A stretch of 64,000 nucleotides of DNA from Candidatus Spongiisociaceae bacterium (GTDB taxonomy: Bacteria > Actinomycetota > Acidimicrobiia > Spongiisociales > Spongiisociaceae): contig OZ253564.1 in NCBI GenBank assembly GCA_965262915.1, positions 960,001 through 1,024,000 of the forward strand, in the 5' to 3' direction. The translations under genes were made by a program, and so were the position numbers. Positions 1 through 64,000 of the stretch are shown here, piece by piece. The notes beneath the pieces were generated by a model. That model was not told the origin of the DNA. It did no database searches and saw only the letters and a list, made by a program, of their open reading frames with translations. Positions within the stretch are counted from its first letter, which is position 1. Every line of letters starts with the position of its first letter.

Positions 1-60
1 CAGCGCAAGGGCCGGGTTGATTTCACAAATCTCGAAGATGACCTGAGCGACCTGCTGTGA
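1..60 (+). CDS. 3' end of an upstream gene (partial, unknown product)
   Basis: Open frame QRKGRVDFTNLEDDLSDLL* from the window edge to TGA at 58-60. Confidence 0.35.
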   Translation, partial: QRKGRVDFTNLEDDLSDLL

Positions 61-126
61 GACTCGGGGGAGACATGCGAGGATTGGCGGTTCACCCACG
101 CGGAACCGACAGGCAAAGAGACATCC

Positions 127-432
127 ATGGCTGACAGAGACCTCATCGCATTCACGACGAAGAAAGAATACGCCGTCCAACTCCTGCGGGAGTTGGTGAT
201 CTCGGGCGAACTCCGATCCGATGCTCGCGTGCTGCAGCCAGACATCGACGAGGAGCTCGGTGTAAGCGTCACTCCGGTTCGGGAGGCGATCAGGCAACTC
301 GAGACGGGGGGCTACCTGGAGTCGACTGCTTGGCCCACGCTGCGGGGAGTTTGCGTTAGATCATCGGGCGTTCGGCCTCGGACAGGTGATCGGTCACGAT
401 TTTCGTGGATCGGGAGTTGGGTAATCGGATGA
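127..432 (+). pseudogene. GntR-family regulator, truncated (wHTH only, no effector domain)
   Basis: LRELVISGEL..EELGVSVTPVREAIRQLETGGYL is a GntR wHTH; similarity is lost after ~codon 66. Confidence 0.7.
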
Positions 433-442
433 GGGTTGTGAT

Positions 443-1465
443 ATGAAGTCTTTGCCTGACGCGGAGTCTGTCCCTCTTCGTGGTGGACCGGTGCTGCGTT
501 GGGGGATCCTAGCGCCGGGAGTAATAGCCACTAAGTTCGTGCGGTCGTTGAAGCGTCACACCGACCAAGAAGTTACTGCAGTGGGTTCTCGGTCGCGCGA
601 GCGGGCTGAGCGCTTTGGCCGGCGGTTTTCGATTCCGCGTGCGTACGCTTCTTATGAAGCGTTGCTCGGTGATAGTGATGTTGATATTGTCTATATCGCG
701 TCCCCGCATAGCCATCATAGAGAGATGGCAGTGGCCTCACTTGAGGCTGGTAAGCATGTTCTCGTCGAGAAACCACTGGCCACTACAGCGTTAGAGGCGC
801 AGGCCATTAGCGATTCAGTAAGTATTCACAATAGGTTTGCGATGGAGGCCATGCATACGCGCTTTCATCCGAGGACTAGCGTCTTGGAAAAGTTGCTAGA
901 GGACGGTGAACTCGGGCAAGTACGAATGGTTGCAGCGGATTTGGGGGCGGTCTTCCCTGTAGATCATGGTAACCGACTCTATGATCCGGCGCTTGGGGGC
1001 GGGGCTCTATTGGACATGGGGGTTTATTCAGTTTGGTTCGCCGTCTTCATTATGGGCTTGCCAACCCGCGTTCAGTGCGTCGGAGAACTTACTTCAACAG
1101 GTGTCGATGGTCAATCCATAACTCTGTTGACCAATGAGAGTGGTCAACAAGCAGTTGCAAGTTGCAGTCTCTATACATTTGGCTCTGGAGAGGCCAGCAT
1201 AAACGGTTCGGGTGGCCGGGTCTTGATCCCTTCGCGCCATCCTGCTCCTGGTGGATTCACGCTGTATGATGATAAGAACGAACTTGTTGCGGAATACATC
1301 GATCGATCAGGCCTTCTCACCGCCGAGGATGGATTGTGCAGACAGGCGGTCTGGGCTGCCCGGCATGTCTCGGATGGTTTGACGCAGTCGCCACTGCATC
1401 CTCTGTCGATGTCTATAGATGTGCTACAGGTGCTCGATGAAGCTCGTGCGCAACTAGTGTCCTGA
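443..1465 (+). CDS. Gfo/Idh/MocA-family oxidoreductase (stop codon supplied by the IS630 end)
   Basis: RWGILAPG, GKHVLVEKP and GGGALLDMGVY motifs; visibly lower GC than neighbouring genes. Confidence 0.9.
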   Translation: MKSLPDAESVPLRGGPVLRWGILAPGVIATKFVRSLKRHTDQEVTAVGSRSRERAERFGRRFSIPRAYASYEALLGDSDVDIVYIASPHSHHREMAVASLEAGKHVLVEKPLATTALEAQAISDSVSIHNRFAMEAMHTRFHPRTSVLEKLLEDGELGQVRMVAADLGAVFPVDHGNRLYDPALGGGALLDMGVYSVWFAVFIMGLPTRVQCVGELTSTGVDGQSITLLTNESGQQAVASCSLYTFGSGEASINGSGGRVLIPSRHPAPGGFTLYDDKNELVAEYIDRSGLLTAEDGLCRQAVWAARHVSDGLTQSPLHPLSMSIDVLQVLDEARAQLVS

Positions 1466-2547
1466 TTCGGGGATTCGTTGTAGATAGTTGGTGAGGTTGT
1501 CGAAGATTTGGTCGGCGGTTTTGTGCCAGATGAAGGGTTTGGGGTTTTGGATCCAGTGTTGGGTCCATTCGTTGATGGCGTCGGTGAGTTCGGCTACGGA
1601 TCGGTGGGTGCCTCGGCGTATTTGTTTGGTGGTGAGTTCGGAGAACCGTCGCTCGACGAGGTTCATCCACGAGGCGTAGGTGGGTGTGAAATGGAAACTA
1701 AAGCGGGGGTGGCGTTGCAGCCAGCGCTGTATGGGCTCGGTTTTGTGGGGCGACGCGTTGTCCAACACGACGTGGACGTCTAGTTCGGGGGGGACTTCGC
1801 GGTTGATGAGGTTTAGGAACGTCTGGAATTCTTCGGTGCGGTTGCGTCGTGTCATGGAGGTGATGACCCGGCCGGTGGCGGTGTCGAGCGCGGCCCCGAG
1901 GTTGGTGGTGCCGTACCGGCGGTAGTCGTGGGTGCGCCGCTGGGGGGTCCGGGCAACAGGGGCAGGATCGGTGCGGTGCGGTCGAGGGCCTGTATCTGGG
2001 ATTTGTGGTCCACGCAGAGCACCACCGCCGCGTCCGGAGGGTTCAGGTACAAACCCGCCAGGTCACGGACCTTTTCCACGAACTGCGGATCGGGAGATAT
2101 CTTGAAATCTTCGGTCCGGTGCGGCTTGAGACCGAACGCCCGCCATATCCTTAGGATCGACGACTGGGACAGGCCGACGGCCCTCGCCATGGACCGGGTC
2201 GACCAGTGCGTAGCATCCGCAGGGGTCTCCTCCAGGGTCTTGACCACCACCTCCTCCACCTTGGCGTCGTCTATGAGGCGGGGAGGCCCGGGACGGGGAT
2301 CGTCGTACAGACCGTCGAGACGGCGCTGGGCGAAACGGTTCCGCCACTTGGAAACGGTGTTGGTGCTGCAACCCAGTTCGGTGGCGATGTCGACATTGGC
2401 GCGGTCTTGGGCCGCGCCTAGGACCACACGGCACCGCATCGCCAACCCCTGTGGAGTGGAGGGCCGCCGCGCCCAACGCTCCAGTGTCTCGCGTTCGGTA
2501 GCATCCAAGTCGATAACCACTGCTTTACGACCCCGCCGTTTTTTCAT
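1454..2547 (-). pseudogene. IS630 transposase split by a frameshift near 1942-1948
   Basis: HTH part (THWSTRSMA, VLCVD.KSQIQALDR) in 1852-2547; DDE part (HDYRRYGTT, VVLDNASPHK, FTPTYASWMNLVE) continues in another frame. Confidence 0.85.
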
Positions 2548-2629
2548 CAGCTGTTCCCAATATGGGCTATTACTGAACTACTTACACCATAGCAGAATAA
2601 GTCAAACGATCAAAGAATCAGGACACTAG
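1454..2629 (-). mobile_element. IS630-family insertion sequence
   Basis: Perfect 15-bp terminal inverted repeats CTAGTGTCCTGATTC (1454-1468) / GAATCAGGACACTAG (2615-2629), including the TA target; transposase lies inside. Confidence 0.92.
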
Positions 2630-2679
2630 ATGGTCAGTTCCAAGCGGTTAGTGGTCGGGGGAGCGGGAGGGACCTGCAA

Positions 2680-2694
2680 GAGTCTCCGGGAAAC
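2680..2694. repeat. Left half of an IS3-family (IS6110-like) terminal inverted repeat split by IS110; right half at 4181-4193
   Basis: Joining the flanks gives GAGTCTCCGGGAAACCCGGGGCGGTTCA, compared with the IS6110 end GAGTCTCCGGACATGCCGGGGCGGTTCA (recalled sequence). Confidence 0.7.
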
Positions 2695-2709
2695 CACTCA
2701 TACTTAAGG

Positions 2710-2895
2710 TGACCTCGACCGGGAGGGGCCTGGTCTGACCCACCGGGAAACTGGCGGTTGTGCCTTACCCCGGATCTGTCGGCTGGGCAACGGTGGGGGG
2801 GGAACGGGCAGCCAGCCCGGAGCGGATGTGACCTCATAGGAGCTTTGTTCGTTTCTCCCACACCCTGAGTGGTTTGTCCACCCGCTTCGGACCGG
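2710..2895 (+). ncRNA. Predicted IS110 bridge RNA (ends approximate)
   Basis: Guides CCGGGAAAC (2743-2751), CCCCGGAT (2768-2775), CATAGGAGC (2835-2843) and TGAGTGGTTT (2866-2875) match the element junctions and sit in loops closed by stems (e.g. 2817-2832 with 2876-2890). Confidence 0.75.
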
Positions 2896-2942
2896 CGCTG
2901 CCAGATAAGCCTATCCAACACAAATAGGGGGGCGCAGACAGC

Positions 2943-4174
2943 ATGTCAGGACGAGACCAGGTCGATGTGTATGGCGGGGTTGACACCCATCGGGATACCC
3001 ATGTTGGGGCGGTGGTGGATGCTACCGGTCGCCTGTTGGGGTCGGAGGAGTCGGGGCCGACTCCCCAGGATATGTGCAGTTGGAGAGATGGCTTCGCTCC
3101 TGGGGCCAGGTGGTTCAGGTCGGTGTGGAAGGCACCGGCAGTTACGGCGCCGGCTTGGCCCGTCATCTGACCGCAGCAGGTGTCGAGGTGGTAGAGGTGA
3201 ACCGTCCTAACCGCCAGTTGTGCCGCCTTCGGGGCAAGACCGACACCGTAGACGCCGAAGCCGCTGCCAGAGCTGCTCTTAGCGGAGCGGCCACCGCCCG
3301 GCCCAAAGCTGGGGATGGACCGGTCGAAGGAATAAGGATGCTGCGTGTGGCTCGCCGCTCAGCGGTCAAGGCCCGCACCCAGGCCGCCAACCAGATCCAT
3401 GCTCTAGTGGTAACCGCCCCAGAACAGGTCAAACACCAACTACGGGGCTTCAATCTCCGAACACAGGTCAGAATCTGCGCTCGTTGGCGTCCTGGTGAAA
3501 CACAGACCACCACCGCATACGCCAAGAGGGCACTGCGGCACCTAGCCCGCCGATACCAGACCCTCGACACCGAGATCACACAACTCGACACAGAGATCCG
3601 CCGTCTCTGCGCACGGACCAACCCGGCGCTCCTAGCCGCTACCGGCGTGGGTCCCGACTCCGCTGCCGCGCTGCTGGTGGCCGCCGGTGACAACCCCGGA
3701 CGGATGAACACCGAAGCGTCCTTCGCGGCGCTGTGCGCCCTCAGCCCCGTCCAAGCATCATCGGGACGAACAATTCGCCACCGGCTCAACCGAGGCGGCG
3801 ACCGCCAAGCGAACAACGCGCTATGGCGAATAGCCACCAACCGGATGCGCACCGAACCACGAACCATCGAATACACCCGCAGGCGTCAAGCCGAAGGCAA
3901 AACCCGCCGAGAGATCATCCGCTGCCTCAAACGGCACATCGCACGCGAGATCCACCACCTGCTCACCAACCCAACCCCAACACCGCACGGCAACGATCTA
4001 CGCCTCCAACGTCACCAAGCCCGACAAACCCTCACCGACGTCGCCCAACAACTCCAAGTCCATCCCACCCTCATATCACTACTCGAACGAGGCCTCCACC
4101 ACAACCACCAGCTCGCCACCCGATACCAGCAATGGCTCACCGACACCACGAGAAACCCGATTTGCAAAACATAG
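2943..4174 (+). pseudogene. IS110 recombinase/transposase with C-terminal XRE HTH; 1-nt frameshift near 3051-3056
   Basis: GVDTH, GVEGTGSYG and GKTDTVDA (DEDD); SPVQASSG and RLNRGGDRQAN (Tnp20 domain); N-terminus in ORF 2943-3170, remainder in 3074-4174. Confidence 0.88.
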
Positions 4175-4415
4175 GAGCATCCGGGGCGGTTCACAATAGA
4201 TCGACCACCCCGACCCCACCACTAGCCAATCGAACGTGCCCACCAACACCTCCACCACACGAATCCGCCGCAGGCACACACCAGACCGACATTCGGCCAT
4301 TATCGCTTGACGCTAGACATTCCGCTCTGCGATACTTCATCTGGACGGACACAACAGAGCTAGACACCCAGTCAGCTAGGTAGCGGTTGCGTCGTTTGAT
4401 TAGGAGGTAATCGTT

Positions 4416-6125
4416 ATGCGGGATACGTATATGCGTCGGGCACTGTTTTCTTGGTTGATCGTATTCGCTTTGGTCGTCGTAGCCTGTGGCGGTGACGACG
4501 ACACGCCACAGGCTACGACCCCTGCAGCAACGGCGGCGGTCACGACTGCAGCCGCTCCCAGCGACACATCTGCGCCCGGGACTACTTCCGCCACAGCCGA
4601 CACATCTGCGCCTACTACTGCCCCTGCCACTACTTCTGCAACGGAAACTCCTGAACCTGCAATGTCGGGTGGCACCATAATCATGGCCGAGGTGAAGGCA
4701 CCTGCCACGCTCGATCCGACCCAGACCTCGGAGACCCAGTCCGGGTTTGCCTGGCAACTCTCCTACGAGACCCTGGTTCTGGTCGCAGGGGGCGGGACGA
4801 GGATCGATCCGCTTCTCGCCACCGATTGGACAATCAGCGATGACGGGTTGGTGTACAGCTTCAACCTGCGCGAAGGCGTCACCTTCCACAATGGAGAGCC
4901 GTTCACCGCAGACGATGTCGTGTTTTCGTTCGAGCGGCTCATGAGTGACGGGCTCCCGTTCGCGCAGGCGCTGTTCCCGAATCTCGAATCAGTAGTCGAG
5001 ACGGGCCCGATGTCGGTTGACTTCATTCACTCTGCGCCGGTGGCGAGTTTCCTGCTCCAGCTCGGCGACCCGTTCGTGTTCGGGTCCGGAATCCTGAACC
5101 GGGAGGCGGGCGAAGCCGGGGACCCGAACCTCGAGATGATCGGTACAGGTCCCTTCAAGATGGTTTCCTACGATCCGCTCGACTCGCTGGTCCTCGAGAG
5201 GTACGAGGGCTACTGGGGCGACCCGGCCAAGCCGGACAGCGTCATCATTCGGTACATGCCCGAACGAACCGCGCAGTTGATTGCGTTGGTCGCCGGCGAA
5301 ATCGACATCATGGTGCCGGATGCCGACATCGCGTTGAATCTGGAAGGTCGGGGCGATGTTACGGTTCTACCGCTTCAGGGCTGTGACTACGGCCAGGTCG
5401 ATTTCAATAACGTCGGACCACTGCGCGACGTTCGCGTGCGGAGAGCGATTGCCCTGGCCATCGATCGGCAGGAGATTGCCGAGCAGGCGTATCTGGGCCT
5501 TGCCCAGCCAATGGGCTACACGAGCCCCTGCTTCGGGTGGTCGATCCCCGCTGAGGATCTCCCCTACTACACGCAGGATATCGAGGAAGCCAAGCGACTC
5601 CTCGCAGAAGCGGGATACGCCGACGGTCTGTCGATCAGGTTCAATCACCAGGCAGGCGTGAGCACGTCGAGCGATAGGGCTCAGGAGGTCATGCAGGCTC
5701 AGCTCGCCGAGGTCGGTATCGAAGTCACGATCGAGACGAACGAGTTCGGTGTGTGGCTCGATCAGTATCTGAGTGCCTTGGAGGTGGAAGAAGCGGGCGG
5801 TCCTGCGACCTACGACTTGACGACACTCCACGCCGGATTCCGGAGCAATCCGACGGCCGTGCTTCGCGTCAGAGAGGGACGACACGGCGGCGGCGTGCCC
5901 CCAGGAATCAACGAGCAGTATGCCGCCGCGAATGTCGGTTCGCCGGAGGACTACATCGACAACATCAACGAGCTCGTCCGGCGGCAGGTGGACCAGGTGT
6001 TCCCAGGTTTCAAGACCGTCGCGTTCACGATCTGGGTTGCCTTCCGGAGTGACCAGGTGACGGGGGTGGACATCGACGGCACGCTGAACAGGCGATTCCT
6101 CTTCGACGTAACTGAAGTCGGCTAA
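4416..6125 (+). CDS. ABC transporter substrate-binding lipoprotein (family 5, Opp/Dpp type)
   Basis: Lipobox VVVAC, Thr/Ala linker, LREGVTFHNGEPFTADDV and GTGPFK motifs. Confidence 0.92.
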   Translation: MRDTYMRRALFSWLIVFALVVVACGGDDDTPQATTPAATAAVTTAAAPSDTSAPGTTSATADTSAPTTAPATTSATETPEPAMSGGTIIMAEVKAPATLDPTQTSETQSGFAWQLSYETLVLVAGGGTRIDPLLATDWTISDDGLVYSFNLREGVTFHNGEPFTADDVVFSFERLMSDGLPFAQALFPNLESVVETGPMSVDFIHSAPVASFLLQLGDPFVFGSGILNREAGEAGDPNLEMIGTGPFKMVSYDPLDSLVLERYEGYWGDPAKPDSVIIRYMPERTAQLIALVAGEIDIMVPDADIALNLEGRGDVTVLPLQGCDYGQVDFNNVGPLRDVRVRRAIALAIDRQEIAEQAYLGLAQPMGYTSPCFGWSIPAEDLPYYTQDIEEAKRLLAEAGYADGLSIRFNHQAGVSTSSDRAQEVMQAQLAEVGIEVTIETNEFGVWLDQYLSALEVEEAGGPATYDLTTLHAGFRSNPTAVLRVREGRHGGGVPPGINEQYAAANVGSPEDYIDNINELVRRQVDQVFPGFKTVAFTIWVAFRSDQVTGVDIDGTLNRRFLFDVTEVG

Positions 6126-6174
6126 GCGTTCGTCCCACGTTGAGGCCGGCTATGCCACGACGGAATATCTCAGC

Positions 6175-7218
6175 GTGACAGTGGACTCGGGCGAAACGGG
6201 CGGCGCCGCACCAGCCGGTGTTCGCCCGTCCGAGCCCGCGGTCCTTGATATCCGTGACTTGGCAGTGAGCTTCTTCACCCGTGCCGGGGAGGTCCGTGCG
6301 GTTGACCGCCTTTCGCTCAGCCTCAGATCAGGTGAGAGGTGGGGATTGGTGGGCGAGTCCGGGTCGGGGAAGAGCGTCACTGCGCGTGCCGTGCTCGGCC
6401 TGGTGGAGCGTCCCGGGCGGATACTCGGCGGTGAGATTCTCTTCGAGGGCCGCAACCTGCTGGGGTTGCCGGAAGCCGAACTCAGGCGGGTACGAGGCAA
6501 GGAGATCGCGCTCGTCTTCCAAAGCCCCTCGAACTCGCTCAACCCTGTCCTTCGAACCGGCAGGCAGTTGGAGGAATCACTCCGTTCCCATGTCGACTTG
6601 CCTCATGCCGTTACTCGTGACCGGGCATTGAGTTCGCTGAGGGCTGTCGGCATCTCCGAGCCCGTTCAGCTTGCGCGCGGGTATCCGCACGAGTTCTCGG
6701 GCGGGATGCAGCAGCGGCTCTACATCGCCATGTCGATCATCAACGAGCCGAAAGTCCTGATCGCTGACGAGCCGACGACGGCTCTCGACGTGACGATCCA
6801 GGCCCAGATCCTCGACCTGCTCCGCGACACCGTTGCCGACCGGGGGATGACCCTGTTGTTGATCACTCACAACATGGGTGTGGTCGCCAACATCTGCGAT
6901 CGAGTTGCAGTGATGTACGCAGGAGAGGTTGTCGAAACGGCAAGAGTCGACGAGCTCTTTGATAACCCGTTGCACCCCTATTCCCGTGCGTTACTGCGGT
7001 GCCTGCCCGATCCCACGAAGGGTCGTCAGCATCTTGAGGCCATCCCCGGTTCACCGCCCACCTCTACTGCGCAACCAGCCGGTTGCAGGTTCCGGGAGCG
7101 GTGCTCCTTCGCCCGGGATATCTGCAGTGAACACCCGGACCTCCTGGAAGTACAGCCGCAACGTTCGGTCCGTTGCTGGGTCGCGCAAGCGGAGAAACGA
7201 CTGCCCGACGATGCCTGA
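6175..7218 (+). CDS. Oligopeptide-type ABC ATPase (OppD/DppD-like)
   Basis: GESGSGKS, FSGGMQQR, IADEPTTALD, GCRFRERC. Confidence 0.92.
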   Translation: MTVDSGETGGAAPAGVRPSEPAVLDIRDLAVSFFTRAGEVRAVDRLSLSLRSGERWGLVGESGSGKSVTARAVLGLVERPGRILGGEILFEGRNLLGLPEAELRRVRGKEIALVFQSPSNSLNPVLRTGRQLEESLRSHVDLPHAVTRDRALSSLRAVGISEPVQLARGYPHEFSGGMQQRLYIAMSIINEPKVLIADEPTTALDVTIQAQILDLLRDTVADRGMTLLLITHNMGVVANICDRVAVMYAGEVVETARVDELFDNPLHPYSRALLRCLPDPTKGRQHLEAIPGSPPTSTAQPAGCRFRERCSFARDICSEHPDLLEVQPQRSVRCWVAQAEKRLPDDA

Positions 7219-8302
7219 GGCCGATCCCGGATCAAGCGGACTCCCTGCTGAGGAAATGCAGGCAGCGGCGTTGGACGCGGGAAACGTGATTCTATCGTTG
7301 GGCAAGGTTGTCAAGCGTTTCCGGATACGCGGCGGGCTGCTACAACCCAGCCGGGTGGTGCATGCGCTCGACGGCGTGACACTCGACGTCAAGGCTGGGG
7401 AGACATTGGGCATTGTCGGTGAATCGGGGTCCGGGAAGACCACGCTGGCACGGATCATGGTCGGGCTGGAGGAACCAACCTCGGGCACCGTGACGGCAAA
7501 TGTGGATCGGTCTACTGCCTCGAAAGGCCCGACGCCGTCCGTCGGGGGTGCCGCGGAAGCGCAAATGGTGTTCCAGGATCCCACCGGTTCGCTCGATCCC
7601 CGGATGACCATCGGCGCCAGCGTGGGTGAGCCACTTACTCGCGAGCAAAGAAGCTTCAGGCGGAATCGCGTGCAGCAGATGCTCGACCTCGTCGGTCTTG
7701 AGCCCGGCACGATCAACCGCTACCCCCACCAGCTGTCCGGCGGTCAGCAGCAGCGTGCATGTATTGCCCGGGCACTTATCGGCGGTACCAAACTGGTCAT
7801 ATACGACGAGGCACTGAGTTCGTTGGACGTCTCGCTGCAAGCCCAGATAATCGGCTTGTTGGAGGAGCTCCAAGCGAAGCTCGGTCTCACATACGTATTC
7901 ATCTCACACGACTTGACGGTCGTCGAATCCATCGCCACGCGTACCGGGGTGATGTACCTCGGGAAGATGGTCGAGTTGGGCCGATCCGAAGATGTCCGAC
8001 GCAACCCCTTGCACCCGTACACCTTGGCGCTGCGCTCTGCGGTTCCGGTTCCAAACCCCGAAGTGGAAAGACGACGACGGCGCATAATCCTGCACGGCGA
8101 AGTAGGCAGCTCTATCAATCCTCCAACCGGTTGTCGCTTTCATCCTCGCTGTCCGCTGGCCGAACAGATATGCCGGGAAGAGGAGCCCGCATTCGTCGAG
8201 TACCAGCCGGGCCAGTGGTCGGCCTGCCATTTCACCAATACCTGGTCGGAGCACCCGACAGGTCACCCGCAAAGCCTCCAACAAAGAGTCAGCGCCGGAT
8301 GA
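7211..8302 (+). CDS. Oligopeptide-type ABC ATPase (OppF/DppF-like)
   Basis: GESGSGKT, LSGGQQQR, GCRFHPRC; ATG 7211 overlaps the upstream gene. Confidence 0.9.
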   Translation: MPEADPGSSGLPAEEMQAAALDAGNVILSLGKVVKRFRIRGGLLQPSRVVHALDGVTLDVKAGETLGIVGESGSGKTTLARIMVGLEEPTSGTVTANVDRSTASKGPTPSVGGAAEAQMVFQDPTGSLDPRMTIGASVGEPLTREQRSFRRNRVQQMLDLVGLEPGTINRYPHQLSGGQQQRACIARALIGGTKLVIYDEALSSLDVSLQAQIIGLLEELQAKLGLTYVFISHDLTVVESIATRTGVMYLGKMVELGRSEDVRRNPLHPYTLALRSAVPVPNPEVERRRRRIILHGEVGSSINPPTGCRFHPRCPLAEQICREEEPAFVEYQPGQWSACHFTNTWSEHPTGHPQSLQQRVSAG

Positions 8303-9255
8303 GGACCGCTCGCTTCGTTGCTGAACGAGTTCTTGGAGTGCTAGGTGTGCTCTTCGTCGTATCGATTCTGGTGTTCACGTTGGGCAACGAGCTGATCCCC
8401 GGAGACCAGGCGATTGCACTCGTTGGTAGCGAGGGTGCCACTCAGGAACAATTGGCAGAGGTGCGAGAGGAACTCGGTCTCAACGATCCCATCGTCGAGC
8501 GATACTGGGCCTGGCTCTCCGCTGCGGTCACCGGAGATTTCGGGGCGTCCGCCATCACACACATTCCGGTGCGCGACCAGTTGGCCGTTCAGATTCCCGT
8601 CTCATTCGAGCTGGCAGGTCTGGCGCTACTCGGGGCAGTCGTCATCGGTATTCCGCTCGGTATCCTGGCTGCAGTTCGCTCCAATCGCACTCCGGATGTG
8701 ATCATTCGTACGACACTTCTGGTGTCGTTCTCGGTACCTAGCTTTCTCTTCGGCATCTTCCTACTGTTCGCAGGAGCCACATACTGGAAGTCTCTCTATT
8801 CGTCGGTGTACATTCCATTCACCGAGGATCCCGGCGCCAACCTGCGGGTTATGATCCTGCCGGCGGTTTCCATTGCGCTCCCTGTCTCGGCGATCGTCAT
8901 GCAGATGACCCGTGGCGCGATGCTCGAAGCACTGAACGCACCGTTCATATTGGCCGCGACGGCGCGGGGTGTCTTGAGGGTGCGCATTCTCTTCATCCAC
9001 GCTTTGAAGAACGCTTTCCCTCCCATCCTCACCCTGGTGGGTTTCGTATTCGGCACTCTCCTGGCCGGGTTGGTCGTCGTTGAGGAGATCTTCGGCCTGC
9101 CGGGTCTTGGACGGGGCCTCATTCAATCGATCGCCCGCCGGGAGTGGGCGTCGGTCATGGCGATCAGCGTCGTCATAGCGGCTGCATTCGTCGTGACGAA
9201 CACGGTTGTCGACCTGGTGTATCCGATACTCGACCCGCGCCAGAGGGAAGCATGA
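8299..9255 (+). CDS. ABC permease (OppB/DppB-like)
   Basis: ATGA overlap at 8299; TM helices; ATARGV..HALKNA and VEEIFGLPGLG motifs. Confidence 0.9.
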   Translation: MRTARFVAERVLGVLGVLFVVSILVFTLGNELIPGDQAIALVGSEGATQEQLAEVREELGLNDPIVERYWAWLSAAVTGDFGASAITHIPVRDQLAVQIPVSFELAGLALLGAVVIGIPLGILAAVRSNRTPDVIIRTTLLVSFSVPSFLFGIFLLFAGATYWKSLYSSVYIPFTEDPGANLRVMILPAVSIALPVSAIVMQMTRGAMLEALNAPFILAATARGVLRVRILFIHALKNAFPPILTLVGFVFGTLLAGLVVVEEIFGLPGLGRGLIQSIARREWASVMAISVVIAAAFVVTNTVVDLVYPILDPRQREA

Positions 9256-10109
9256 CAAACGTGGATAAGGCTAAGGCGCCCCGCCGCACACGCCTGAGAG
9301 ACCGCTGGCGTTCGACACGACTGCCCGGAAAGGTCGCTGCGCTGGTTCTGTTGGTCTACCTGGTTCTCGCCGTGGCGGGTCCATGGATCGTTCCCACCGA
9401 TCCGAACGAGACCGGGGCGGGACCGTTTCTCACCGGCCCTTCGGCGGCAAACCTCATGGGCACCGATGAGTTGGGAAGAGATCAGCTCAGCCGAGTGGTG
9501 AGTGCGGCCCGGGTTGCTGTTCTCGTCGCGGTGGAACCCATAGTCCTCGCGCTGCTCGTGGGAGGGGCGTTGGGAGTCATCGCCGGGTACGTGGGAGGAG
9601 TGATCGACTTCTTGATCGCCCGAGCGATGGACGTCATGTTCGGCTTCCCCACGATCCTGCTCGCCATCCTGCTGGTTGCCGCACTCGGACCGAGCCTGAA
9701 CAATGCAATGATCGCGATCGCGATCGTGTATGTCCCCCGATTCGCCCGCATGGCGCGTTCGTCGACGCTCACGGTGCGTCACCGTCCCTATATGGAGGCG
9801 GCTCAGCTTGCGAAGATCAGGCCCGTACGACGTGTCATCCGCCATGTCGTCCCCAACATCCTTACCCCCCTCATCGTGCTGGCCGCCCTCAGCATGTCGA
9901 CGGCGCAACTGTCCTACTCGACGTTGAGTTTCCTGGGTCTGGCGACCAGCCCTCCGCAGGCCGACTACGGAAGCATGCTTGCGAGGGCGACCAGTCTGTT
10001 GGGCGTGGCACCCTGGTTGGTCCTCTTTCCAGGCTTAGCTCTCGTGTTGTTCATCGTTATGCTCAACGTCGCCGGCGATGCCGTACGCGAGACGCTGGAG
10101 CCCACATAG
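9252..10109 (+). CDS. ABC permease (OppC/DppC-like)
   Basis: MGTDELGRD, RHVVPN, LSFLGL; ATGA overlap. Confidence 0.9.
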   Translation: MTNVDKAKAPRRTRLRDRWRSTRLPGKVAALVLLVYLVLAVAGPWIVPTDPNETGAGPFLTGPSAANLMGTDELGRDQLSRVVSAARVAVLVAVEPIVLALLVGGALGVIAGYVGGVIDFLIARAMDVMFGFPTILLAILLVAALGPSLNNAMIAIAIVYVPRFARMARSSTLTVRHRPYMEAAQLAKIRPVRRVIRHVVPNILTPLIVLAALSMSTAQLSYSTLSFLGLATSPPQADYGSMLARATSLLGVAPWLVLFPGLALVLFIVMLNVAGDAVRETLEPT

Positions 10110-10125
10110 AGATATGGAGTCCACA

Positions 10126-11106
10126 ATGAAGCGATTGAACGTTCTGTACTTCTCCCATCCGGACCCGACTCTCCTGACCGAGTGGCCCGGTCCGCTCGCC
10201 GATGCCATAAGTGACCGTCACGACATGCGCTTCTTCAACTACGACGAACCGGCCGAGCCACAGATAGCGGGAGTCGACGCGGTGGTGGCAATAGTCGGCA
10301 AGCCATTCGTCACCCACGACATGATCGATGTGGCCGCCGAGTTTGCCGGGCTCTGGCAGGTTTACGGCACCGGGCTCGATCATGCCGAAGTACCGTATCT
10401 CCGTTCCAAGGGGCTGCAGGTTGCCAACTGCCCCGGTCCCGGGAGTGCGGTGGCATTGGCGGAATGCGCCATGATGCACATGCTCATGCTCACCAAGCAG
10501 TACTCCCGGGCGCGGGCAAGTCTCGAAGAGGGCGTGCTCTACACCCCGTTCACCAACGAGCTGGAAGGTCAGAACCTGGTGATCGTGGGTTTCGGGGCCA
10601 GTGGCCGGGCTCTCGCCTATCGGGCCAAGTCCTTCGGTATGGCGATCCACGCGATCGACATCGTCGACCTCAGCGACGAAGACGCCGCGACATACGGCGT
10701 GGTGTTCTCCGGAGGTCCTGAGGACATCGACGATGTACTCGCCGAGGCCGACTACGTGTCACTCCATCTACACCTCACCGAAGAGACGCGGAACATCATC
10801 GATCGGCGGCGTTTGGGGTTGCTGAAGCCGTCGGCGATCGTGATCAATGTGGCGCGCGGGGAACTCATCGATGAGGCAGCGCTGGCAGAGGCACTTGTCG
10901 AGAACCGAATCGGTGGCGCGGGTATCGATGTGTACTCCGAAGAGCCACCTGACATGAGTGACCCTATCTTCGGGCTGAGCCATGTGACGACCACCCCGCA
11001 CAACGCCGGAGTCACTGACGGGACAGCGCGGCGACGGTCCGCCATGGTGGCTGAGAACTTGGATCGGATAGCGCAAGGTTTGGAACCCAACCACCTCGTA
11101 GGTTGA
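10126..11106 (+). CDS. D-2-hydroxyacid dehydrogenase family protein
   Basis: VGFGASG, INVARG, GIDVYSEEP, TPHNAG. Confidence 0.9.
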   Translation: MKRLNVLYFSHPDPTLLTEWPGPLADAISDRHDMRFFNYDEPAEPQIAGVDAVVAIVGKPFVTHDMIDVAAEFAGLWQVYGTGLDHAEVPYLRSKGLQVANCPGPGSAVALAECAMMHMLMLTKQYSRARASLEEGVLYTPFTNELEGQNLVIVGFGASGRALAYRAKSFGMAIHAIDIVDLSDEDAATYGVVFSGGPEDIDDVLAEADYVSLHLHLTEETRNIIDRRRLGLLKPSAIVINVARGELIDEAALAEALVENRIGGAGIDVYSEEPPDMSDPIFGLSHVTTTPHNAGVTDGTARRRSAMVAENLDRIAQGLEPNHLVG

Positions 11107-11131
11107 GAGTGATCGAGAACAGGAGACCGGG

Positions 11132-11902
11132 ATGATCAGAGAGCTCAAAAAGGCGTTGGCCCTCAAGAAGCGATTGTCAGAGGGGAAGGCCGTCATCGGC
11201 GCCCAGATCGGCTTCGACGACACGTCGATGGTCGAAATGCTCGCCAGGGCCGGCTTCGATTGGCTCGTCATCGATACCGAGCACGCCACTCATGATCTGG
11301 CGAGCGTCAAAGGCATGCTCCAAGCCGGTGTCCCCTGGGACGCCGTCGTCCTTGCCAGACCGCTGCGCATGGACAAAGAAGAGATACGTCGCTACCTGGA
11401 CATGGGATCGCCCGGAGTTCTGTGTCCTTTCATCGAGACCGGTGAGCAAGCTGCGAGTCTTGTCGCGGCGTGCCGCTATCCGCCTGCGGGGGTCCGTGGA
11501 TACGGACCGCGCCGGGGCGGCGTCTATGGATTCGATGCCGACGAGTACTTCGCGAAATCCAACGATGCGATGATCTGTATCCCGATCATCGAATCGCAGA
11601 AGGCGATCGGCAACATCGACGACATCGTGGCTGTGGACGGTATTACCGGCGTCATGATCGGGCCGATGGACTTGTCGATCGATCTCGGGGTCTTCTGCCA
11701 ATTCGAGAGCGACCGGTATGTGGAGGCGGTCCAGCAGGTCCGCGAAGCATGCGGGCGGCATGGCAAGGCCATGGGAACCGGGTGCTATAGCCTCGACCAC
11801 GCCAATGCTTGCCGGGCTCTTGGTGACCAGATCCTCCTGGCCGCCACCGATGAAGGGCTGATGAGGCAGGCTGCGGAAGGCGTCATCAAGAGTCTTCGCT
11901 GA
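11132..11902 (+). CDS. HpcH/HpaI aldolase family protein
   Basis: FDWLVIDTEH, YPPAGVRG, IES, IGPMDLS. Confidence 0.9.
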   Translation: MIRELKKALALKKRLSEGKAVIGAQIGFDDTSMVEMLARAGFDWLVIDTEHATHDLASVKGMLQAGVPWDAVVLARPLRMDKEEIRRYLDMGSPGVLCPFIETGEQAASLVAACRYPPAGVRGYGPRRGGVYGFDADEYFAKSNDAMICIPIIESQKAIGNIDDIVAVDGITGVMIGPMDLSIDLGVFCQFESDRYVEAVQQVREACGRHGKAMGTGCYSLDHANACRALGDQILLAATDEGLMRQAAEGVIKSLR

Positions 11903-11950
11903 GGTCGAGCCACCGGTGAACTCAGCGTTGGAGCGGAGCGCTGCCAAACC

Positions 11951-13051
11951 ATGACGACCATCCCCATTCGAGTCGGCGTCGTGGGTGCTGGGATCGGGGA
12001 AGAATATGTGGCCGCATTTCAACGGCTGCCCGAGGCCGAGGTGGCTGCCCTGTGTGCTCGCACGCACGATCGCATGGATGCGGTCGCCCGTAAGTATGGT
12101 GTAGCCCGCCGATACACGGACTATGTCGAGATGCTGGCGAACGAACGACTCGACGTTGTCGTCGTGGCTACGCCGAACCATCTCCATCATCCGATCACGA
12201 TGGCCGCACTCCATGCCGGAATCAACGTCGTGTGCGATAAGCCGCTTGCGCTCGACGTTCGCCAAGCGAGGGAGATGGTTCAAGGCGCCCGAGATGCGGG
12301 GGTGCGGCATCTTGTACCGTTTGTGTGGCGCTTCCTTCCGGCCGCTGCTTACGTCAAGGAGCTGGTGGATTCGGGCTTCGTCGGTACGCCCTATCACATC
12401 AACGCGCAGTACCTGAATCTGGGCTGGGGCGACATCCACGGCCCGATGCGCTGGTACTACGACAGGGCGCAAGCCGGCAGCGGAGCGCTGGGGAATCTTG
12501 GTTCGCACGCCATTGACCTGATCCACTGGTGGGTGGGGGAGTTCAGTCGCGTGACTGCACACCTCGGGACCGCCGTCAGGAAGCGATGGGCCGCCGATGG
12601 AAGAGGGCCATTCTCGGTCGAGGTCGACGACGTCTGTGCCCTCTTGGGAGAATCGGTTGGCGGAGCACAGGTCGTGTTGAACGCCAGCCTGGTGGCTCAA
12701 GTCGATCGTGTGAAGGTCGAGATCGGAGTCTACGGCAGCGAGGGTTCCTTGGTTCTCCACAACACCCTCAACGCCCCGGATGCCGCGGTCGGGCGCGTCT
12801 ATGGCATGAGTCGCGGGGACACCTCACCCCGGGCTCTGCGCGTCCCGGCTCGGTTGACTGCAGGTGCGTCCCGAGGTCCGACCGACCGGGCGCCTCTCCA
12901 CGGATGCTTCGATCAGATTGCCGCGGCGTTCGCGGATGCGGTCATACGAGGACACAAGGTCCATCCCGGCTTCGAGGCCGGCCTGGCTGTGCAGAGGGTC
13001 ATCGATGCCGTGCAGCGGTCGGCAAGGAACGGACAATGGGTGACGCCGTAA
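11951..13051 (+). CDS. Gfo/Idh/MocA-family oxidoreductase
   Basis: VGVVGAG, ATPNHLH, CDKPLA, GSGALGNLGSHAID. Confidence 0.9.
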   Translation: MTTIPIRVGVVGAGIGEEYVAAFQRLPEAEVAALCARTHDRMDAVARKYGVARRYTDYVEMLANERLDVVVVATPNHLHHPITMAALHAGINVVCDKPLALDVRQAREMVQGARDAGVRHLVPFVWRFLPAAAYVKELVDSGFVGTPYHINAQYLNLGWGDIHGPMRWYYDRAQAGSGALGNLGSHAIDLIHWWVGEFSRVTAHLGTAVRKRWAADGRGPFSVEVDDVCALLGESVGGAQVVLNASLVAQVDRVKVEIGVYGSEGSLVLHNTLNAPDAAVGRVYGMSRGDTSPRALRVPARLTAGASRGPTDRAPLHGCFDQIAAAFADAVIRGHKVHPGFEAGLAVQRVIDAVQRSARNGQWVTP

Positions 13052-13073
13052 CGGATCCGGAACCGGCTTCCGC

Positions 13074-13970
13074 CTATATCCGGTAGATGCGTTCGGCGTT
13101 GCTGCTGAAAAGAGAGCTTCGCTCAGCGTCCGAAAAACCTGCGCTGATCTCAGAGAACGCGTCGAAAACGGTGTCGTAGTCACTGTAGAGCCTGTCGACG
13201 GGGAAGTTGCTCGCAAACATGCACCGATCAACGCCGAATGTCTCGATGGTCTCGAGCACGATGGGGCGGATGCCGGCGACGGTCCAGGAATGGTCCACCA
13301 GCCCCAGGCCGGAGATCTTGACGGCGACATTCGACTGGTCGGCGAGCTTCCGCATGCCACTCCTCCAGAGTTCCATGCCTTCTTCGTCCCCGTCGATCGG
13401 CATCCCGGTGTGGTTCAGGATGATCTGCGTATCAGGGAAGGCTCCAGCGAGGTTCGCAGCATCTGGCATCTGGGCGGGATACAACTGAAGGTCGAACGAG
13501 AGATCGTACTTCTCGAGTAGCCCGAACCCACGACGCCAATCGGAGTCCGTCATGTAATCGGACCGGCTCGTAAAGCTCAGCACCGGGTCCTCGTGCCAGT
13601 TCAGCATCTGGCGGATGCCGCGGAAATTGGGAAACCGGGCGTGGGACGCTAGAAGTTGCTCGACATCGGCGTCTTCGAGGTGGGCTGCACCCACGATGCC
13701 ATGGGGGAACCCGTGCTCGTCGGCGGCGGCTTGGAGCCATTCGCTCTCCCCCGCCGGGTTCGACGGATCGAATTCGCACTGGATGTGGACCGACTTGATG
13801 ACGTTCTGGCTACCCGTATCCTTGAGATAGTCCTCTACGAGGTACGTGTGGGTAATTGAAGAGTAGTTCCCCACGATGGTGTCCAGGGGCTCGCCGGATA
13901 GCCACACGTAGTAGTACTTCTCGAGATCCCACAGGTGGTGATGGGGATCGACGATCGGCATGTCCGACAT
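13074..13970 (-). CDS. Amidohydrolase_2 family (sugar-lactonase/LigI-like)
   Basis: DPHHHLWD, ILNHTG, VKISG, MFASNFP. Confidence 0.88.
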   Translation of the reverse strand: MSDMPIVDPHHHLWDLEKYYYVWLSGEPLDTIVGNYSSITHTYLVEDYLKDTGSQNVIKSVHIQCEFDPSNPAGESEWLQAAADEHGFPHGIVGAAHLEDADVEQLLASHARFPNFRGIRQMLNWHEDPVLSFTSRSDYMTDSDWRRGFGLLEKYDLSFDLQLYPAQMPDAANLAGAFPDTQIILNHTGMPIDGDEEGMELWRSGMRKLADQSNVAVKISGLGLVDHSWTVAGIRPIVLETIETFGVDRCMFASNFPVDRLYSDYDTVFDAFSEISAGFSDAERSSLFSSNAERIYRI

Positions 13971-14370
13971 TGGTACTCCTCACAGCGGCATTAGGCAGCC
14001 TACCGCTCTCGAGCTCCCTCGTCTGGAGATCTGGGTACTAGCCAGTTTGCCGTAGCCCTTGTCGTCAGTCACCAGGAGCGTGTCTTCGGAGTTCTTCCCC
14101 CGACAAACCTGACGTGGCTACCTGAAGTGACCTGCCGCGGCAATATGCGCCACAGGTATGCCTTGCTCGGCGGCGCGGTGGACAATCGGGCGAAGCCCAT
14201 GGACTATCAATCGGGGGTTACCTTGACCGTCGAAGCCCCTCGATGGCGAAGGTGGGAATCTCCACTCCACCCAGGGTTCCCTACTCACGTCGACTCGGTT
14301 GCCCACATCCCGGCCGAGTACGTATAGCGGTCGCTACGATCTGCCCGGAATTGGCTAACGGAGCATACGA

Positions 14371-15351
14371 TTGGGATTGATGCACCAGGTGGTGAGCGAT
14401 CGCGAGATCCCCGTTTCGGTCCAGGCGGCAGTGAGAAGAACCTACGACTTCGAGTTGTCGGGCCTAACAGGAGCCCACCAAGCCGATGCCCTCATCGCGT
14501 CGGGGAATCTGGCAGTGACCGCCGATCTGATGGGGAGCTTGGCGGATCTCGCGGTCGTTTCTCGGACGGGGGTTGGATACGACAACGTGGATGTCGAGGC
14601 CGCCACCGACCTTGGGATAATGGTGTGCCTCGCCGTGGACGCACCCACGGTCTCCACTGCCGAGCACGCTCTGACCCTCGCTATGGCGGTGAGTAAGCGG
14701 CTTCTTCCGGCGCGGCGAGCACTGCTCGATGGTCGTCGCGATGTCTTCAACGACTTCGACGGGCTGGAGTTGAAAGGCGCCGTGATGGGCATCATTGGAT
14801 TGGGCCGGATCGGCAAGCATCTTGCAGTACTCAGCCGCGGTATCGGTATGCGGGTCCTCGCATATGATCCGTACCAGTCCGCAGACAGTTTCGTGCTGGC
14901 CGGCGTCGAGCAGGTGACGTTCGAGGAGTTGCTCTCCCAAAGCGACATTGTTTCGGTTCACGTCCCGTTGCGAACGGAGACCAGCGGCCTGATCGACAAG
15001 GCCGCACTCGCGAAGCTCCGCCGTGGAGCGATCGTGATAAACACGGCTAGGGGCGGGGTCGTGGACCACGCTGCCCTACTCGATGCCCTCGAGTCGGGTC
15101 GCTTGAGCGGCGCCGGCCTGGATGTGCTCGATTTCGAGGATCCGGTGGCGGACGAACTCATGGTCCACCCGAACGTTATGGCAACACCGCATATCGCGGG
15201 CGCTACGAGTGCCAGCCGTGAGCGGTTGTGGCTGACGGCGTTGACACAGGCCATCGACTCACTCGAGGGAGTGCAGCCGGCGGGCCTCCTCAACGTCGAC
15301 GTATGGGACAGGCATAAGGCTTCACTCGACAATAGGAGTATTGCCGGCTGA
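14371..15351 (+). CDS. D-3-phosphoglycerate dehydrogenase-like 2-hydroxyacid dehydrogenase
   Basis: GVGYDNVD, GLGRIG, INTARG, TPHIAG; start uncertain. Confidence 0.85.
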   Translation: MGLMHQVVSDREIPVSVQAAVRRTYDFELSGLTGAHQADALIASGNLAVTADLMGSLADLAVVSRTGVGYDNVDVEAATDLGIMVCLAVDAPTVSTAEHALTLAMAVSKRLLPARRALLDGRRDVFNDFDGLELKGAVMGIIGLGRIGKHLAVLSRGIGMRVLAYDPYQSADSFVLAGVEQVTFEELLSQSDIVSVHVPLRTETSGLIDKAALAKLRRGAIVINTARGGVVDHAALLDALESGRLSGAGLDVLDFEDPVADELMVHPNVMATPHIAGATSASRERLWLTALTQAIDSLEGVQPAGLLNVDVWDRHKASLDNRSIAG

Positions 15352-15452
15352 GTTGACTTCTCGCGCGGCGGGAAAGGAAAGAGGCTTCATCGGCATCGGC
15401 GGATTGCAGCAATCACGTACGAGATCGAATCGACAGAACTGGAGGAAACCCA

Positions 15453-15902
15453 ATGGTTGCCACCCGAATTGACCACGTATCCGTAACCGTGAGCGACATG
15501 GATCGTTCGTTGGCCTTCTACTGCGGCTTGCTAGGCCTTGAGCGATCCGGGAGCCACCGGCTGACCAGAGAACCTATCGTCACCATGACCAACAAGCCCG
15601 TGGTTGACATGCTCGTCGAGCGTCTTACCGCGCCCGGCGATCCGGAGTTCTTTGTCGACCTCCAGCAGTATGTCTTGCCGCCAGGTGGTGTTTCGAATGC
15701 GCGACTCGGAGACGTGGGCCATAGCCATATCAGCTTCCTCGTGGATGACATGGACGCAGTGGTTGCCAGCCTGACGGAAGCCGGTGTGGAGTTTGTCAGT
15801 TCTCCCGTCCACTTCGATCTCGAGGATACAGGTGCTCTCAGTGCAGTCTTCTTCTATGACCCCGACGGGTATGCCCTAGAGCTGATGCATTACAAGCGTT
15901 AG
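15453..15902 (+). CDS. VOC/glyoxalase family protein
   Basis: IDHVSVTVSDMDRSLAFY, HISF, DPDGYALEL; GGAGG RBS. Confidence 0.9.
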   Translation: MVATRIDHVSVTVSDMDRSLAFYCGLLGLERSGSHRLTREPIVTMTNKPVVDMLVERLTAPGDPEFFVDLQQYVLPPGGVSNARLGDVGHSHISFLVDDMDAVVASLTEAGVEFVSSPVHFDLEDTGALSAVFFYDPDGYALELMHYKR

Positions 15903-15991
15903 AGCAATGCTGGAACAATGACGATTGCGATAGGCCCGTCACTCGCTGACCTGGCATTTTGACGTCGGCCGACGGGCCGCAGGTGGATTGG

Positions 15992-18373
15992 TCAGCACTC
16001 TCCTAGTCCGAAGCGTCTCCTCAAGGCAGAGGCTGCTGCTTCGGCTGTGCGTATGTACCTCAGCAGTTTCTCGGGCTGGAGAGGCATCTCGGTGATGCGG
16101 AGATCCAGCGGATGGAGAGCGTCCTCGACGGCATTGACAATGGCGGCGGGAGCACCCACCGTCCCCCCCTCGCCGCAGCCCTTGATCCCCAGTTCGTTCA
16201 GCGGGGTGGGAAACTCCTGGTGGTGCACCTCGATGGGCGGAACGTCGAGGGCGCGTGGTAAGCGATAGTCGACGAAGCTGCTGGTTTGGAGGTTTCCGAC
16301 TTCGTCGTAGATCGCTTCCTCGGACAGCGCGTTGCCGATTCCGTGGACGACGCCGCCGACGATCTGGCCTTCGACTACGGCGGGGTTGATGATGTTGCCC
16401 GCGTCGTGGACGATGACGTAGCGGTCGAGCGTTACGTGTCCGGTGTCGCGATCCACCTCGACCGTGGCGATGTGGGTTCCCGACGACCAGGTAACGGTGG
16501 GGGAGGCGAAGTAGTTGATCGCCTCCAGCCCGGCTTCCGTCCCCTGCGAGGAGTCCGCGCCGGGAATCCGGTGGCCTGTCCGTGCGACCTCGGCGAGGGT
16601 CATGATCTCTCTGCCGGACCCGTCACGGACCGCCCCGTCGACGATCGTGAGCAGGGAAGGATCGAGACCGTGGATGCGGGCTGCGATGCCGATCGCCTTG
16701 TCTCGGAGTTTTCTGGCGGCGCCATCGATCGCCATGCTGCCGGTTACCGCAGTCCGGCTGGCGAACGTTCCTCCACCTTGGCTGATCAGGGCGGTGTCGC
16801 CGTCCCGGAGCGAGATCGAATCGATATCGACACCCAGCGCATCGGCGCACACTTGGGCGAGGGTGGTCTCGTGGCTCTGGCCGTGGTTGTTCGAACCGCT
16901 GAGGATCGTCACCGCCCCCGTACCGTCGACCCTGACGATGGCACCTTCGGGAGGACCGAAACCGGTTCCCTCCATGTGAGCGGCTATTCCGATGCCGACA
17001 TGGCGGCCCTCGGCCCGTGAGCCGGCCTGGCGAGTCCGGAAGTCCTCGTAGCCGATCGCCTCCAGAGCCATCTCGAGCTGGGCGGGAAAGTCTCCGCTGT
17101 CGTACACCGACGGTTTGCCGTCGCGGTAGGGCACCCCGGTGTCGAAGGGCATCGCATCGGAAGGAATGAGGTTGATCCTCCTTACCTCGGCCGGGTCTAG
17201 GTCGAGTCGGCGGGCGACCCTCTCCAGTACCCGTTCGATCACGAAGGCGGCCGTGACCCGGCCGGCGCCGCGGGCGGGGGCGTTAGGCGTCTTGTTGGTG
17301 ATCACGCAGGTCGCCTCGGCCTCGTAGTTGTCGATCCGGTACTGGCTCCGCAGGTGCGAGATGGTGTTGTACGGCACCACCAGCCCGTAGAAGTTGGCTA
17401 TCCCCATGTCGACGAGGATGCGGTCCCGGAGCGCCAGGATCCGGCCCCGGCGATCGAACCCCGCCTCGACATCATGGATCTGATCGCGTGCATGCCGGGC
17501 GTTCACCAGGTTCTCCGCCCGGTCCTCGATCCAGCGCACCGGACGACCGATCCGGCGGGCCAGGTAGGGAATCAGGATGTCCTCGTAGTAGACGCCGCCA
17601 CCGAAGCTGCCGCCCATATCGGGGCAGATAACCCGGATGCGGTCCTCGGCCAGTCCGAGAATCCCGCCGATCACCTTGCGGGCGAGATGCTGCATCTGGG
17701 TGGCGGACCATACGGTGAGTTCGTCACTCTCCGGATCGAACCGGGCGAGCACGGCTCTGGTTCCCAGCGGGCTCCCGATCTGCCGCCGGATGGTGAACCG
17801 GAAGGCGGCGGTGTGCTCGGCGGTGCCGAGGGCCACGTCGACATCCCCCACCGCGACCGAAACCCGGCTCTGGACGTTGTTGCCGAGTTCGTCGTGGATG
17901 ACGGGTGCATCGGGATGCAACCCGGATTCGGGATCCAGAACCGGATCCAGAGGCTCGTAGTCGATCGAGATGAGGCGCTCGGCGTCCTCCGCCAGGTAGC
18001 GGTTCTCAGCCACGACCAGGGCGATCGGCTCGCCGACCCTCCTCACCCGTTCGCCGGCGAGGAGCGGGACATCGTGCGCCTTCTCCACCGGTAGGAGCAG
18101 GTCGGCGAAAGCAGCGGGTGAGCGGTGGTAGGGCCGGTAGGTACCGACGTCGGTCAGGTCAGCGGCGGTGACCACGTCTACGACCCCCGGTGCCCGGAGC
18201 GCCGCAGAAACGTCGATGCTCCTGATCAGCGCGTGGGCGTGGGGGCTGCGCTTGACGACCGCTTCGAGGATGTCCGGTAGGCGAATATCGGACACGAAGC
18301 AGGCCGTGCCCTTGAGGAACCTCTCGTCCTCCCGACGGAGAACCGGCTTGCCGAAGCTCGGACTGCGGGTCAT
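15992..18373 (-). CDS. Xanthine dehydrogenase-family molybdopterin large subunit (CoxL-like, probably not CO dehydrogenase)
   Basis: RREDERFL, MGGSFGG, PARGAGR, HGQSHET, GIKGCGEGG; ATG 18373 overlaps the small-subunit stop. Confidence 0.9.
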   Translation of the reverse strand: MTRSPSFGKPVLRREDERFLKGTACFVSDIRLPDILEAVVKRSPHAHALIRSIDVSAALRAPGVVDVVTAADLTDVGTYRPYHRSPAAFADLLLPVEKAHDVPLLAGERVRRVGEPIALVVAENRYLAEDAERLISIDYEPLDPVLDPESGLHPDAPVIHDELGNNVQSRVSVAVGDVDVALGTAEHTAAFRFTIRRQIGSPLGTRAVLARFDPESDELTVWSATQMQHLARKVIGGILGLAEDRIRVICPDMGGSFGGGVYYEDILIPYLARRIGRPVRWIEDRAENLVNARHARDQIHDVEAGFDRRGRILALRDRILVDMGIANFYGLVVPYNTISHLRSQYRIDNYEAEATCVITNKTPNAPARGAGRVTAAFVIERVLERVARRLDLDPAEVRRINLIPSDAMPFDTGVPYRDGKPSVYDSGDFPAQLEMALEAIGYEDFRTRQAGSRAEGRHVGIGIAAHMEGTGFGPPEGAIVRVDGTGAVTILSGSNNHGQSHETTLAQVCADALGVDIDSISLRDGDTALISQGGGTFASRTAVTGSMAIDGAARKLRDKAIGIAARIHGLDPSLLTIVDGAVRDGSGREIMTLAEVARTGHRIPGADSSQGTEAGLEAINYFASPTVTWSSGTHIATVEVDRDTGHVTLDRYVIVHDAGNIINPAVVEGQIVGGVVHGIGNALSEEAIYDEVGNLQTSSFVDYRLPRALDVPPIEVHHQEFPTPLNELGIKGCGEGGTVGAPAAIVNAVEDALHPLDLRITEMPLQPEKLLRYIRTAEAAASALRRRFGLGEC

Positions 18374-18867
18374 GGGTCCATCCGTCCTGACTTGCATCGA
18401 GCTGCCTGGATAGCCGCGCTGACGATGGTCTGGTAGCCGGTGCATCGGCACAGATTCCCGCTGAGGCGATGCCGGATCTCGTCTTCGGCAGGAGGTTCGG
18501 GTCCCGCGTGGTTCTGTAGGAGCGAGAACAGATTCACGAGGACGCCGGGGGTACAGAACCCACACTGGAGAGCGAAGTTCTCGTGAAAAGCAGTCTGCAG
18601 GTCGACCATGGTGCGGTCACCGTCCAGCCCTTCGAGGGTGGTGATCGATCGGCCCTCGGTCTGGAGGGCGAAGATCAAGCACGATGTGGCCGGCTCGCCG
18701 TCGACGAGCACCATGCAGCCCCCGCACGTCCCTTCCTCGCATCCGAGGTGGATGCTCCGCATCTCGATCCGGTCCCGCAGAACGTCGGCGAGCAGCATGC
18801 GGGGTTCGATAACGAGGGTATGTTCGGTGCCGTTGACACGCAGCGTGACGGGTACGGACTCGTTCAT
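18370..18867 (-). CDS. 2Fe-2S small subunit (CoxS-like)
   Basis: GCEEGTCGGC, QCGFCTPG, NLCRCTGY. Confidence 0.93.
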   Translation of the reverse strand: MNESVPVTLRVNGTEHTLVIEPRMLLADVLRDRIEMRSIHLGCEEGTCGGCMVLVDGEPATSCLIFALQTEGRSITTLEGLDGDRTMVDLQTAFHENFALQCGFCTPGVLVNLFSLLQNHAGPEPPAEDEIRHRLSGNLCRCTGYQTIVSAAIQAARCKSGRMDP

Positions 18868-19736
18868 GACCGGCCCGCGGACGCCCTCGCCAGTGCCGAC
18901 CGGAGCGCTCTGGCCACCACGACCGGCGCCACCCAGCGCCGGTAATCCTCCGATCCGTGGATGTCGCCCACCGGAGCTATATCCTTCTCTACGGCTGCGG
19001 CCATCGCCTCGATGTCCGAGCCGGCGGGGCTGCCCATGAGGGCGACCTCGACCGATGGTGCCCTACATGGGGTTGCGGCCAGGCCGATGAGCGCCACCCG
19101 GGCACTCTCGACGTGAGAACCGTCGAGGGTGACGACCGCGGCCGCCCCGGCCACTGCCGGGTCACCGTGCCGCGGCGCTACCTCGGCAAAAGCCGCGCCC
19201 GATCGGGAGCCGGGCAGTTCGAGCGTCACCATGGTGATCAGCTCGGAACTCGCCAGGCTGGTCGAGTAGGGGCCGGTGAACAGTCGGTCGATCCCTACCG
19301 GCCGGGGCTCGGTCGGTCCCGCGACGTGGCATATCCCGTCGAGCACGAGGGCGACCGCGCTCCATTCGGCGTCGGGGTCGGCGTGCGCCAGGCTCCCGAC
19401 CACGGTACCCATCGTCCGGACCGGATAGTGTCCGATGTGAGCGGCTGCGTCCGTTATCAGAGCGTGTCCCCGGTCGGCGGCCCAGCGCTCGAGCGATCGG
19501 TGGGTCACCATGGCGCCGAGCGAGAGGGTACGGTGGCCGTCGAAGGAGATATCGTGCATCCCGTCGATCCTTCGGAGGTCAACCAGCACCTCCGGTTCGA
19601 CCAGGCGGTGGCGAAGCATCGGGATGAGGCTCTGCCCCCCCGCCAGGACCCGGCCCCTGCCACCCGCCTCGGCCAGCATCCCGGTAGCCTCGTGGACGGT
19701 GGTCGGCGCGGCGTATCGCAGAGGCGGTGGCTTCAT
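18864..19736 (-). CDS. FAD-binding medium subunit (CoxM-like)
   Basis: LAGGQSLIP, GTVVGSLAHADP, DIHGSEDYR. Confidence 0.92.
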   Translation of the reverse strand: MKPPPLRYAAPTTVHEATGMLAEAGGRGRVLAGGQSLIPMLRHRLVEPEVLVDLRRIDGMHDISFDGHRTLSLGAMVTHRSLERWAADRGHALITDAAAHIGHYPVRTMGTVVGSLAHADPDAEWSAVALVLDGICHVAGPTEPRPVGIDRLFTGPYSTSLASSELITMVTLELPGSRSGAAFAEVAPRHGDPAVAGAAAVVTLDGSHVESARVALIGLAATPCRAPSVEVALMGSPAGSDIEAMAAAVEKDIAPVGDIHGSEDYRRWVAPVVVARALRSALARASAGRS

Positions 19737-19837
19737 GTGGTTAGAGTGTCCGATCGGGGAGCAGCAGCCATCCGTCGAGGAGGCTGATCTTCATGGTAAC
19801 GCCGCTCCGAGGCGCCGTATAACGAGAGGTATGGCAG

Positions 19838-20239
19838 ATGGAAGACCTCGCGATAGGGTTGCTGAGAGCCACGATGGGCGCCGTTTTCGTCGCCCACGGT
19901 TGGCCGAAGGTCTTCAGGAACACCGCCACCGCCCACGGACCACGCCGTACCGAACAGCTGCTGCGGAGCAAAGGCGTTCCCTATCCGGCCGTGGTAGCGC
20001 AGCTCGCCGGATATGTGGAGTTGGTAGGCGGATCGATGGTGTTCCTGGGCCTGTTCACACGGGTGGCAGTCATCCCGCTGATCGTGATCCTGATCCTTGC
20101 GATTCCGATGGTCAAGTGGAAGAACGGGTTCGTGGATGGATGGGATTGGCCTTTTACCCTGATCATCGTGGGCATAGTCCTGCTGATGCTCGGCTCCGGC
20201 GAGATGAGCATCGACGCCCTTCTCGGCCTGGCCGGCTGA
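19838..20239 (+). CDS. DoxX-family membrane protein
   Basis: LLR..G..F.AHG..K, ELVGG..LGLFTR, GSG.MSID. Confidence 0.85.
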   Translation: MEDLAIGLLRATMGAVFVAHGWPKVFRNTATAHGPRRTEQLLRSKGVPYPAVVAQLAGYVELVGGSMVFLGLFTRVAVIPLIVILILAIPMVKWKNGFVDGWDWPFTLIIVGIVLLMLGSGEMSIDALLGLAG

Positions 20240-20314
20240 AGGGGTACTCGATGAAGCTGATGCCCGTTCCTGCGGGCTACCCGACCACACCAAGATAGGA
20301 GGAGGGCTCCGAAG

Positions 20315-21580
20315 ATGAACGAGATACTGGAGAGGCTGAGCCCTGCCTTCACCTCCGAACTCCGAGACGAGATGGTGGGCATGACGTGCGATCTCGTCGA
20401 CATCCCGAGTCCCACCGGAGAGGAAGGTCGGATAGCCGACTACGTGGCTCACCGGTTCCGGGAGATCGGAATGGACATCGAACTTCAGGAGGTTGAACCC
20501 GACAGGTACAACGTCATAGCCAGGTTGAGAGGCCGAGGAAGGGGTCGCAGCCTCCTGCTGGGGGCACACTTCGATACCGGGATGACCGGAAAGGATCCCG
20601 GAATGCCGTTCGGTCTTCTACCAAAGGCGACCCTGGACGGTACCGGCTGGATCTACGGCCTCGGTGTTTCCAACATGAAGTCGGCATTCGCCGCGTACTA
20701 CGGGGCTATCCGAGCGATACAGGACTCGAACCTCGACCTCCGCGGCGACATCATCGTCGCCGGTGTCATAGGGGAGACGGAGAAGTCCCCCACAGACGAG
20801 TTCGCGGGTCCCGCATACCGGGCCGGAGGGTGGGGAACCATGTACGCGGCCCAGCACGGCGTCGTGGCGGATGCGGCCATCATCGGCGAACCCACCGGGC
20901 TGAGAGTGCAGACCGGTAACTCCAGCTACATCTTCGCCAAGGTGACGACCCGCGGCGTATCGCGCCACACATGGTCCAAGGAACACGGGGATGACGCCAT
21001 CGAGAAGGCTGTCCGCGTGCTGGACGCCTTCCGGGCTTGGGAACCGGAGTTCGCCGCCGGCCACGATCATCCGACCATGGGTACCCGGATCGGTTTCGGA
21101 GCGATCCGGGGTGGTAATCCCTTCCAGCCGGCGGTCAACCCGGCTCGCAGCTGCACCCTGTACCTCGACTTCCGCTTCCCACCTACCGCCACCATCATGG
21201 ACGTGCATCGCCAGGTCAGGGGGTTCCTCGACGATCTCCGCGAGCGGGACCCGGTGTTGGAGACCGAACTCTCCTTCTACCTGTGCCGCAACGGGTACGA
21301 GATCAGCGATGACGAGCCCCTCGTCCAGACGGTCGAACGCGCTCACCAGGCGGTGTTCGAAACCCCTTCGAGCCATGTCGAGCCCTACCGCTACGACGTG
21401 TCCGCCGACACCTCGATACTTCACGAATACGGGGTGCCGGCCCTGACGTACGGCCCGGGTGGTATCCGAAAGGACGGCGTCTACGACGTGTACGACCAGT
21501 ACGGAGAGATTGTTTCGATCGAGAATCTGGTCCGCTGCACCCAGGTCTACGCGCAGTGCATCGTTGACATCTGCGGCTAG
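20315..21580 (+). CDS. M20/ArgE-DapE family amidohydrolase (deacylase/deformylase-like)
   Basis: DIPSPTGEE, GAHFDT, YGLGVSNMK, IGEPT, YGPG. Confidence 0.85.
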   Translation: MNEILERLSPAFTSELRDEMVGMTCDLVDIPSPTGEEGRIADYVAHRFREIGMDIELQEVEPDRYNVIARLRGRGRGRSLLLGAHFDTGMTGKDPGMPFGLLPKATLDGTGWIYGLGVSNMKSAFAAYYGAIRAIQDSNLDLRGDIIVAGVIGETEKSPTDEFAGPAYRAGGWGTMYAAQHGVVADAAIIGEPTGLRVQTGNSSYIFAKVTTRGVSRHTWSKEHGDDAIEKAVRVLDAFRAWEPEFAAGHDHPTMGTRIGFGAIRGGNPFQPAVNPARSCTLYLDFRFPPTATIMDVHRQVRGFLDDLRERDPVLETELSFYLCRNGYEISDDEPLVQTVERAHQAVFETPSSHVEPYRYDVSADTSILHEYGVPALTYGPGGIRKDGVYDVYDQYGEIVSIENLVRCTQVYAQCIVDICG

Positions 21581-21726
21581 CCGGCCAGCAGGCAAGAGCG
21601 GAGCGCGTCCATCGCTTTTCGTACGGGTTCTGGAAAAACTAGATGTATACCGTATATCTGGACGCCTATACTCGCCCGATGACCAATCAGGACTGGGTCG
21701 AACGGACCTAATGTGAGCGATGGATC

Positions 21727-22653
21727 GTGAGGGTCGAAGAAGTCTCGTTCTACTCGGAAGGAGACAGCATCTCGGCGATCCTGCGTCTCCCGGACGGGGA
21801 GCCGGACCGCCCTTACCCCGCGGTCGTCCAAGGTCCCGGTTGGCTCGGTCTCAAGGACGCTCAGCTCTACCTCCGGTATCACGAAGCGCTCACCGGCGCG
21901 GGTATCGCGGTGCTGATCTTCGACTATCGCGGGTTCGGCGGGTCCGAAGGAGCGAGCGACCTCCTCCTGCCCTCCCGCCAGCTGGAAGACCTCATCAATG
22001 CTGTGACCTACCTGGCGTCACGACCGGACATCGACGAGGACAACATCGGCGCGTTCGGGAGCGGGGGAACCGGCGGAGGGAATGCGGTGATGCTGGCCGC
22101 GGCGGATCCTCGGATCGGCTGTGCCGTTTCCCAAGTCCCCGTCGCTGATGGAGAGGACTGGCTTCGCCGGATGCGCCGCGAGTACGAGTGGCACGAGCTC
22201 CTGGATTCCCTTGCCGCCGACCGTACCAGTCGGGTGTTGACCGGGGAGAGCAGGCTGGTGCATCCTCGCGAGGACATCATGCTGCAGACACCGGAGCGAC
22301 GGACCACGAAGGTCAAGAAAGATGTCGACTCGCGTGTTCCCACCAGGGTGCAGTTACGCAGCGTGGATGGCCTGCTGGCTTACAAACCGATCGAGGTAGT
22401 GGACAAGATCGAGGACGCCCCGCTCCTCATCATCGCCGTGGAGGACGACCCGGTTACCCCCACCGATCACGCGGTTGCCCTTTACGAGCGCGCCCGCCCC
22501 CCCAAGAAGCTCATCATGCAGCGCCACACGACCCACTACGGCGCCTACGCACAATATGGAGATACGGTCGCTCCCCAGATTGCCGCCTGGTTCACCGAGC
22601 ATCTACGGCGGGGACCCGTCCGGCTCCACCATGACCCTGGAGGAACAACGTGA
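21727..22653 (+). CDS. Alpha/beta-fold hydrolase (FrsA/S15-like)
   Basis: FDYRGFGGSEG, GAFGSGGTGGG elbow region, DPVTP, THY. Confidence 0.8.
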   Translation: MRVEEVSFYSEGDSISAILRLPDGEPDRPYPAVVQGPGWLGLKDAQLYLRYHEALTGAGIAVLIFDYRGFGGSEGASDLLLPSRQLEDLINAVTYLASRPDIDEDNIGAFGSGGTGGGNAVMLAAADPRIGCAVSQVPVADGEDWLRRMRREYEWHELLDSLAADRTSRVLTGESRLVHPREDIMLQTPERRTTKVKKDVDSRVPTRVQLRSVDGLLAYKPIEVVDKIEDAPLLIIAVEDDPVTPTDHAVALYERARPPKKLIMQRHTTHYGAYAQYGDTVAPQIAAWFTEHLRRGPVRLHHDPGGTT

Positions 22654-24023
22654 CACACGACCTGGCCGTAGTAGGCGGAACGCTCGTATCCGGCTCGGGT
22701 CGACGCCGCGCCGATCTCCTGATCTCCGATGGGCGGGTAGCCGAGGTCAGATCCGGCGACGGCGCCGGCCAGGAGGCGCGTCAGGTGGTCGACGCCACCG
22801 GCAAGCTGGTGCTCCCCGGCATGGTCGACGTGCACGTGCACACTCGGGATCCCGGTTACACGCACAAGGAAGACCTGATCACCTGCACCCGGGCTGCGGC
22901 AGCCGGCGGGGTGACGACCATCTTCGGGATGCCCAACCTCGATCCCCCCACCGTCACCAGGACCCATCTCAGTGACGTACTGGATCTGTACCGCACCAAG
23001 AGCATTGTCGACTACAACCACAACCCGGTACCCACCCACGGCGAGACCGAAGCGATGGCTGAGGCTGGAGTGGCGGCTTTCAAGGTCTACATGGTGGTGG
23101 ACACGGGTCGTACGTATCCGCATCCGGCCGGTACGGGTATACACGACCACGGCCACCTGCTGCAGATGTTCGAGGATGTTGAAGCCACCGGGCGGATCTT
23201 CATGGTCCACCCACACGACCAAGCCCTGATGGACCATGTTGAGCAGGGCTACTGGAAGAGGGGGGACCGCAGTCCCGAAGCCTATGCCAAGACCCTTGCA
23301 ACCCACGACGGCATCATCTGGGACACCGCAACCGCCACCCTGCTCCGGATGGCCAAGGCCACCGGGTGCCGTCTCCACATCGTCCACGTGCAGACCACCG
23401 AGGGGATAGCGATGATCCGCCGGGCCAAGGAGGAGGGCCTGCCGATCACCGCCGAGGTCAACCACTGGGCCCTGTTTCTCGGTAGTTGGGATGATGTGCT
23501 CGAACTCGGTCCCTATTGCCTGTCCTACTGGGTGCCCGATCACCACAAGGCCGCTGTCTGGGACGCCATCAACGATGGGACGATCGACATCGTGTCGTCG
23601 GATCATGCCCCCCACACCCGGGCCGAGAAGGACGTGGGCTGGGAGGACATGTGGGCGGCCCACACGGGCACACCGGGGATCCAGCATCAGGTGCCGTTGC
23701 TGCTCGACGCGGCTAGCCGGGGGAAGCTGACCATCGAGCGGGTGGTGGAGTTGACGGCCGAAGCGCCGGCTCGGTCCTTCGACATAGCCTCCAAGGGCTA
23801 TCTCGAACCCGGGTTCGATGCGGACCTGATGATCGTCGACCCGTCCAAGGAGTGGACCATCAGACACCAGGACGTGCTGTCCAAGATCGGATGGACCCCT
23901 TATGACGGCCGCCAAGTGGTGGGGGCGGTGGAATGCACCTTCCTTAGGGGTACCGAGATCTACGGTGACGGAACCGTCAAGGGCAGGCCCGGATACGGTC
24001 GTCACGTGAAACCCAGCCAATAG
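22650..24023 (+). CDS. Cyclic amidohydrolase (dihydroorotase/allantoinase/hydantoinase family)
   Basis: DVHVH, AAAGGVTT..MPN, FKVYM, HIVH, SDHAPH. Confidence 0.9.
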   Translation: MTHDLAVVGGTLVSGSGRRRADLLISDGRVAEVRSGDGAGQEARQVVDATGKLVLPGMVDVHVHTRDPGYTHKEDLITCTRAAAAGGVTTIFGMPNLDPPTVTRTHLSDVLDLYRTKSIVDYNHNPVPTHGETEAMAEAGVAAFKVYMVVDTGRTYPHPAGTGIHDHGHLLQMFEDVEATGRIFMVHPHDQALMDHVEQGYWKRGDRSPEAYAKTLATHDGIIWDTATATLLRMAKATGCRLHIVHVQTTEGIAMIRRAKEEGLPITAEVNHWALFLGSWDDVLELGPYCLSYWVPDHHKAAVWDAINDGTIDIVSSDHAPHTRAEKDVGWEDMWAAHTGTPGIQHQVPLLLDAASRGKLTIERVVELTAEAPARSFDIASKGYLEPGFDADLMIVDPSKEWTIRHQDVLSKIGWTPYDGRQVVGAVECTFLRGTEIYGDGTVKGRPGYGRHVKPSQ

Positions 24024-24042
24024 AAACAAGAGGATTACCGGT

Positions 24043-25035
24043 ATGAAACTTGGCTTGCTCCTGCCCCATTTCGGTGTTTACGCCAACCGCGAGCGAATCC
24101 TGATCGGCTCGCGCCTGGCCGAAGAGCTGGGGTTCGACTCTCTGTGGGTTCGGGACCATCTCGTGTTCGAGCCCCACGCGGAACTGGAGAACCCGAACAT
24201 CGTGTTCTACGAAGCCCTCACGACCCTCACGGCGGTGGGTGCCGTGACCGACCACATCACGCTCGGAACGGGATCACTGATCCCGTTCCGCCATCCGATC
24301 CACACCGCCCTGTCAGTCGGTTCGCTCGCACAGCTGGTGGGCGATCGGATCATCCTCGGCTATGGCGCGGGTACGTTCGATCACGAGTTCGAGGCCATCG
24401 GCATGCCAGGCATCTTCCGTCCCGAACTGGTCGAGTCGAACGCCAACATCCTCAAGCGTCTCTTCTCCGAGGACAACGTGGATTACGTCGATGATCATTA
24501 CGAGATCAAGGCGATCTCGATCGAACCGAAGCCTACCGGCCCCGTTCCCTTCTGGTATTGCGGGTCGACACCGGCTTCCGCCCGCCGGGCAGTCAGGTAC
24601 TGCGACGGCTGGATGCCGGGAAGGACCACCCTGGCCACCATCGAAAAGAGAGTGGCGGCGATGGACAGGATGGCTGCCGAAGCAGGCCGGAGCCGTCCCA
24701 CGGTTGCGGTCATCCCCCCGACCTCCATCGCCAAGACCCGCGAGGAGGCTTTCGATGGCCTCAACATCGACGGCCTGCTGAGGTGGGCCAACGAACGCGG
24801 CAAATGGTGGGTGAAGCCTCCTTCGGGTGTATTCGAGACCGCGGCCGACATCGAAGGTTCGCTGATCGCTGGGTCACCCGACGACGTGGTGGAGGAGGTG
24901 ACCAAGTTTGCCGCCGTCGGAGTGGAACACCTAGTTTTCGACCTGCGGCTCAGGTTCGACAGGTGGTTCGAGTCGATCGAGCTGCTCGGGGATCAGGTCC
25001 TTCCGCGGTTGAGAGAACTGGGCTTGGCGGATTGA
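24043..25035 (+). CDS. LLM-class flavin/F420-dependent oxidoreductase
   Basis: AEELGFDSLWVRDH, DGWMP, IAGSPDDV. Confidence 0.88.
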   Translation: MKLGLLLPHFGVYANRERILIGSRLAEELGFDSLWVRDHLVFEPHAELENPNIVFYEALTTLTAVGAVTDHITLGTGSLIPFRHPIHTALSVGSLAQLVGDRIILGYGAGTFDHEFEAIGMPGIFRPELVESNANILKRLFSEDNVDYVDDHYEIKAISIEPKPTGPVPFWYCGSTPASARRAVRYCDGWMPGRTTLATIEKRVAAMDRMAAEAGRSRPTVAVIPPTSIAKTREEAFDGLNIDGLLRWANERGKWWVKPPSGVFETAADIEGSLIAGSPDDVVEEVTKFAAVGVEHLVFDLRLRFDRWFESIELLGDQVLPRLRELGLAD

Positions 25036-25111
25036 TCCGAGTTCGTCCGGTCTGTTCGGGCGATAGCAGCGCGGCGTCATCACCGCAGGAGGTACAGTCG
25101 GGGGCCGGGTC

Positions 25112-26344
25112 ATGGATCTAGATATCAACACCACCCAACCTGACCCTCCCCCCAGCCCACCCCTGCGCCTGCTTCTCCGGAGGAACTTCGGTCCCTACTT
25201 TGTCGGCAACCTGATGTCGAACATGGGTACCTGGATCCAGAACATCGCTCTGGCGCTCCTCATCTTCCGGCTCACCGGGTCGACCTTTCTGGTCGCAATG
25301 ACCACCTTCTCCCAGTTCCTCGGCCTGATCGTGCTCGCCCCGTGGACCGGTTCGGTCGCCGACCGCTTCGACCGGCGAAGATTGATCGTCCTGACACAGG
25401 TAGTGGCCTCGCTTTCCGGCGGAATCCTTGCCCTGGTTACCTACCTGGGGTTGGTGACCCCGGCGTGGTTGATAGGGACCGCCCTGCTCTTCAGCATCAC
25501 GAAGGCCTTCGTGCTCCCGGCGCAGCAGGCGCTGGTTACGCAATTGGTGGAGCGGAAGGACCTGCAGGCTGCGGTGGCTCTGAACTCGATCACTTTCAAT
25601 CTGGCGAGGGCCGTAGGACCGGTAATAGGTGCCGGGCTTATCCTGACCCTCGGTTTCACTTGGGCCTTCTCGATCAATGCGCTCTCCTACCTTGCTCTGG
25701 CCGGGGCGGTGATGGTCGTGAGGATCGAGAGCCCCGAAGCGGGCCGGTCGACGGAACGTACGAGTCTTCTCGAGACCATCCGGGTCGTCAGGAAGGATCC
25801 GCTGATCGGTCCCCTGCTGATTGCGGTGGCGGCGACCTCGATAGCGGTCGATCCCGTGAACAACTTGACTCCCGCATTCGCCGTCGAGATCTACGGGAAG
25901 CCAGACACCTTCACGGGTGTGCTCATAGGAATGTTCGGGTTGGGCGCCGCGCTTACTGCCGCCTTCGTAGTGACGAAGGTACGAGCTACCTTCCGCAGTA
26001 TCTCTCTCGGGATGGCCGGACTCGGCGTGGCTATCGTGACCTTCGGGATGTCCGGTCATCCGAATACGGGTATGGCCGCCCTGTTTGTCGGCGGGATCAT
26101 GTACATAGTCTCGGTAACCCTCTCGACCACCCTGGTGCAGATCAACACGGCCGAAGACCATCGCGGCCGCGTGATGGCCCTGTGGGGCGTAGCCTTCCTC
26201 GGGCTTCGGCCCCTGGCGAGCTTGGTCGATGGGTCCGTGGCCACCCTGGTGAACGTCAGGATGGCGGCGCTCGTAATGGCTGTACCCGTCCTACTGGGAG
26301 CGGCCTACCTGGCCCGACACAGCCGGCGGTCGAAGCGGACCTGA
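25112..26344 (+). CDS. MFS transporter
   Basis: GSVADRFDRRRL motif A; ~12 TM segments. Confidence 0.9.
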   Translation: MDLDINTTQPDPPPSPPLRLLLRRNFGPYFVGNLMSNMGTWIQNIALALLIFRLTGSTFLVAMTTFSQFLGLIVLAPWTGSVADRFDRRRLIVLTQVVASLSGGILALVTYLGLVTPAWLIGTALLFSITKAFVLPAQQALVTQLVERKDLQAAVALNSITFNLARAVGPVIGAGLILTLGFTWAFSINALSYLALAGAVMVVRIESPEAGRSTERTSLLETIRVVRKDPLIGPLLIAVAATSIAVDPVNNLTPAFAVEIYGKPDTFTGVLIGMFGLGAALTAAFVVTKVRATFRSISLGMAGLGVAIVTFGMSGHPNTGMAALFVGGIMYIVSVTLSTTLVQINTAEDHRGRVMALWGVAFLGLRPLASLVDGSVATLVNVRMAALVMAVPVLLGAAYLARHSRRSKRT

Positions 26345-26528
26345 CACCGGCGCCCTTCCGGAGCCTCTACGCTTCCGTGTGAATGGTGTCACCCCCGGAC
26401 GGCTTCTTCGAACGCGGCGCTCGGACCGCTTGGAATGACTCGCAGTGGCTCGTGTCCTATCCGGACATGGGCCGGGAACGGGCGAGGAGTGCCCAGTTTC
26501 CCTCTTCCCGACCTGCAGCCGGGCTTAG

Positions 26529-27878
26529 ATGATGGATGCTACCGGGTCGTCGGTGTTCTACCGGAGTCCGGGCGACGAGTACCCGTTGTTCGTCCGCGCC
26601 GAGGGCTGCCGCCTGTGGGATGCAACCGGGCACGAACTGGTCGACCTCACCAGCGGCGTCTCGGGTGCGGCGATCATCGGTCAGGGCCGCGAGGACATCG
26701 CGACAGCGATGGCAGAACAGGTCCGGCGCCTCTCCTACATGCACACGGTGGCCGGAACCACCGTCCCTCAAGAGCGCCTCGCCGAACGGCTGGCGGATCT
26801 CGCGCCCGACGGTGTTGACCGGGTCATGTTCAGTTCGGGTGGGAGCGAGGCCAACGAGGTCGCCTTGCGCATCGCCCGCCAGTACCACCTCGCCCGCGGC
26901 GAAGCCTCCCGATGGAAGGTTGCCAGCCTCGCGCCGAGTTACCACGGCGCCACCGCCGGGGCACTGTCGATGACCGGGCGGTGGGACATCAACCGCAGTT
27001 ACCAGCCATATCTCTTCAGGACCTCCAAGGTCCCCGCTCCGGTCACCTACCGGGGTCCGTACAGTGGTCTGGCGCCGGAGCAGGTCGCGAAGCGCGCCGC
27101 TGCCGCGCTGGACGCCGCCATCGAGAGCGAGGGACCCGATTCGGTCTCGGCGTTCATAGCCGAACCCATCGCCCTGTCGACCGGAATGGCGGTTCCCCCG
27201 GACGAATACTGGACCCTGGTCCGGGAAGTCTGCGACCGGCACGGGGTCCTGTTCATAGCCGACGAGGTGATAACCGGGATGTGGCGCACCGGTAGGTTCC
27301 TGGCCCTGGAACACACCGGGGTGGTAGCTGATATGACCACCATGGCCAAGGGGTTGGGAGCGGGCTATGCACCGCTGGGTGCCACCCTGATCAGCAGAAG
27401 CGTTGCCGACACCATCGCCGCCGAGAACCGCCGGATGGCCGAGGTCCACACCTACAGCGGCAGCGCCCAGTCCTGCGCGGTCGGGCTGGCCGTTCTCGAC
27501 GCCATCGAATCCGAGGGCTTGGTCGAGCAAGCCGGGAAGAAGGGTGATCTGCTGTCGGACCTGCTAGCAGACCGGATAGAGGATCTGCCGTGGGTGGGCG
27601 ATGTACGCGGGCGCGGTCTCTTGCGGGGAATCGAACTGGTGGCCGACAAGGTAGAGAGAGGTCCACTGCCTCCGGAGGCCGGAGTCACCCGATCCCTTCC
27701 GGACACCATGTGGCGGCGCGGTTTCCTATCCCGCACCCTGCACCACGGAAGCGCGCTCGTCGGTGATGTCGTCAGCGTCAATCCCGCTCTGACCATCGAC
27801 ATCGAGGACCTCGAGCGCGGTGTCGACTCTCTGCGTTCCTCGATCGTCGAACTCGGTACCGGATGGTTGAACCTGTAG
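26529..27878 (+). CDS. Class-III PLP aminotransferase
   Basis: GSEANE, SYHG, FIADEVITG, MAKGLGAGY. Confidence 0.92.
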   Translation: MMDATGSSVFYRSPGDEYPLFVRAEGCRLWDATGHELVDLTSGVSGAAIIGQGREDIATAMAEQVRRLSYMHTVAGTTVPQERLAERLADLAPDGVDRVMFSSGGSEANEVALRIARQYHLARGEASRWKVASLAPSYHGATAGALSMTGRWDINRSYQPYLFRTSKVPAPVTYRGPYSGLAPEQVAKRAAAALDAAIESEGPDSVSAFIAEPIALSTGMAVPPDEYWTLVREVCDRHGVLFIADEVITGMWRTGRFLALEHTGVVADMTTMAKGLGAGYAPLGATLISRSVADTIAAENRRMAEVHTYSGSAQSCAVGLAVLDAIESEGLVEQAGKKGDLLSDLLADRIEDLPWVGDVRGRGLLRGIELVADKVERGPLPPEAGVTRSLPDTMWRRGFLSRTLHHGSALVGDVVSVNPALTIDIEDLERGVDSLRSSIVELGTGWLNL

Positions 27879-27948
27879 CCGGGAACACCAAGCTGTATAG
27901 GTTTGGCCGCGGTCGATTCGTTTCAATATGCGATCTCGTAGCCCGGCC

Positions 27949-27969
27949 ATACCGTATCTGATACGGTAT
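27949..27969. promoter_or_regulatory. Perfect palindrome, candidate operator
   Basis: ATACCGTATC-T-GATACGGTAT upstream of the ABC/TenA operon; half-site ATACCGTAT also at 21647-21655. Confidence 0.55.
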
Positions 27970-28030
27970 TCCATAAGGTTTCGGCGGCGGGCCGCTCGGA
28001 CCCGCCTGATTGAATGGGAGGGCAGAGACG

Positions 28031-29281
28031 ATGAGGTACCGGCCGGGGCAGGGGCGGATGAGTATCGCCCGGAAGCTTCTAGTAGGTCTGTCTGTACTGC
28101 TCTTGGTGGCGGCCGCCTGCGGAGACAGCGAAACCTCGTCCGGCGGGGAGGCAACGTCGGCTGCCACGACCGCGGCGCCCGCGACAACAGCCGCGCCACA
28201 AACCACCGCGGCTCCAGAGACGACGGCCGCGCCGGAAGCTACGGCGGGTCCGGACACCACTGCCGCTCCCGATACGACGGCGGCCCCTGATACGACTGCC
28301 GCCCCGGACACTACGGCAACACCGGAGACCACGATGGCGCCACCGGAACGGGCCACGATCAGGATCGCCCTCGACTTCATACCCAACACCAACCACGCAG
28401 GTGTCTTCATCGCTCGATCCATGGGCCTGTTCGAACGCGAGAACCTGGATGTAGAGGTCATTCCGTGGGCGTTCACGGTCACGGGTGTCCTGGTAGAGGC
28501 AGGGGACGCGGACTTGGGCATAGCGTATCCACCCGACTTGCTGCGCGAGGTGGCGCTCGGTTCTTCGCTGAAGATCGTGGCGGCCATCATCCAGGAGAAC
28601 AACGTCGCTTTGGTGGTTCCTGCCGACTCTCCGTACCAGACGGCAGCCGACCTGGACGCTGCCGAGTCGTACGGTGGTTATGGCACTCCGCACGAGAGAC
28701 CCCTCGTAACTGAGATGCTCACGGCGGCCGGGGCTGCTACCCCCGGTGATTTCCAAGAGGTCGTACTTCAGGGTGGCGCAATCGAGGCCTTGATCGAGGA
28801 CAGGGTCGATTTCAGCGCGGTATTCCAAGGCTGGAGCGAGATCGCTGCCCGACTCGGTGGTACCGAACTCCGCCTCTTCCCCTATGTCGATTTCATTCCG
28901 GAGATCGTGTATCCGGATGTGGTCTTCATTGCTCGATCCGAGATGATCGAGCAGCAACCGGATGTTCTTGTGAGGGCTCTGAGAGCCTTGGGTGAGGCGT
29001 ACACCTTCGCTGCGGAGAACCCCGACCAGGCAACGGACATTCTCATCAGCGAGGTCACCGATCTGCAACAGAGCGAACCACTGGTGAGGGAGAGCGCCCA
29101 ATACCGGGCATCCCAATACCTCAACGCGGCCGGCGTCTGGGGTTGTGTCCAGACATCGCACTTTGCGGGTATCGGCGGTCTGCTGGAACGCTCGGGTGTC
29201 CTGGTGAACGAGGACGGTCAGGTAGTGACAGCACCGGAGTTCTCCGTGTATGCAACCAACGAACTCCTACCCGATTGCTGA
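28031..29281 (+). CDS. NMT1/THI5-like (ThiY-type) ABC substrate-binding lipoprotein
   Basis: Lipobox VAAAC, LDFIPNTNHAG motif; start at 28031 or 28058. Confidence 0.85.
   Translation: MRYRPGQGRMSIARKLLVGLSVLLLVAAACGDSETSSGGEATSAATTAAPATTAAPQTTAAPETTAAPEATAGPDTTAAPDTTAAPDTTAAPDTTATPETTMAPPERATIRIALDFIPNTNHAGVFIARSMGLFERENLDVEVIPWAFTVTGVLVEAGDADLGIAYPPDLLREVALGSSLKIVAAIIQENNVALVVPADSPYQTAADLDAAESYGGYGTPHERPLVTEMLTAAGAATPGDFQEVVLQGGAIEALIEDRVDFSAVFQGWSEIAARLGGTELRLFPYVDFIPEIVYPDVVFIARSEMIEQQPDVLVRALRALGEAYTFAAENPDQATDILISEVTDLQQSEPLVRESAQYRASQYLNAAGVWGCVQTSHFAGIGGLLERSGVLVNEDGQVVTAPEFSVYATNELLPDC
28163..28342 (+). repeat. Coding 18-bp tandem repeat (xTTAAP hexapeptide, ~10 copies)
   Basis: ATTAAP ATTAAP QTTAAP ETTAAP EATAGP DTTAAP x3 DTTATP ETTMAP. 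Confidence 0.9.
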
Positions 29282-29318
29282 TCCTCCGATCGGGATAAGA
29301 CAACTCGAATCCGGTATC

Positions 29319-30209
29319 GTGGAACGCAGCCTGCAGACAGTTGATGGGGAGGACCTCCATCAGCAAGGAGTTGATCGGCTCTCCCCACCCGCTCGCCCTC
29401 GATCTGAGCCCGATATATCCGCGTCGCTGGATGCCAGGCCCTCTCTTGTGCGATTGGCCTGGCCTCCGCTTGTCACCGTGCTGCTCGTCCTTGCCGCATG
29501 GGAGATATTCGTCCGTTGGCAGGACATACGCCCGGCGGTCCTGCCGGCCCCCACCGATGTTCTCGATGCTATGTGGGACGACCACGTCAACCTGTGGGGT
29601 GCCACCTGGATAACCCTCCAGACGGTGTTCTTCGGGTTCGGATCCGCGCTGGTGCTGGCTATCGTCATAGGTGTTCTGGTCGACAGCTTCGGTTGGGTCA
29701 GGCGGAGCATCTATCCGGTCATCGTGGTGTCCCAGACCCTCCCAATAGTCGCTATCGCGCCTCTGGTCGTTATCTGGTTCGGTTTCGGGATATCGTCTCA
29801 CGCGTTCGTCGTCGCTATGTACACCTTCTTCCCGGTTGCTGTTTCCCTCGCTCAGGGACTGGCGTCTACGGACAAGGAAGCGATGAACCTGCTGCGCACG
29901 ATGGGCGCTGGCCGGATCCGCCTTCTGCTAAAGGTCCGGTTTCCCAGTGCCCTGTCGCAACTCTTCACGGGCATAAGAGTGTCGATGTCGTTCGCGGTGA
30001 CCGCGGCGGTCATCGCCCAGTTCGTCGGAGCGGTAGAAGGACTTGGGATCTACATGCTCACGATGAAGAACGCTCTGCGGACCGACCTCGTCTTCGGGGC
30101 GGTTACCGTCACTTCGGCAGTCACGCTTCTCCTGTTCGGAGGGGTCGTGTTCCTGCAGCGACTCGTGATGCCGTGGTACCGGCCCAAGACCCAGGGAGAC
30201 TCTCGATGA
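29319..30209 (+). CDS. ABC permease (ThiX/SsuC/TauC type)
   Basis: SQTLPIVAIAPL..WFGFG, FFPVAV, RFPSAL; start uncertain. Confidence 0.88.
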   Translation: MERSLQTVDGEDLHQQGVDRLSPPARPRSEPDISASLDARPSLVRLAWPPLVTVLLVLAAWEIFVRWQDIRPAVLPAPTDVLDAMWDDHVNLWGATWITLQTVFFGFGSALVLAIVIGVLVDSFGWVRRSIYPVIVVSQTLPIVAIAPLVVIWFGFGISSHAFVVAMYTFFPVAVSLAQGLASTDKEAMNLLRTMGAGRIRLLLKVRFPSALSQLFTGIRVSMSFAVTAAVIAQFVGAVEGLGIYMLTMKNALRTDLVFGAVTVTSAVTLLLFGGVVFLQRLVMPWYRPKTQGDSR

Positions 30210-31006
30210 CCATGGCGGAATCGAAGAGTGGTGGACAGGGAGGCATGACGATCAAGGGTCTGACCAAGACGTTCCGTCCCAAATCGGGTCCGGTCGTTGC
30301 CCTCGACGGTGTCGACATGGTGGTCGAGCCAGGGGAGTTCGTAACCCTGATCGGACCGAGCGGGTGCGGGAAGAGCACCCTCTTCAACATCGTTGCAGGC
30401 CTTGAGATGTTCGATTCCGGTCGGATCCGACTCGATGGTGCAACGAGCCACGATCGGCTGGGCGAGATCGCTTACATGTTCCAGAAGGACCTCCTATTCC
30501 CGTGGCGGACGGTCGTGGGGAACGCCATCCTCGGACTCGAGATGGACGGTCTCTCCCGTACGGAGGCCAGAAACCGGGTCGAACCGTATCTGGAGCGTTT
30601 TGGACTGGCCGACTTCGGCAGTGCCTACCCGGACCAGCTCTCGGGGGGTATGCGCCAACGCGTTGCCTTCCTGCGGACGATGGTCCAGGAGAGGTCCATA
30701 ATGCTGCTCGACGAGCCGTTCGGCGCGTTGGACAGCTACACGAGGACCAATCTGCAGCAGTGGCTGATGGGGGTATGGGAGGAGATCCGCACCACCGTGC
30801 TATTCGTAACCCACGACGTTGCCGAGGCCGTGTACCTGTCGGATCGGGTCTACGTGATGACCCCCCGCCCGGGCCGGATCCAGGCCGTGTACGACATCGA
30901 ACTATCCCGTCCACGCGAGAAGGGGATCGAGGTCACCGACGAGTTCCTCCAATTGGAGCGCACCCTGAAGGCCGAACTCCATCTGCATGGGACGGACGGC
31001 TCATGA
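30206..31006 (+). CDS. ABC ATPase (ThiZ/SsuB/TauB type)
   Basis: GPSGCGKS, LSGGMRQR, LLDEPFGALD; ATGA overlap. Confidence 0.92.
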   Translation: MTMAESKSGGQGGMTIKGLTKTFRPKSGPVVALDGVDMVVEPGEFVTLIGPSGCGKSTLFNIVAGLEMFDSGRIRLDGATSHDRLGEIAYMFQKDLLFPWRTVVGNAILGLEMDGLSRTEARNRVEPYLERFGLADFGSAYPDQLSGGMRQRVAFLRTMVQERSIMLLDEPFGALDSYTRTNLQQWLMGVWEEIRTTVLFVTHDVAEAVYLSDRVYVMTPRPGRIQAVYDIELSRPREKGIEVTDEFLQLERTLKAELHLHGTDGS

Positions 31007-32358
31007 CGGCCGAGGCGCTCCCGGATGCAGGTGATCCCAGCGGCAGCATCCTGATCCGGAACGCGACCATCGTGACCCTGAACCGGGACGGTGACATCTA
31101 CCACGACGGCTACATATTAGTTCGAGATGGTCGGATCGTGTCTGCCGGCCAAGGGTCGGCTCCCGATGTTGCCGTGGGTCGGACAGTCGACGCTTCGGGT
31201 CTGGTGGTGATGCCCGGTCTGGTGGACCTGCACTTCCACACCGATATCGAACGGGGTGGCTATTCCGAGTCCCTTGAGGTCGAGGAGGCTCTCTTCCAGC
31301 ACTGGTACCCGATGATGAGGAACCTGGATGCCGAGACGGCGTATGCGGGAGCCCTCCACAGCTATGTCCGGGCGCTGCGGGGTGGTACGACCACGGTGAA
31401 CGACATGTTCCGGCACGTGGAGTCGCTCGCCCGGGCCGCTAGAACCGTCGGGATCCGCGCCACCCTGAGCAGTCTGGTGGCGCGCCCCGAGGACGGGCTG
31501 GATGTGCTGGAGGACAATCTGGCCGCGTTCCATGCATGCGCCGAGCAGCCCGACGATCTTGTCCGGGTCGTGGTGGGGATCGAGTGGATCCCGCTGGCCA
31601 CCGCAGGAATGCTCAGGGAGGCGGCGAGGATGGCTACCGAGGTGGGCACCGGCTTGCACATCCACCTGAGCGAGTCTCAGCAAGAGGTCGAGACCTGCCG
31701 TCAGGTGTTCGGTGCCCGGCCGGTCAGGGTTGCCTACGACCATGGTCTTCTCGGACCGTCGACCGTGGCGGCACATTGTGTATGGCTGACCGATGAGGAC
31801 ATCTCCATGATCGCGGAGACCGGGACGCATGTGTCCCACAATCCGGCCGCCAACTCGAAGCTGGGAGAGGGGATCGCCCCGGCTCGGAGTCTCTTGGAAG
31901 CGGGCGTCAACGTCGGACTCGGGCATGACTCCACTGAGGGCAACAACACCATGGACATGTTCGACGTGATGCGGACTGCAGCCTATCTGCAACGGGCCCT
32001 CTACGCAGACCCGATGCTGATGCCCGCGGGTCAGGTCCTGAGAATGGCGACGGCGAACGGCGCGCGGGCTCTCGATGTCGACGCCGGTGTCATCGAGTCG
32101 GGCCGGAAGGCCGATCTCATCCTCGTGGAGGCTGAGACGGAGTTCTTCGACACCCGATCCGCCGCATACAGGGCCAACGTGGTGCCGAGGATGGTCTTCG
32201 CCACGAACGGGAACATGGTCCAGACGGTGATCGTCGACGGACGCATCGTGATGGAGGACCGGGTCATCAAGACCGTCGACGAAGCAGAAGTCGCCGAACG
32301 AGCCCGAGACGCAGTCGCCCGCCTTACCCGACACAAACGCTCGAAGGGAATGGGGTGA
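31003..32358 (+). CDS. Amidohydrolase (MTA/SAH-, cytosine- or triazine-deaminase-like)
   Basis: DLHFH, HIHLSE, AHCVW, HNPAANSKL, GHD. Confidence 0.9.
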   Translation: MTAEALPDAGDPSGSILIRNATIVTLNRDGDIYHDGYILVRDGRIVSAGQGSAPDVAVGRTVDASGLVVMPGLVDLHFHTDIERGGYSESLEVEEALFQHWYPMMRNLDAETAYAGALHSYVRALRGGTTTVNDMFRHVESLARAARTVGIRATLSSLVARPEDGLDVLEDNLAAFHACAEQPDDLVRVVVGIEWIPLATAGMLREAARMATEVGTGLHIHLSESQQEVETCRQVFGARPVRVAYDHGLLGPSTVAAHCVWLTDEDISMIAETGTHVSHNPAANSKLGEGIAPARSLLEAGVNVGLGHDSTEGNNTMDMFDVMRTAAYLQRALYADPMLMPAGQVLRMATANGARALDVDAGVIESGRKADLILVEAETEFFDTRSAAYRANVVPRMVFATNGNMVQTVIVDGRIVMEDRVIKTVDEAEVAERARDAVARLTRHKRSKGMG

Positions 32359-33002
32359 GCTGGACCGAATACATGATGGAGGAGACCGCTCCGCTGTTCG
32401 AACGTATCTATGAGCACCCGTTCCTGAAGGAACTCAGGGCCGGAACTCTGGGCAATGACAGGTTGGCCTTCTACTTCGAACAGAACGTGCATTACATAGA
32501 CGCTGTCCTACGGTGCCGTTCGATCGTTGCTGCGAAAGCACAGAACGACGAGATCCGAGACTTCTTCCTGCGCAACACCAAATTGATCCTCGACGAGTAC
32601 TACCACCAGGAGGACATGCTCCGCAAGCTGGGGGGTACCTTTGAGGCACCGGTCGCCCCGACGCTGTACGCCTACTCACGGCATCTCTTCTATCTCGCCT
32701 TCGCTCGTGATCCGGTCGAGTATCTGGGATCGTTTCTACCCTGCCCGCTCAGCTACGACGCTATCGGCTACCAGCTCGTCGGCGCTCCCCTCACACCATT
32801 CCAAGCCGATTGGTGGGATTTTTATATGAGTGACGCCCATCACACTCTCTGCAGTGACTACCGGGACTTCGTCGACAGGTACTCGCAAGGGCTCTCCGAC
32901 GAGCGACGCGGTCAGATGTTGGAAACCTTCCGGATCGGTGTGAACTACGAGTACATGTTCTGGGACATGGCGTACACCAAGGAGCGCTGGCCGCTCCCTT
33001 GA
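32355..33002 (+). CDS. tenA: TenA/thiaminase II family protein
   Basis: HPFLKELRAGTL, FLPC, YEYMFWDMAY..ERWP. Confidence 0.82.
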   Translation: MSWTEYMMEETAPLFERIYEHPFLKELRAGTLGNDRLAFYFEQNVHYIDAVLRCRSIVAAKAQNDEIRDFFLRNTKLILDEYYHQEDMLRKLGGTFEAPVAPTLYAYSRHLFYLAFARDPVEYLGSFLPCPLSYDAIGYQLVGAPLTPFQADWWDFYMSDAHHTLCSDYRDFVDRYSQGLSDERRGQMLETFRIGVNYEYMFWDMAYTKERWPLP

Positions 33003-33039
33003 GAACCGTCAAACCTGGGAGAGGCGACGCCGGATCCTG

Positions 33040-33699
33040 CTATCTACCGACCGTCTTGTCTGCCAGCACTTCGACCTTCATCGGTGTGATGTGGTAACTG
33101 TTGGTGGGTGCTAGGACATCCATCGGGCAAGTACTCATCGCAGCCAGCAGGTCTACTTCGGCCCGGATCGATATGGTGTCGTTCGGCCGGGTGACGGGCT
33201 GATGTATCCGCATGACCCGGGTCTCCGGATCCGGCTGCGTGTTCATGAAAACCCCGATGGGGTCCGGAATCTCGGATGGGGCCACCCCATGAGGGGTGAG
33301 AACCTGTTGGAGCAACTCGAAGCACCCGTCCTGTGGGGTCACACTGTACATCTCGTACATTCCACGATTGCACATCCTCCCGTAGAGGTCGTGCACCCCC
33401 TTAACCGGCGAGGTGTCCTCGACAACGGTTGCAAGGGCGCGGTACCCGGTGGACCATATGGTGTTTCCGGGAGCCAGACCGAGAGGCGGCTCGTAGGTGG
33501 AAGTGTTACGGATGTTCCTAGTGCGGGTCCACGAAATCGAGTTGCGTTCGCGGAGGTCTTCCCGGGCGAACAGGACCAAGTCTCCTACCTGGCCACCTTC
33601 GATGTCGGTGATGCGGATGATCTGTCCGGTGTCAACCGTCCACGCCGCCGCTGCCTTGGGTGGAATGGTCTCCGAGTAGATCAACCGGGTGCCGCTCAT
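33040..33699 (-). CDS. DUF1989 urea-carboxylase-associated family protein
   Basis: GQIIRITDIEGGQVGD, HD..GRMC, GC, STCP. Confidence 0.85.
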   Translation of the reverse strand: MSGTRLIYSETIPPKAAAAWTVDTGQIIRITDIEGGQVGDLVLFAREDLRERNSISWTRTRNIRNTSTYEPPLGLAPGNTIWSTGYRALATVVEDTSPVKGVHDLYGRMCNRGMYEMYSVTPQDGCFELLQQVLTPHGVAPSEIPDPIGVFMNTQPDPETRVMRIHQPVTRPNDTISIRAEVDLLAAMSTCPMDVLAPTNSYHITPMKVEVLADKTVGR

Positions 33700-33876
33700 T
33701 CCGCCTCCGTGACCATGGCTGGGACGTGAACGCAGTAACAGTATACGAGTATCGTGGGAAGACACCCCTGGCAACTGATACTACGTTGAACTCCGGGGCT
33801 CCTCGATCCCATTGCGGGATGTGGTCCGGGTGTGCGTTGGAGGGGTCCCTACTAGATTGCGCACCAGAGGTTGATC

Positions 33877-34275
33877 ATGAGATACGTTTCCGGCACTCCC
33901 ATTGTGGTTACCGAAGCCGACGGGATCGGGCTGACCACACCCGAGCCCTTCGTGCGGCACGTCAAGGTACTGCTGTCACCGTTGCTCCAGGAGGGGATCG
34001 GCGACTTCGCCGTGGGGTCGTGCGAGGTCCCGCTCGGCCAGCGGGGGAGCCTCCACACCCATCCGGACGCCGCCGAGATCTGGATGTTCTCCGAGGGTCA
34101 CGGAAGGGCCGTGGTCGGGAACCAGGAAATAGTGGTCGGCCCGGGATCCGTGGTCTACACGCCTCCGGGGGTGAGCCACCAGTTCTTCAATACCGGGGAT
34201 ACGCCCGTGAAGCTGTTCTGGATGTACAGCCCGGCGGGCGCCGAGCGGGAAGTGATCGAAGCCGAATTCACCTAG
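33877..34275 (+). CDS. Cupin-domain protein
   Basis: HTHPDAAE and PPGVSHQFFN metal-binding motifs. Confidence 0.88.
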   Translation: MRYVSGTPIVVTEADGIGLTTPEPFVRHVKVLLSPLLQEGIGDFAVGSCEVPLGQRGSLHTHPDAAEIWMFSEGHGRAVVGNQEIVVGPGSVVYTPPGVSHQFFNTGDTPVKLFWMYSPAGAEREVIEAEFT

Positions 34276-34386
34276 GAGGGGGCCGAAAAACCCCGTGCAA
34301 AGGGGTTCGCTCGCTAGCTGACAACTCTCAGACCGGGTAGTTTGCCAACCAGCGAACCCCGCAAGATTCGTCTTAAGACCCTCCTA
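34273..34386. mobile_element. MITE/REP-like ~115-bp hairpin element, copy 1
   Basis: TAGGAGGG...CCCTCCTA ends; internal GGGGTTCGCT/AGCGAACCCC stem; homologous to 38670-38785. Confidence 0.75.
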
Positions 34387-34406
34387 GACGGCGAGCGCGA
34401 TGCGTC

Positions 34407-35429
34407 TTACGTGTCGAGGATGCCCTTGCGCCAGGCTCTGATGTAGTTCGCGCAATACTCGTCCCGGCCCAGCAGCGTGTCCTCGGCCAGCCGGTATGGC
34501 ACAGAGTCCCGATCGGCGTCGAACACGGCGGAGGGTGGGTTCATCACCGGGTCGATGATGCCGCTGTCGGCGCCGGCATCGACAGCGAGGTTCATGAAGA
34601 CGGCGTTCATCAACTTGCGGGCCGGTATGCCGAAGGAAACGTTGCTCATCCCCCCGGTGATGTGGATCTCCGGGCCGAAGCGGTTGCGGATGGCCCGGAT
34701 GGCGTCCAGCGTGTGCAGACCGAAGCTGCCGTCCACCGAGATCGGGAATACCAGCGGATCGACGAAGATGTCCGGGGCGTCGATTCCCTTCTCGAGGGCC
34801 GATTCCACCATTCGGGATGCGTTGTCGACCCGCTCGTCGGCGGTCGATGGCATGCCGGCGCCGCCCGCTGCGGTGACGATGACCTTCGCTCCGTATTCGA
34901 TGGCCAGATCGAGGGCTTCAACGCGTTCCAGTGAGGCGGAGTTGAGCATGGGTGCTTCCCTCCCGCCGCAGGCGGCCTGCAAGCCGCTCTCGATGATCGT
35001 GATGTCCGATGAGTCGACGGAGATGGGCAGTGAGGTGACCGAACGCACGTAGCATACGAGCCAGGTCATCGCCGCTCGCTGCTCGGCTGTCTTGAGTGAG
35101 ATCTCGTCGACGTTGACATCGAGGTAGTGGGCTCCTGCCTCCTCCTGGTCCGCCACCACCCGCCGAAGGTACTCGTACCCGTCCTCCGCGTCGCGGCCGA
35201 CTCCCATCGCCGCGTCGACGGCCAGGACGATGTGCTTGACTCGACCTTCGTCGAAGGCCTGGCTCCTGCGCATCTGTTCCGAGACTTTCAACAGACGGGG
35301 GGTTCCGTCGACCGAATCGAACGGCACACCCTCGACGCCGTTCCGGGTGGCGAACCGCTTGCCCTTCCTCAGGACGATCCGGCTGGTGTGGACGTTCTCG
35401 CCCACTATGGTGAACCGGCGCCGGTTCAC
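34407..35429 (-). CDS. Pterin-binding methyltetrahydrofolate:corrinoid methyltransferase (AcsE/MetH pterin domain-like)
   Basis: IVGEN, GAHYLDVN, ISVDSS, LNS, VDPLV, GGMSNVSFG; GTG start overlaps the upstream TGA. Confidence 0.88.
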   Translation of the reverse strand: MNRRRFTIVGENVHTSRIVLRKGKRFATRNGVEGVPFDSVDGTPRLLKVSEQMRRSQAFDEGRVKHIVLAVDAAMGVGRDAEDGYEYLRRVVADQEEAGAHYLDVNVDEISLKTAEQRAAMTWLVCYVRSVTSLPISVDSSDITIIESGLQAACGGREAPMLNSASLERVEALDLAIEYGAKVIVTAAGGAGMPSTADERVDNASRMVESALEKGIDAPDIFVDPLVFPISVDGSFGLHTLDAIRAIRNRFGPEIHITGGMSNVSFGIPARKLMNAVFMNLAVDAGADSGIIDPVMNPPSAVFDADRDSVPYRLAEDTLLGRDEYCANYIRAWRKGILDT

Positions 35430-37111
35430 GAGGCCACCAACTCCGCAAACGGGTCTATCGGGAGGCCCGGCGGCAGGACATCCGGCATCGGCTTGAGCTG
35501 GCACCCCTCTACGAACAACTCGAAGAAGTCGGGGGTGGTCTCCAATTCGAGATGGGTGATCCGCCTTGCCTGCTCTTCCGCCCTGAGACGCTTGGATCTC
35601 GAGAGCAACATCGCCCGAGCGCCGTCGATGGCCGCGTTACCCACCTTGATCACTCTCTCCTTGGGGACGGGAGCTATCAGGCCAATGTCGATGGCGTTCC
35701 GCACGTTCAGGTAGGTGGCAAAACCACCCGCCAGATACAGGCGGTCGATATCCGACGGTTCGACTCCCGCAGTCCGCATCACGATCAACTGGCCGCAGTA
35801 GTTGGCGGCCTTAGCCTGCGCCAGGTTGCTGGCGTCCTCCTTCGAGAACGTGATCCCCCTTTCGGGAACGATGTCTACGGCGAAGAGTTTCCGGTCGGCG
35901 GTGAACACGCCTCGCTCGGTCATCAGACCGTGACGCCGTAGTTCGGCGAGCAGGTCGGTGAGGCCGGATCCGCAGATTCCGGTGGCGGGAGATCCTCCGA
36001 TTGTCGCGTATTCGGCGGCCGTGCCGTCCCCGGCCAGCCGGATGGACTCGATCGCCCCGTCGTACGCCCGCATCCCGTAGGTGACGAGACCCCCTTCGAA
36101 GGCCGGACCTGCAGGGCAGGATGCTGCGAAGGTACGCCCGCGGTGATGAAGAACCACCTCGGTGTTGGTACCCATGTCGATCAGCATCTCGGTCCGGCCC
36201 GATTCGCCCAGCCGGATTGTCTCCAGACAGGCCACCGCGTCGGCGCCGACGTGGCTGGCGATCAGCGGTAGACCGTAGGCCCTGGCTCTGCGGTTGGCTC
36301 GTAGTCCGAGGGTACCGGTACCGGTGAGCAGGGCCGTGTGGCTACGCCGGCCCGCCAGATACTCGTGCTCTATCAGCGACTTGTAGGGTTTCTGGCCGAT
36401 GCTCTGCACGCTCAAACCGAACAGGATGTCGCGCATGGTGGAGTTGGCCGCTACGACGATCTCGTACACGTGGGGTGGGCGCCGACCCAGGTGGGACACC
36501 ATCTCGCGGATTCCCTGGTTGATGGCCGTCACCACCGCGTTCTGCAGCTCACCGGCCACATCCTTGCGAGCTTCGTAGGAAATGCGGTTCATGACGTCGC
36601 TGCCACCGAACTGCTGGGGATTCTCGAAGCTGCTCACGGCGACGCTCCGGCCCGTTTCGAGGTCGACCAACTCGAGGACCACCGTGGTCGTACCCAGGTC
36701 CACCGCCAGACCGTAGATGGCGCCGCGGTAGACATCGACCTTGGAGTCCCCGTACCAGACCTCGTCTCCGATTCTGGTGACCATGGGCTCGAGTTCGGTG
36801 GAACCGGTAGCCTGCCTGCTCGGCTGGAGTATCCGCGGCCGTCTCCGTAGCGGAGCGAAGCTGATATTGCGGTCGTCCCGTACGATCCGGGCCTGGCAGG
36901 CCAGCCGGAAGTCGTCTCGCAGGAAACCCTCGGGTTCGGTACGTGCCGTCAGCGCGCTCATCCCGCGCGATATCTCCACCACGCACTCGTGGCACTGGCC
37001 CGTACGCCGGCAGGAGGTGGGAACCTCGACTGCCAACTCATCGGCATAGTCGAATACGGTCTTGTCCAGAACCAGCGGTCGCGATGTGCCCTCATAGGAA
37101 ACGGTGGTCAT
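35426..37111 (-). CDS. ASKHA-domain corrinoid reductive activator (RACo/AcsV-like) with N-terminal 2Fe-2S domain
   Basis: C..TGQCHEC..RLACQ, DLGTTT, GSDVMNRI, DMGTNTE, AGPAFEG, GICGSG. Confidence 0.9.
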   Translation of the reverse strand: MTTVSYEGTSRPLVLDKTVFDYADELAVEVPTSCRRTGQCHECVVEISRGMSALTARTEPEGFLRDDFRLACQARIVRDDRNISFAPLRRRPRILQPSRQATGSTELEPMVTRIGDEVWYGDSKVDVYRGAIYGLAVDLGTTTVVLELVDLETGRSVAVSSFENPQQFGGSDVMNRISYEARKDVAGELQNAVVTAINQGIREMVSHLGRRPPHVYEIVVAANSTMRDILFGLSVQSIGQKPYKSLIEHEYLAGRRSHTALLTGTGTLGLRANRRARAYGLPLIASHVGADAVACLETIRLGESGRTEMLIDMGTNTEVVLHHRGRTFAASCPAGPAFEGGLVTYGMRAYDGAIESIRLAGDGTAAEYATIGGSPATGICGSGLTDLLAELRRHGLMTERGVFTADRKLFAVDIVPERGITFSKEDASNLAQAKAANYCGQLIVMRTAGVEPSDIDRLYLAGGFATYLNVRNAIDIGLIAPVPKERVIKVGNAAIDGARAMLLSRSKRLRAEEQARRITHLELETTPDFFELFVEGCQLKPMPDVLPPGLPIDPFAELVAS

Positions 37112-37446
37112 GGTGAGCGGCCGTTCTCGGATCGGCTCTGTCGGCGAGATTCGGCTTCCCTCTTGATCGTGGCGATCTTCTCCTGTACGCGGACCCGGGA
37201 CCGCGGATTGGTCTCCCAGGCGGTCCGGTAGTCGAAAGTGCCGTCGTGGCCACAGCTGAGCCGATCCGCATCTTCCGGCGAGGCGAGCTGGTTGCGGCAT
37301 CTGAAGAGAGCTGTACATAGATCGTGCCGATCGCGGTACGGGCACCGGGTAACCGAGGAGACCTCGGCGTGGGCTACCACATCCGCGAAGATCGCTGCGA
37401 TCCGATCGAGCCGTTCCTGGTAGGCCTGCATATCGGCGGAGGACAC
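37108..37446 (-). CDS. Small Cys-rich hypothetical protein in the corrinoid operon
   Basis: RCPY...CTALFRCRN...CGHD; translationally coupled to the activator gene. Confidence 0.7.
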   Translation of the reverse strand: MSSADMQAYQERLDRIAAIFADVVAHAEVSSVTRCPYRDRHDLCTALFRCRNQLASPEDADRLSCGHDGTFDYRTAWETNPRSRVRVQEKIATIKREAESRRQSRSENGRSP

Positions 37447-37455
37447 GGCAGACTC

Positions 37456-38145
37456 CTAGAGACTTACCTCGACGGCCAGCTTCTTGGCCAGTTCGACACA
37501 GGCCAGGGCGTCCTTCCCGTAGCCGTCGGCGCCCACCGCCTTGCCGAATTCGGGAGTCACCGGCGCGCCGCCGACCATGAACCTCACCTGGTCCCGCAGG
37601 CCGGCGTCCTTGAAGGCCTCGACGGTCTTGGCCATGTTGGGCATGGTGGTCGTGAGCAGAGCAGACATTCCGACCAGGCGGGCCTTGCTGGTCCTAACCG
37701 CCTCGAGGAACTCGTCCGGAGACGTGTTGACACCGAGGTTGATGACCGTGAACCCGCCCCCCCTCAACATCATTGTGCAGAGGTTCTTGGCGATATCGTG
37801 GAGGTCTCCTTGCACGGTGCCCATGATCACCGTGCTGATCGGCTCCACGCCGGATGCCGCGAGAATGGCCGGCCAGTTGTCCTTGGTTCCCCACCAGGTG
37901 GCTGCGTCGAGAGCATCTGCCTCGAGCTGGGAATGGAAGACGGGCATCAGCGTGTCCAGACCCAGGTTCTCGTGGGCCGTTGCAGCGAGGCGGGCTATCT
38001 TGTCGGCATCGAGGTGCGCCTCCGGGAATGCGGCGTCGGCGATGTCCATGGCTTCCAGGGTGATCACCGAACTGAGGGTCATCGCCGGTACCTTGTCGAC
38101 CCGTCCTCCGTACAGCGCCGAGAGGAAACGACGCCGGGGTGTCAT
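37456..38145 (-). CDS. Chimera: MtaA/CmuA methyltransferase N-terminus fused in frame to a B12-binding domain
   Basis: MTPRRRFL..GGRVDKVP..FPEAH followed by GTVQGDLHDIAKN, VGMSALLTTTM and VGGAPV. Confidence 0.75.
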   Translation of the reverse strand: MTPRRRFLSALYGGRVDKVPAMTLSSVITLEAMDIADAAFPEAHLDADKIARLAATAHENLGLDTLMPVFHSQLEADALDAATWWGTKDNWPAILAASGVEPISTVIMGTVQGDLHDIAKNLCTMMLRGGGFTVINLGVNTSPDEFLEAVRTSKARLVGMSALLTTTMPNMAKTVEAFKDAGLRDQVRFMVGGAPVTPEFGKAVGADGYGKDALACVELAKKLAVEVSL

Positions 38146-38387
38146 CCACTCACCTGAGAGCCGCCTGAACCCTTCGTCCATGTTCTTCTTCTTTCCCGCG
38201 ATGTGGCAGATACTTCGAGACGAAAGGGTACACCTTTGAGGTAGTCGGTAGCTATCGGTTCATAGTCCGTGGGTGCGACTGGCTCGGCGCGCGGCCGGCG
38301 GAGGAAGTTCTCGGCGTGGTCGTCAAGGCTCGCGGGGGACACCCCCGGAGGGTTAGAGTCAGGGGCAAGAAGTACCATGGGAGGACT

Positions 38388-38672
38388 ATGCGACGCTTCG
38401 TCATCGAACGGGATATCCCTGACATCGGCTCTGCCGAGCGCGAGCAGCTGCGCGCCGCAGCCGGACAGTCCAACTCGGTTCTGCGAGCGATGCAATCCGA
38501 GGGCAAACACATCCAGTGGGAGAACAGCTACGTCGCTGCCGACAAGACCTTCTGCATCTACGTCTCCGACAGCCCGGAGCTGATCGACGAGCACGCCGAG
38601 CGCAGTGGGTTTCCGGCGACGGTGGTCACCGAGATCGGCAAGATGATCGATCCGACTACCGAGAAGCCTTAG
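38388..38672 (+). CDS. DUF4242-family protein
   Basis: FVIERDIP, QW..SYV..DKTFCIY, EHAERSGFPA; GGAGG RBS. Confidence 0.85.
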   Translation: MRRFVIERDIPDIGSAEREQLRAAAGQSNSVLRAMQSEGKHIQWENSYVAADKTFCIYVSDSPELIDEHAERSGFPATVVTEIGKMIDPTTEKP

Positions 38673-38785
38673 GAGGGTGCCGAAAAACCCCGTGCAAAGG
38701 GGTTCGCTCGCTCGGCCCCCGACTCTTGGACTAGGTGGTCTGCAAATGAGCGAATCCCGCTAGATTCGTTTTCAGCGCCCTCCTA
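38670..38785. mobile_element. MITE/REP-like ~115-bp hairpin element, copy 2
   Basis: Terminal IR TAGGAGGGTGCCGAAAA / TTTTCAGCGCCCTCCTA (15/17); first ~42 bp nearly identical to copy 1. Confidence 0.75.
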
Positions 38786-38976
38786 GCTGCGGACAGACCG
38801 CCATGGCACGCATCAATGTCCCCGAACGGGCCCTTGACGTGCGCGTCCGGGAGATCGCCCGCATGCGGGTGGCCCGGATCAATCCACGCTGAATCACCGA
38901 ACGGAGCGACAATGAACAAACTCGGGTTTCGGGTCAGCCGCTCGATCCAGAACTGAGCACTTCCGCAGGAAGCCGC

Positions 38977-39264
38977 ATGCCGGACCCGACCCGCGTAGCA
39001 CATCTCACCGCCGGCGAGACGAGCGTGGTCGGTGACGGGGGAATGCGAGATGTCGCTCACTGGGGCGCGGCCCTGCCCGCCGCCGCCGTAGATCCGCAGA
39101 TGTCAAGCCGCTCGGTTGTTGGCGGGGGGCAACCTGCGGCAAGCGCAGGAGTGGTGACCGAACGCGCCGGTCACATCATGATCGTCGATCACCCCGACCC
39201 GGTGATCGACGCGCCTGCCGCCTTCCTGGCAGAGGTCCCGCCGTCATCGGCGACAGCCGAGTGA
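38977..39264 (+). pseudogene. Probable alpha/beta-hydrolase C-terminal remnant
   Basis: VVTERAGHIMIVDHPDPV...AFLA resembles the catalytic-His end of the fold. Confidence 0.4.
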
Positions 39265-39498
39265 CGCCACCCGGCTCGACGGATCGGCTCAGCCGGAAGT
39301 AATCGGCGGGGTCCAATGGGGCCCCTGAGGGCCGGGCCGGACCTAGCGGGGGATACCGGTCCTTGGGAGATTCTTTAAGGACCTCAAGCTGCGCCGGTGG
39401 ATGTCCGACGGCTCTCAAGCGAGCAGAGCGGCCTTGTGACGTGGAGAATGATAGCCCTTGTTGGATCCGAACTCGTAATTGGGGTAATTGGGGGATAA

Positions 39499-40458
39499 GA
39501 GCGTCCGCGGGTAGGTGGGGGAAATCCACCAGTTGGGGTTGTCTCGGGTTTGATACCGAGCGGAAACATACCCCCAACTGGTGGAGGCATCATTATGCGC
39601 GCGCTCGATCCCGAAGTAGCAAACCCGGTCTGGGCTGCTGTGGAGGCCCTGCTACCTTCCCGTGAGGACAACCATCCCCTGGGCTGTCACAATCCCCGTA
39701 TCTCTGACCGTATCTGTTTTGGGGGGATACTGATCCGGTTGGCGACCGGCTGTTCGTGGGAGACAGCCGAACAGCTCTTGGCCGGGGCGGTGTCGGACAC
39801 CACACTTGGGGCCCGACGCGACGAGTGGGTAGAAGCCGACGTGTTCGAGAATCTCGAAACCGAGGCCCTGGCAGCCTAGGACCGCACAATCGGGTTGGAC
39901 CTCACAGAGGCTTCGGTCGACGGGAGCCAACACAAGGCGCCCTGCGGTGGGGAAGGAACCGGGAAAAACCCCTGTGACCGGGCCAAATCGGGTTGGAAAT
40001 GGTCCCTGGCTGTCGATAAGGCTGGCATCCCGGTGGGATGGCCATCGACGGCGCCAACCGTCACGACAGCATCCTGTTCGAACCCACCCTCGAGTCTGTG
40101 GCCGACCGCGGTCTGATACCCGACCTCGAGACCCTACATCTGGACCGTGCCTATGACAGCAAACCGGTCCGGGCTCTCTGCGAAGCCGCAGGGATCACCG
40201 ACGTGATATGCGCTAAGAAACGACCACGAGGCCAAACCAACCACACCAAGATACGAACACCTCTCGGCCTGCGCTGGGCTGTGGAGCGAACCAACTCGGC
40301 GCTCACCAACTACGGGCAGCTACGCCGCAACACCGACCGCCTAACACAGCACCGACAAGCCCAACTCAGCCTCGCGATCACGTTCATAATCACCATCAAA
40401 CTCATCAACTGGAGAAACCGCTGGAACCCCACCAACTAACCCCTACCCGCGGACGCTC
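39499..40458 (+). mobile_element. IS5-family insertion sequence (inactive)
   Basis: Perfect 17-bp IR GAGCGTCCGCGGGTAGG (39499-39515) / CCTACCCGCGGACGCTC (40442-40458); flanks TAA/CAA. Confidence 0.9.
39595..40439 (+). pseudogene. IS5 transposase with in-frame TAG (39877-39879) and a frameshift near 40035
   Basis: TGCSW, SVDGS..KAPCGG, ANRHD, LDRAYDS, RWAVERTN. Confidence 0.88.
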
Positions 40459-41031
40459 CAAGGCGATCCGGGCGCCGCCGGAAGGATGTGCGGACAGGTA
40501 GGTTCTCCGTTGTCGCAAGAACCGTCGGGGCTCCGGACGCAGGATCCGGGGTTCCGGAGGTGTCGGCCCGGAGCCCTCGAGGTGGTGTGGCCTCGGCGGA
40601 CGTAGGCATGGCGGACCTGCAGTTCCACGTTGCGGGTCGCGATCTCGTGTCGGGGAGGCGGGGAGTCGTTGCGGCTACTCGCGATCGTGCCCGGCAGGCC
40701 TATCGCGCAAGCCGTGGACAACGAGAACGCGAAAACGGGCGCACGGTCCCCTCCTGCGAGCCCACCCCCACCGCCACCTCCGTTGATCCCGGAGCGCGTT
40801 CCTCCATCCCCGCTGGGGTCGGCTCCGGCAAATATGATCCCTGCCCTAGTCCGCTCGCCGCCTCAAGCGGACCGCTGGTGTATACGGCTACCCAACAGTA
40901 TGCAACGGAGCTATGACACGTTCAACCCTCTCTTAGCCGGCTGGTCGGCCGGGAAGGGTCCCGGGGCGTTTCGGACCGCTCGCGGGTCGGTCGGGGGCGT
41001 CCCCGACACGACGGACCGGAGATTCGCGACG

Positions 41032-43003
41032 CTAGCCCATCTTCTCGCGGCAGGACGCCTGGCGCGCTTCCGGAAGAGCGGCGCAGAAGGCCCCCCTCTC
41101 CGATGGCCCCGTCAGAATGTTGACCGTCCTCGGGATGATCGTCTCGTAGCACCCGTTCTGCTCGGTGTTGTTGTCGGCCAACATCGCACAGAACTCCAGA
41201 GCCCTGGAGGCTCCACTCGGATCCCAGAAACCGTCCTGTACCGCTCCTGACAGGCACACGACCCTCAGATCCCCCTCGGGCGCCAAGTTACATGTCTCGA
41301 TGGATCTGGCCGGGTCCTGGTAGTGATGAGCGCTCACATCTCGTCCGAAGGAAGCAAAGCAATGCCACTGAGCAGAGTACGGAATCTCCAAACAGGCCTT
41401 CGCCACCTTGGTGAAGTCGCTGTCGAACACGTACATCATATGGCTGGTCTGATAGAAGTAGCACTGGTCGATATATCGTGCCTGCACTATGTCACAAGGG
41501 AAGTGGGGATCGTCAGCTTGAATATACTCCGAAGAGTGCCCCATCACACCGCTCAGCCCGCCCACGACGTTCTCCATGAACACTCCTGACTGGCACGATA
41601 GTTGGTCATATCCCTCCGGGGCGTGATCGCAGAGATCGAGGGCTTCATGCAGTTCGTAAGATGTCCAAGCCATCAGCCCGTGTCCGATGCCATGTAGACA
41701 TTGGTGCCTCGTAAAGGGGTTCGGCGCATAAGAACATATCACGTTGATATTCTCTTCCAGGTGGATCGTTCCACGTTCGGCGAAAAAGGCTTCGATGGCT
41801 CCGTGCGAAAGCCCGGCTTGGCACTCATGGACGACGACGGTAATGGCTACCGGACCGAACTCCTCATAAGCTATCCGCCCTGCTACATGAGCTTGGTCGT
41901 GGCAGGACCGACCGGTAGCCAGCTCATGTTCATGGAGTAGCTCCAGAGCTTGAGCAGCTCCGTAGAGTTTGATGAAGTCCCGCAGTTCCCGATCGTCATT
42001 CACGTTGTATTCCTCCGCCGCTGATGGGGGAGCAACCGGGAAATGCAACTCGGGCATCGAGATCAGCAGTGGCAGCACCTCCTGTTCACCGCCTCCGAGT
42101 GCCACCACCATGCCCACCTCCGAGGGTTCGACATGGTTGTGGTACCTCCAGTATCCGTCTCGCTCGAATCGGTAACTCCACGACCCCCTCGGAGGTATCG
42201 TCTGCAAGGGATCGAAGCTCGACAGGATGGCATGCGTGGGATGGATATTGGAGGCGGGCCACACCGGCACCTCCGATTGGTTGACGAAGGTGACCACGGA
42301 GCCGGTGGGGATATCGAGACGCTGGGGCGTGAACACTCCGCCCGCATAGGTAACGAGGTACTCCTTCTCGGCGGGTTGATCCTCAACCGGCGTCCCGTCC
42401 TCATCCGGATCTTCGGTGGCGGTGTCCGTAGGAGCCGGACCGCTCGGTAGTGAGGTGCTCGTCGGGGCAGGATCGTCGGGCGGCATTGTGGTTACCGGAC
42501 CGCGTTCCGGTTCGGAGGTGGGGGGACTGCTGGCCGGTTCCGGCTCGTCGTCCGGAAGGCCGGGCGTGCCATCCTCGTGGCCGGCCTGATCGCCGGTTCG
42601 GATGTCGGGAACGGTCGTGGTGGGGGCGGGTCCTTCTACCTCGATCCAGTCGCCTTCCCCTCCGTCGGCCCACCGTCGACCGTCGGCGTGGCAGTATCCG
42701 TCCTCGATCCGGGCGGCGGCGGAGGCGCATGGATGTTCATCACCCGAGAGGGTTGGCCGAGTGATCGCCGCCACACCCGTTTCGTCACCGCCGGCTTCAG
42801 GGACACTGCTCGAGGTGGTGGTATCGCCGGCGCCGCCGCCGGTGGTCGGCGAGGTAGTCGTCAGTTGGAGAACGACGGAATCTGTGGTCGAACCCGGAAC
42901 GGAGCGGTCCGTGTCGCTACTGCACCCGGTAGCAAGGAACAGGGCGATGCCGACCGCAGCGACCGTACGATGATGGAGTCTTCGAGTGTTTTCCGGCGGT
43001 CAT
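41032..43003 (-). CDS. Lipoprotein with cupredoxin domain and Cys/His-rich repeat domain (5' end apparently frameshifted)
   Basis: The frame stays open upstream of 42774 through VAAVGIALFLATGC (lipobox); nearest ATG at 43003 is out of frame; WPASNIHPTH..YHNH cupredoxin motif. Confidence 0.7.
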
Positions 43004-43183
43004 GATCTGTCGGGTCCGAGATGGTAATGAGCCGGTTCGCAACAACCAAGATAAGACTGACTATCGCGAGAAACCCGACATTCGGTGTGGATGAACAACG
43101 TGTGACGGCATCTGCCGTACCGGCCTCCGCCGTGGTGTAGCCGATGCCGTCATCGGATACCCCGAGCAGCCGCCGGAAGGTGC

Positions 43184-43819
43184 TCACCAGAAGTCGACTT
43201 CGTCATCCACGCCATCGTCGCCGGGGTCGAGACCACAGGGCTGGTCGGGCGGGTGGCCCCAGACCTCGGGGGGCGCCGTGGCGCAAATGTAGACGCCGAA
43301 GGTCCAGACAAGGCCGCCCACGCCATCGAGGTCTCCCTGCTCGTACAGCACGTACTCGCACCGCATGCCGGCGTCGGGATTGTCCGGGTCGTAGCGGCGG
43401 TCCGTCTCGCATCCGGTGAGGTCTTCCCAGTTCGGGCCACCATTGCGGTCCGCGAGGCGCCGGTACTCTCGGTCTCCGGGATCCCGTCCATGATCCCCGA
43501 GCGTGGCCATCGCGTAGCGCAATATGGCCTGGCGCGCCTCGGCGACCGACTCGACGACGACGGGACCGCCGGGCTCTATCACACATCCTGTCATCCTTTC
43601 GAGCCTGACCTCGATCACCAGCCCGGCGCGGTGCTTGACCCACCGGATGGCTTCCGCCCACGCCTCCTCCCGGCTCTCGAAACCGAGCGAGTCAGGCTCC
43701 CTGACGGGCTCGCCGTCGAGCGTCGGCACCCAGAGATGCCCCCACTCCCGCACCGCGCCGGGCGTGGGCAGGTTCTCGACGGTCGGCGCGCCGTATCTCA
43801 TATCGAAGTTCGAATCCAT
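43184..43819 (-). CDS. Hypothetical acidic protein
   Basis: 211-aa ORF with GC3-biased codons; no recognised family. Confidence 0.55.
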   Translation of the reverse strand: MDSNFDMRYGAPTVENLPTPGAVREWGHLWVPTLDGEPVREPDSLGFESREEAWAEAIRWVKHRAGLVIEVRLERMTGCVIEPGGPVVVESVAEARQAILRYAMATLGDHGRDPGDREYRRLADRNGGPNWEDLTGCETDRRYDPDNPDAGMRCEYVLYEQGDLDGVGGLVWTFGVYICATAPPEVWGHPPDQPCGLDPGDDGVDDEVDFW

Positions 43820-44013
43820 GCTCCCCAAGGTAGTCAGGCGGTGTGATACAGGGCATGGCTTCGAGGGGGCGCACGGCTGGGAGAAGGCTGAGGAACGGTG
43901 AGAATGCTTGGCACGCCGGCCGTTGAACGGGCATTTTCGTCGTAGGTCGGGCCGAGGGAGGGTTTTCCGGAACGCTTCTAGACATCTCTGGAGCGGCTGT
44001 CTAGATTGGTGGT

Positions 44014-44553
44014 ATGAAGACAAGAGCCCTGATGCGGAAGGAACTCCGAGTCGAGGACTTCGGTCTGGACAGCCACGCCGCCAAGTATATAGGTGCGCTG
44101 GAGGCCAAATCCGAGGCATTCGAACGGCTGCTCCTGCTCCTCAACGACCCGTCGCACGAGCAGAGGCTCATCGACGCCGAAGCGCACGGCCTGCCCGCTC
44201 TCGCAGGCGTCGTTCGGTTCATCGAGTCCGATGCGGTGATCTCCCGGGAGCTCACGGGTAAAGGCGGCAGCCTCCGGTTCCGGCAAGCGGTCGGCGTCGC
44301 AGTCAAGCTGAAGATGGCCAAGCTCGGTTGGACAGTGACGGGAAGCAAGGGGGCTGTCAGGGGCGCCCGCCACTTCGTCAAGGCCGAGCACTACGCCCAG
44401 GTGCCCGACTCGGACGAGCGGTACGAGACCCGTGTGCTGGCTGTGCTGGACGAGTTGGGCAGGATCGGTGACGAGGCAGAACGGGAACGGACGCGCCGTG
44501 AGCTGTTGAGAGCCCTCGCTCGCACCCGAGCCGGAGAAGGGCGCCCGTTCTGA
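44014..44553 (+). CDS. Hypothetical protein upstream of a PIN gene
   Basis: 179-aa ORF with typical codon usage, co-oriented with the PIN gene. Confidence 0.65.
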   Translation: MKTRALMRKELRVEDFGLDSHAAKYIGALEAKSEAFERLLLLLNDPSHEQRLIDAEAHGLPALAGVVRFIESDAVISRELTGKGGSLRFRQAVGVAVKLKMAKLGWTVTGSKGAVRGARHFVKAEHYAQVPDSDERYETRVLAVLDELGRIGDEAERERTRRELLRALARTRAGEGRPF

Positions 44554-44587
44554 CGGGCGCCGCCCGAGAGCGCACCGCGCCGACGAG

Positions 44588-45031
44588 GTGCTGATCGTCC
44601 TCGACGCGGGTCCCTTGGGGCTGCTCAGCAACCCGACCACATCCCGCCCGGTCGAGGGAGCTTGGGCCTGGGCGAGCGCTCGACTCGACGACGGGTGCCG
44701 CTTCGTCGTGCCCGAGATCGCTGACTACGAGGTCCGACGCGAGCTGATCCGCGCCGGCAAGGACCTCGGTGTCGAGAGGCTCGACTTGTTGGCGCACGCT
44801 CTCGGCTACGCCCCCATCACTACGGCCGTCATGCGGCATGCCGCGGCACTGTGGGCCGATGCTCGCAACTCGGGGATTCCGACAGCCGTAGATCCGGCGT
44901 TGGACGCAGATGTCATACTGGCGGCTCAGGCCCTCAGCCTCGGCACCGACGGCGAAACGGTGGTCGTCGCGACCACCAACGTCACGCACCTGAAACGCTA
45001 CGTCGAAGCCCGGCTCTGGTCGCAGGTATGA
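44588..45031 (+). CDS. PIN-domain ribonuclease (VapC-like)
   Basis: IVLDAGPLG, YEVRREL, DADVILAAQA, ATTN. Confidence 0.85.
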   Translation: MLIVLDAGPLGLLSNPTTSRPVEGAWAWASARLDDGCRFVVPEIADYEVRRELIRAGKDLGVERLDLLAHALGYAPITTAVMRHAAALWADARNSGIPTAVDPALDADVILAAQALSLGTDGETVVVATTNVTHLKRYVEARLWSQV

Positions 45032-45140
45032 GGCCACGATCGTCGGAGCGGATCATCCGGTGCCGAGTTCACCTCCGAGTCGGTATCGTTCTCTCACCCG
45101 TAACTAGAAAGGATACGGCCCCCATGGGAGACCCTCGGCA

Positions 45141-46919
45141 ATGACGATGCAAGCAATCATGGTGCTGGCCATCCTTGTCGGGACGGTCGCTCTGTTCGTC
45201 TCCGAGAAGTACCCGCTCGATCTCGTAGCGATGCTAGGGCTCGGGAGCCTGCTCGCGCTGCGTCTGGTCACTCCCCAGGAGGGATTCTCCGGTTTCAGCA
45301 ATCCGGCGACCCTCACCGTGGCCGCCATGTTCATCCTCAGTGCAGGTCTCCAGAAGACAGGCGCCACGGCCGCCGTGGGACGCATCATGGTGCGCTACGG
45401 CAAGGACCACTACACGGCGCTGGTGGTGGTCATGGGGACCATCACCATCATGTCGGCCTTCGTGAACAACACGGCGGCGGTGGCCGTTTTCATCCCTCTG
45501 GTCACGATCCTGGCCAACCGGCGCAGGCTGTCCGCCTCCAAGCTGCTCATCCCGCTCTCCTACGCGTCGCAGTTCGGCGGTGTGTGCACGCTCATCGGCA
45601 CCTCGACCAATCTGTTGGTCAGCTCGATCTCGGAGGAGGCGGGGTACGGATCGTTCAGCATGTTCGAGTTCAGCCGGATGGGGCTGATCCTCTTCGTGGC
45701 CGGGGTCCTCTTCTTCCTGCTGCTGGGCCGATGGCTGCTTCCCGAGCGCCAGGTGAGTGAGCTCGCCAACACGTACAACCTGGGCGAGTACGTTACCGAG
45801 ATGCGGGTCCGCGGAAACTCCCCGCTGGTCGGCAAGACCGTGCTCGAGAGCAGGCTTGGGGAAGAGCATGACGTGACGGTCCTTCGGGTACTGCACATAG
45901 GTGATCCCGGATGGGCGCCCCTCCGGCAGACTCTCGAGCCGGACCATGTGCTGCTGGTGCGCGGTGAGATCAGCGAGTTGATGCTCCTGCGTGATTCCAT
46001 GGGTCTCGAGCTCAACGTGGATTTCAAGCTGCGGGACGAGACGTTTCAGACCGAAGATCTGCGGCTGGTGCAGGCCTTGGTAGCCCCGGGATCCGAACTC
46101 ATCGGTTACACCCTCAAGGAACTGGACTTCAGGAACCGCTACAAGGCGCTGGTGCTGGCGATGCAGCGGCGGGGCGAGACGATACACGACCAGCTCAGCT
46201 CGGTCGCCCTCAGCCTGGGCGACGTGATCCTGATCCAGGCTCACGAAGCGGAGATCAGGACCCTTCGGCGCAACAGCGACTTCATCGTGCTCGACGAGGT
46301 ACCCGGGAGCGTGCTGCGGCGCCGTACCCCGCTGGTAATCGGGATCCTCATCGCCGTCGTAGGGCTGGCGGCCTTCAATGTCTTCCCGATCCTCGTCACT
46401 GCGTTGCTCGGCTGTCTGGCAATGTTGCTGACCCGCGTCCTGAGAGTGGACGAGGCGTATCACGCTATCAACTGGCAGGTCATTTTCCTATTGGCCGGAA
46501 TCCTTCCCCTCGGCATTGCCATGAATACGAGCGGCGCCGCCGGGTTCATAGCGGAACGAGCAGTAGGGGTGGTCGGCGATATGGGCCCCGTAGCCGTGCT
46601 GGCGGTCATCTACCTGATGACATCGGTGATGACCGACACGATGAGCAATGCTGCTGCCGCCGTGCTTCTCGCGCCGATCGCCATCTCGACCGCGGAGCAG
46701 ATCGGCGTCGACCCGCGGCCCTTCCTGATGGCGATCACCTTCGCCGCCTCGACCGGCTTCTCGACGCCGGTGGGTTACCAGACGAACACAATGATCTACA
46801 ACGCAGGAGGCTACAAGTACACGGACTTCCTGCGCACCGGCGTGCCACTCAGCATCGTGTTCTGGATCCTGTCCGTGATCTTCATCCCCCGACTCTGGTC
46901 GTTCTGGCCGGATGGATGA
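45141..46919 (+). CDS. SLC13/DASS-family permease with TrkA-C (RCK_C) domains
   Basis: SAFVNNT, GTSTN, MSNAA, TPVGYQTN. Confidence 0.92.
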   Translation: MTMQAIMVLAILVGTVALFVSEKYPLDLVAMLGLGSLLALRLVTPQEGFSGFSNPATLTVAAMFILSAGLQKTGATAAVGRIMVRYGKDHYTALVVVMGTITIMSAFVNNTAAVAVFIPLVTILANRRRLSASKLLIPLSYASQFGGVCTLIGTSTNLLVSSISEEAGYGSFSMFEFSRMGLILFVAGVLFFLLLGRWLLPERQVSELANTYNLGEYVTEMRVRGNSPLVGKTVLESRLGEEHDVTVLRVLHIGDPGWAPLRQTLEPDHVLLVRGEISELMLLRDSMGLELNVDFKLRDETFQTEDLRLVQALVAPGSELIGYTLKELDFRNRYKALVLAMQRRGETIHDQLSSVALSLGDVILIQAHEAEIRTLRRNSDFIVLDEVPGSVLRRRTPLVIGILIAVVGLAAFNVFPILVTALLGCLAMLLTRVLRVDEAYHAINWQVIFLLAGILPLGIAMNTSGAAGFIAERAVGVVGDMGPVAVLAVIYLMTSVMTDTMSNAAAAVLLAPIAISTAEQIGVDPRPFLMAITFAASTGFSTPVGYQTNTMIYNAGGYKYTDFLRTGVPLSIVFWILSVIFIPRLWSFWPDG

Positions 46920-47010
46920 ACCCTCGATCGCCGCACCCCGGCGTCTTGACGATGAAGTACTGCGCAGCCGGGTCCGACATCCCGGCGACTCGGGCTGAGG
47001 GTTCTGCCTC

Positions 47011-49341
47011 GTGACCTGGCAGATCGGATTCCTGATCCTGCTCCTGGTGGCGATGGCCTACCTGTTCCTCACAGCCAAGCTACCTGTGGATCTCACTGCT
47101 TTCCTGGGGCTGGCGGTGCTGATCCTGGGAGGCTACGTAGGGCCCACGGAAGCCTTCAGCGGGTTCGCCTCACCGGCCGTGATCACCATGCTGGCCATCT
47201 TCATCATAAGCGCAGGTCTCCTGTACACGGGCGTGGCCGACATAGTGGCGTCCAAGGTTTACACGCTTGTGGGCAGCAAGGAGATCCCGCTGATCATCAC
47301 GCTGATGTTGGTGTCGGGCATCCTCTCGGCGTTCATGAACAACATCGCCGCCACCGCGGTCCTGATGCCTGCTGTGGCGGGAATCTCCCGGCGGGCGGGG
47401 CTACCGCCTTCCCGTCTGATGATGCCACTGGCGTTCGGGTCGATCCTCGGCGGGACCACCACGATGGTCGGAACGCCGCCCAACATAGTGGCGGCGACGA
47501 TTCTCTCCGAGCGGGGTCTCGAACCGTTCGGTCTCTTCGAGTTCACGCCGATCGGTGCCCTGCTGCTGGCCGCGGGAGTCCTATTCATGATCACGCTGGG
47601 GAGAAGGCTCCTGCCTGATCGTCAGACGGGTCCGGGGGAGGCCGAAACAGCCGACCTGACGCACATCTATCACCTGGAGGAGCGGCTGTTCACGATAAGG
47701 ATCCCGAAGGCGTCCGCTCTCGACAGGGTCACTCTGGCCGAGGCCAACCTGTCAGGTGCGCTGGGTATCCAGGTGGTCTCCATTCTTCGGCAAGGTGCCA
47801 GGAACTTCGTCCCGACCGCCGAGACCCTGCTGAAAGGCGGCGACGTGCTTCTGGTCGAAGGGCGCCTGCAGGATCTCGAGGACATCATGCGGGTCGGCGA
47901 CGTGGAACTCCGACCCACCACCACACGCCAGATACCACGTCCCATGCGAGGCTTCACCGCCATCCGAGCCGAGGTCCCGGAGGCATCGAGGTTGGTGGGG
48001 AAGAGCCCTCGGGATGCCCATTTCCGGGAGCGCTACCACGTGGTGATCGTCGGGATCGAAAGAGGTGAGCGGACCCTCAGAGAAGGCTTGGCGTCCGAGA
48101 CGCTGCAGGCGGGAGATCGGATAATCGCCCTTGGTGCCCGAGCCGGGCTCTACAAGATGCAGTCCGACCCGGACTTCCGGGTCACGACCCTGGGTCTGGC
48201 CGCCTTGAAGTCCATCGAGGGTCACATCTCGGTGATTCGGGTTCCCTCCGGATCCTCCCTGGTCGGTTCGACGGTAGGGGCCAGCCGCCTCGGCGAACTG
48301 GTGGGTGTGACCATCGGCGCCATCATCCGGGGTGATGTCACGCGGATGGCCGTCTCTCCCGATGACGTGATAGAGGCGGGCGACGGCCTTCTCGTCGCCT
48401 GCGATCCGGCCCGGGTGGAGGATCTGGTCAGGATCGGTGATATCCAGGTGGACACCCGAATCAACCAGGAGGTACTCGAGTCCGAGGATTTCGGCATCGT
48501 GGAGGTGGCTCTTGCCCCGCGATCGGCCGTCGTAGGGAAGAGACTGCGGGATCTCGAGTTTCGGAGGCGCCACGGCCTGCAGCTGCTGGCCGTCTGGCGA
48601 GACGGCCGTTCCATCTACACCGGCCTGCCCGACCTCGTATTCCGGCTAGGTGACGCCCTGCTGGTCCAGGGTCCCTGGGAACGGATCCGGCTCCTTGGAT
48701 CCAACCCCGACTTCGTGGTCCTCTCGGCGGAGGGTCTGCGACCTCGGAGATACAAGAAGGCGCCGCTGGCGCTGGGAGCCCTTTTGCTCATGGTCGCGCT
48801 GGTGGTGTTCGGCATCCAGCCGATCCATGTGGCAGCTTTCATATCGGCCAGCCTGGTTCTCCTCTTCCGCACCGTCACCATGGAAGAGGCGTACAGAGCC
48901 ATCGAGTGGCGAACCATCTTCCTGGTGGCGGCGGTGCTCCCCGTGGGTTTCGCCATGGAGAGAACCGGCGCAGCCCTTCTGCTGGTAAGAGAGGTCAAGG
49001 ACGTGATCGGTCCGTTGGGCAACTACGCCATCCTCGTGGCTCTGGTCCTCTTGGCCAGCATCCTCAGCCAGGCTCTCGACGGCGCCCCGGCCGTGGTCCT
49101 CCTGGCCCCGGTCGCCCTTGAGACGGCTGCTCAATTGGGTATGAACCCCTACGCGGCGATGATGGGTGTGAGCCTCGCCGCCTCGGCCGCCTTCATGACC
49201 CCCTTCAGCCACAAAGCCAACCTCCTGGTCATGGGCGCCGGGGGCTACCGCTCCATCGACTACGCTCGGGTCGGTAGTCCCCTGACCGTTGTGGTCCTAG
49301 GCATCGTGGTGGCCCTCGTACCGGTCTTCTTCCCCATCTGA
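47011..49341 (+). CDS. SLC13/DASS-family permease with four TrkA-C domains
   Basis: SAFMNN, GTPPN, TPFSHKAN; long soluble middle region of RCK_C repeats. Confidence 0.9.
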   Translation: MTWQIGFLILLLVAMAYLFLTAKLPVDLTAFLGLAVLILGGYVGPTEAFSGFASPAVITMLAIFIISAGLLYTGVADIVASKVYTLVGSKEIPLIITLMLVSGILSAFMNNIAATAVLMPAVAGISRRAGLPPSRLMMPLAFGSILGGTTTMVGTPPNIVAATILSERGLEPFGLFEFTPIGALLLAAGVLFMITLGRRLLPDRQTGPGEAETADLTHIYHLEERLFTIRIPKASALDRVTLAEANLSGALGIQVVSILRQGARNFVPTAETLLKGGDVLLVEGRLQDLEDIMRVGDVELRPTTTRQIPRPMRGFTAIRAEVPEASRLVGKSPRDAHFRERYHVVIVGIERGERTLREGLASETLQAGDRIIALGARAGLYKMQSDPDFRVTTLGLAALKSIEGHISVIRVPSGSSLVGSTVGASRLGELVGVTIGAIIRGDVTRMAVSPDDVIEAGDGLLVACDPARVEDLVRIGDIQVDTRINQEVLESEDFGIVEVALAPRSAVVGKRLRDLEFRRRHGLQLLAVWRDGRSIYTGLPDLVFRLGDALLVQGPWERIRLLGSNPDFVVLSAEGLRPRRYKKAPLALGALLLMVALVVFGIQPIHVAAFISASLVLLFRTVTMEEAYRAIEWRTIFLVAAVLPVGFAMERTGAALLLVREVKDVIGPLGNYAILVALVLLASILSQALDGAPAVVLLAPVALETAAQLGMNPYAAMMGVSLAASAAFMTPFSHKANLLVMGAGGYRSIDYARVGSPLTVVVLGIVVALVPVFFPI

Positions 49342-49439
49342 GCCCGGCACCTATACGCAATCCACGGGGGCCCGCTTGAGCGCCCTGAGTCAGGCTACGG
49401 CTTGCTGGAAACGGCATACCGGCCTCCACTTCCCATAAC

Positions 49440-49500
49440 CGGAAAGCCCAGAAAAAGCGGAAAGCCCAGAAAAAGCGGAAAGCCCAGAAAAAGCGGAAAG
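49440..49500 (+). repeat. Perfect 18-bp tandem repeat (CGGAAAGCCCAGAAAAAG x3.4)
   Basis: Units start at 49440, 49458, 49476; partial unit at 49494. Confidence 0.95.
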
Positions 49501-49539
49501 GGCTAGAATCGGTGACTCAGCAGGCCAGGGGCGACGCAG

Positions 49540-50673
49540 GTGCCAGATGTAACGCGGCAGAACCCGTTCTCCCCGACGTTCGGTGCCTCCCCGCCGTTAC
49601 TAGCCGGCCGCGACCCGATCATCGGTGACTTCGAAGAAGCTATCGAGACCGGCCCCGGACATCCCGACTACACCGCCCTGCTGATTGCTGCCCGCGGAAT
49701 GGGCAAGACCGTGCTTCTGAACACCCTGGAGGATCGGGCTATGGACCGCGGGTGGGAAGTCATCGCCGATGATACGTCTACCAGAGGCATGCCGGCCCGC
49801 TTGGAGGACGCCGCACGTGAGGTGCTTGAGAGGTTGCACGGACGCGGGCGCTCGGTCACCGGGGTGGGTCTTGGCCCGGTGAGGGTTCAGCTGGCTGAAC
49901 CCGTCGGCGTCCGGCGCCGGTCGCTGCGGCGGCTACTTGCCGAAGTGGGGGACCGTCTCGATTCGCGGAACGCGGGGTTGTTGATCACTCTCGACGAACT
50001 GCACAACGCCGATGTCGACGAGGTACGCGAGTTCGGCGCGATCATCCAGCACGTGACCCGCAGAGAGGGGCGGCCGGTCGCCTTTGTCGGCGCCGGCCTG
50101 AACATGATCGAAGACACCATCCTGTCCGGCACGGCTACCACGTTCTTTCAGCGTTGCTCCCGCTTCGAGATCGGTCGGCTGTCCGCAACGGCCACGCAGC
50201 AGGCGCTCGCCCGGCCGATCGAGGAGTCGGGTTCCTCGATCGGCCCCGAAGCGCTCGCCAAGGCGGTCGCCGCCTCGTCCGGATACCCGTTCATGGTTCA
50301 GCTTGTCGGATTTCACGCATGGAGACAGGCCAAGGACCCGGCAAGGGGTATCGAGTCCGGCGATGTCGAGGCCGGTGTCCTCGTTGCCCGGCGCCGCGCC
50401 GAGCGGCTCATCCTGGAGCCGGTGTGGAAGGACCTGTCGAAGGTGGACAGGCGCTTTCTGAGAGCGATGGCCGAGGATGACGGAGTCTCCCGCCTATCCG
50501 ACATCGCGGAGCGGCTCGGTAAGGGTACGGACTATGCACGCGTTTACCGCAACAGGCTGCGGAAGGCGGGCATGGTCATTGCCAGTGCGCGCGGCGAGGT
50601 CGACTTCGCGCAGACCTTTGCCCGCGACTGGGTTCGCCGCACCGCCCATGACCAGAACAGCGTGTTGTCGTAG
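49540..50673 (+). CDS. AAA+ ATPase with C-terminal winged-helix domain
   Basis: NPFSPTFG, ARGMGKT, LDELH, GYPFMVQL, C-terminal LSDIAERLG..YRNRL..GMV. Confidence 0.85.
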   Translation: MPDVTRQNPFSPTFGASPPLLAGRDPIIGDFEEAIETGPGHPDYTALLIAARGMGKTVLLNTLEDRAMDRGWEVIADDTSTRGMPARLEDAAREVLERLHGRGRSVTGVGLGPVRVQLAEPVGVRRRSLRRLLAEVGDRLDSRNAGLLITLDELHNADVDEVREFGAIIQHVTRREGRPVAFVGAGLNMIEDTILSGTATTFFQRCSRFEIGRLSATATQQALARPIEESGSSIGPEALAKAVAASSGYPFMVQLVGFHAWRQAKDPARGIESGDVEAGVLVARRRAERLILEPVWKDLSKVDRRFLRAMAEDDGVSRLSDIAERLGKGTDYARVYRNRLRKAGMVIASARGEVDFAQTFARDWVRRTAHDQNSVLS

Positions 50674-50695
50674 CCGGGGGCGGCGTTGAGATTGG

Positions 50696-52112
50696 TCAAA
50701 CCGCCGCGTAGGTGATGCCGAGTATCTCGGCGGTGCCGGACGGGACGTTCCCGTGGTGGCCGGGGAGGACACCGGCGTGGTGGGTTGCGCCCGCCTCGCA
50801 CCATCTTGCGTAGGCGTCCGCTACGTTGCCCGAGTCGAACCGGAACATGGCGTTGGGCCCCTCCATGGCGTGATGCTTCGAGTCGAGGATGCGGCCCTCG
50901 GCGCCTACCAGCACCCATCCGCCGGTTTGGTTTATCGGGGTAAGGCTGATGAGGGTGGCCGGTCCCTCGGGAAGCTCGAAAGCGACCGCGGTGCCGGGTC
51001 CATGGGTTCCCATGTAGTGATCCTCCGGAAGCAGTCGCACCGTGGACGACCGAGCACGGATGCTCAGGTCTCCCTCACCGCCGTTGGCCAGCAGTATCCA
51101 GTTACCCGGAAAATCCATCTGGTAGAGCTCGCAGTAGAGCGCCGAACCGGCCAGTCTCTTGCCGATCGCCAGCGCGATGCCGGTGGGGATGTCCCCCGTA
51201 CAGGCGAACGGTTTGCCGTCCCGGGTGCAGAGCGCCACTCCGAGACACGCCGTGATCCCCACTGCGGGATTCCACCGGAGCACGTCACCATGGCAGTTGA
51301 CCGCGCCAGCGTTGGCGCCGTGCTGCCGGCAGAGCTCGTCCATGGCGAGGGCGAGGCGGGCCGAGCGCTCGAGGGTCATATCATCCACCGCGGAGGTGTC
51401 GAACTCGCTCCGCAGGTCGCCGACCAGGGTTTCCACCCCCGCGCCGTCAACGGAGGCGAACGCTGCGCCGATGCCTCCAGCATCGATGTCGATCACCTCG
51501 ACTCCCAGGTTCTGCAGTTCCCGGTGCGACACCTCCACATCTAGGTAGCCGGAGATGGGCGCTCCGATCGCCAGCAGCCGGGAGTTCCGTACCAGCGCCG
51601 CCGCGTCCGCGGCCCTCAGGGTCTCGCCGAGTGCGGCGTCGAGACCGGCCGCGCCCACCGAGGAGATCAATGTCGTGAACCGCCGGCCTTCCCGGACCAG
51701 CACGTTGGTGAACATCACCAGGCCCACGGGCAGGCTACGTCGGGTGGCCTCTTCGGTGGCGTAGTCGTCCGGAACCTCGTCCAGCTCCTGGGCGCCGACG
51801 GCCACCACCGGAACCCGTGGCAGTCCCTTGATCGCTTCCCACCCGTAGCTGGGTGGGGCCGCCATAGTGGGCGCGAAGACGATCACATTGACCTCGGCCT
51901 CCGCGAAGGCCCTAGCTGCTTTCCTCCCGGCGTCGTCCGAATCGACCACTCCCGGGGTAGACCACCGACCCGAACCGGTCGACGCGTTCCCTCATCGCCT
52001 CGGCGAAAGCGGTCCGATCCCGGCGGAACTCGGGAGGCATGGCCGCGTCGAACAGCCCGAAGTACACCGACAGCAGCCCGATCCGCAACCGTCGTTCAGT
52101 TTCAACAGGCAT
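50696..52112 (-). pseudogene. L-fucose/L-arabinose isomerase-like protein, frameshifted near 51951-51958
   Basis: N-terminus in ORF 51912-52112 joins ORF 50696-51949 at a CCCCGGGG run; NCH, CTGD and GATHH motifs. Confidence 0.65.
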
Positions 52113-52266
52113 AGCCTCCTCAGTGCAGGCGCATACGATTGTGAGACATCGAAGCGATGGGGGATCGACATGCCAAGGGAGTCCGTCCGAGGGACCGTAA
52201 TCGGCCCACAGAGGATCGGGGACGCCCTCCCGTCGTCCGAGCGGGGTCGGTCACCAGGTCACCGCG

Positions 52267-52326
52267 AAGTGGAGTACGAAACCTCCGTAAAGTGGAGTGC
52301 AATACCTCCGTAAAGTGGAGTATGAT
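52267..52326 (+). repeat. 23-bp-period direct repeat (AAGTGGAGTnnnnnACCTCCGTA x2.5)
   Basis: AAGTGGAGT at 52267, 52290 and 52313. Confidence 0.9.
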
Positions 52327-52347
52327 GACGTACCCGATAGGATAGAC

Positions 52348-53622
52348 ATGGTTGGCATCGGCAATCCTAATTATCTGGATCGAGTGGTGGACAGTGAGGT
52401 CGCCGAAGCCCTCGCCTCGTCGCCCGCGGTGCTCATAGAAGGTCCGCGAGGCTGCGGCAAGACCTGGACCGGACAGAGGTTCGCTCGCAGCGAGATCATG
52501 CTGGACGGATCCGAGGCCTTACGCCTGGCGGCCGAGGTGGACCCGGGTTCGATCTTGGAGGGCGCGGAACCGCGACTGCTGGACGAATGGCAGATGGTCC
52601 GCGGCATCTGGAATCCGATGCGCCACGCCTGCGACCGGCGGGGCGGGTTCGGGCACTTTCTGCTCACAGGCTCGCAGAACCCCCCGGATGACATCACCGA
52701 GCACTCCGGCGCCGGGCGGGTTGCCCGTGTACGGATGCGATCCATGTCTTTGTGGGAGTCCGGTTACTCCAGCGGGGAGGTGTCCTTGGCTTCGCTGATC
52801 GCAGGCGAGCGATGTCAGGCGACGGACGCAGGACAGACCATCAGGGATGTGGCTTCTCTCATCTGTCGGGGAGGATGGCCTCGCATGATCAAGATGACGG
52901 CGAGCACTGCACAGGCTCGCCTGCGTGACTACCTGGACAACATAGCCCGTATCGATATCTCGCGCGTGGCGGGAGTGAGACGTAACCCGCGGTTGGTGAT
53001 GGGCCTGCTCGCATCTCTCGCCCGCAACGAGGCCACGGCGGCCTCCAATGCCGCATTGCGGGCCGATCTGACCGAAGGAGGCGTCAGGCCTCCTGCACGG
53101 TCGACGATACGGTCTTACCTGGACGAGTTGGCCCGCTTGTTCGTTATCGAGCCGCTCCCTGCATGGTCAACCCACCTGAGGTCGTCGACCCGGTTGCGCA
53201 AGACTCCCAAGCGCTACTTTACTGATCCTGCGCTCGCGGTAGCCGCCCTGGTGACCTCCTCGGCGGTCGTCGAACGGGACCTGCAGATGATGGGGCTGCT
53301 GTTCGAGTCGATGGCGGTGCGTGACCTTCGGGTCTACGCGCAGTCGTTCGGAGCGCGTCTCTACTACTACAGTGATGAGAGCAACCTGGAAGCAGACGCC
53401 GTCATAGACGGTCTCGAGGGTCGGTGGGTTGCCGTGGAGATCAAGCTCGGAGGGGGTTCGGCCATCACGAGAGCGATGGATTCCCTGCGCGCCGTCCGTT
53501 CACGGGTGGACACCACCCGGCGTGGAGACCCTGCGCGGCTCATCGTGCTGACCGCGTTCGGACCGGGCTACCAGACCGACGACGGGGTGGCGGTGGTGCC
53601 TCTGACCGCGTTGAGGCCCTGA
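52348..53622 (+). CDS. AAA ATPase with DUF4143 and PD-(D/E)xK C-terminus
   Basis: EGPRGCGKT, LLDEWQ, LTGS, GGWP, KRYFTDP, EADAV..VEIK. Confidence 0.9.
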   Translation: MVGIGNPNYLDRVVDSEVAEALASSPAVLIEGPRGCGKTWTGQRFARSEIMLDGSEALRLAAEVDPGSILEGAEPRLLDEWQMVRGIWNPMRHACDRRGGFGHFLLTGSQNPPDDITEHSGAGRVARVRMRSMSLWESGYSSGEVSLASLIAGERCQATDAGQTIRDVASLICRGGWPRMIKMTASTAQARLRDYLDNIARIDISRVAGVRRNPRLVMGLLASLARNEATAASNAALRADLTEGGVRPPARSTIRSYLDELARLFVIEPLPAWSTHLRSSTRLRKTPKRYFTDPALAVAALVTSSAVVERDLQMMGLLFESMAVRDLRVYAQSFGARLYYYSDESNLEADAVIDGLEGRWVAVEIKLGGGSAITRAMDSLRAVRSRVDTTRRGDPARLIVLTAFGPGYQTDDGVAVVPLTALRP

Positions 53623-53699
53623 TCCCCGATCCGAGGGCCGACGGATCCGGCACATGCTCGCTCGCGGAAGAGCCGGTCCCGCTACGATTCGTATCGACG

Positions 53700-54158
53700 A
53701 TGAGCGGCTACGCATCCTTCGATGAGAAGCGGATCAAGCACCTGGAGATGATCCAGAGTGCGATAGTCCGCGTCAGCAGCGCGGGGATTCATACCAAGCG
53801 CTGGAGCTTCGTCCTGACCGCCGCCCTCCTGGCTCTGGCCGTACAGCAACAGGAGTGCTTGCTGGGAGCGGTCAGCGTGGTGATCGCCTTTGGTCTGTGG
53901 GTCCTGGACCACGACTTCCTGCGCTCGGAACAGCTGTTCCGCAAGCTGTACGAGCACGTCCGCGTAGCCGAAGAGCCCGAGCCGTTCTTCATGGACGCGA
54001 CCGGCGAGAAGTTCATCGGTCACCTGGAGAAGGCGAACCTGCATCACGGCGTATCGCGGTGGAACGTGTTCAAGTCCCCGCCGCTTTGGATCGTCTACGG
54101 AAGCCAGATGTTCGCCGGCTTCATCGTCTGGCTGGTCCTTCGTATCACGGTCGGGTAA
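53700..54158 (+). CDS. Small membrane protein resembling the TM proteins found next to TIR-domain genes
   Basis: KHLEMIQ..I.R...KRWS..L...LD..FLR.E..FRKLY pattern; 3 TM segments. Confidence 0.6.
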   Translation: MSGYASFDEKRIKHLEMIQSAIVRVSSAGIHTKRWSFVLTAALLALAVQQQECLLGAVSVVIAFGLWVLDHDFLRSEQLFRKLYEHVRVAEEPEPFFMDATGEKFIGHLEKANLHHGVSRWNVFKSPPLWIVYGSQMFAGFIVWLVLRITVG

Positions 54159-54188
54159 TCGCTCGCCGGGGACCTCCGATGGTCGAAC

Positions 54189-54680
54189 TCAAAGAAGAGG
54201 CGTCGCCAGTTCCACATCTGATACCCGGACCTCTTCGTGCAGTTGGCGGGCGTTCTGCTTCCTCTGTTGTGCTGTACGTTCGGACAACGCCCACGGATCT
54301 TGAGGTCGAGGGCTGCGAGAGCGGAGCCAGAAGACACTTCTGCCCCCCGCCTCCATAGCCTTGGCAGCAGATGTCAGGTCCAACAGCAGAGCGCCCGTAG
54401 CTCGTACAGGGTCGTCACCTACACCTTGAATCGCGAACACGGACAACTTGGTCTTGATTAAGGCAGCTAACTCCATAGGATTCTGAAGCAGACTGTAGTT
54501 GTTCTTGACCAGCCCGCGATAGCCGATCTGGTGCAGAGCAATCACGAGTTCCCGGTCACCAAGTCTGGGGAGTCTGCCATCGATTCGCCGGATGGGAATC
54601 AGGTTTATGCCGGTGATCCACGGAGCTATGGCGGCCAGGATCGGTTCCGGGAAGTTGTGGTCCAGCGGTAGATCGATCAT
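54189..54680 (-). CDS. PIN-like (VapC45-type) toxin
   Basis: LDHNFP, L.D.EL; coupled to the DUF433 gene. Confidence 0.6.
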   Translation of the reverse strand: MIDLPLDHNFPEPILAAIAPWITGINLIPIRRIDGRLPRLGDRELVIALHQIGYRGLVKNNYSLLQNPMELAALIKTKLSVFAIQGVGDDPVRATGALLLDLTSAAKAMEAGGRSVFWLRSRSPRPQDPWALSERTAQQRKQNARQLHEEVRVSDVELATPLL

Positions 54681-55396
54681 GCGGCAAGGTCGTGTTCCAG
54701 ATCGATCGCTTGCTCGACCGTTTCGTGGTCGACCTCTGGATAGAGGGCTGCCACACTCGGGATATCCCCCATGCGTCGATATAGGGCGGCTATGGCCCGA
54801 GTCGTGATACGGGAATTCTCAAGGTGCGGTTCACCGGACACCTTCCCCGGAACGATTCGGAGCCGCGAGCGGGGTCGTATCAGGTCAGGGCCGTGATCGT
54901 CGCCCACCTCGAAGGGTCCCAGCAGATCGAGCACGGGCAACATTCCCAGTTGGCCGGACATCCCGGCAGCCCAGCCGTCATCCAGGTGCACCCGGCCGGT
55001 CTGATCCACCCTCAACGGCGATCCGCGCTGCGCGGTGTTCTCGGCCCAGATATCGAGGTCCCGTCTCTCCAGTTCCTCCAAAGTCCCTCGCATCTGAGTC
55101 ATCTGGCGGCCGGGGATCTCACCCAGCCGACCGGGCTTGGGGTGACGTAACCAATAGACGATGCGAAGGGCCATCAGATCGGCGTACGACCAGAGTTTCT
55201 GCTTGTTGGGCGAGACGGTGGGTATCACTATTCCCTGGCGCGCCCAGTAGTAGATGGTGGAGACCGGGACCCCGGATAGTGCCGCGGTCCGGCGCCCGTC
55301 GTAGCAACCCGCCAGTGCGGCCTGCAAGCGCCCGGAGAGGTTGTTCCGCTGGACAAACACGGCGCACCCTCCCGCGTCGTCGGCTTTCCGAGCCAC
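54677..55396 (-). CDS. MerR-like HTH + DUF433 antitoxin
   Basis: AALSGVP.STIYYWAR..P...WSYADL; SGEPHL..SRI; start uncertain. Confidence 0.8.
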   Translation of the reverse strand: MARKADDAGGCAVFVQRNNLSGRLQAALAGCYDGRRTAALSGVPVSTIYYWARQGIVIPTVSPNKQKLWSYADLMALRIVYWLRHPKPGRLGEIPGRQMTQMRGTLEELERRDLDIWAENTAQRGSPLRVDQTGRVHLDDGWAAGMSGQLGMLPVLDLLGPFEVGDDHGPDLIRPRSRLRIVPGKVSGEPHLENSRITTRAIAALYRRMGDIPSVAALYPEVDHETVEQAIDLEHDLAA

Positions 55397-55442
55397 ATTA
55401 CGGGCACTTCATAGATGTAGAGGGGTTCTATGCTTCGTATCG

Positions 55443-55886
55443 ATGAAGTCGGATGCCGCAACCGTAGGAGATTACTTGGCGAGCCTTCCCGAGGATCGCC
55501 GGGAGGCGGTCGCGGTGGTGCGTTCGGTCATCCTCGATCGCCTTCCCGACGGGTATGCGGAGGAGATGCGTTGGGGCATGGTTTCCTACGAGGTACCGCT
55601 CGCCATCCAGCCCGACACCTACAATGGCAAGCCGCTCTTGTATGCCGCGCTGGCGTCCCAGAAGCGGCACATGGCCGTGTACCTCTCGGGCGTCTACGCC
55701 GATCCGGAGGCCCGAGCCGACTTCGAACGGGTATACCGGGCTTCGGGCAAGCGCTTCGACATGGGCAAGAGCTGCGTGCGGTTCCGCCGCCTCGAGGATC
55801 TTCCACTCGAAGTGATCGGGGACGCCATCGCTCGTTATCCGATCGAGGACTTCGTCGATCTCTACCACCTGGGACGACGCCGCTGA
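55443..55886 (+). CDS. DUF1801 (YdhG-like) protein
   Basis: YLASLPEDRR, WGM..Y.VP, LASQK, DMGKSCVRF. Confidence 0.88.
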   Translation: MKSDAATVGDYLASLPEDRREAVAVVRSVILDRLPDGYAEEMRWGMVSYEVPLAIQPDTYNGKPLLYAALASQKRHMAVYLSGVYADPEARADFERVYRASGKRFDMGKSCVRFRRLEDLPLEVIGDAIARYPIEDFVDLYHLGRRR

Positions 55887-56124
55887 TTCAATCCGGTGGC
55901 CGGTAGTTGAATTGCGGTGGGTTCCCTGACGTATCGGGAAGGATGGCCCGGGCTGACTCTGGATGGATCTGCCTGAGAGGTCATCCATTCCCGACCCGCG
56001 CACATAGACACCACAGCGCTGACTGTTGTTCGACAGTTAGATCAGGCCGCTTCTGGCCGGTTGCCGCTTTCGGCCTCATGCTACGGTCACGTCGGCGGTA
56101 TCGAGGCGAAGGATGGGATCCGGT

Positions 56125-57225
56125 ATGCGGGCCCGGGTCGGGGTGATCGGCGCTGGTTCGTGGGCCATCGCCAACCACATTCCCATCCTGGCGGCCCGGG
56201 ACGATGTCGAGTTGGTGAGCGCGGTCCGGACCAATCGCAAGGCGTTGGCCTTGCTGCAGGCCAGATTCGGTTTCGACCATGTGAGCGACGACTATCGGGA
56301 AGCCTTGGACTTCGGTCTGGACGCGGTCGTGATCGCCGGTCCGGCCGGGCTCCATTACGAGCATGCGAGAGCGGCGCTGGAAGCCGGTGCCGCTGTGCTG
56401 TGCGAGAAGCCCTTCACCACGGACCCCGGCCACGCGTGGGATCTCCATGACATCGCGTCGCAGCGCGGCCTCCACCTGCTCCTTGCCCTCGGTTGGAACT
56501 ACCGTCCCACGGCCGTCGAGTCCAAACGACTCATGGAAGACCCCGGCGTGGGAGCGGTCCAGCATGTGCTGGTGGCTATGGTCTCCGGTCTGCGCGGGCT
56601 CCTCCACGGTACGGGTAGCTACCGGGGCCAGGACGCATTCTTCCACCTGCCCGGAGGACCTGGACCGATCCCCGATTGTCCGGGGGCGATACGCTCCGGC
56701 GGCCCTCAGCCACGCACTCGGCCTGGCCCTATGGCTCACCGGCCCGCGAGCCTCACAGGTATTCGCCTTCGTCAACAACGAAGGCGCCGGGATCGATCTT
56801 TACGACTCCATCAGCGTCCGGTTCCTCTCGGGGGCCACCGGCTCGATCCTGGGAGCGTTGTCGGTGCCGGGGGGAGTGCGGTCGATCAGGAGGATGCCCC
56901 GTGGCCCCGGCACCAACTGCAGGTACGTATCTACGGTACGGAAGGCCATCTGGTCGCCGATCTTGAGAGGGACTTCCTCTGGCTCTTTCGCGAGGACGGG
57001 AGGGACATCAAAGTCGATCTGCCCGCCCGGGCCGGCCTCTACGCATGTGACGAACCTCCCAACGTGCTGATCGATCTCACCCTGGGCATGGCGGCGAAGA
57101 ACCGCTCACCCGCGGACGTGGGCGCCAGGACGGTGGAGATCCTGAGCGCGGCTTACGACAGCGTGAGGGCCGGCGCCGTGGCCAACATCGTCACCCGGCA
57201 TCGTTCGAGTACGGCCACTCCGTAG
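56125..57225 (+). pseudogene. Gfo/Idh/MocA oxidoreductase with compensating frameshifts
   Basis: GVIGAGSW and CEKPF in the main frame; the conserved LSHALGLALWLTG..DLYD segment lies in the alternate frame (~56650-56875). Confidence 0.7.
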
Positions 57226-57258
57226 AGGAACGTTCTCCTCACAACCCAGGAAGGCGTC

Positions 57259-57639
57259 ATGGATTCATCGCAGGACAGCACCACCCGACCGGATCGGGTG
57301 AGGGCCTTCTTCGGTGTCGGCAGCGTCGCTACCGCGGCGCTCGAACTGTGCCGGCAGCGGCCGTGGATGGATGTGGTGGGTGCGGTGCTAGGACCGGCGT
57401 CGGCGGCCGGCGCTCGCCCGCCAATACCCGCCGCCTGGACGGGAGTATGCATCCGAGAGGATCCGGATGCCATGCTCGACGAGGTCCGTTCGGGAGTGGT
57501 GCTCGTAGCGACGCGCTCGCCCCTGGACGCGGTACTTCCCCTGATAGAACGGTGCGCCGAGCGGGGTGTCCACGTCATATGCTCCAACGAGGAACTCGTC
57601 TGGCCGGATGTCGAACGACCGGAGTCACCCCACGTATAG
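57259..57639 (+). pseudogene. N-terminal fragment of a dihydrodipicolinate-reductase-like/Ord NAD(P)-binding protein
   Basis: FFGVGSV..VLVAT..GVHVICSNEEL.WP, then an abrupt stop. Confidence 0.55.
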
Positions 57640-58119
57640 GTGGAGAGGCTCGTGCCGAAGGTGCGGACGGCCTGCCGGTATGCAGCCGAGTTGGGCATCC
57701 GGTTGTCGATCGAGACCCATACGGCGCTTCCGGTCATCGCGCTGGTCGAACTCGTGGAACGGGTGGACGCTCCCAAATTGGGTGCGGTGCTGGACACCGC
57801 CAACGTCGTCCGGGTCGGCAGCGGTTTGATGGAAGCTACCCGGATCCTGGCCCGCGTGACCGACATGGTGCACATGAAGGACCTTGATCTCTCGGCGGCC
57901 GGATTCGGCGATCCTGGCGGATGGTGGCCGTGTGTATCTCTGGGGGTGGGCGATCTGGATCTCCACGGCGTTCTGGCGGAACTCCGCTCGGTAGGGTTCG
58001 CGGGCTTCATATGGGTCGAACTCGCCACGCCGGCCGGAAGCGACGAGGACCGGATGGTGGAGGAAAGCGTCGCCTGGCTCCGGCACTCGATAGCACTCGC
58101 GGGACAGAAGGAACGCTGA
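57640..58119 (+). pseudogene. C-terminal fragment of a sugar-phosphate isomerase/epimerase TIM barrel
   Basis: IETH, LDTAN, HMKD, LGVGDLD, WVE; N-terminal half missing. Confidence 0.65.
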
Positions 58120-58253
58120 CCACCGAAGACGAATGAGTCACTCGAGACCCGCGACCGGTAGACCGTAGTCCCACATTGGTTACCGACCACCGGCCACGGT
58201 GGATACGTTACCGGCAACTCTGTATAGTCGCGCCAGCGCTGTCGGGAGTGTTT

Positions 58254-59270
58254 ATGCGGAAGATGCGAATGAACCAGGCGGTAGCGACCGCGCTGGCGGA
58301 CGAGATGCGCCACGACCCCGATGTCATCATGTTCGGAGAGGACGTCGCGGTAGCCGAAGGAACCTTCAAGACCTCGGCAGGGCTGCTGAAGGAGTTCGGG
58401 CCTCGGCGGGTACGCGACACACCTATCTCAGAGATGGGCTTTCTGGGCGCGGCGGTGGGCGCCGCCTCGACCGGTCTGCGGCCGGTGGTCGAGATCATGT
58501 TCATCGAGTTCATCGGGGTGGCGCTTGACCAACTGGTCACCGAGGCGGCCAAATTCCACTACCTGTCGCGAGGCACCGTCACGGTGCCCATGACGGTGCG
58601 GGGCTCGATCGGGGCCGGCCTCGGCTTCGGGTGCCAGCACTCCCAGACGCTGGAAACCTGGATGTACGGAACTCCGGGTCTGAAGCTCGTCGTCGCCTCG
58701 GGGTCGCAGAGTGCCTACGGACTGACGAGGGCCGCTATCCGGGATGACAACCCGGTCGTCGTCTTGGAGCCGAGGGTCCTGTATGCCAAGCGGGCCCCCG
58801 TGGAAACCGGCGAAGACGCCATCATTCCTCTCGGGAAGGCCGCCAAGGTCAAAGAAGGCGCCGATGTCACGATTGTGGCTCTGGGCGCCATGGTTCCCGC
58901 CGCTCTCGAAGCGGCCGAAGGAGTCCCGTGGTCGGCCGAGGTGATCGATCTCCGCACGCTCGTTCCGTACGACAAGGAGGCTCTGCTGGAGTCGGTCGGG
59001 AGCACCGGACGGCTGGTAGTGGTGGAGGAGAACCCGCTGACGGGAGGATGGGGAGGGGAGATAACCTCCTTCGTCGCCGGTGAGATGTTCGGGGATCTCA
59101 AAGCCCCTCCCATCCGTGTGACCAGCCCCGATGTCCACGTACCCTTCGGTAGGGAATTGGAGCAGCGATACCTACCCAGCCCGAGCTATATCGCTTCGCA
59201 GGTGGGAAGGCTGCTGGAGACAGGACGGCGCCCGCCGCACTGGTGGGAGAGAGAAGGGGTCGGATCATGA
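58254..59270 (+). CDS. 2-oxoacid/acetoin dehydrogenase E1 beta subunit
   Basis: FGEDV, RVRDTPISE, GLRPVVEIMF, QHSQ, EVIDLRT. Confidence 0.92.
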   Translation: MRKMRMNQAVATALADEMRHDPDVIMFGEDVAVAEGTFKTSAGLLKEFGPRRVRDTPISEMGFLGAAVGAASTGLRPVVEIMFIEFIGVALDQLVTEAAKFHYLSRGTVTVPMTVRGSIGAGLGFGCQHSQTLETWMYGTPGLKLVVASGSQSAYGLTRAAIRDDNPVVVLEPRVLYAKRAPVETGEDAIIPLGKAAKVKEGADVTIVALGAMVPAALEAAEGVPWSAEVIDLRTLVPYDKEALLESVGSTGRLVVVEENPLTGGWGGEITSFVAGEMFGDLKAPPIRVTSPDVHVPFGRELEQRYLPSPSYIASQVGRLLETGRRPPHWWEREGVGS

Positions 59271-60259
59271 CCGAAGTCACGACACCGCTGGAACGGCGCC
59301 GGAAGCTGCAAGCGAGCCGTGTGGGCCGTTACGAGGCGATGTCGGAGATCCGGGCGTTCGAGGACCGGGTCCAGGCCATGTTCTTCGAGGGTCTGGTTCA
59401 CGGCACGACCCACACCTGCCAGGGTCAGGAAGCGGTAGCGGTAGGGGTGGCGGCGGCGGCCCGGCCGACCGACCGCATAACCTGTACCTACCGCGGTCAC
59501 GGCCACGCGCTGGCGCTCGGGTTGAACCCGGTCACGGTGCTGGGCGAGATAATGGGGCGCAGGATCGGCGCTGTCGGAGGCGTGGGCGGTTCCATGCATC
59601 TGTGCGACACGACAGTCGGATTGCTGCCCACCTTTGCCATCATCGGCGCCGGCATCCCGGTCGCGGCGGGTGCTGCTCTCACCGCGCAGGTGCGGGGGAC
59701 CGATGATGCCGCGATCGGGATCTTCGGCGACGGGGCCGCCAACATCGGCGCGTTCCACGAAGGGTTGAATCTGGCGGCGATCTGGAAGCTGCCGGTGGTG
59801 TTCGTGTGCGAGAACAACCAGTACGGCGAGTACACCGCCATCCACCTCTCCACTCCCGTCGAGAACCTCGCGGACCGGGCCGTGTCCTACGGAATACCGG
59901 GCGAGGTGGTTGACGGCCAGGACGTGGATGTGGTGGCTTCGGCTGTGGCGGGAGCCCTTGAGAGGGCTCGGGCCGGTGATGGGCCGACCCTGCTCGAGAT
60001 GAAGACCTACCGGTACGCGGGTCACTCGCGGGCCGACACGGCGCCGTACCGGCCGGAGGGCGAGCTCGAGCGTTGGTACGAGCGCGACCCGATCAACACC
60101 TACCGCAGTCGCCTGATCGCCGAAGGGGAACTTACGGCAGAGGACGCCGAGGAGATCGAAGCTAGGGCCCGCAGGAGCATAGAAGATGCCGAAGCGGTGG
60201 CGAAGGCCAGTGCCAAGGCGACGGTGGACGATATGTTCCGCCACATCTACGCGCCGTGA
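59267..60259 (+). CDS. 2-oxoacid/acetoin dehydrogenase E1 alpha subunit (TPP-dependent)
   Basis: GQEA, YRGHGH, GGSMH, FGDGA..ENN, TYRYAGHS. Confidence 0.93.
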   Translation: MTEVTTPLERRRKLQASRVGRYEAMSEIRAFEDRVQAMFFEGLVHGTTHTCQGQEAVAVGVAAAARPTDRITCTYRGHGHALALGLNPVTVLGEIMGRRIGAVGGVGGSMHLCDTTVGLLPTFAIIGAGIPVAAGAALTAQVRGTDDAAIGIFGDGAANIGAFHEGLNLAAIWKLPVVFVCENNQYGEYTAIHLSTPVENLADRAVSYGIPGEVVDGQDVDVVASAVAGALERARAGDGPTLLEMKTYRYAGHSRADTAPYRPEGELERWYERDPINTYRSRLIAEGELTAEDAEEIEARARRSIEDAEAVAKASAKATVDDMFRHIYAP

Positions 60260-60366
60260 TCGCAAGCGGGTGACCCTCGACCACTTTCCTGCCAACCTCG
60301 TAACCGAGTAGTCGACCTAGCAGGGGCGGTCGTTCTTGATCGCAGCCACCCGAAGGCGGGGCTCCC

Positions 60367-60783
60367 TTACGTATAGACGGTGAAGGCCCGGCTCCGATTG
60401 GGGCCGAATCGGTAGATCGAAAAGTCCCGATCAAAGGCAATGGCGTCGCGTATGCCCAGGCGTTGCATCACCGACCAACTCGTCCGGTCGACGATGGAGA
60501 ACCGCTGATCGGGAGAGGCCTCTTGGATCTGGGCGGCGGCTTCGAGGTCGGCCAGAGTGGTAGATTCGATGCGGGCGATCCCCCGCCGGATGCTGTTCAG
60601 CAGAGTCTCGGCAATGCCCGAACCAAGCCGACACGAGGCGAGGTACCACGTTTCGATGAGCACGTGATCGCTGGTCAGTAGTTGGCCCGCGAGCTCCTCG
60701 ATGCGGGCCGCTGCTCTCATGTGGCTGGCGTCGTCGGTATCCGCCACTGCGTACCAGGCCGAGGAGTCGACGAAAGCCGTCAC
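60367..60783 (-). CDS. VapC-family PIN toxin
   Basis: FVDSSAW, ET, SIVD, FDRDF. Confidence 0.88.
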   Translation of the reverse strand: MTAFVDSSAWYAVADTDDASHMRAAARIEELAGQLLTSDHVLIETWYLASCRLGSGIAETLLNSIRRGIARIESTTLADLEAAAQIQEASPDQRFSIVDRTSWSVMQRLGIRDAIAFDRDFSIYRFGPNRSRAFTVYT

Positions 60784-60932
60784 CGTTTCGAGGGGTAGTC
60801 AGCAATCGCAGCTGCTACGGCGTCCTTACCTTCGCTCACGATGTCGCTCCCACCGGACCGGCCGATCCCGAATATCGAGGCCGGATCGGCCAGCGTGTCG
60901 TTCGGTCCCAGGTCGCGATCGACGAGTCGGCG
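60780..60932 (-). pseudogene. 5'-truncated RHH-type antitoxin remnant
   Basis: RRLVDRDL...SIFGIGRSGGSDI...* ends in a GTGA overlap with vapC; frame blocked by a CTAG at 60933-60936. Confidence 0.55.
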
Positions 60933-61044
60933 CTAGGTCTTACCGACCGCAAGTGCCGGCCGCGCTATGCACCGCCGGTGAATGGCCGCTGGTAGATTGC
61001 GCCTCAGCGTTCAAGGGAGATCGAGAATCCGTAGCAGCGTCAAA

Positions 61045-61263
61045 ATGCCGAAGCTTGGAGAGACCGTCGACGAGGTATTGGTCCTTGAGTGGGCTGTCTC
61101 GGTTGGGGACGTGGTGTCGGTGGGCGACACCCTGATGACTGTGGAGACCGACAAGGTCGAAGCCGACCTTCCCTCCCCGGTGGCGGGAACCGTGGTGGAA
61201 TTGCTGGTCGAGGTCGATGACGAGGTACGGGTAGGCGCCCCGGTCTGCACCATCGAGACCTGA
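61045..61263 (+). CDS. Stand-alone lipoyl-carrier domain
   Basis: MPKLGET..W..GD.V..VETDKV..SPVAG; start uncertain. Confidence 0.85.
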   Translation: MPKLGETVDEVLVLEWAVSVGDVVSVGDTLMTVETDKVEADLPSPVAGTVVELLVEVDDEVRVGAPVCTIET

Positions 61264-61313
61264 GACAGTAGCCTATGGGGAAAACCCCATACGACTGGTG
61301 GAGGTGTTCAGAG

Positions 61314-61601
61314 GTGGTCCGCAGCTACGAAGACGTCACAGCGGAACGCCGAGCACGGCTCGGCTCCGACGCAGAGTCACAACGCTCCGTGCTCGAGCAG
61401 GCGTACGAGATTGCCATGCAGGTTGTGGAGTTACGTGAGCAGCGCAGCCTCACCCAGGTCCAGCTGGCGGAGCTTTGCGGGATGGATCAGGGCGACATCA
61501 GCAGGATTGAGCGCGGCTCCACCAATCCGACTGCGCGTACCCTCCTGCGCATCGCCGAGGCGTTAGACGCCGATCTCCGGCTGGTGGCCCGAGCGTCCTG
61601 A
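61314..61601 (+). CDS. XRE-family HTH protein (HigA-like antitoxin)
   Basis: LREQRSLTQVQLAELCGMDQGDISRIERG..NPT. Confidence 0.85.
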   Translation: MVRSYEDVTAERRARLGSDAESQRSVLEQAYEIAMQVVELREQRSLTQVQLAELCGMDQGDISRIERGSTNPTARTLLRIAEALDADLRLVARAS

Positions 61602-62101
61602 CCGCCTGGCCATGCTGCTCCCAGCGCCAGGGTGGTGGAAACCGGGTGGAGCCGTCCAACCTCTTGGACGCCAACCTATCGCCTCCCAGATAACTGAGCG
61701 GTCAAGACTTCGCTCTTCGAGTGGTAGGACGCTGATCGTGTCCGTTCCAGCCGTAGTGGCGGTCGCCACCGATATGGTCGAGAGGTCTTTGCAGGAGCAA
61801 GGTTGTCGATGGCCCGCGCACATTACGTCTGCGGCAGACAGCGATACGAGCTACCCAGGACAGATCGAGCAGGGATACCCCGAGGCCCGAGCGGGACTTG
61901 TCGCCACAGAACCCTGAAGCTATCACAGGGTGCCGTCGTTTCTCCCGCTTCAAGGCAAGACCCACGAGGCGATCTCATCGTCGACAGGTGCCCCTGACTT
62001 GTCATCCTTCGTTGAAGGCTTGGTGTATTCACTGCTCGATCTGGATGTAGTCCTGTCGGCAACCCGAACTAATGTCACACCCGGCCTATACAGTCTTCGA
62101 G

Positions 62102-63668
62102 ATGAGCATCATGACCGCGGGTCAGAATCCGAGCAGCCTTGGCTCCGCGCGCGGCCGGTGGCGGCTGCACAGAGCCGGCATCGTCAACGTGTACCAGTAC
62201 GAGGACGAGGTCTTGCACTTCGGTGGGGGCCGCCTGCTCCTGCGCGGCGTGAACGGTTCGGGCAAGTCAACGGCGATGAACATGCTGCTGCCGTTCCTCC
62301 TCACCACCCGCCAGGCCCGCATCGACGCGGCCGGTGAACAAAGAGGCATCCTCAAGTCGTGGATGCTGAACGGACGCGACGACGCCCAACCCGTTGGCTA
62401 CCTGTGGATCGAATTCGAGCGAGCGGGTCGGTTCCTCGTGTGCGGTTGCGGCATCAAAGCCAACCGGCAGTCCGACACCGTAAGAACCTGGTGGTTCGTC
62501 ACAGAGAAGCGACCGGGCATCGACTTCCCGCTGGTCGAGCGAGGCGGCGTACCGCTGTCGGCTACCCGGCTACGAGCGATCCTCGAGCCTGACGAAGTGT
62601 TCGGCGAGCGCCGTCGCAAGGACTATCGGCGGGTGATCGAACAGCGTCTATTCGGCGGGGCATCGATAAGCCAGCATATACGGTTGATCGACCGGGTACG
62701 CACGCCGCGTGTCGGCGACCGGATCGACGTTGACCTCCCCGCCTACCTCGTCGCTGCTTTACCGCAGCTCTCGGAACAGGCACTCGTGGAGGCGGCATCT
62801 CCGCTCGACGACCTTGAGGAGCACCGGCGGAACGTAGCCGAGTTGGAGAAGACCTCCGTGGCGATACGCGGCCTTCTCGATGTCTATCGCTCGTACTGTC
62901 TGACCGAGCTCCGCCGGTGGGTGACAACCGGGCGCGACCACCTCGATGCCCTCCGCCGGTGTGCCCGCGACGAGAAGGCGACGCATCGTGCCGCCGAGGA
63001 GGCCGCGTCCGAGGTCGAGCGACTCGACAGACTGATCGGCGGCCTTGAGGACGACACGCGGCGCCTCCGCAGCGAGATCGCCGCCCTCGAGGAATCCCGG
63101 GTGTACCGCTCGGGCCAGGAACTCGATGCGCTGCGCGATCTGGTCAGCCATCTCGCCGACCAGCATGAGAGCTCTCTCAGTCGGGTCGCCGGCTGCCGAC
63201 AGCGAGTGGAGACCGAGGCTCAACAGTTGCGCCAGGCACAGAGTCGCAGCCGCGCCGACCTGGGCCAACTCAACGAGAGCCTGGCGAAGGTGTTCGAGTG
63301 GAGCGACCGCACCAGGGTCGGCAGGCGACCGCTCGGGCCGGTTGACGTGCCCGAGTCCGAGCTGGCCGGTATCGCGGCCTCCCAACCAACCGGCGAGTTC
63401 CACACAGCGGATCTGACTCGGCGAATAGCTGCGATGGATGGAGCCATCCTCCGGCGGCAGGCGGATATCGATGACGTGGAATCGGCCCGAGACGACTTCG
63501 ACACAGCAGAACGGCGCCTCGGTAGGGTTGAGTCAGAGCGCAACGCGGCGGAGTCAGTGGCCCGGCGCGCCGCGGAGCGACGGGACGAACGTACCTGTCG
63601 TCTCGCAGCGGTGCGGTGGGAATGGGCTGGCAGTACCCGGTTCTGGGCGCTAGAGGTCCGTCCCCTAG
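62102..63668 (+). pseudogene. TIGR02680-like SMC/SbcC-type ATPase, truncated by IS1380
   Basis: RWRLHRAGIVN..Y..GRLLLRGVNGSGKS, GYLWIEF, coiled coil; no C-terminal Walker B before the IS end. Confidence 0.78.
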
Positions 63669-64000
63669 CCCCAATTCTTCACGTGTTGGGGGGTTAGGGG
63701 GGTGAGCTGGTTGGGGGTGGGTTAGCCGGCTTGGTTGTTGGCGGGTTGGCCGGTTCTGGGGGTGTTGGGGTGGGTTGGAGGGGGGTGGGGTTGGTGTTCA
63801 GGGCGTGTTCGGGGCGTGGTGGGGTTGAGGTGTCGGGGGTGTGCGGGTGCGGGGGTGGGTTAGATGGTGTGGATTTGTTGGTGGGTGGTTGCGATGAGGG
63901 TGGCGGTGGGCCAGGTGGCTGGTATTCGGAGGGTGGTTTGTCGGCTGTGGCGGGTGATGATGCCTGGTATGTGCCATAGGTTCGGGCGCAGTGTTTTCGG
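63669..64000 (-). mobile_element. IS1380-family element, right end (partial)
   Basis: Minus-strand 63860-64000 encodes PKTLRPNLWHIPGIITRHSRQTTLRIPATWP...*; C-rich tail; end CCCCAATTCTTCAC next to CTAG at 63665-63668. Confidence 0.75.

Follow-up and report, generated by a model that had tools for sequence, protein, structure and literature searches.

We identify, at positions 2696-4180 of a window of 64,000 nucleotides from a Candidatus Spongiisociaceae bacterium, together with one C that stands at both 2695 and 4181, a decayed copy of an IS110-group element whose left end encodes a bridge RNA of the IS621 type. We put the probability of this reading at about 0.9. The boundaries, the identity of the target, the covariation of guides with flanks, the conserved scaffold, the recombinase family with its catalytic residues aligned, and a frameshift were established in this analysis; transcription, RNA binding and chemistry would, by analogy, be those of IS621.

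Boundaries of the element and insertion at one shared base

To define the element, 31 near-full copies were taken from 44 BLAST pieces of the genome, and 13 shorter pieces were left out. All parts were parsed in 25 of the 31 copies. The six others (c288897p, c2809606p, c3640148p, c4420331m, c4465635p, and c4175419p) were left out because parsing failed at the left end or target loop, or at the right end. The body of the window copy comprises 1485 bp (2696-4180, forward strand, as for all features below) and runs from ACTCATA to TAGGAGCAT, with limits taken from the termini of the parsed copies and from orthologues in two genomes of the same genus. The boundaries given in a preliminary description of this DNA proved constant among the other copies, the termini C|ACTCATA...GGAGCAT|C being identical in all 25 left ends and all 30 right ends that could be parsed among the 31 copies. 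The non-coding left end measures 247 nt (2696-2942), the right end extends 6 nt past the stop codon, there are no long terminal inverted repeats, and insertion occurs without target duplication at a short shared core.

Unoccupied paralogous sites of five subfamilies reveal simple insertion at one shared C, which supports the 1-nt core suggested earlier. Empty-site comparison places this crossover position at 2695 (left copy) and 4181 (right copy). Donor and target have this single C in common, the preceding base being T in the donor and C, A or T in the targets, and a CT core dinucleotide of the IS621 type is absent. The earlier suggestion stands for the one shared base, with the addition that this C corresponds to the second core position in IS621 numbering, and that at the first position the window element has donor T and target C. 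Two alternative cores, a C at 2694/4178 and a CC dinucleotide, were dropped because the unoccupied sites carry three Cs (AAAC-C-CGGGG). No assembled contig joins across 2695/4181 as an empty site or as a circle, although contigs cannot reveal rare forms.

As its natural target, the window element uses an IS3-family terminal inverted repeat. The left half of this target (2679-2694), the last nine nucleotides of which equal the left target guide described below, corresponds to the inner portion of a terminal inverted repeat motif of IS3-family type, and its right half, CGGGGCGGTTCA (4182-4193), is the tip of such a motif. Nine exact unoccupied targets were found in the same genome, eight of them in an IS3-end context. 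Across the subfamilies, the targets are ends of IS3-family and ISL3-family elements and a REP-like unit. Some members of the IS1111 group home into the inverted repeats of other transposons.

A frameshifted IS110-family recombinase gene

The element carries an IS110-family recombinase pseudogene (2943-4174), recognized from open reading frames, Pfam and NCBIfam matches, and comparison with paralogues. Its 36 N-terminal codons (2943-3050) lie in one frame and the remainder in another, one base being deleted after 3050 relative to five of five paralogues; this bears out, at 3050/3051, the frameshift that had been claimed at 3051-3056. Contigs spanning 2600-3259 from three other runs or studies have no indel at 3050. 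The longest open reading frame in the window copy encodes 366 aa, as compared with 409-438 aa in 21 of 25 copies, and an intact recombinase reading frame is absent from it.

The open reading frame at 3074-4174 matches PF01548 (6e-16; DEDD RuvC-like domain) and PF02371 (5.9e-17; Tnp domain) in Pfam. It also matches NCBIfam NF033542, 'IS110 family RNA-guided transposase', an equivalog-level model, with 161.4 bits (cutoff 140) over profile positions 38-341 of 343; the score of an intact paralogue is 200.1 bits. A search of the PDB with the single sequence of one paralogue gave no match at E<=0.001, and a profile of six paralogues matched the IS621 transposase structure 8wt6 with E=8.6e-13. In the alignment, the catalytic D, E, D, D and Ser residues coincide (GvDth/vGvEGtG/KtDsvDae/asSG, as against GIDT/IEATG/KTDTVDA/YESG in 8wt6, whose chain numbering equals the published D11/E60/D102/D105/S241 plus 2). 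All five are encoded by the window copy, but the frameshift splits them. The window copy thus cannot produce its own recombinase. The preliminary description had spoken of a decodable RNA-guided recombinase: the guides are indeed readable and the IS110 family is confirmed by Pfam, NCBIfam and the IS621 profile match, but the copy is not an active recombinase, because it is a pseudogene.

Four guides match the two junctions

The non-coding left end contains four segments that match the junctions, and all four matches claimed earlier, 8-10 nt long, were verified as exact; none can be lengthened. The left target guide (LTG), CCGGGAAAC (2743-2751), equals the 9 nt left of the core (2686-2694). The right target guide (RTG), CCCCGGAT (2768-2775), is the reverse complement of 4179-4186: its CCCCG pairs with 4182-4186, G2773 with the core C, and the last two bases, A2774 and T2775, which are the handshake bases, with the AT at the element end (4179-4180). 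Five variable nucleotides of the RTG covary with the right flank, and its GAT is invariant across all parsed copies.

The left donor guide (LDG), CATAGGAGC (2835-2843), equals 4170-4178, a subterminal segment of the right end; it is 8-9 nt long and ends 2 nt short of the core. Before TAGGAGC, the LDG and the right end both have G in two guide sets, and both have A in the remaining five. The right donor guide (RDG), TGAGTGGTTT (2866-2875), is the reverse complement of 2691-2700, with TGAGT pairing with 2696-2700, G2871 with the core C, and the handshake bases GTTT with the flank (2691-2694).

As in IS621, the left guides have the sense of the top strand and the right guides are reverse complements. 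The right guides consist of 5 nt, the complement of the core, and then bases for the non-cognate partner, which is the handshake scheme as published (PMC11208158). The earlier proposal of handshake-like right guides, extending through the core into the non-cognate partner, matches that scheme and is supported. In seven of seven guide sets, the element-end AT is paired by the invariant AT that follows the core complement of the RTG, and the core-adjacent RDG base pairs with flank position -1 in five of the seven; in the window element, all four RDG handshake bases pair.

In a GC-rich region, four such matches could be a chance or low-complexity coincidence. Dinucleotide-preserving shuffles of 2706-2942, 2000 in number, were compared with junction windows of 25-30 nt. 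A single 8-mer match is not rare, since some match of at least 8 nt occurred in 598 of the 2000 shuffles. For the four classes, matches at least as long as those observed were seen in 38, 7, 75 and 184 shuffles, and the product of the four marginals, which assumes independence of the classes, is about 2e-7. In addition, the matches lie directly against the junctions, arranged and oriented as in the known model, and the same columns change with the flanks in seven guide sets. We thus reject coincidence, the probability of which is negligible, and retain the bridge-RNA reading.

A conserved two-loop scaffold

The guides lie in two modules. The target-binding loop (2726-2790) is closed by a 13-pair basal stem (2726-2739/2778-2790) and a distal GGC/GCC stem (2753-2755/2762-2764). 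The donor-binding loop (2824-2879) is closed by a stem of four pairs (2824-2827 with 2876-2879), in which 91.7% of cells are paired. Past the donor loop lies a conserved 3' hairpin, CCG...CGG (2882-2895), paired in 12 of 12 sequences with invariant pairs. The preliminary description had placed each guide pair in a stem-closed loop, which holds for the target loop with its basal and distal stems, while the donor loop is held by its four-pair stem only. The extra hairpin that it had placed at 2781-2817 is misassigned, 2781-2788 belonging to the 3' strand of the basal stem of the target loop. The linker between the loops (2791-2821) is variable: its sequence is unconserved among paralogues, and it folds weakly (-9.8 kcal/mol), forming a weak hairpin at most.

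Across 12 paralogues, 97.1% of the stem cells are paired, compared with 33-50% when the partners are slid, and compensatory changes occur in only 2 of 23 stem pairs, so that stem covariation is weak. Minimum free energy folding of 2695-2942 was no better than that of shuffles (z=-0.21), and guide-constrained folding of the left end of the window copy did not yield the canonical donor loop. Region 2400-4500 had no match at E<=1 in Rfam 15, which may hold no bridge-RNA family.

Guides covary with the flanks among copies and relatives

The 25 parsed copies fall into seven LTG/RTG guide sets. Cognate guides and flanks score 14, 14, 14, 14, 14, 14 and 13 of 14, and the 42 non-cognate pairings have a mean of 6.3 and a maximum of 10 of 14. 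Within individual copies, 24 of 25 score at least 12 against their own flanks; the exception, c3665111m, sits at a site mismatched to its own guides (6/14). Half-match recombination (described in 10.64898/2026.08.31.748434) was considered for this copy and set aside, its flanks resembling the donor arms weakly, by eye.

The orthologues in the two genomes of the same genus are 83-85% identical over positions 1-1485 of the element. Their RTG is unchanged, their LTG is identical or nearly so, and they are seated in the same IS3-type repeat. Between orthologues, the core-adjacent handshake base and the flank have changed in concert: the RDG has T opposite flank A in the orthologues and G opposite flank C in the window element. 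Two further relatives in other genomes fit the same parse with further guide sets. Guide/flank covariation, on which the earlier description had made its proposal depend, thus holds in seven guide sets and in relatives from other genomes. Genome G028 had weak matches only, and no claim is based on it.

The LTG register is not uniform. It is offset by one base in three of the seven guide sets, among them those of the largest subfamily (15-16 insertions) and of the window element.

One shared base or a dinucleotide core

The core could also be read as an IS621-like dinucleotide (positions 8-9 = N-C) instead of a single base, with TC in the donor and CC in the target differing at the first position. 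Resolution of this mismatch, once strands had been exchanged or the DNA replicated, would then leave only one base that looks shared. According to PMC11208158, the core of IS621 hardly varies at its second base and is less conserved at its first, and GT, AT and TT cores still recombine. The invariant base is likewise the second one here, and in guide sets c642 and c2009 target and donor both have TC. In the abundant subfamily, however, the target-type base is found in all 15-16 left junctions and the donor-type base in all 17 right junctions, and this constancy speaks against a dinucleotide core, since random heteroduplex resolution would not predict it. Moreover, the RNA bases facing position 8 pair with the non-cognate partner in the manner of a handshake, the A of GAT with the donor T in all seven sets, and the pairing of the RDG base with flank position -1 in five of seven sets is also contrary to a dinucleotide core. 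We consider the dinucleotide core a plausible minority reading and the single shared C the better description.

A different and less probable possibility, which starts from the single shared base, is that the bridge-RNA geometry of this clade is looser than that of IS621, with one shared base and two LTG registers, and that subfamilies may cross-guide circles. The position before the shared base would then act as a handshake position, and the LTG would have a choice of two pairing registers that differ by one base in their distance from the crossover. If this doubtful proposal is true, cross-guiding among near-identical donor ends would explain the copy that sits at another subfamily's target type, and it would let the frameshifted window element, or its RNA, act in trans.

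A promoter motif forms at the circle junction

The integrated context (2550-3000) was scanned, and no sigma-70-like promoter and no terminator were detected. In the reconstructed circle, the joining of 4180, the shared C and 2696 creates TTGCAA-N17-CATACT, with the -35 box at 4162-4167 and the -10 box, part of a predicted promoter formed only on the circle junction, at 2699-2704. The motif had been noted in the preliminary description; it was verified, and the junction is fixed by the empty sites. The motif in the window element is weak, matching 8 of 12 consensus positions. The pattern is found in 23 of 25 reconstructed circle junctions, as TTGACA-N17-CATAAT in one subfamily.

One contig of 266 nt from a metatranscriptome library covers 2680-2885 at a depth of 4.55. 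It derives from another copy, seated in an intact IS3 end, and could represent DNA or read-through; such a contig cannot demonstrate transcription and is thus not taken as evidence for it.

The lack of a detectable promoter in the integrated context, and of transcript evidence in this analysis, would fit a reading in which the internal copies of flanks and ends act as DNA, either as protein-binding subterminal repeats or as single-stranded DNA guides like those of IS200/IS605. We regard this as very improbable, given that the recombinase matches the RNA-guided IS110 family at equivalog level and is homologous to that of IS621, for which RNA guidance has been demonstrated experimentally (PMC11208160). 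The guides sit in loops of a conserved stem scaffold, and they cannot be sites for an element-encoded protein, because they covary with a target outside the element.

Proposed mechanism

On the model of IS621, an excised circle would join the right end to the left end, and the join would create the sigma-70-like promoter TTGCAA-N17-CATACT, driving transcription of the RNA. The target loop would pair with both target strands, the LTG binding the bottom strand at CCGGGAAAC and the RTG the top strand at C-CGGGG. At the circle junction, the donor loop would pair through its LDG with ...CATAGGAGC and through its RDG with C-ACTCA. A tetramer of the DEDD/Ser recombinase would then exchange strands at the shared C, and after top-strand exchange the bases 3' of the right guides (AT for the target loop, GTTT for the donor loop) would pair with the incoming non-cognate strand.

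Discussion

The system described here resembles IS621 of E. coli (PDB 8wt6; Durrant et al. 2024, PMC11208160; Hiraizumi et al. 2024, PMC11208158) in most features reported in those sources. Both have a DEDD RuvC-like domain and a Tnp domain with a catalytic Ser, and in both the RNA lies in a long left end. The first, variable internal loop contains a 9-nt LTG in top-strand sense and a 5-nt reverse-complement RTG, and the second, conserved loop matches the element ends; after each right guide come the core complement and handshake bases for the non-cognate DNA. Circle formation rebuilds a promoter in IS621 and a promoter motif here, and in both repeated sequences serve as insertion sites without duplication.

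There are also differences from IS621. Protein similarity is detectable by profile only, and the recombinases here have about 410-425 aa, compared with 328 residues in the solved IS621 chain, with a C-terminal extension of about 80 aa that gives a weak signal of the XRE HTH type. The invariant core base is C here and T in IS621, donor and target share one base instead of CT, and the target is an IS3-family inverted repeat instead of a REP element, according to the same sources. Further differences are the one-base LTG offset in three of seven sets, the LDG that stops 2 nt before the core, and the frameshift of the window copy.

Similarities extend to the seekRNA-guided IS1111/IS110 elements (ISEc11, IS4321/IS5075-like), for which Siddiquee et al. 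2024 (PMC11187229) describe an RNA from the non-coding region with short matches to both target strands and natural re-programming among relatives. The IS110 type in that report likewise has its non-coding region upstream of the transposase gene, whereas the IS1111 type has the RNA downstream as well as subterminal inverted repeats. ISPpu9 of Pseudomonas putida, as described in PMC12288879, is also a multi-copy IS110-family element with sites in repeated sequences and circular intermediates, but its targets are REP sequences, and a downstream small RNA is associated with it.

No new mechanism is involved, the protein being already named an RNA-guided transposase by the NCBI family model, and nothing here is new in kind, because bridge RNAs have been predicted in 85.7% of IS110-group elements (PMC11208160). 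The value of the system lies in a clean natural data set, with at least seven re-programmed guide sets on a common scaffold within one 5-Mb genome, and with both occupied and unoccupied targets on hand for most of them. Three features bear on the design rules of bridge recombinases: the single base common to donor and target, the handshake beginning at the first core position, and the one-base register offset of the LTG. The targets are the ends of other insertion sequences and a REP-like unit, so that the elements home into sites that propagate themselves and whose use does no harm to the host.

Element boundaries, guide matches and candidate junction promoter

A BLAST search with the frameshifted IS110-group insertion sequence against its own genome (5.06 Mb, a single contig) returned 44 pieces, from which 31 near-full copies with identities of 72-77% were taken. 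At every parsed left end (n=25) the element starts with ACTCATA... directly after a C, and at every parsed right end (n=30) it finishes with ...TAGGAGCAT directly before a C. A genome search with the joined flanks of the window element found uninterrupted paralogous sites of the form ...TCTCCGGGAAAC-C-CGGGGCGGTTCA; nine exact unoccupied targets exist, eight of them in one repeated context. Four other subfamilies (paralogous copies grouped by their target guides) also have unoccupied sites, all consistent with the window element. The target therefore consists of a left half, a C and a right half, the donor junction reads ...GGAGCAT-C-ACTCATA..., and one C is common to both, which places the element body at 2696-4180 and the shared C at 2695 = 4181.

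With the junction set in this way, the promoter motif proposed in the preliminary description for the circle junction, TTGCAA-N17-CATACT, holds. Of 25 circle junctions that were reconstructed, 23 show this pattern, up to TTGACA-N17-CATAAT in one subfamily, and no sigma-70-like promoter was found in 2550-3000 in the integrated context.

The four guide matches described for the left end are all exact and have no longer extension. The left target guide (LTG, 2743-2751) equals the left flank (2686-2694), the right target guide (RTG, 2768-2775) is the reverse complement of 4179-4186, the left donor guide (LDG, 2835-2843) equals the right end (4170-4178), and the right donor guide (RDG, 2866-2875) is the reverse complement of 2691-2700. 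Among 2000 dinucleotide-preserving shuffles of 2706-2942, matches at least as long as those observed arose in 38, 7, 75 and 184 cases for the four classes, and some match of at least 8 nt in 598. A lone guide match of such length is unremarkable, unlike all four together, for which multiplying the marginals gives ~2e-7 by our own arithmetic, with independence assumed.

Covariation of guides and targets

In the alignment of left ends, the proposed guides appear as variable columns within an otherwise conserved scaffold. All parts could be parsed in 25 of the 31 copies, yielding seven distinct LTG/RTG sets. Each was scored out of 14, comparing the 9-nt LTG with the left flank and the five variable RTG bases with the right flank. 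Cognate scores were 14 in six sets and 13 in the seventh, against a mean of 6.3 and a maximum of 10 for the 42 non-cognate pairings; the guides covary with the flanks. Individual copies scored at least 12 against their own flanks in 24 of 25 cases. The exception, copy c3665111m (locus L012, at ~3663681-3665111 of the window's own contig, G000:C1), scored 6 of 14. It carries the guides of the most abundant subfamily and lies at AAAGAACCC-C-ACCGC, a site resembling the target of another subfamily (LTG AAAGAACAC; RTG pairing with AACGC), and a bridge RNA supplied in trans by a co-resident element could explain its placement.

Full-length orthologues of the window element were found in two genomes of the same genus (83-85% identity). 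They occupy the same repeat as the window element, with long open frames in at least two, and their RTG is unchanged, as is the LTG except for its first two bases in one of them. Two more distant relatives are compatible with the same parse. The donor loop and the element ends that it matches are both conserved; one donor position covaries, the base before TAGGAGC being G in both LDG and right end in two sets and A in both in five.

Right guides, core and left guide register

In IS621, as described by Hiraizumi et al. (PMC11208158), the 9-nt LTG pairs with bottom-strand positions 1-9, and the RTG with positions 8-11 of the top strand, a pairing that can extend to 14. Positions 8-9 form a CT core whose second base is nearly invariant and whose first is less conserved. 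Once the top strands have been exchanged, the two RNA bases that follow each right guide pair with the non-cognate partner at its positions 6-7. Here, five variable bases and then an invariant GAT make up every RTG; in the GAT, G lies opposite the shared C, and A and T lie opposite the last two bases of the element right end, so that the donor is the non-cognate partner. In every RDG, four further bases come after TGAGT-G, and the first of them pairs with the last flank base in five of seven sets. The window element has all four paired, with the flank AAAC, and this first base is G in the window element and T in the orthologues, in step with C and A in the flank. Since both right guides pair with the non-cognate partner, the earlier reading of them as handshake-like is borne out, and the arrangement is the scheme published for IS621 (PMC11208158).

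The shared C is the counterpart of the second, invariant IS621 core position. At the first core position the donor has T and the targets have C, A or T, and the RNA bases opposite it pair with the non-cognate partner. This looks like a functionally one-base core with a handshake beginning one position earlier, and a mismatched dinucleotide core is a possible alternative reading of the same bases.

The RTG register is identical in all sets. Counting from the shared C, the LTG is identical to flank bases -9 to -1 in the window element, the abundant subfamily and one other set, and to -8 to -1 plus the C, an IS621-like register, in four sets and the two distant relatives. The abundant subfamily shows the offset register at 15 exact left junctions, and no left junction shorter by one base was found for it in the 29 family genomes searched. 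In the offset sets the bottom-strand core G would face an invariant U located 3' of the LTG, with which it might, speculatively, form a G-U pair.

Predicted RNA scaffold

An RNAalifold consensus of 12 left ends predicts a 13-pair basal stem (2726-2739 with 2778-2790) enclosing an internal target loop that carries the LTG in its 5' strand and the RTG in its 3' strand. Also predicted are a distal GGC/GCC stem, a donor-loop stem of four pairs (2824-2827 with 2876-2879) enclosing LDG and RDG, and a 3' hairpin (2882-2895). Across the 23 scaffold pairs, 97.1% of cells are paired, compared with 33-50% when partners are slid, and compensatory change occurs in only two pairs; the predicted scaffold is backed by conservation and compatibility more than by covariation. 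The hairpin formerly drawn at 2781-2817 does not stand in that form, as part of it coincides with the basal stem's 3' strand. Between the two loops, the linker proper (2791-2821) varies in sequence, folds weakly and measures 23-33 nt in paralogues; an extra 5' stem-loop is present in three subfamilies and missing from the others. A low-depth contig from a metatranscriptome library spans 2680-2885 and runs upstream into an IS3 end, which shows that the sample contained a different copy within an IS3 inverted repeat that is intact; it does not show transcription.

Recombinase and frameshift

The ORF at 3074-4174 matches the Pfam families DEDD_Tnp_IS110 and Transposase_20 and also NCBIfam NF033542, 'IS110 family RNA-guided transposase', with a score of 161.4 bits (cutoff 140). 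A profile built from six paralogous proteins matches the solved IS621 transposase (8wt6, E=8.6e-13), with the four acidic residues and the catalytic serine aligned, as well as the ISCro4 transposase; a single-sequence search of the PDB gave no match at E<=0.001. A C-terminal extension of ~80 aa (3990-4170), which the 328-residue IS621 chain lacks, shows weak XRE-type HTH signals (HTH_31, E=7e-4, under the Pfam cutoff; ClgR and HipB chains against the paralogue profile, E=0.07-0.8).

The N-terminal 36 codons (2943-3050) lie in a different frame from the remainder, and one base is missing after 3050 relative to five of five paralogues, in agreement with the frameshift position described previously. 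The stretch 2600-3259 is spanned by contigs from three runs, each of a different study, whose only listed indels are at 2656 and 2721, with none at 3050; the frameshift therefore does not stem from an assembly error in the window's genome. These contigs carry four more bases after 2656 and four fewer at 2721, towards the 5' side of the left end, and otherwise show 0-1 differences. ORFs of 409-438 aa are kept in 21 of 25 paralogues, and a lone frameshifted copy alongside eight exact free targets fits an inactive element.

Targets in other repeated elements

The target of the window element is the tip of an IS3-family element (OrfA with HTH_Tnp_1; OrfB with HTH_21 and rve), of which the window holds only a ~31-nt motif, adjoining an IS630-like element. 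The IS630-like transposase (1454-2547, minus strand, two frames) lies directly upstream of this motif and carries HTH_32/HTH_29 in its N-terminal and DDE_3 in its C-terminal part; its 5' region has ~13 diverged relatives in the genome (~74% identity). At ~291500-291650 of G000:C1 the IS3-type target carries a second right junction, ...CATTAGGAGCAT-C-CGGGGCGGTTCA, formed by another IS110 relative, a rearranged one close to copy c288897p; an unoccupied variant site lies ~4.5 kb upstream.

The abundant subfamily targets an ISL3-family element (DDE_Tnp_ISL3) at a position 8 nt inside its end, with 16 unoccupied ends and 16 left and 17 right occupied junctions. The ISL3-family element (L006:202-1497 and 15 other sites in the genome) has at least 32 copies, and in roughly half of these an IS110 relative breaks the element 8 nt from one end. 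Two other IS110 subfamilies have their targets 21 nt apart in a single REP-like unit, GCGCGAAAA-C-GTGGGTTGGGTGGGGTGAAAT-C-CTTGG..., present at 67880, 689268 and 3670463 of G000:C1 and in paralogues.

Architecture, promoter logic and homing into repeats are as reported by Durrant et al. for IS621 and the IS110 group (PMC11208160), and also agree with the seekRNA description (PMC11187229). The original decoding is correct: this is a decayed IS110-group element of a kind already known. Its more interesting features are that donor and target share a single base, that the LTG register is offset, and that co-resident subfamilies may cross-guide one another; variants of this sort may already be described in the supplements of the published studies.

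What the first reader, a model, noticed from the sequence alone, without database searches (positions are those of the whole stretch)
2680..4193. The IS110 target is another transposon's terminal inverted repeat (IS6110-like IS3 end)
Removing the element restores GAGTCTCCGGGAAACCCGGGGCGGTTCA (28 bp). Against the IS6110 terminal repeat as I recall it (GAGTCTCCGGACATGCCGGGGCGGTTCA), the first 10 and last 13 bases are identical. The target guides cover the centre of this repeat. Inference: an RNA-programmed element that parasitises or inactivates IS3-family ends, analogous to IS4321/IS5075 targeting Tn21 IRs. Only this IS3 end survives here.
Basis: partly seen in the sequence, partly recalled or inferred. 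Interest (0 to 1): 0.78.

Follow-up and report, generated by a model that had tools for sequence, protein, structure and literature searches.

The report
IS110 element splitting an IS3 end
A bridge-RNA-guided IS110-type mobile element sits at a fixed base inside the terminal repeat of another mobile element (an IS3-family, IS6110-like end), which is a clear new example of an already known habit of this family.

Summary
A 1,486-bp IS110-family element (window 2696-4181) splits a 28-bp sequence. In the same genome that sequence occurs uninterrupted as the left terminal inverted repeat (IRL) of an IS3-family IS. It shares 23 of 28 bases with the published IS6110 repeat.

Related copies (83-85% identical) in two same-genus genomes lie at the same base and in the same orientation. 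With the window, that is 6 of 6 left junctions.

The element's 5' non-coding region has a bridge-RNA layout. A 9-nt left target guide and a 6-nt right target guide match the centre of the repeat. Donor guides match the element's own ends. Sister IS110 lineages in this genome keep the scaffold but carry other guides, and they sit in the termini of two ISL3-family ISs.

The window copy is probably dead. Its recombinase gene has a 1-nt frameshift that is also present in contigs of four public runs. It is single-copy although 9 perfect targets are free. It sits in a solo repeat with no IS3 body.

IR targeting by this family is known (IS4321/IS5075, IS1383), as is an IS110 element that targets IS3 genes (ISEc21). 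This is a new member of a known kind. That the insertion inactivates IS3 is inferred, not shown.

The parts
2680..2695 (.). Inner 16 nt of a solo IS3-family left terminal repeat (left target half, LT)
   Evidence: Exact 16-mer at 9 other genome places, each time continuing into the right half and preceded by IS3 interior. Here the upstream DNA is unrelated to IS3.
2696..4181 (+). IS110-family (IS110 group) insertion sequence, 1,486 bp, single copy in this genome
   Evidence: Pfam PF01548 and PF02371. NCBIfam NF033542 scores 161 bits against a cut-off of 140. The next best copies in the genome are 75-77% identical. No terminal inverted repeats among the 25 longest pairs.
2696..2942 (+). 5' non-coding region that encodes the putative bridge RNA
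   Evidence: Scaffold conserved across 12 related elements while the guide positions vary. No Rfam family matched.
2743..2751 (+). Left target guide (LTG) CCGGGAAAC
   Evidence: 9 of 9 identical to the top strand of the left flank, ending 1 nt before the junction. In the same structural slot, the other 7 G000 lineages carry 9-mers that match their own flanks 9 of 9.
2768..2775 (+). Right target guide (RTG) CCCCGG (2768-2773) followed by AT (2774-2775, handshake-guide position)
   Evidence: Reverse complement of CCGGGG at the right junction, 6 of 6. With AT it complements ATCCGGGG across the RE/target junction (sequence). Handshake concept from PMC11208158.
2835..2843 (+). Left donor guide (LDG) CATAGGAGC
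   Evidence: Identical to the right-end sequence 4170-4178. Lineage D changes A to G both in its right end (CGTAGGAGC) and in its guide (GUAGGAGC).
2866..2875 (+). Right donor guide plus handshake guide TGAGTGGTTT
   Evidence: 10 of 10 complementary to 2691-2700 (AAACC|ACTCA), spanning the left junction (pair I24). Relatives carry TGAGTGTTTT against their GAAAC|ACTCA.
2943..3170 (+). N-terminal fragment of the recombinase gene, up to and past the frameshift
   Evidence: ORF list. A 1-nt deletion (TT to T, near 3051) relative to 4 relatives. Contigs of 4 public runs covering this stretch list no indel there.
3074..4174 (+). C-terminal ORF of the recombinase (rest of the DEDD/RuvC-like domain plus the Tnp domain)
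4170..4181 (+). Conserved right end CATAGGAGCATC; the last C is shared with the target
   Evidence: The same 12-mer (at most 1 change) ends 26 of 31 related copies in this genome.
4182..4193 (.). Outer 12 nt (tip) of the IS3-type repeat (right target half, RT)
   Evidence: Identical in 4 of 5 right junctions; L055 has 2 changes.
1457..2616 (-). Neighbouring IS630-family element (frameshifted), not the owner of the 28-mer
   Evidence: Its own repeats GTGTCCTGATTC at 1457-1468 and 2605-2616 are flanked by TA. Pfam DDE_3 plus HTH domains. NF033545 scores 125 bits against a cut-off of 100.

Best explanation
Window 2696-4181 is an IS110-group insertion sequence. Its own bridge RNA programmed it to integrate into the centre of the 28-bp left terminal repeat of a co-resident IS3-family (IS6110-like) IS. 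It sits 12-13 bp from the repeat's tip and always in one orientation, with the recombinase gene reading towards the tip. By analogy with IS621, the inferred cycle is as follows. The element forms a circle whose RE-LE junction makes a promoter. The 5' non-coding RNA folds into a target-binding loop (LTG 2743-2751, RTG 2768-2773) and a donor-binding loop (LDG 2835-2843, RDG 2866-2872). The DEDD/Ser recombinase then exchanges strands at a shared C. Shown here: the split repeat, the fixed position and orientation in 6 copies from 3 genomes, and guide-target and guide-donor complementarity that changes together with the target across sister lineages. Inferred: the circle, transcription of the RNA, and that splitting the repeat 16/12 disables that IS3 end. 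The window copy is a relic. Its recombinase is frameshifted, it is single-copy, and it sits in a solo repeat whose IS3 body is absent.
For: The split 28-mer equals the uninterrupted IS3 IRL. Family assignments lie above curated cut-offs: IS110 NF033542 at 204 bits for the intact relative and 161 for the window ORF (cut-off 140), and IS3 NF033516 at 204 bits (cut-off 160) (Pfam). Same base and orientation in 6 of 6 left junctions and 5 of 5 right junctions across G000, G001 and G002. L036 lies in an otherwise complete IS3, and L037 lies next to orfA. In fixed structural slots, the LTG matches its own left flank 9 of 9 in 8 of 8 G000 lineages, and the RTG matches 6 of 6 in 7 of 8 (D2 is 5 of 6). 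Cross-lineage scores are lower unless the targets are related. There is donor-guide covariation in lineage D. A 10-nt RDG/handshake complement spans the left junction. It differs between the window and its relatives in step with their repeat variants. The guide rules are as published: LTG equals the top-strand sequence and RTG its reverse complement (PMC11208160, passage seen; handshake guides in PMC11208158). A TTGACA-17 nt-CATA(C/A)T promoter spans the joined ends in lineages A, B and C. The window has TTGCAA-17-CATACT at the same place (read from the junction printed).
Against: No RNA, circle or empty site was observed. Public contigs from 4 runs show only the occupied site, and contigs cannot show rare forms. 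Rfam has no matching family. The LTG match in the window is out of register by 1 nt with the crossover; in register it is only 6 of 9. The same offset occurs in the 16 A/B copies that lie in the ISL3 repeat (1 further A copy lies elsewhere), so it seems tolerated, but it is unexplained. The LDG match stops 3 nt before the shared C. Of 5 full copies, 3 (window, L055, L056) have no IS3 genes beside the repeat, so how these solo repeats arose is unknown. Nine free sites with 15 of 15 guide matches remain unoccupied in this genome.
Confidence: 0.88

Rival explanations
1. The copies at IS3 ends do not come from targeted IS110 insertion. There was one ancestral insertion, and the IS3::IS110 composite (or the repeat plus IS110) was then copied around by IS3 transposase or by recombination.
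For: Most IS3 copies in G000 carry an IS30-family insertion at one position, so nested composites do seem to multiply here. The left flanks of lineage B are closer to each other than to uninterrupted host copies.
Against: The guides in the RNA match the repeat. The six copies lie in different repeat variants and different contexts on both sides, three of them without an IS3 body. An IRL split 16/12 by 1.5 kb is an unlikely IS3 transposase substrate (inference).
Confidence: 0.06
2. The element recognises a generic GC-rich hairpin (CCGGG-AAA-CCCGG, REP-like), as many IS110 members do. The overlap with an IS3 end is incidental.
For: The centre of the 28-mer is a perfect 5-bp palindrome, so the LTG and RTG can pair with each other. 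IS110 members often target REP sequences (PMC11208160, passages seen).
Against: All 6 junctions carry the full repeat, including the 6+7 nt outside the guide footprint. In G000 the 16-mer left half occurs only in IS3-type ends. Sister lineages also sit in IS termini that are not palindromic.
Confidence: 0.03
3. The causality is reversed: IS3 inserted into or beside the IS110 element.
For: This does happen elsewhere in the genome. IS3 copy c2809 is inserted in the coding region of a lineage-D IS110 copy. IS6110 is reported to have a hot spot in IS1547 (PMC3701491, passage seen; that IS1547 belongs to the IS110 family is recalled).
Against: Here a single repeat is split into two parts on either side of a complete IS110, and no IS3 body is present.
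Confidence: 0.01

Closest known systems
IS4321 / IS5075 (IS1111 group; Partridge & Hall 2003, seen only as a reference)
   Same: DEDD-recombinase ISs that insert at one position and in one orientation inside the terminal inverted repeat of another transposon.
   Different: Those are IS1111-group elements, with subterminal inverted repeats and a downstream non-coding region, and they target the 38-bp repeats of Tn21-family transposons. This one is IS110-group: it has an upstream non-coding region, no terminal repeats, and targets a 28-bp IS3-family repeat.
IS1383, which targets the inverted repeats of IS1384 (Mueller et al. 2001, title seen in reference lists)
   Same: An IS110-family IS whose specific target is the inverted repeat of another IS.
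   Different: A different host (Pseudomonas putida) and a different target IS. I could not read the paper, so position and guide details were not compared.
ISEc21 (IS110 family; Siddiquee et al. 2024, PMC11187229, passage seen)
   Same: An IS110-group element with an upstream non-coding RNA whose natural target lies in IS3-family elements.
   Different: [quoted passage not shown] This element targets the terminal repeat.
IS621 bridge RNA system (Durrant 2024 PMC11208160; Hiraizumi 2024 PMC11208158)
   Same: Two-loop RNA, with the LTG equal to the top strand of LT and the RTG the reverse complement of RT. Donor guides match the element's ends. Handshake positions complement the partner DNA across the junctions.
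   Different: Only one shared base (C) is visible instead of a CT dinucleotide: the donor reads TC and the targets read xC. The LTG is 1 nt out of register in some lineages. The target is an IS end rather than a REP.

Membership tests
IS110 family, IS110 group | DEDD (RuvC-like) N-terminal domain plus a C-terminal Tnp domain | tested here: met
   PF01548 and PF02371. NF033542 'IS110 family RNA-guided transposase' scores 161 bits for the window ORF and 204 for the intact relative L036, against a cut-off of 140. In the window the gene is split by a frameshift.
IS110 family, IS110 group | No terminal inverted repeats; long non-coding region upstream of the recombinase gene | tested here: met
   No LE/RE inverted pair among the 25 longest of 93 pairs. 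There are 247 nt upstream (2696-2942) and 7 nt downstream (4175-4181).
IS110 family, IS110 group | Bridge RNA whose target-binding and donor-binding loops are complementary to the target and to the element's ends | tested here: met
   LTG 9 of 9, RTG 6 of 6, LDG 9 nt, RDG plus handshake 10 nt. The scaffold is conserved while the guides vary in 12 elements. This rests on sequence and folding only. There is no Rfam family and no RNA data.
IS110 family, IS110 group | Circular intermediate with a junction promoter | not testable with these tools
   Only a -35/-10-like pair across the joined ends can be read. The contigs showed no circle joint.
IS1111 group | Subterminal inverted repeats of 7-17 bp and a non-coding region downstream of the gene | tested here: not met
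   (no such pair). The non-coding region is upstream.
IS3 family (the target element) | orfA (HTH) and orfB (rve, DDE) in overlapping frames | tested here: met
   PF01527, and PF13276 + PF00665 + PF13683. NF033516 scores 204 bits against a cut-off of 160. orfA and orfB overlap in different frames. The slippery site was not examined.
IS3 family (the target element) | Imperfect terminal repeats ending 5'-TG...CA-3' and a 3-4-bp target duplication | tested here: met
   L031 has IRL TGAACC... and IRR ...GGTTCA, agreeing at 24 of 28 positions, with CCT on both sides. The duplication was checked in this one copy only.
IS6110-like repeat | Sequence identity to the published IS6110 repeats | tested here: met
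   23 of 28 identical to IR1 printed in PMC5896891. The transposases were not compared.

The most novel reading that the evidence does not exclude
A whole clade of bridge-RNA IS110 elements in this genus has diversified by re-programming its guides onto the termini of at least three co-resident IS types: IS3 and two ISL3-family ISs. Guide and handshake positions track local repeat variants. The clade lives as a hyperparasite of other ISs, and because it splits their repeats it restrains their spread, acting in effect as a natural RNA-guided anti-transposon layer.
Probability: 0.25. Interest if true: 0.65.

Novelty: new member of a known kind. Interest (0 to 1): 0.4.

Why it matters
This locus gives a clean natural case in which guide, target and junction can all be read. 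It shows an IS110-group element aimed at an IS3/IS6110-type terminal repeat. Three searches of the paper library gave me no paper describing that target.

The same genome holds 31 related copies in 8 lineages. They share one scaffold and one pair of donor ends but carry different guides. Five of the 8 lineages lie in IS termini and one lies partly so. This natural re-programming series could inform bridge-recombinase design on tolerance of a 1-nt LTG register shift, on handshake positions, and on a one-base shared core.

The junctions always keep the target's base on the left and the donor's T on the right. That fits the top-strand transfer reported in a 2025 preprint (abstract seen).

It is also a small example of ISs preying on ISs in a heavily IS-laden genome.

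Tried and rejected
IS630 as owner of the 28-mer: rejected. Its own repeats and TA flanks end at 2616-2618, which is 61 nt before the 28-mer.

GGCGGTT at 2753-2759 as a guide for the right target: rejected. It lies in the hairpin between the guides, and relatives carry GGCTGTG there.

Rfam, permissive scan of 2400-4500: 0 matches.

Looking for the ancestral empty site: a search with 4194-5400 in 5 same-genus genomes gave only 48-110-nt matches at 73-79% identity, so there is no synteny to use.

Looking for a partner repeat that would make the window site a mini IS3: none within window 1-4600. IR-IR mini elements of about 49 bp do exist elsewhere, at G002 C2:2939823-2939871 and G000 2975993-2976041. 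The origin of the solo repeat stays open.

Read laying: no joint skipping 2696-4181 and no circle joint. Because all four runs are contigs, this says nothing about absence.

An exact-match scan of genome contigs with a 24-nt stretch that includes the LTG found only the 4 G002 copies. Diverged guides such as L037's are missed by design.

The metagenome scan, structure prediction, the complex job and the large protein-database searches were not used, because the question did not need them. Supplements of the cited papers were not opened. Target tables in the supplements of PMC11208160 and PMC11187229 may already list IS3-repeat targets.

Full report
WHAT IS THERE. The window reads GAGTCTCCGGGAAACC (2680-2695), then an element that starts ACTCATACTT and ends CATAGGAGCATC (2696-4181), then CGGGGCGGTTCA (4182-4193). 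The element encodes an IS110-family recombinase. Pfam finds PF01548 and PF02371. NCBIfam NF033542 'IS110 family RNA-guided transposase' scores 161 bits against a cut-off of 140. The gene is in two frames, 2943-3170 and 3074-4174. Compared with four relatives, the window lacks one T near 3051. Contigs of four public runs from four studies cover this stretch and list no indel there. The frameshift is therefore real and not an assembly slip. The window lies in a 5.06-Mb single-contig genome (G000). This exact element is single-copy there, and the next best matches are 75-77% identical.

THE 28-MER IS AN IS3 END. The left 16-mer occurs at 9 other places in G000. At all 9 it runs straight on into the right half, 4 times exactly and 5 times with 1 mismatch. 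It is preceded by the same conserved ~60 nt, and similarity stops right after ...GGTTCA.

Read from that tip inwards, the repeated element has an orfA (PF01527) and an overlapping orfB (PF13276, PF00665, PF13683). NF033516 'IS3 family transposase' scores 204 bits against a cut-off of 160. In copy L031 the left repeat TGAACC... and the right repeat ...GGTTCA agree at 24 of 28 positions and are flanked by CCT on both sides. Many copies carry an IS30-family element at one position in orfB.

The 28-mer is thus the left repeat (IRL). It shares 23 of 28 positions with the repeat here.

At the window itself only 28-31 nt match IS3, and both sides are unrelated to IS3. The IS630-family element to the left (1457-2616) has its own repeats and TA flanks and is not the owner of the 28-mer.

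DO OTHER COPIES SIT AT THE SAME BASE? A DNA search of 41 genomes (G000 and 40 relatives) found full-length copies at 83-85% identity only in two same-genus genomes, G002 and G001. An exact scan of one genome per species with a 24-nt stretch that includes the LTG found only G002, 4 times.

All junctions have the same form. The inner repeat half ends ...GAAAC (or ...GTAAC in L098), then comes ACTCATAC...GAGCATC, then CGGGGCGGTTCA. L055 has 2 changes in the right half, and L098 is truncated and has no right junction. With the window this gives 6 of 6 left junctions and 5 of 5 right junctions, always in the same orientation.

L036 lies in an otherwise complete IS3, and L037 lies next to orfA at a contig end. 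L055 and L056 have no IS3 genes beside the repeat; L055 sits about 22 bp after the stop codon of a large host gene. G001 holds 8 uninterrupted copies of exactly the variant that its copy splits, and G002 holds IRL/IRR pairs 1,323 bp apart.

THE RNA. [quoted passage not shown] Bases next to the RTG and RDG ('handshake guides') pair with the partner DNA after top-strand exchange (PMC11208158).

In the window, the conserved scaffold is GGTCTGAC-CCA-[9 nt]-TGGC..hairpin..GCC-TTA-[6 nt]-ATCTGTCGG. It places CCGGGAAAC at 2743-2751 and CCCCGG at 2768-2773. The first equals the top strand of the repeat, and the second is the reverse complement of CCGGGG. Together they cover positions 7-21 of the 28-mer.

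CATAGGAGC at 2835-2843 equals the right end at 4170-4178. TGAGTGGTTT at 2866-2875 is a 10 of 10 complement of AAACC|ACTCA across the left junction. Relatives carry TGAGTGTTTT against their GAAAC|ACTCA.

The control is the rest of the genome. There are 31 related copies in 8 lineages, all with the same end sequences. In the same slots, each lineage's 9-mer matches its own left flank 9 of 9 (8 of 8 lineages). Each 6-mer matches its own right flank 6 of 6 in 7 of 8 lineages and 5 of 6 in D2. Unrelated pairs score 2-7 of 9 and 1-4 of 6. Lineage D changes the same position in both its right end and its donor guide.

A WIDER PATTERN. The sister lineages also sit in IS termini.

- Lineages A and B: 16 of 17 copies split the right repeat of an ISL3-family IS (...ACTGAAATC|CGATGAGCC; L058, NF033550 at 297 bits against a cut-off of 180). 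More than 20 uninterrupted copies define the empty site.
- Lineages E, D2 and G lie in the terminal tens of bases of a second ISL3-family IS (L060).
- At every junction the left side keeps the target's base before a shared C, and the right side keeps the donor's T. This is what top-strand transfer predicts (abstract of 10.1101/2025.10.25.684509; cleavage downstream of the core in PMC11208158).

WHAT DOES NOT FIT.

- In the window, and in lineages A, B and D, the 9-nt LTG match ends 1 nt before the crossover; in register the window scores 6 of 9.
- The LDG match stops 3 nt short of the shared C.
- Three of five full copies lie in repeats without an IS3 body. I found no partner repeat near the window, although IR-IR mini elements of about 49 bp exist in G000 and G002.
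- G000 has 44 IS3-type ends by a relaxed pattern. Nine of them match the guides 15 of 15 and are free. This fits a dead copy.

COMPARISON AND VERDICT. Targeting of another element's terminal repeat by this family is in print: IS4321/IS5075 into Tn21-family repeats and IS1383 into IS1384 repeats (both seen as references only). An IS110-group element that targets IS3-family transposase genes is also described (ISEc21, PMC11187229, passage seen). My three library searches turned up no IS110 member aimed at an IS3-family terminal repeat. I could not see ISfinder or the supplements.

The finding is true and well supported as a new member of a known kind. The inactivation of IS3 and any benefit to the host remain inference.

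Noticed in passing
G000:C1 copies listed (e.g. 274374-275804, 1144345-1145738); empty sites such as 312738-312790: Sixteen of 17 copies of two sister IS110 lineages (A and B) split the right terminal repeat of an ISL3-family IS at one base. One lineage-A copy (3663681-3665111) lies in an unrelated site with poor guide matches.
   Followed up: partly
L031 1998-3398 (G000:C1:53369-54769) and the other IS3 copies: An IS30-family element sits at the same position (about 1,041 bp, inside orfB) in at least 10 IS3 copies. Either it targets that site or the IS3::IS30 composite multiplies as a unit.
   Followed up: no
G000:C1:2809581-2810758: An IS3 copy is inserted into the coding region of a lineage-D IS110 copy: the IRL tip abuts recombinase codons. 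This is the reverse of the relation at the window.
   Followed up: no
L059 (G000:C1:719790-721293) and the left flanks of E/F copies: A second, divergent IS110-family element of about 1.5 kb replaces the first ~130 nt of lineage E and F copies at the same point, and it also flanks F on the right.
   Followed up: no
window 2656 and 2721: Contigs of four public runs carry GTAT after 2656 and lack 4 nt at 2721 relative to the window. Relatives also lack those 4 nt. This is a strain difference or an assembly difference.
   Followed up: no
G002:C2:2939823-2939871 (L070); G000:C1:2975993-2976041; L056 right flank: There are IR-IR mini elements of about 49 bp with no interior. The outer 11-12 nt of the repeat (CGGGGCGGTTC[A]) is tandemly duplicated beside one mini element and beside the L056 IS110 copy.
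   Followed up: partly
window 443-1465 and 1457-1468: The stop codon of the Gfo/Idh/MocA oxidoreductase ORF lies inside the IS630 terminal repeat, so the IS630 insertion replaced the gene's last codons.
   Followed up: no
L057 (G002:C2:3128500-3134400): This is a nested region: an uninterrupted IS3-type repeat lies 10 bp from a 170-nt fragment of this IS110 subtype, with a further 1.3-kb fragment nearby. It was not resolved.
   Followed up: no
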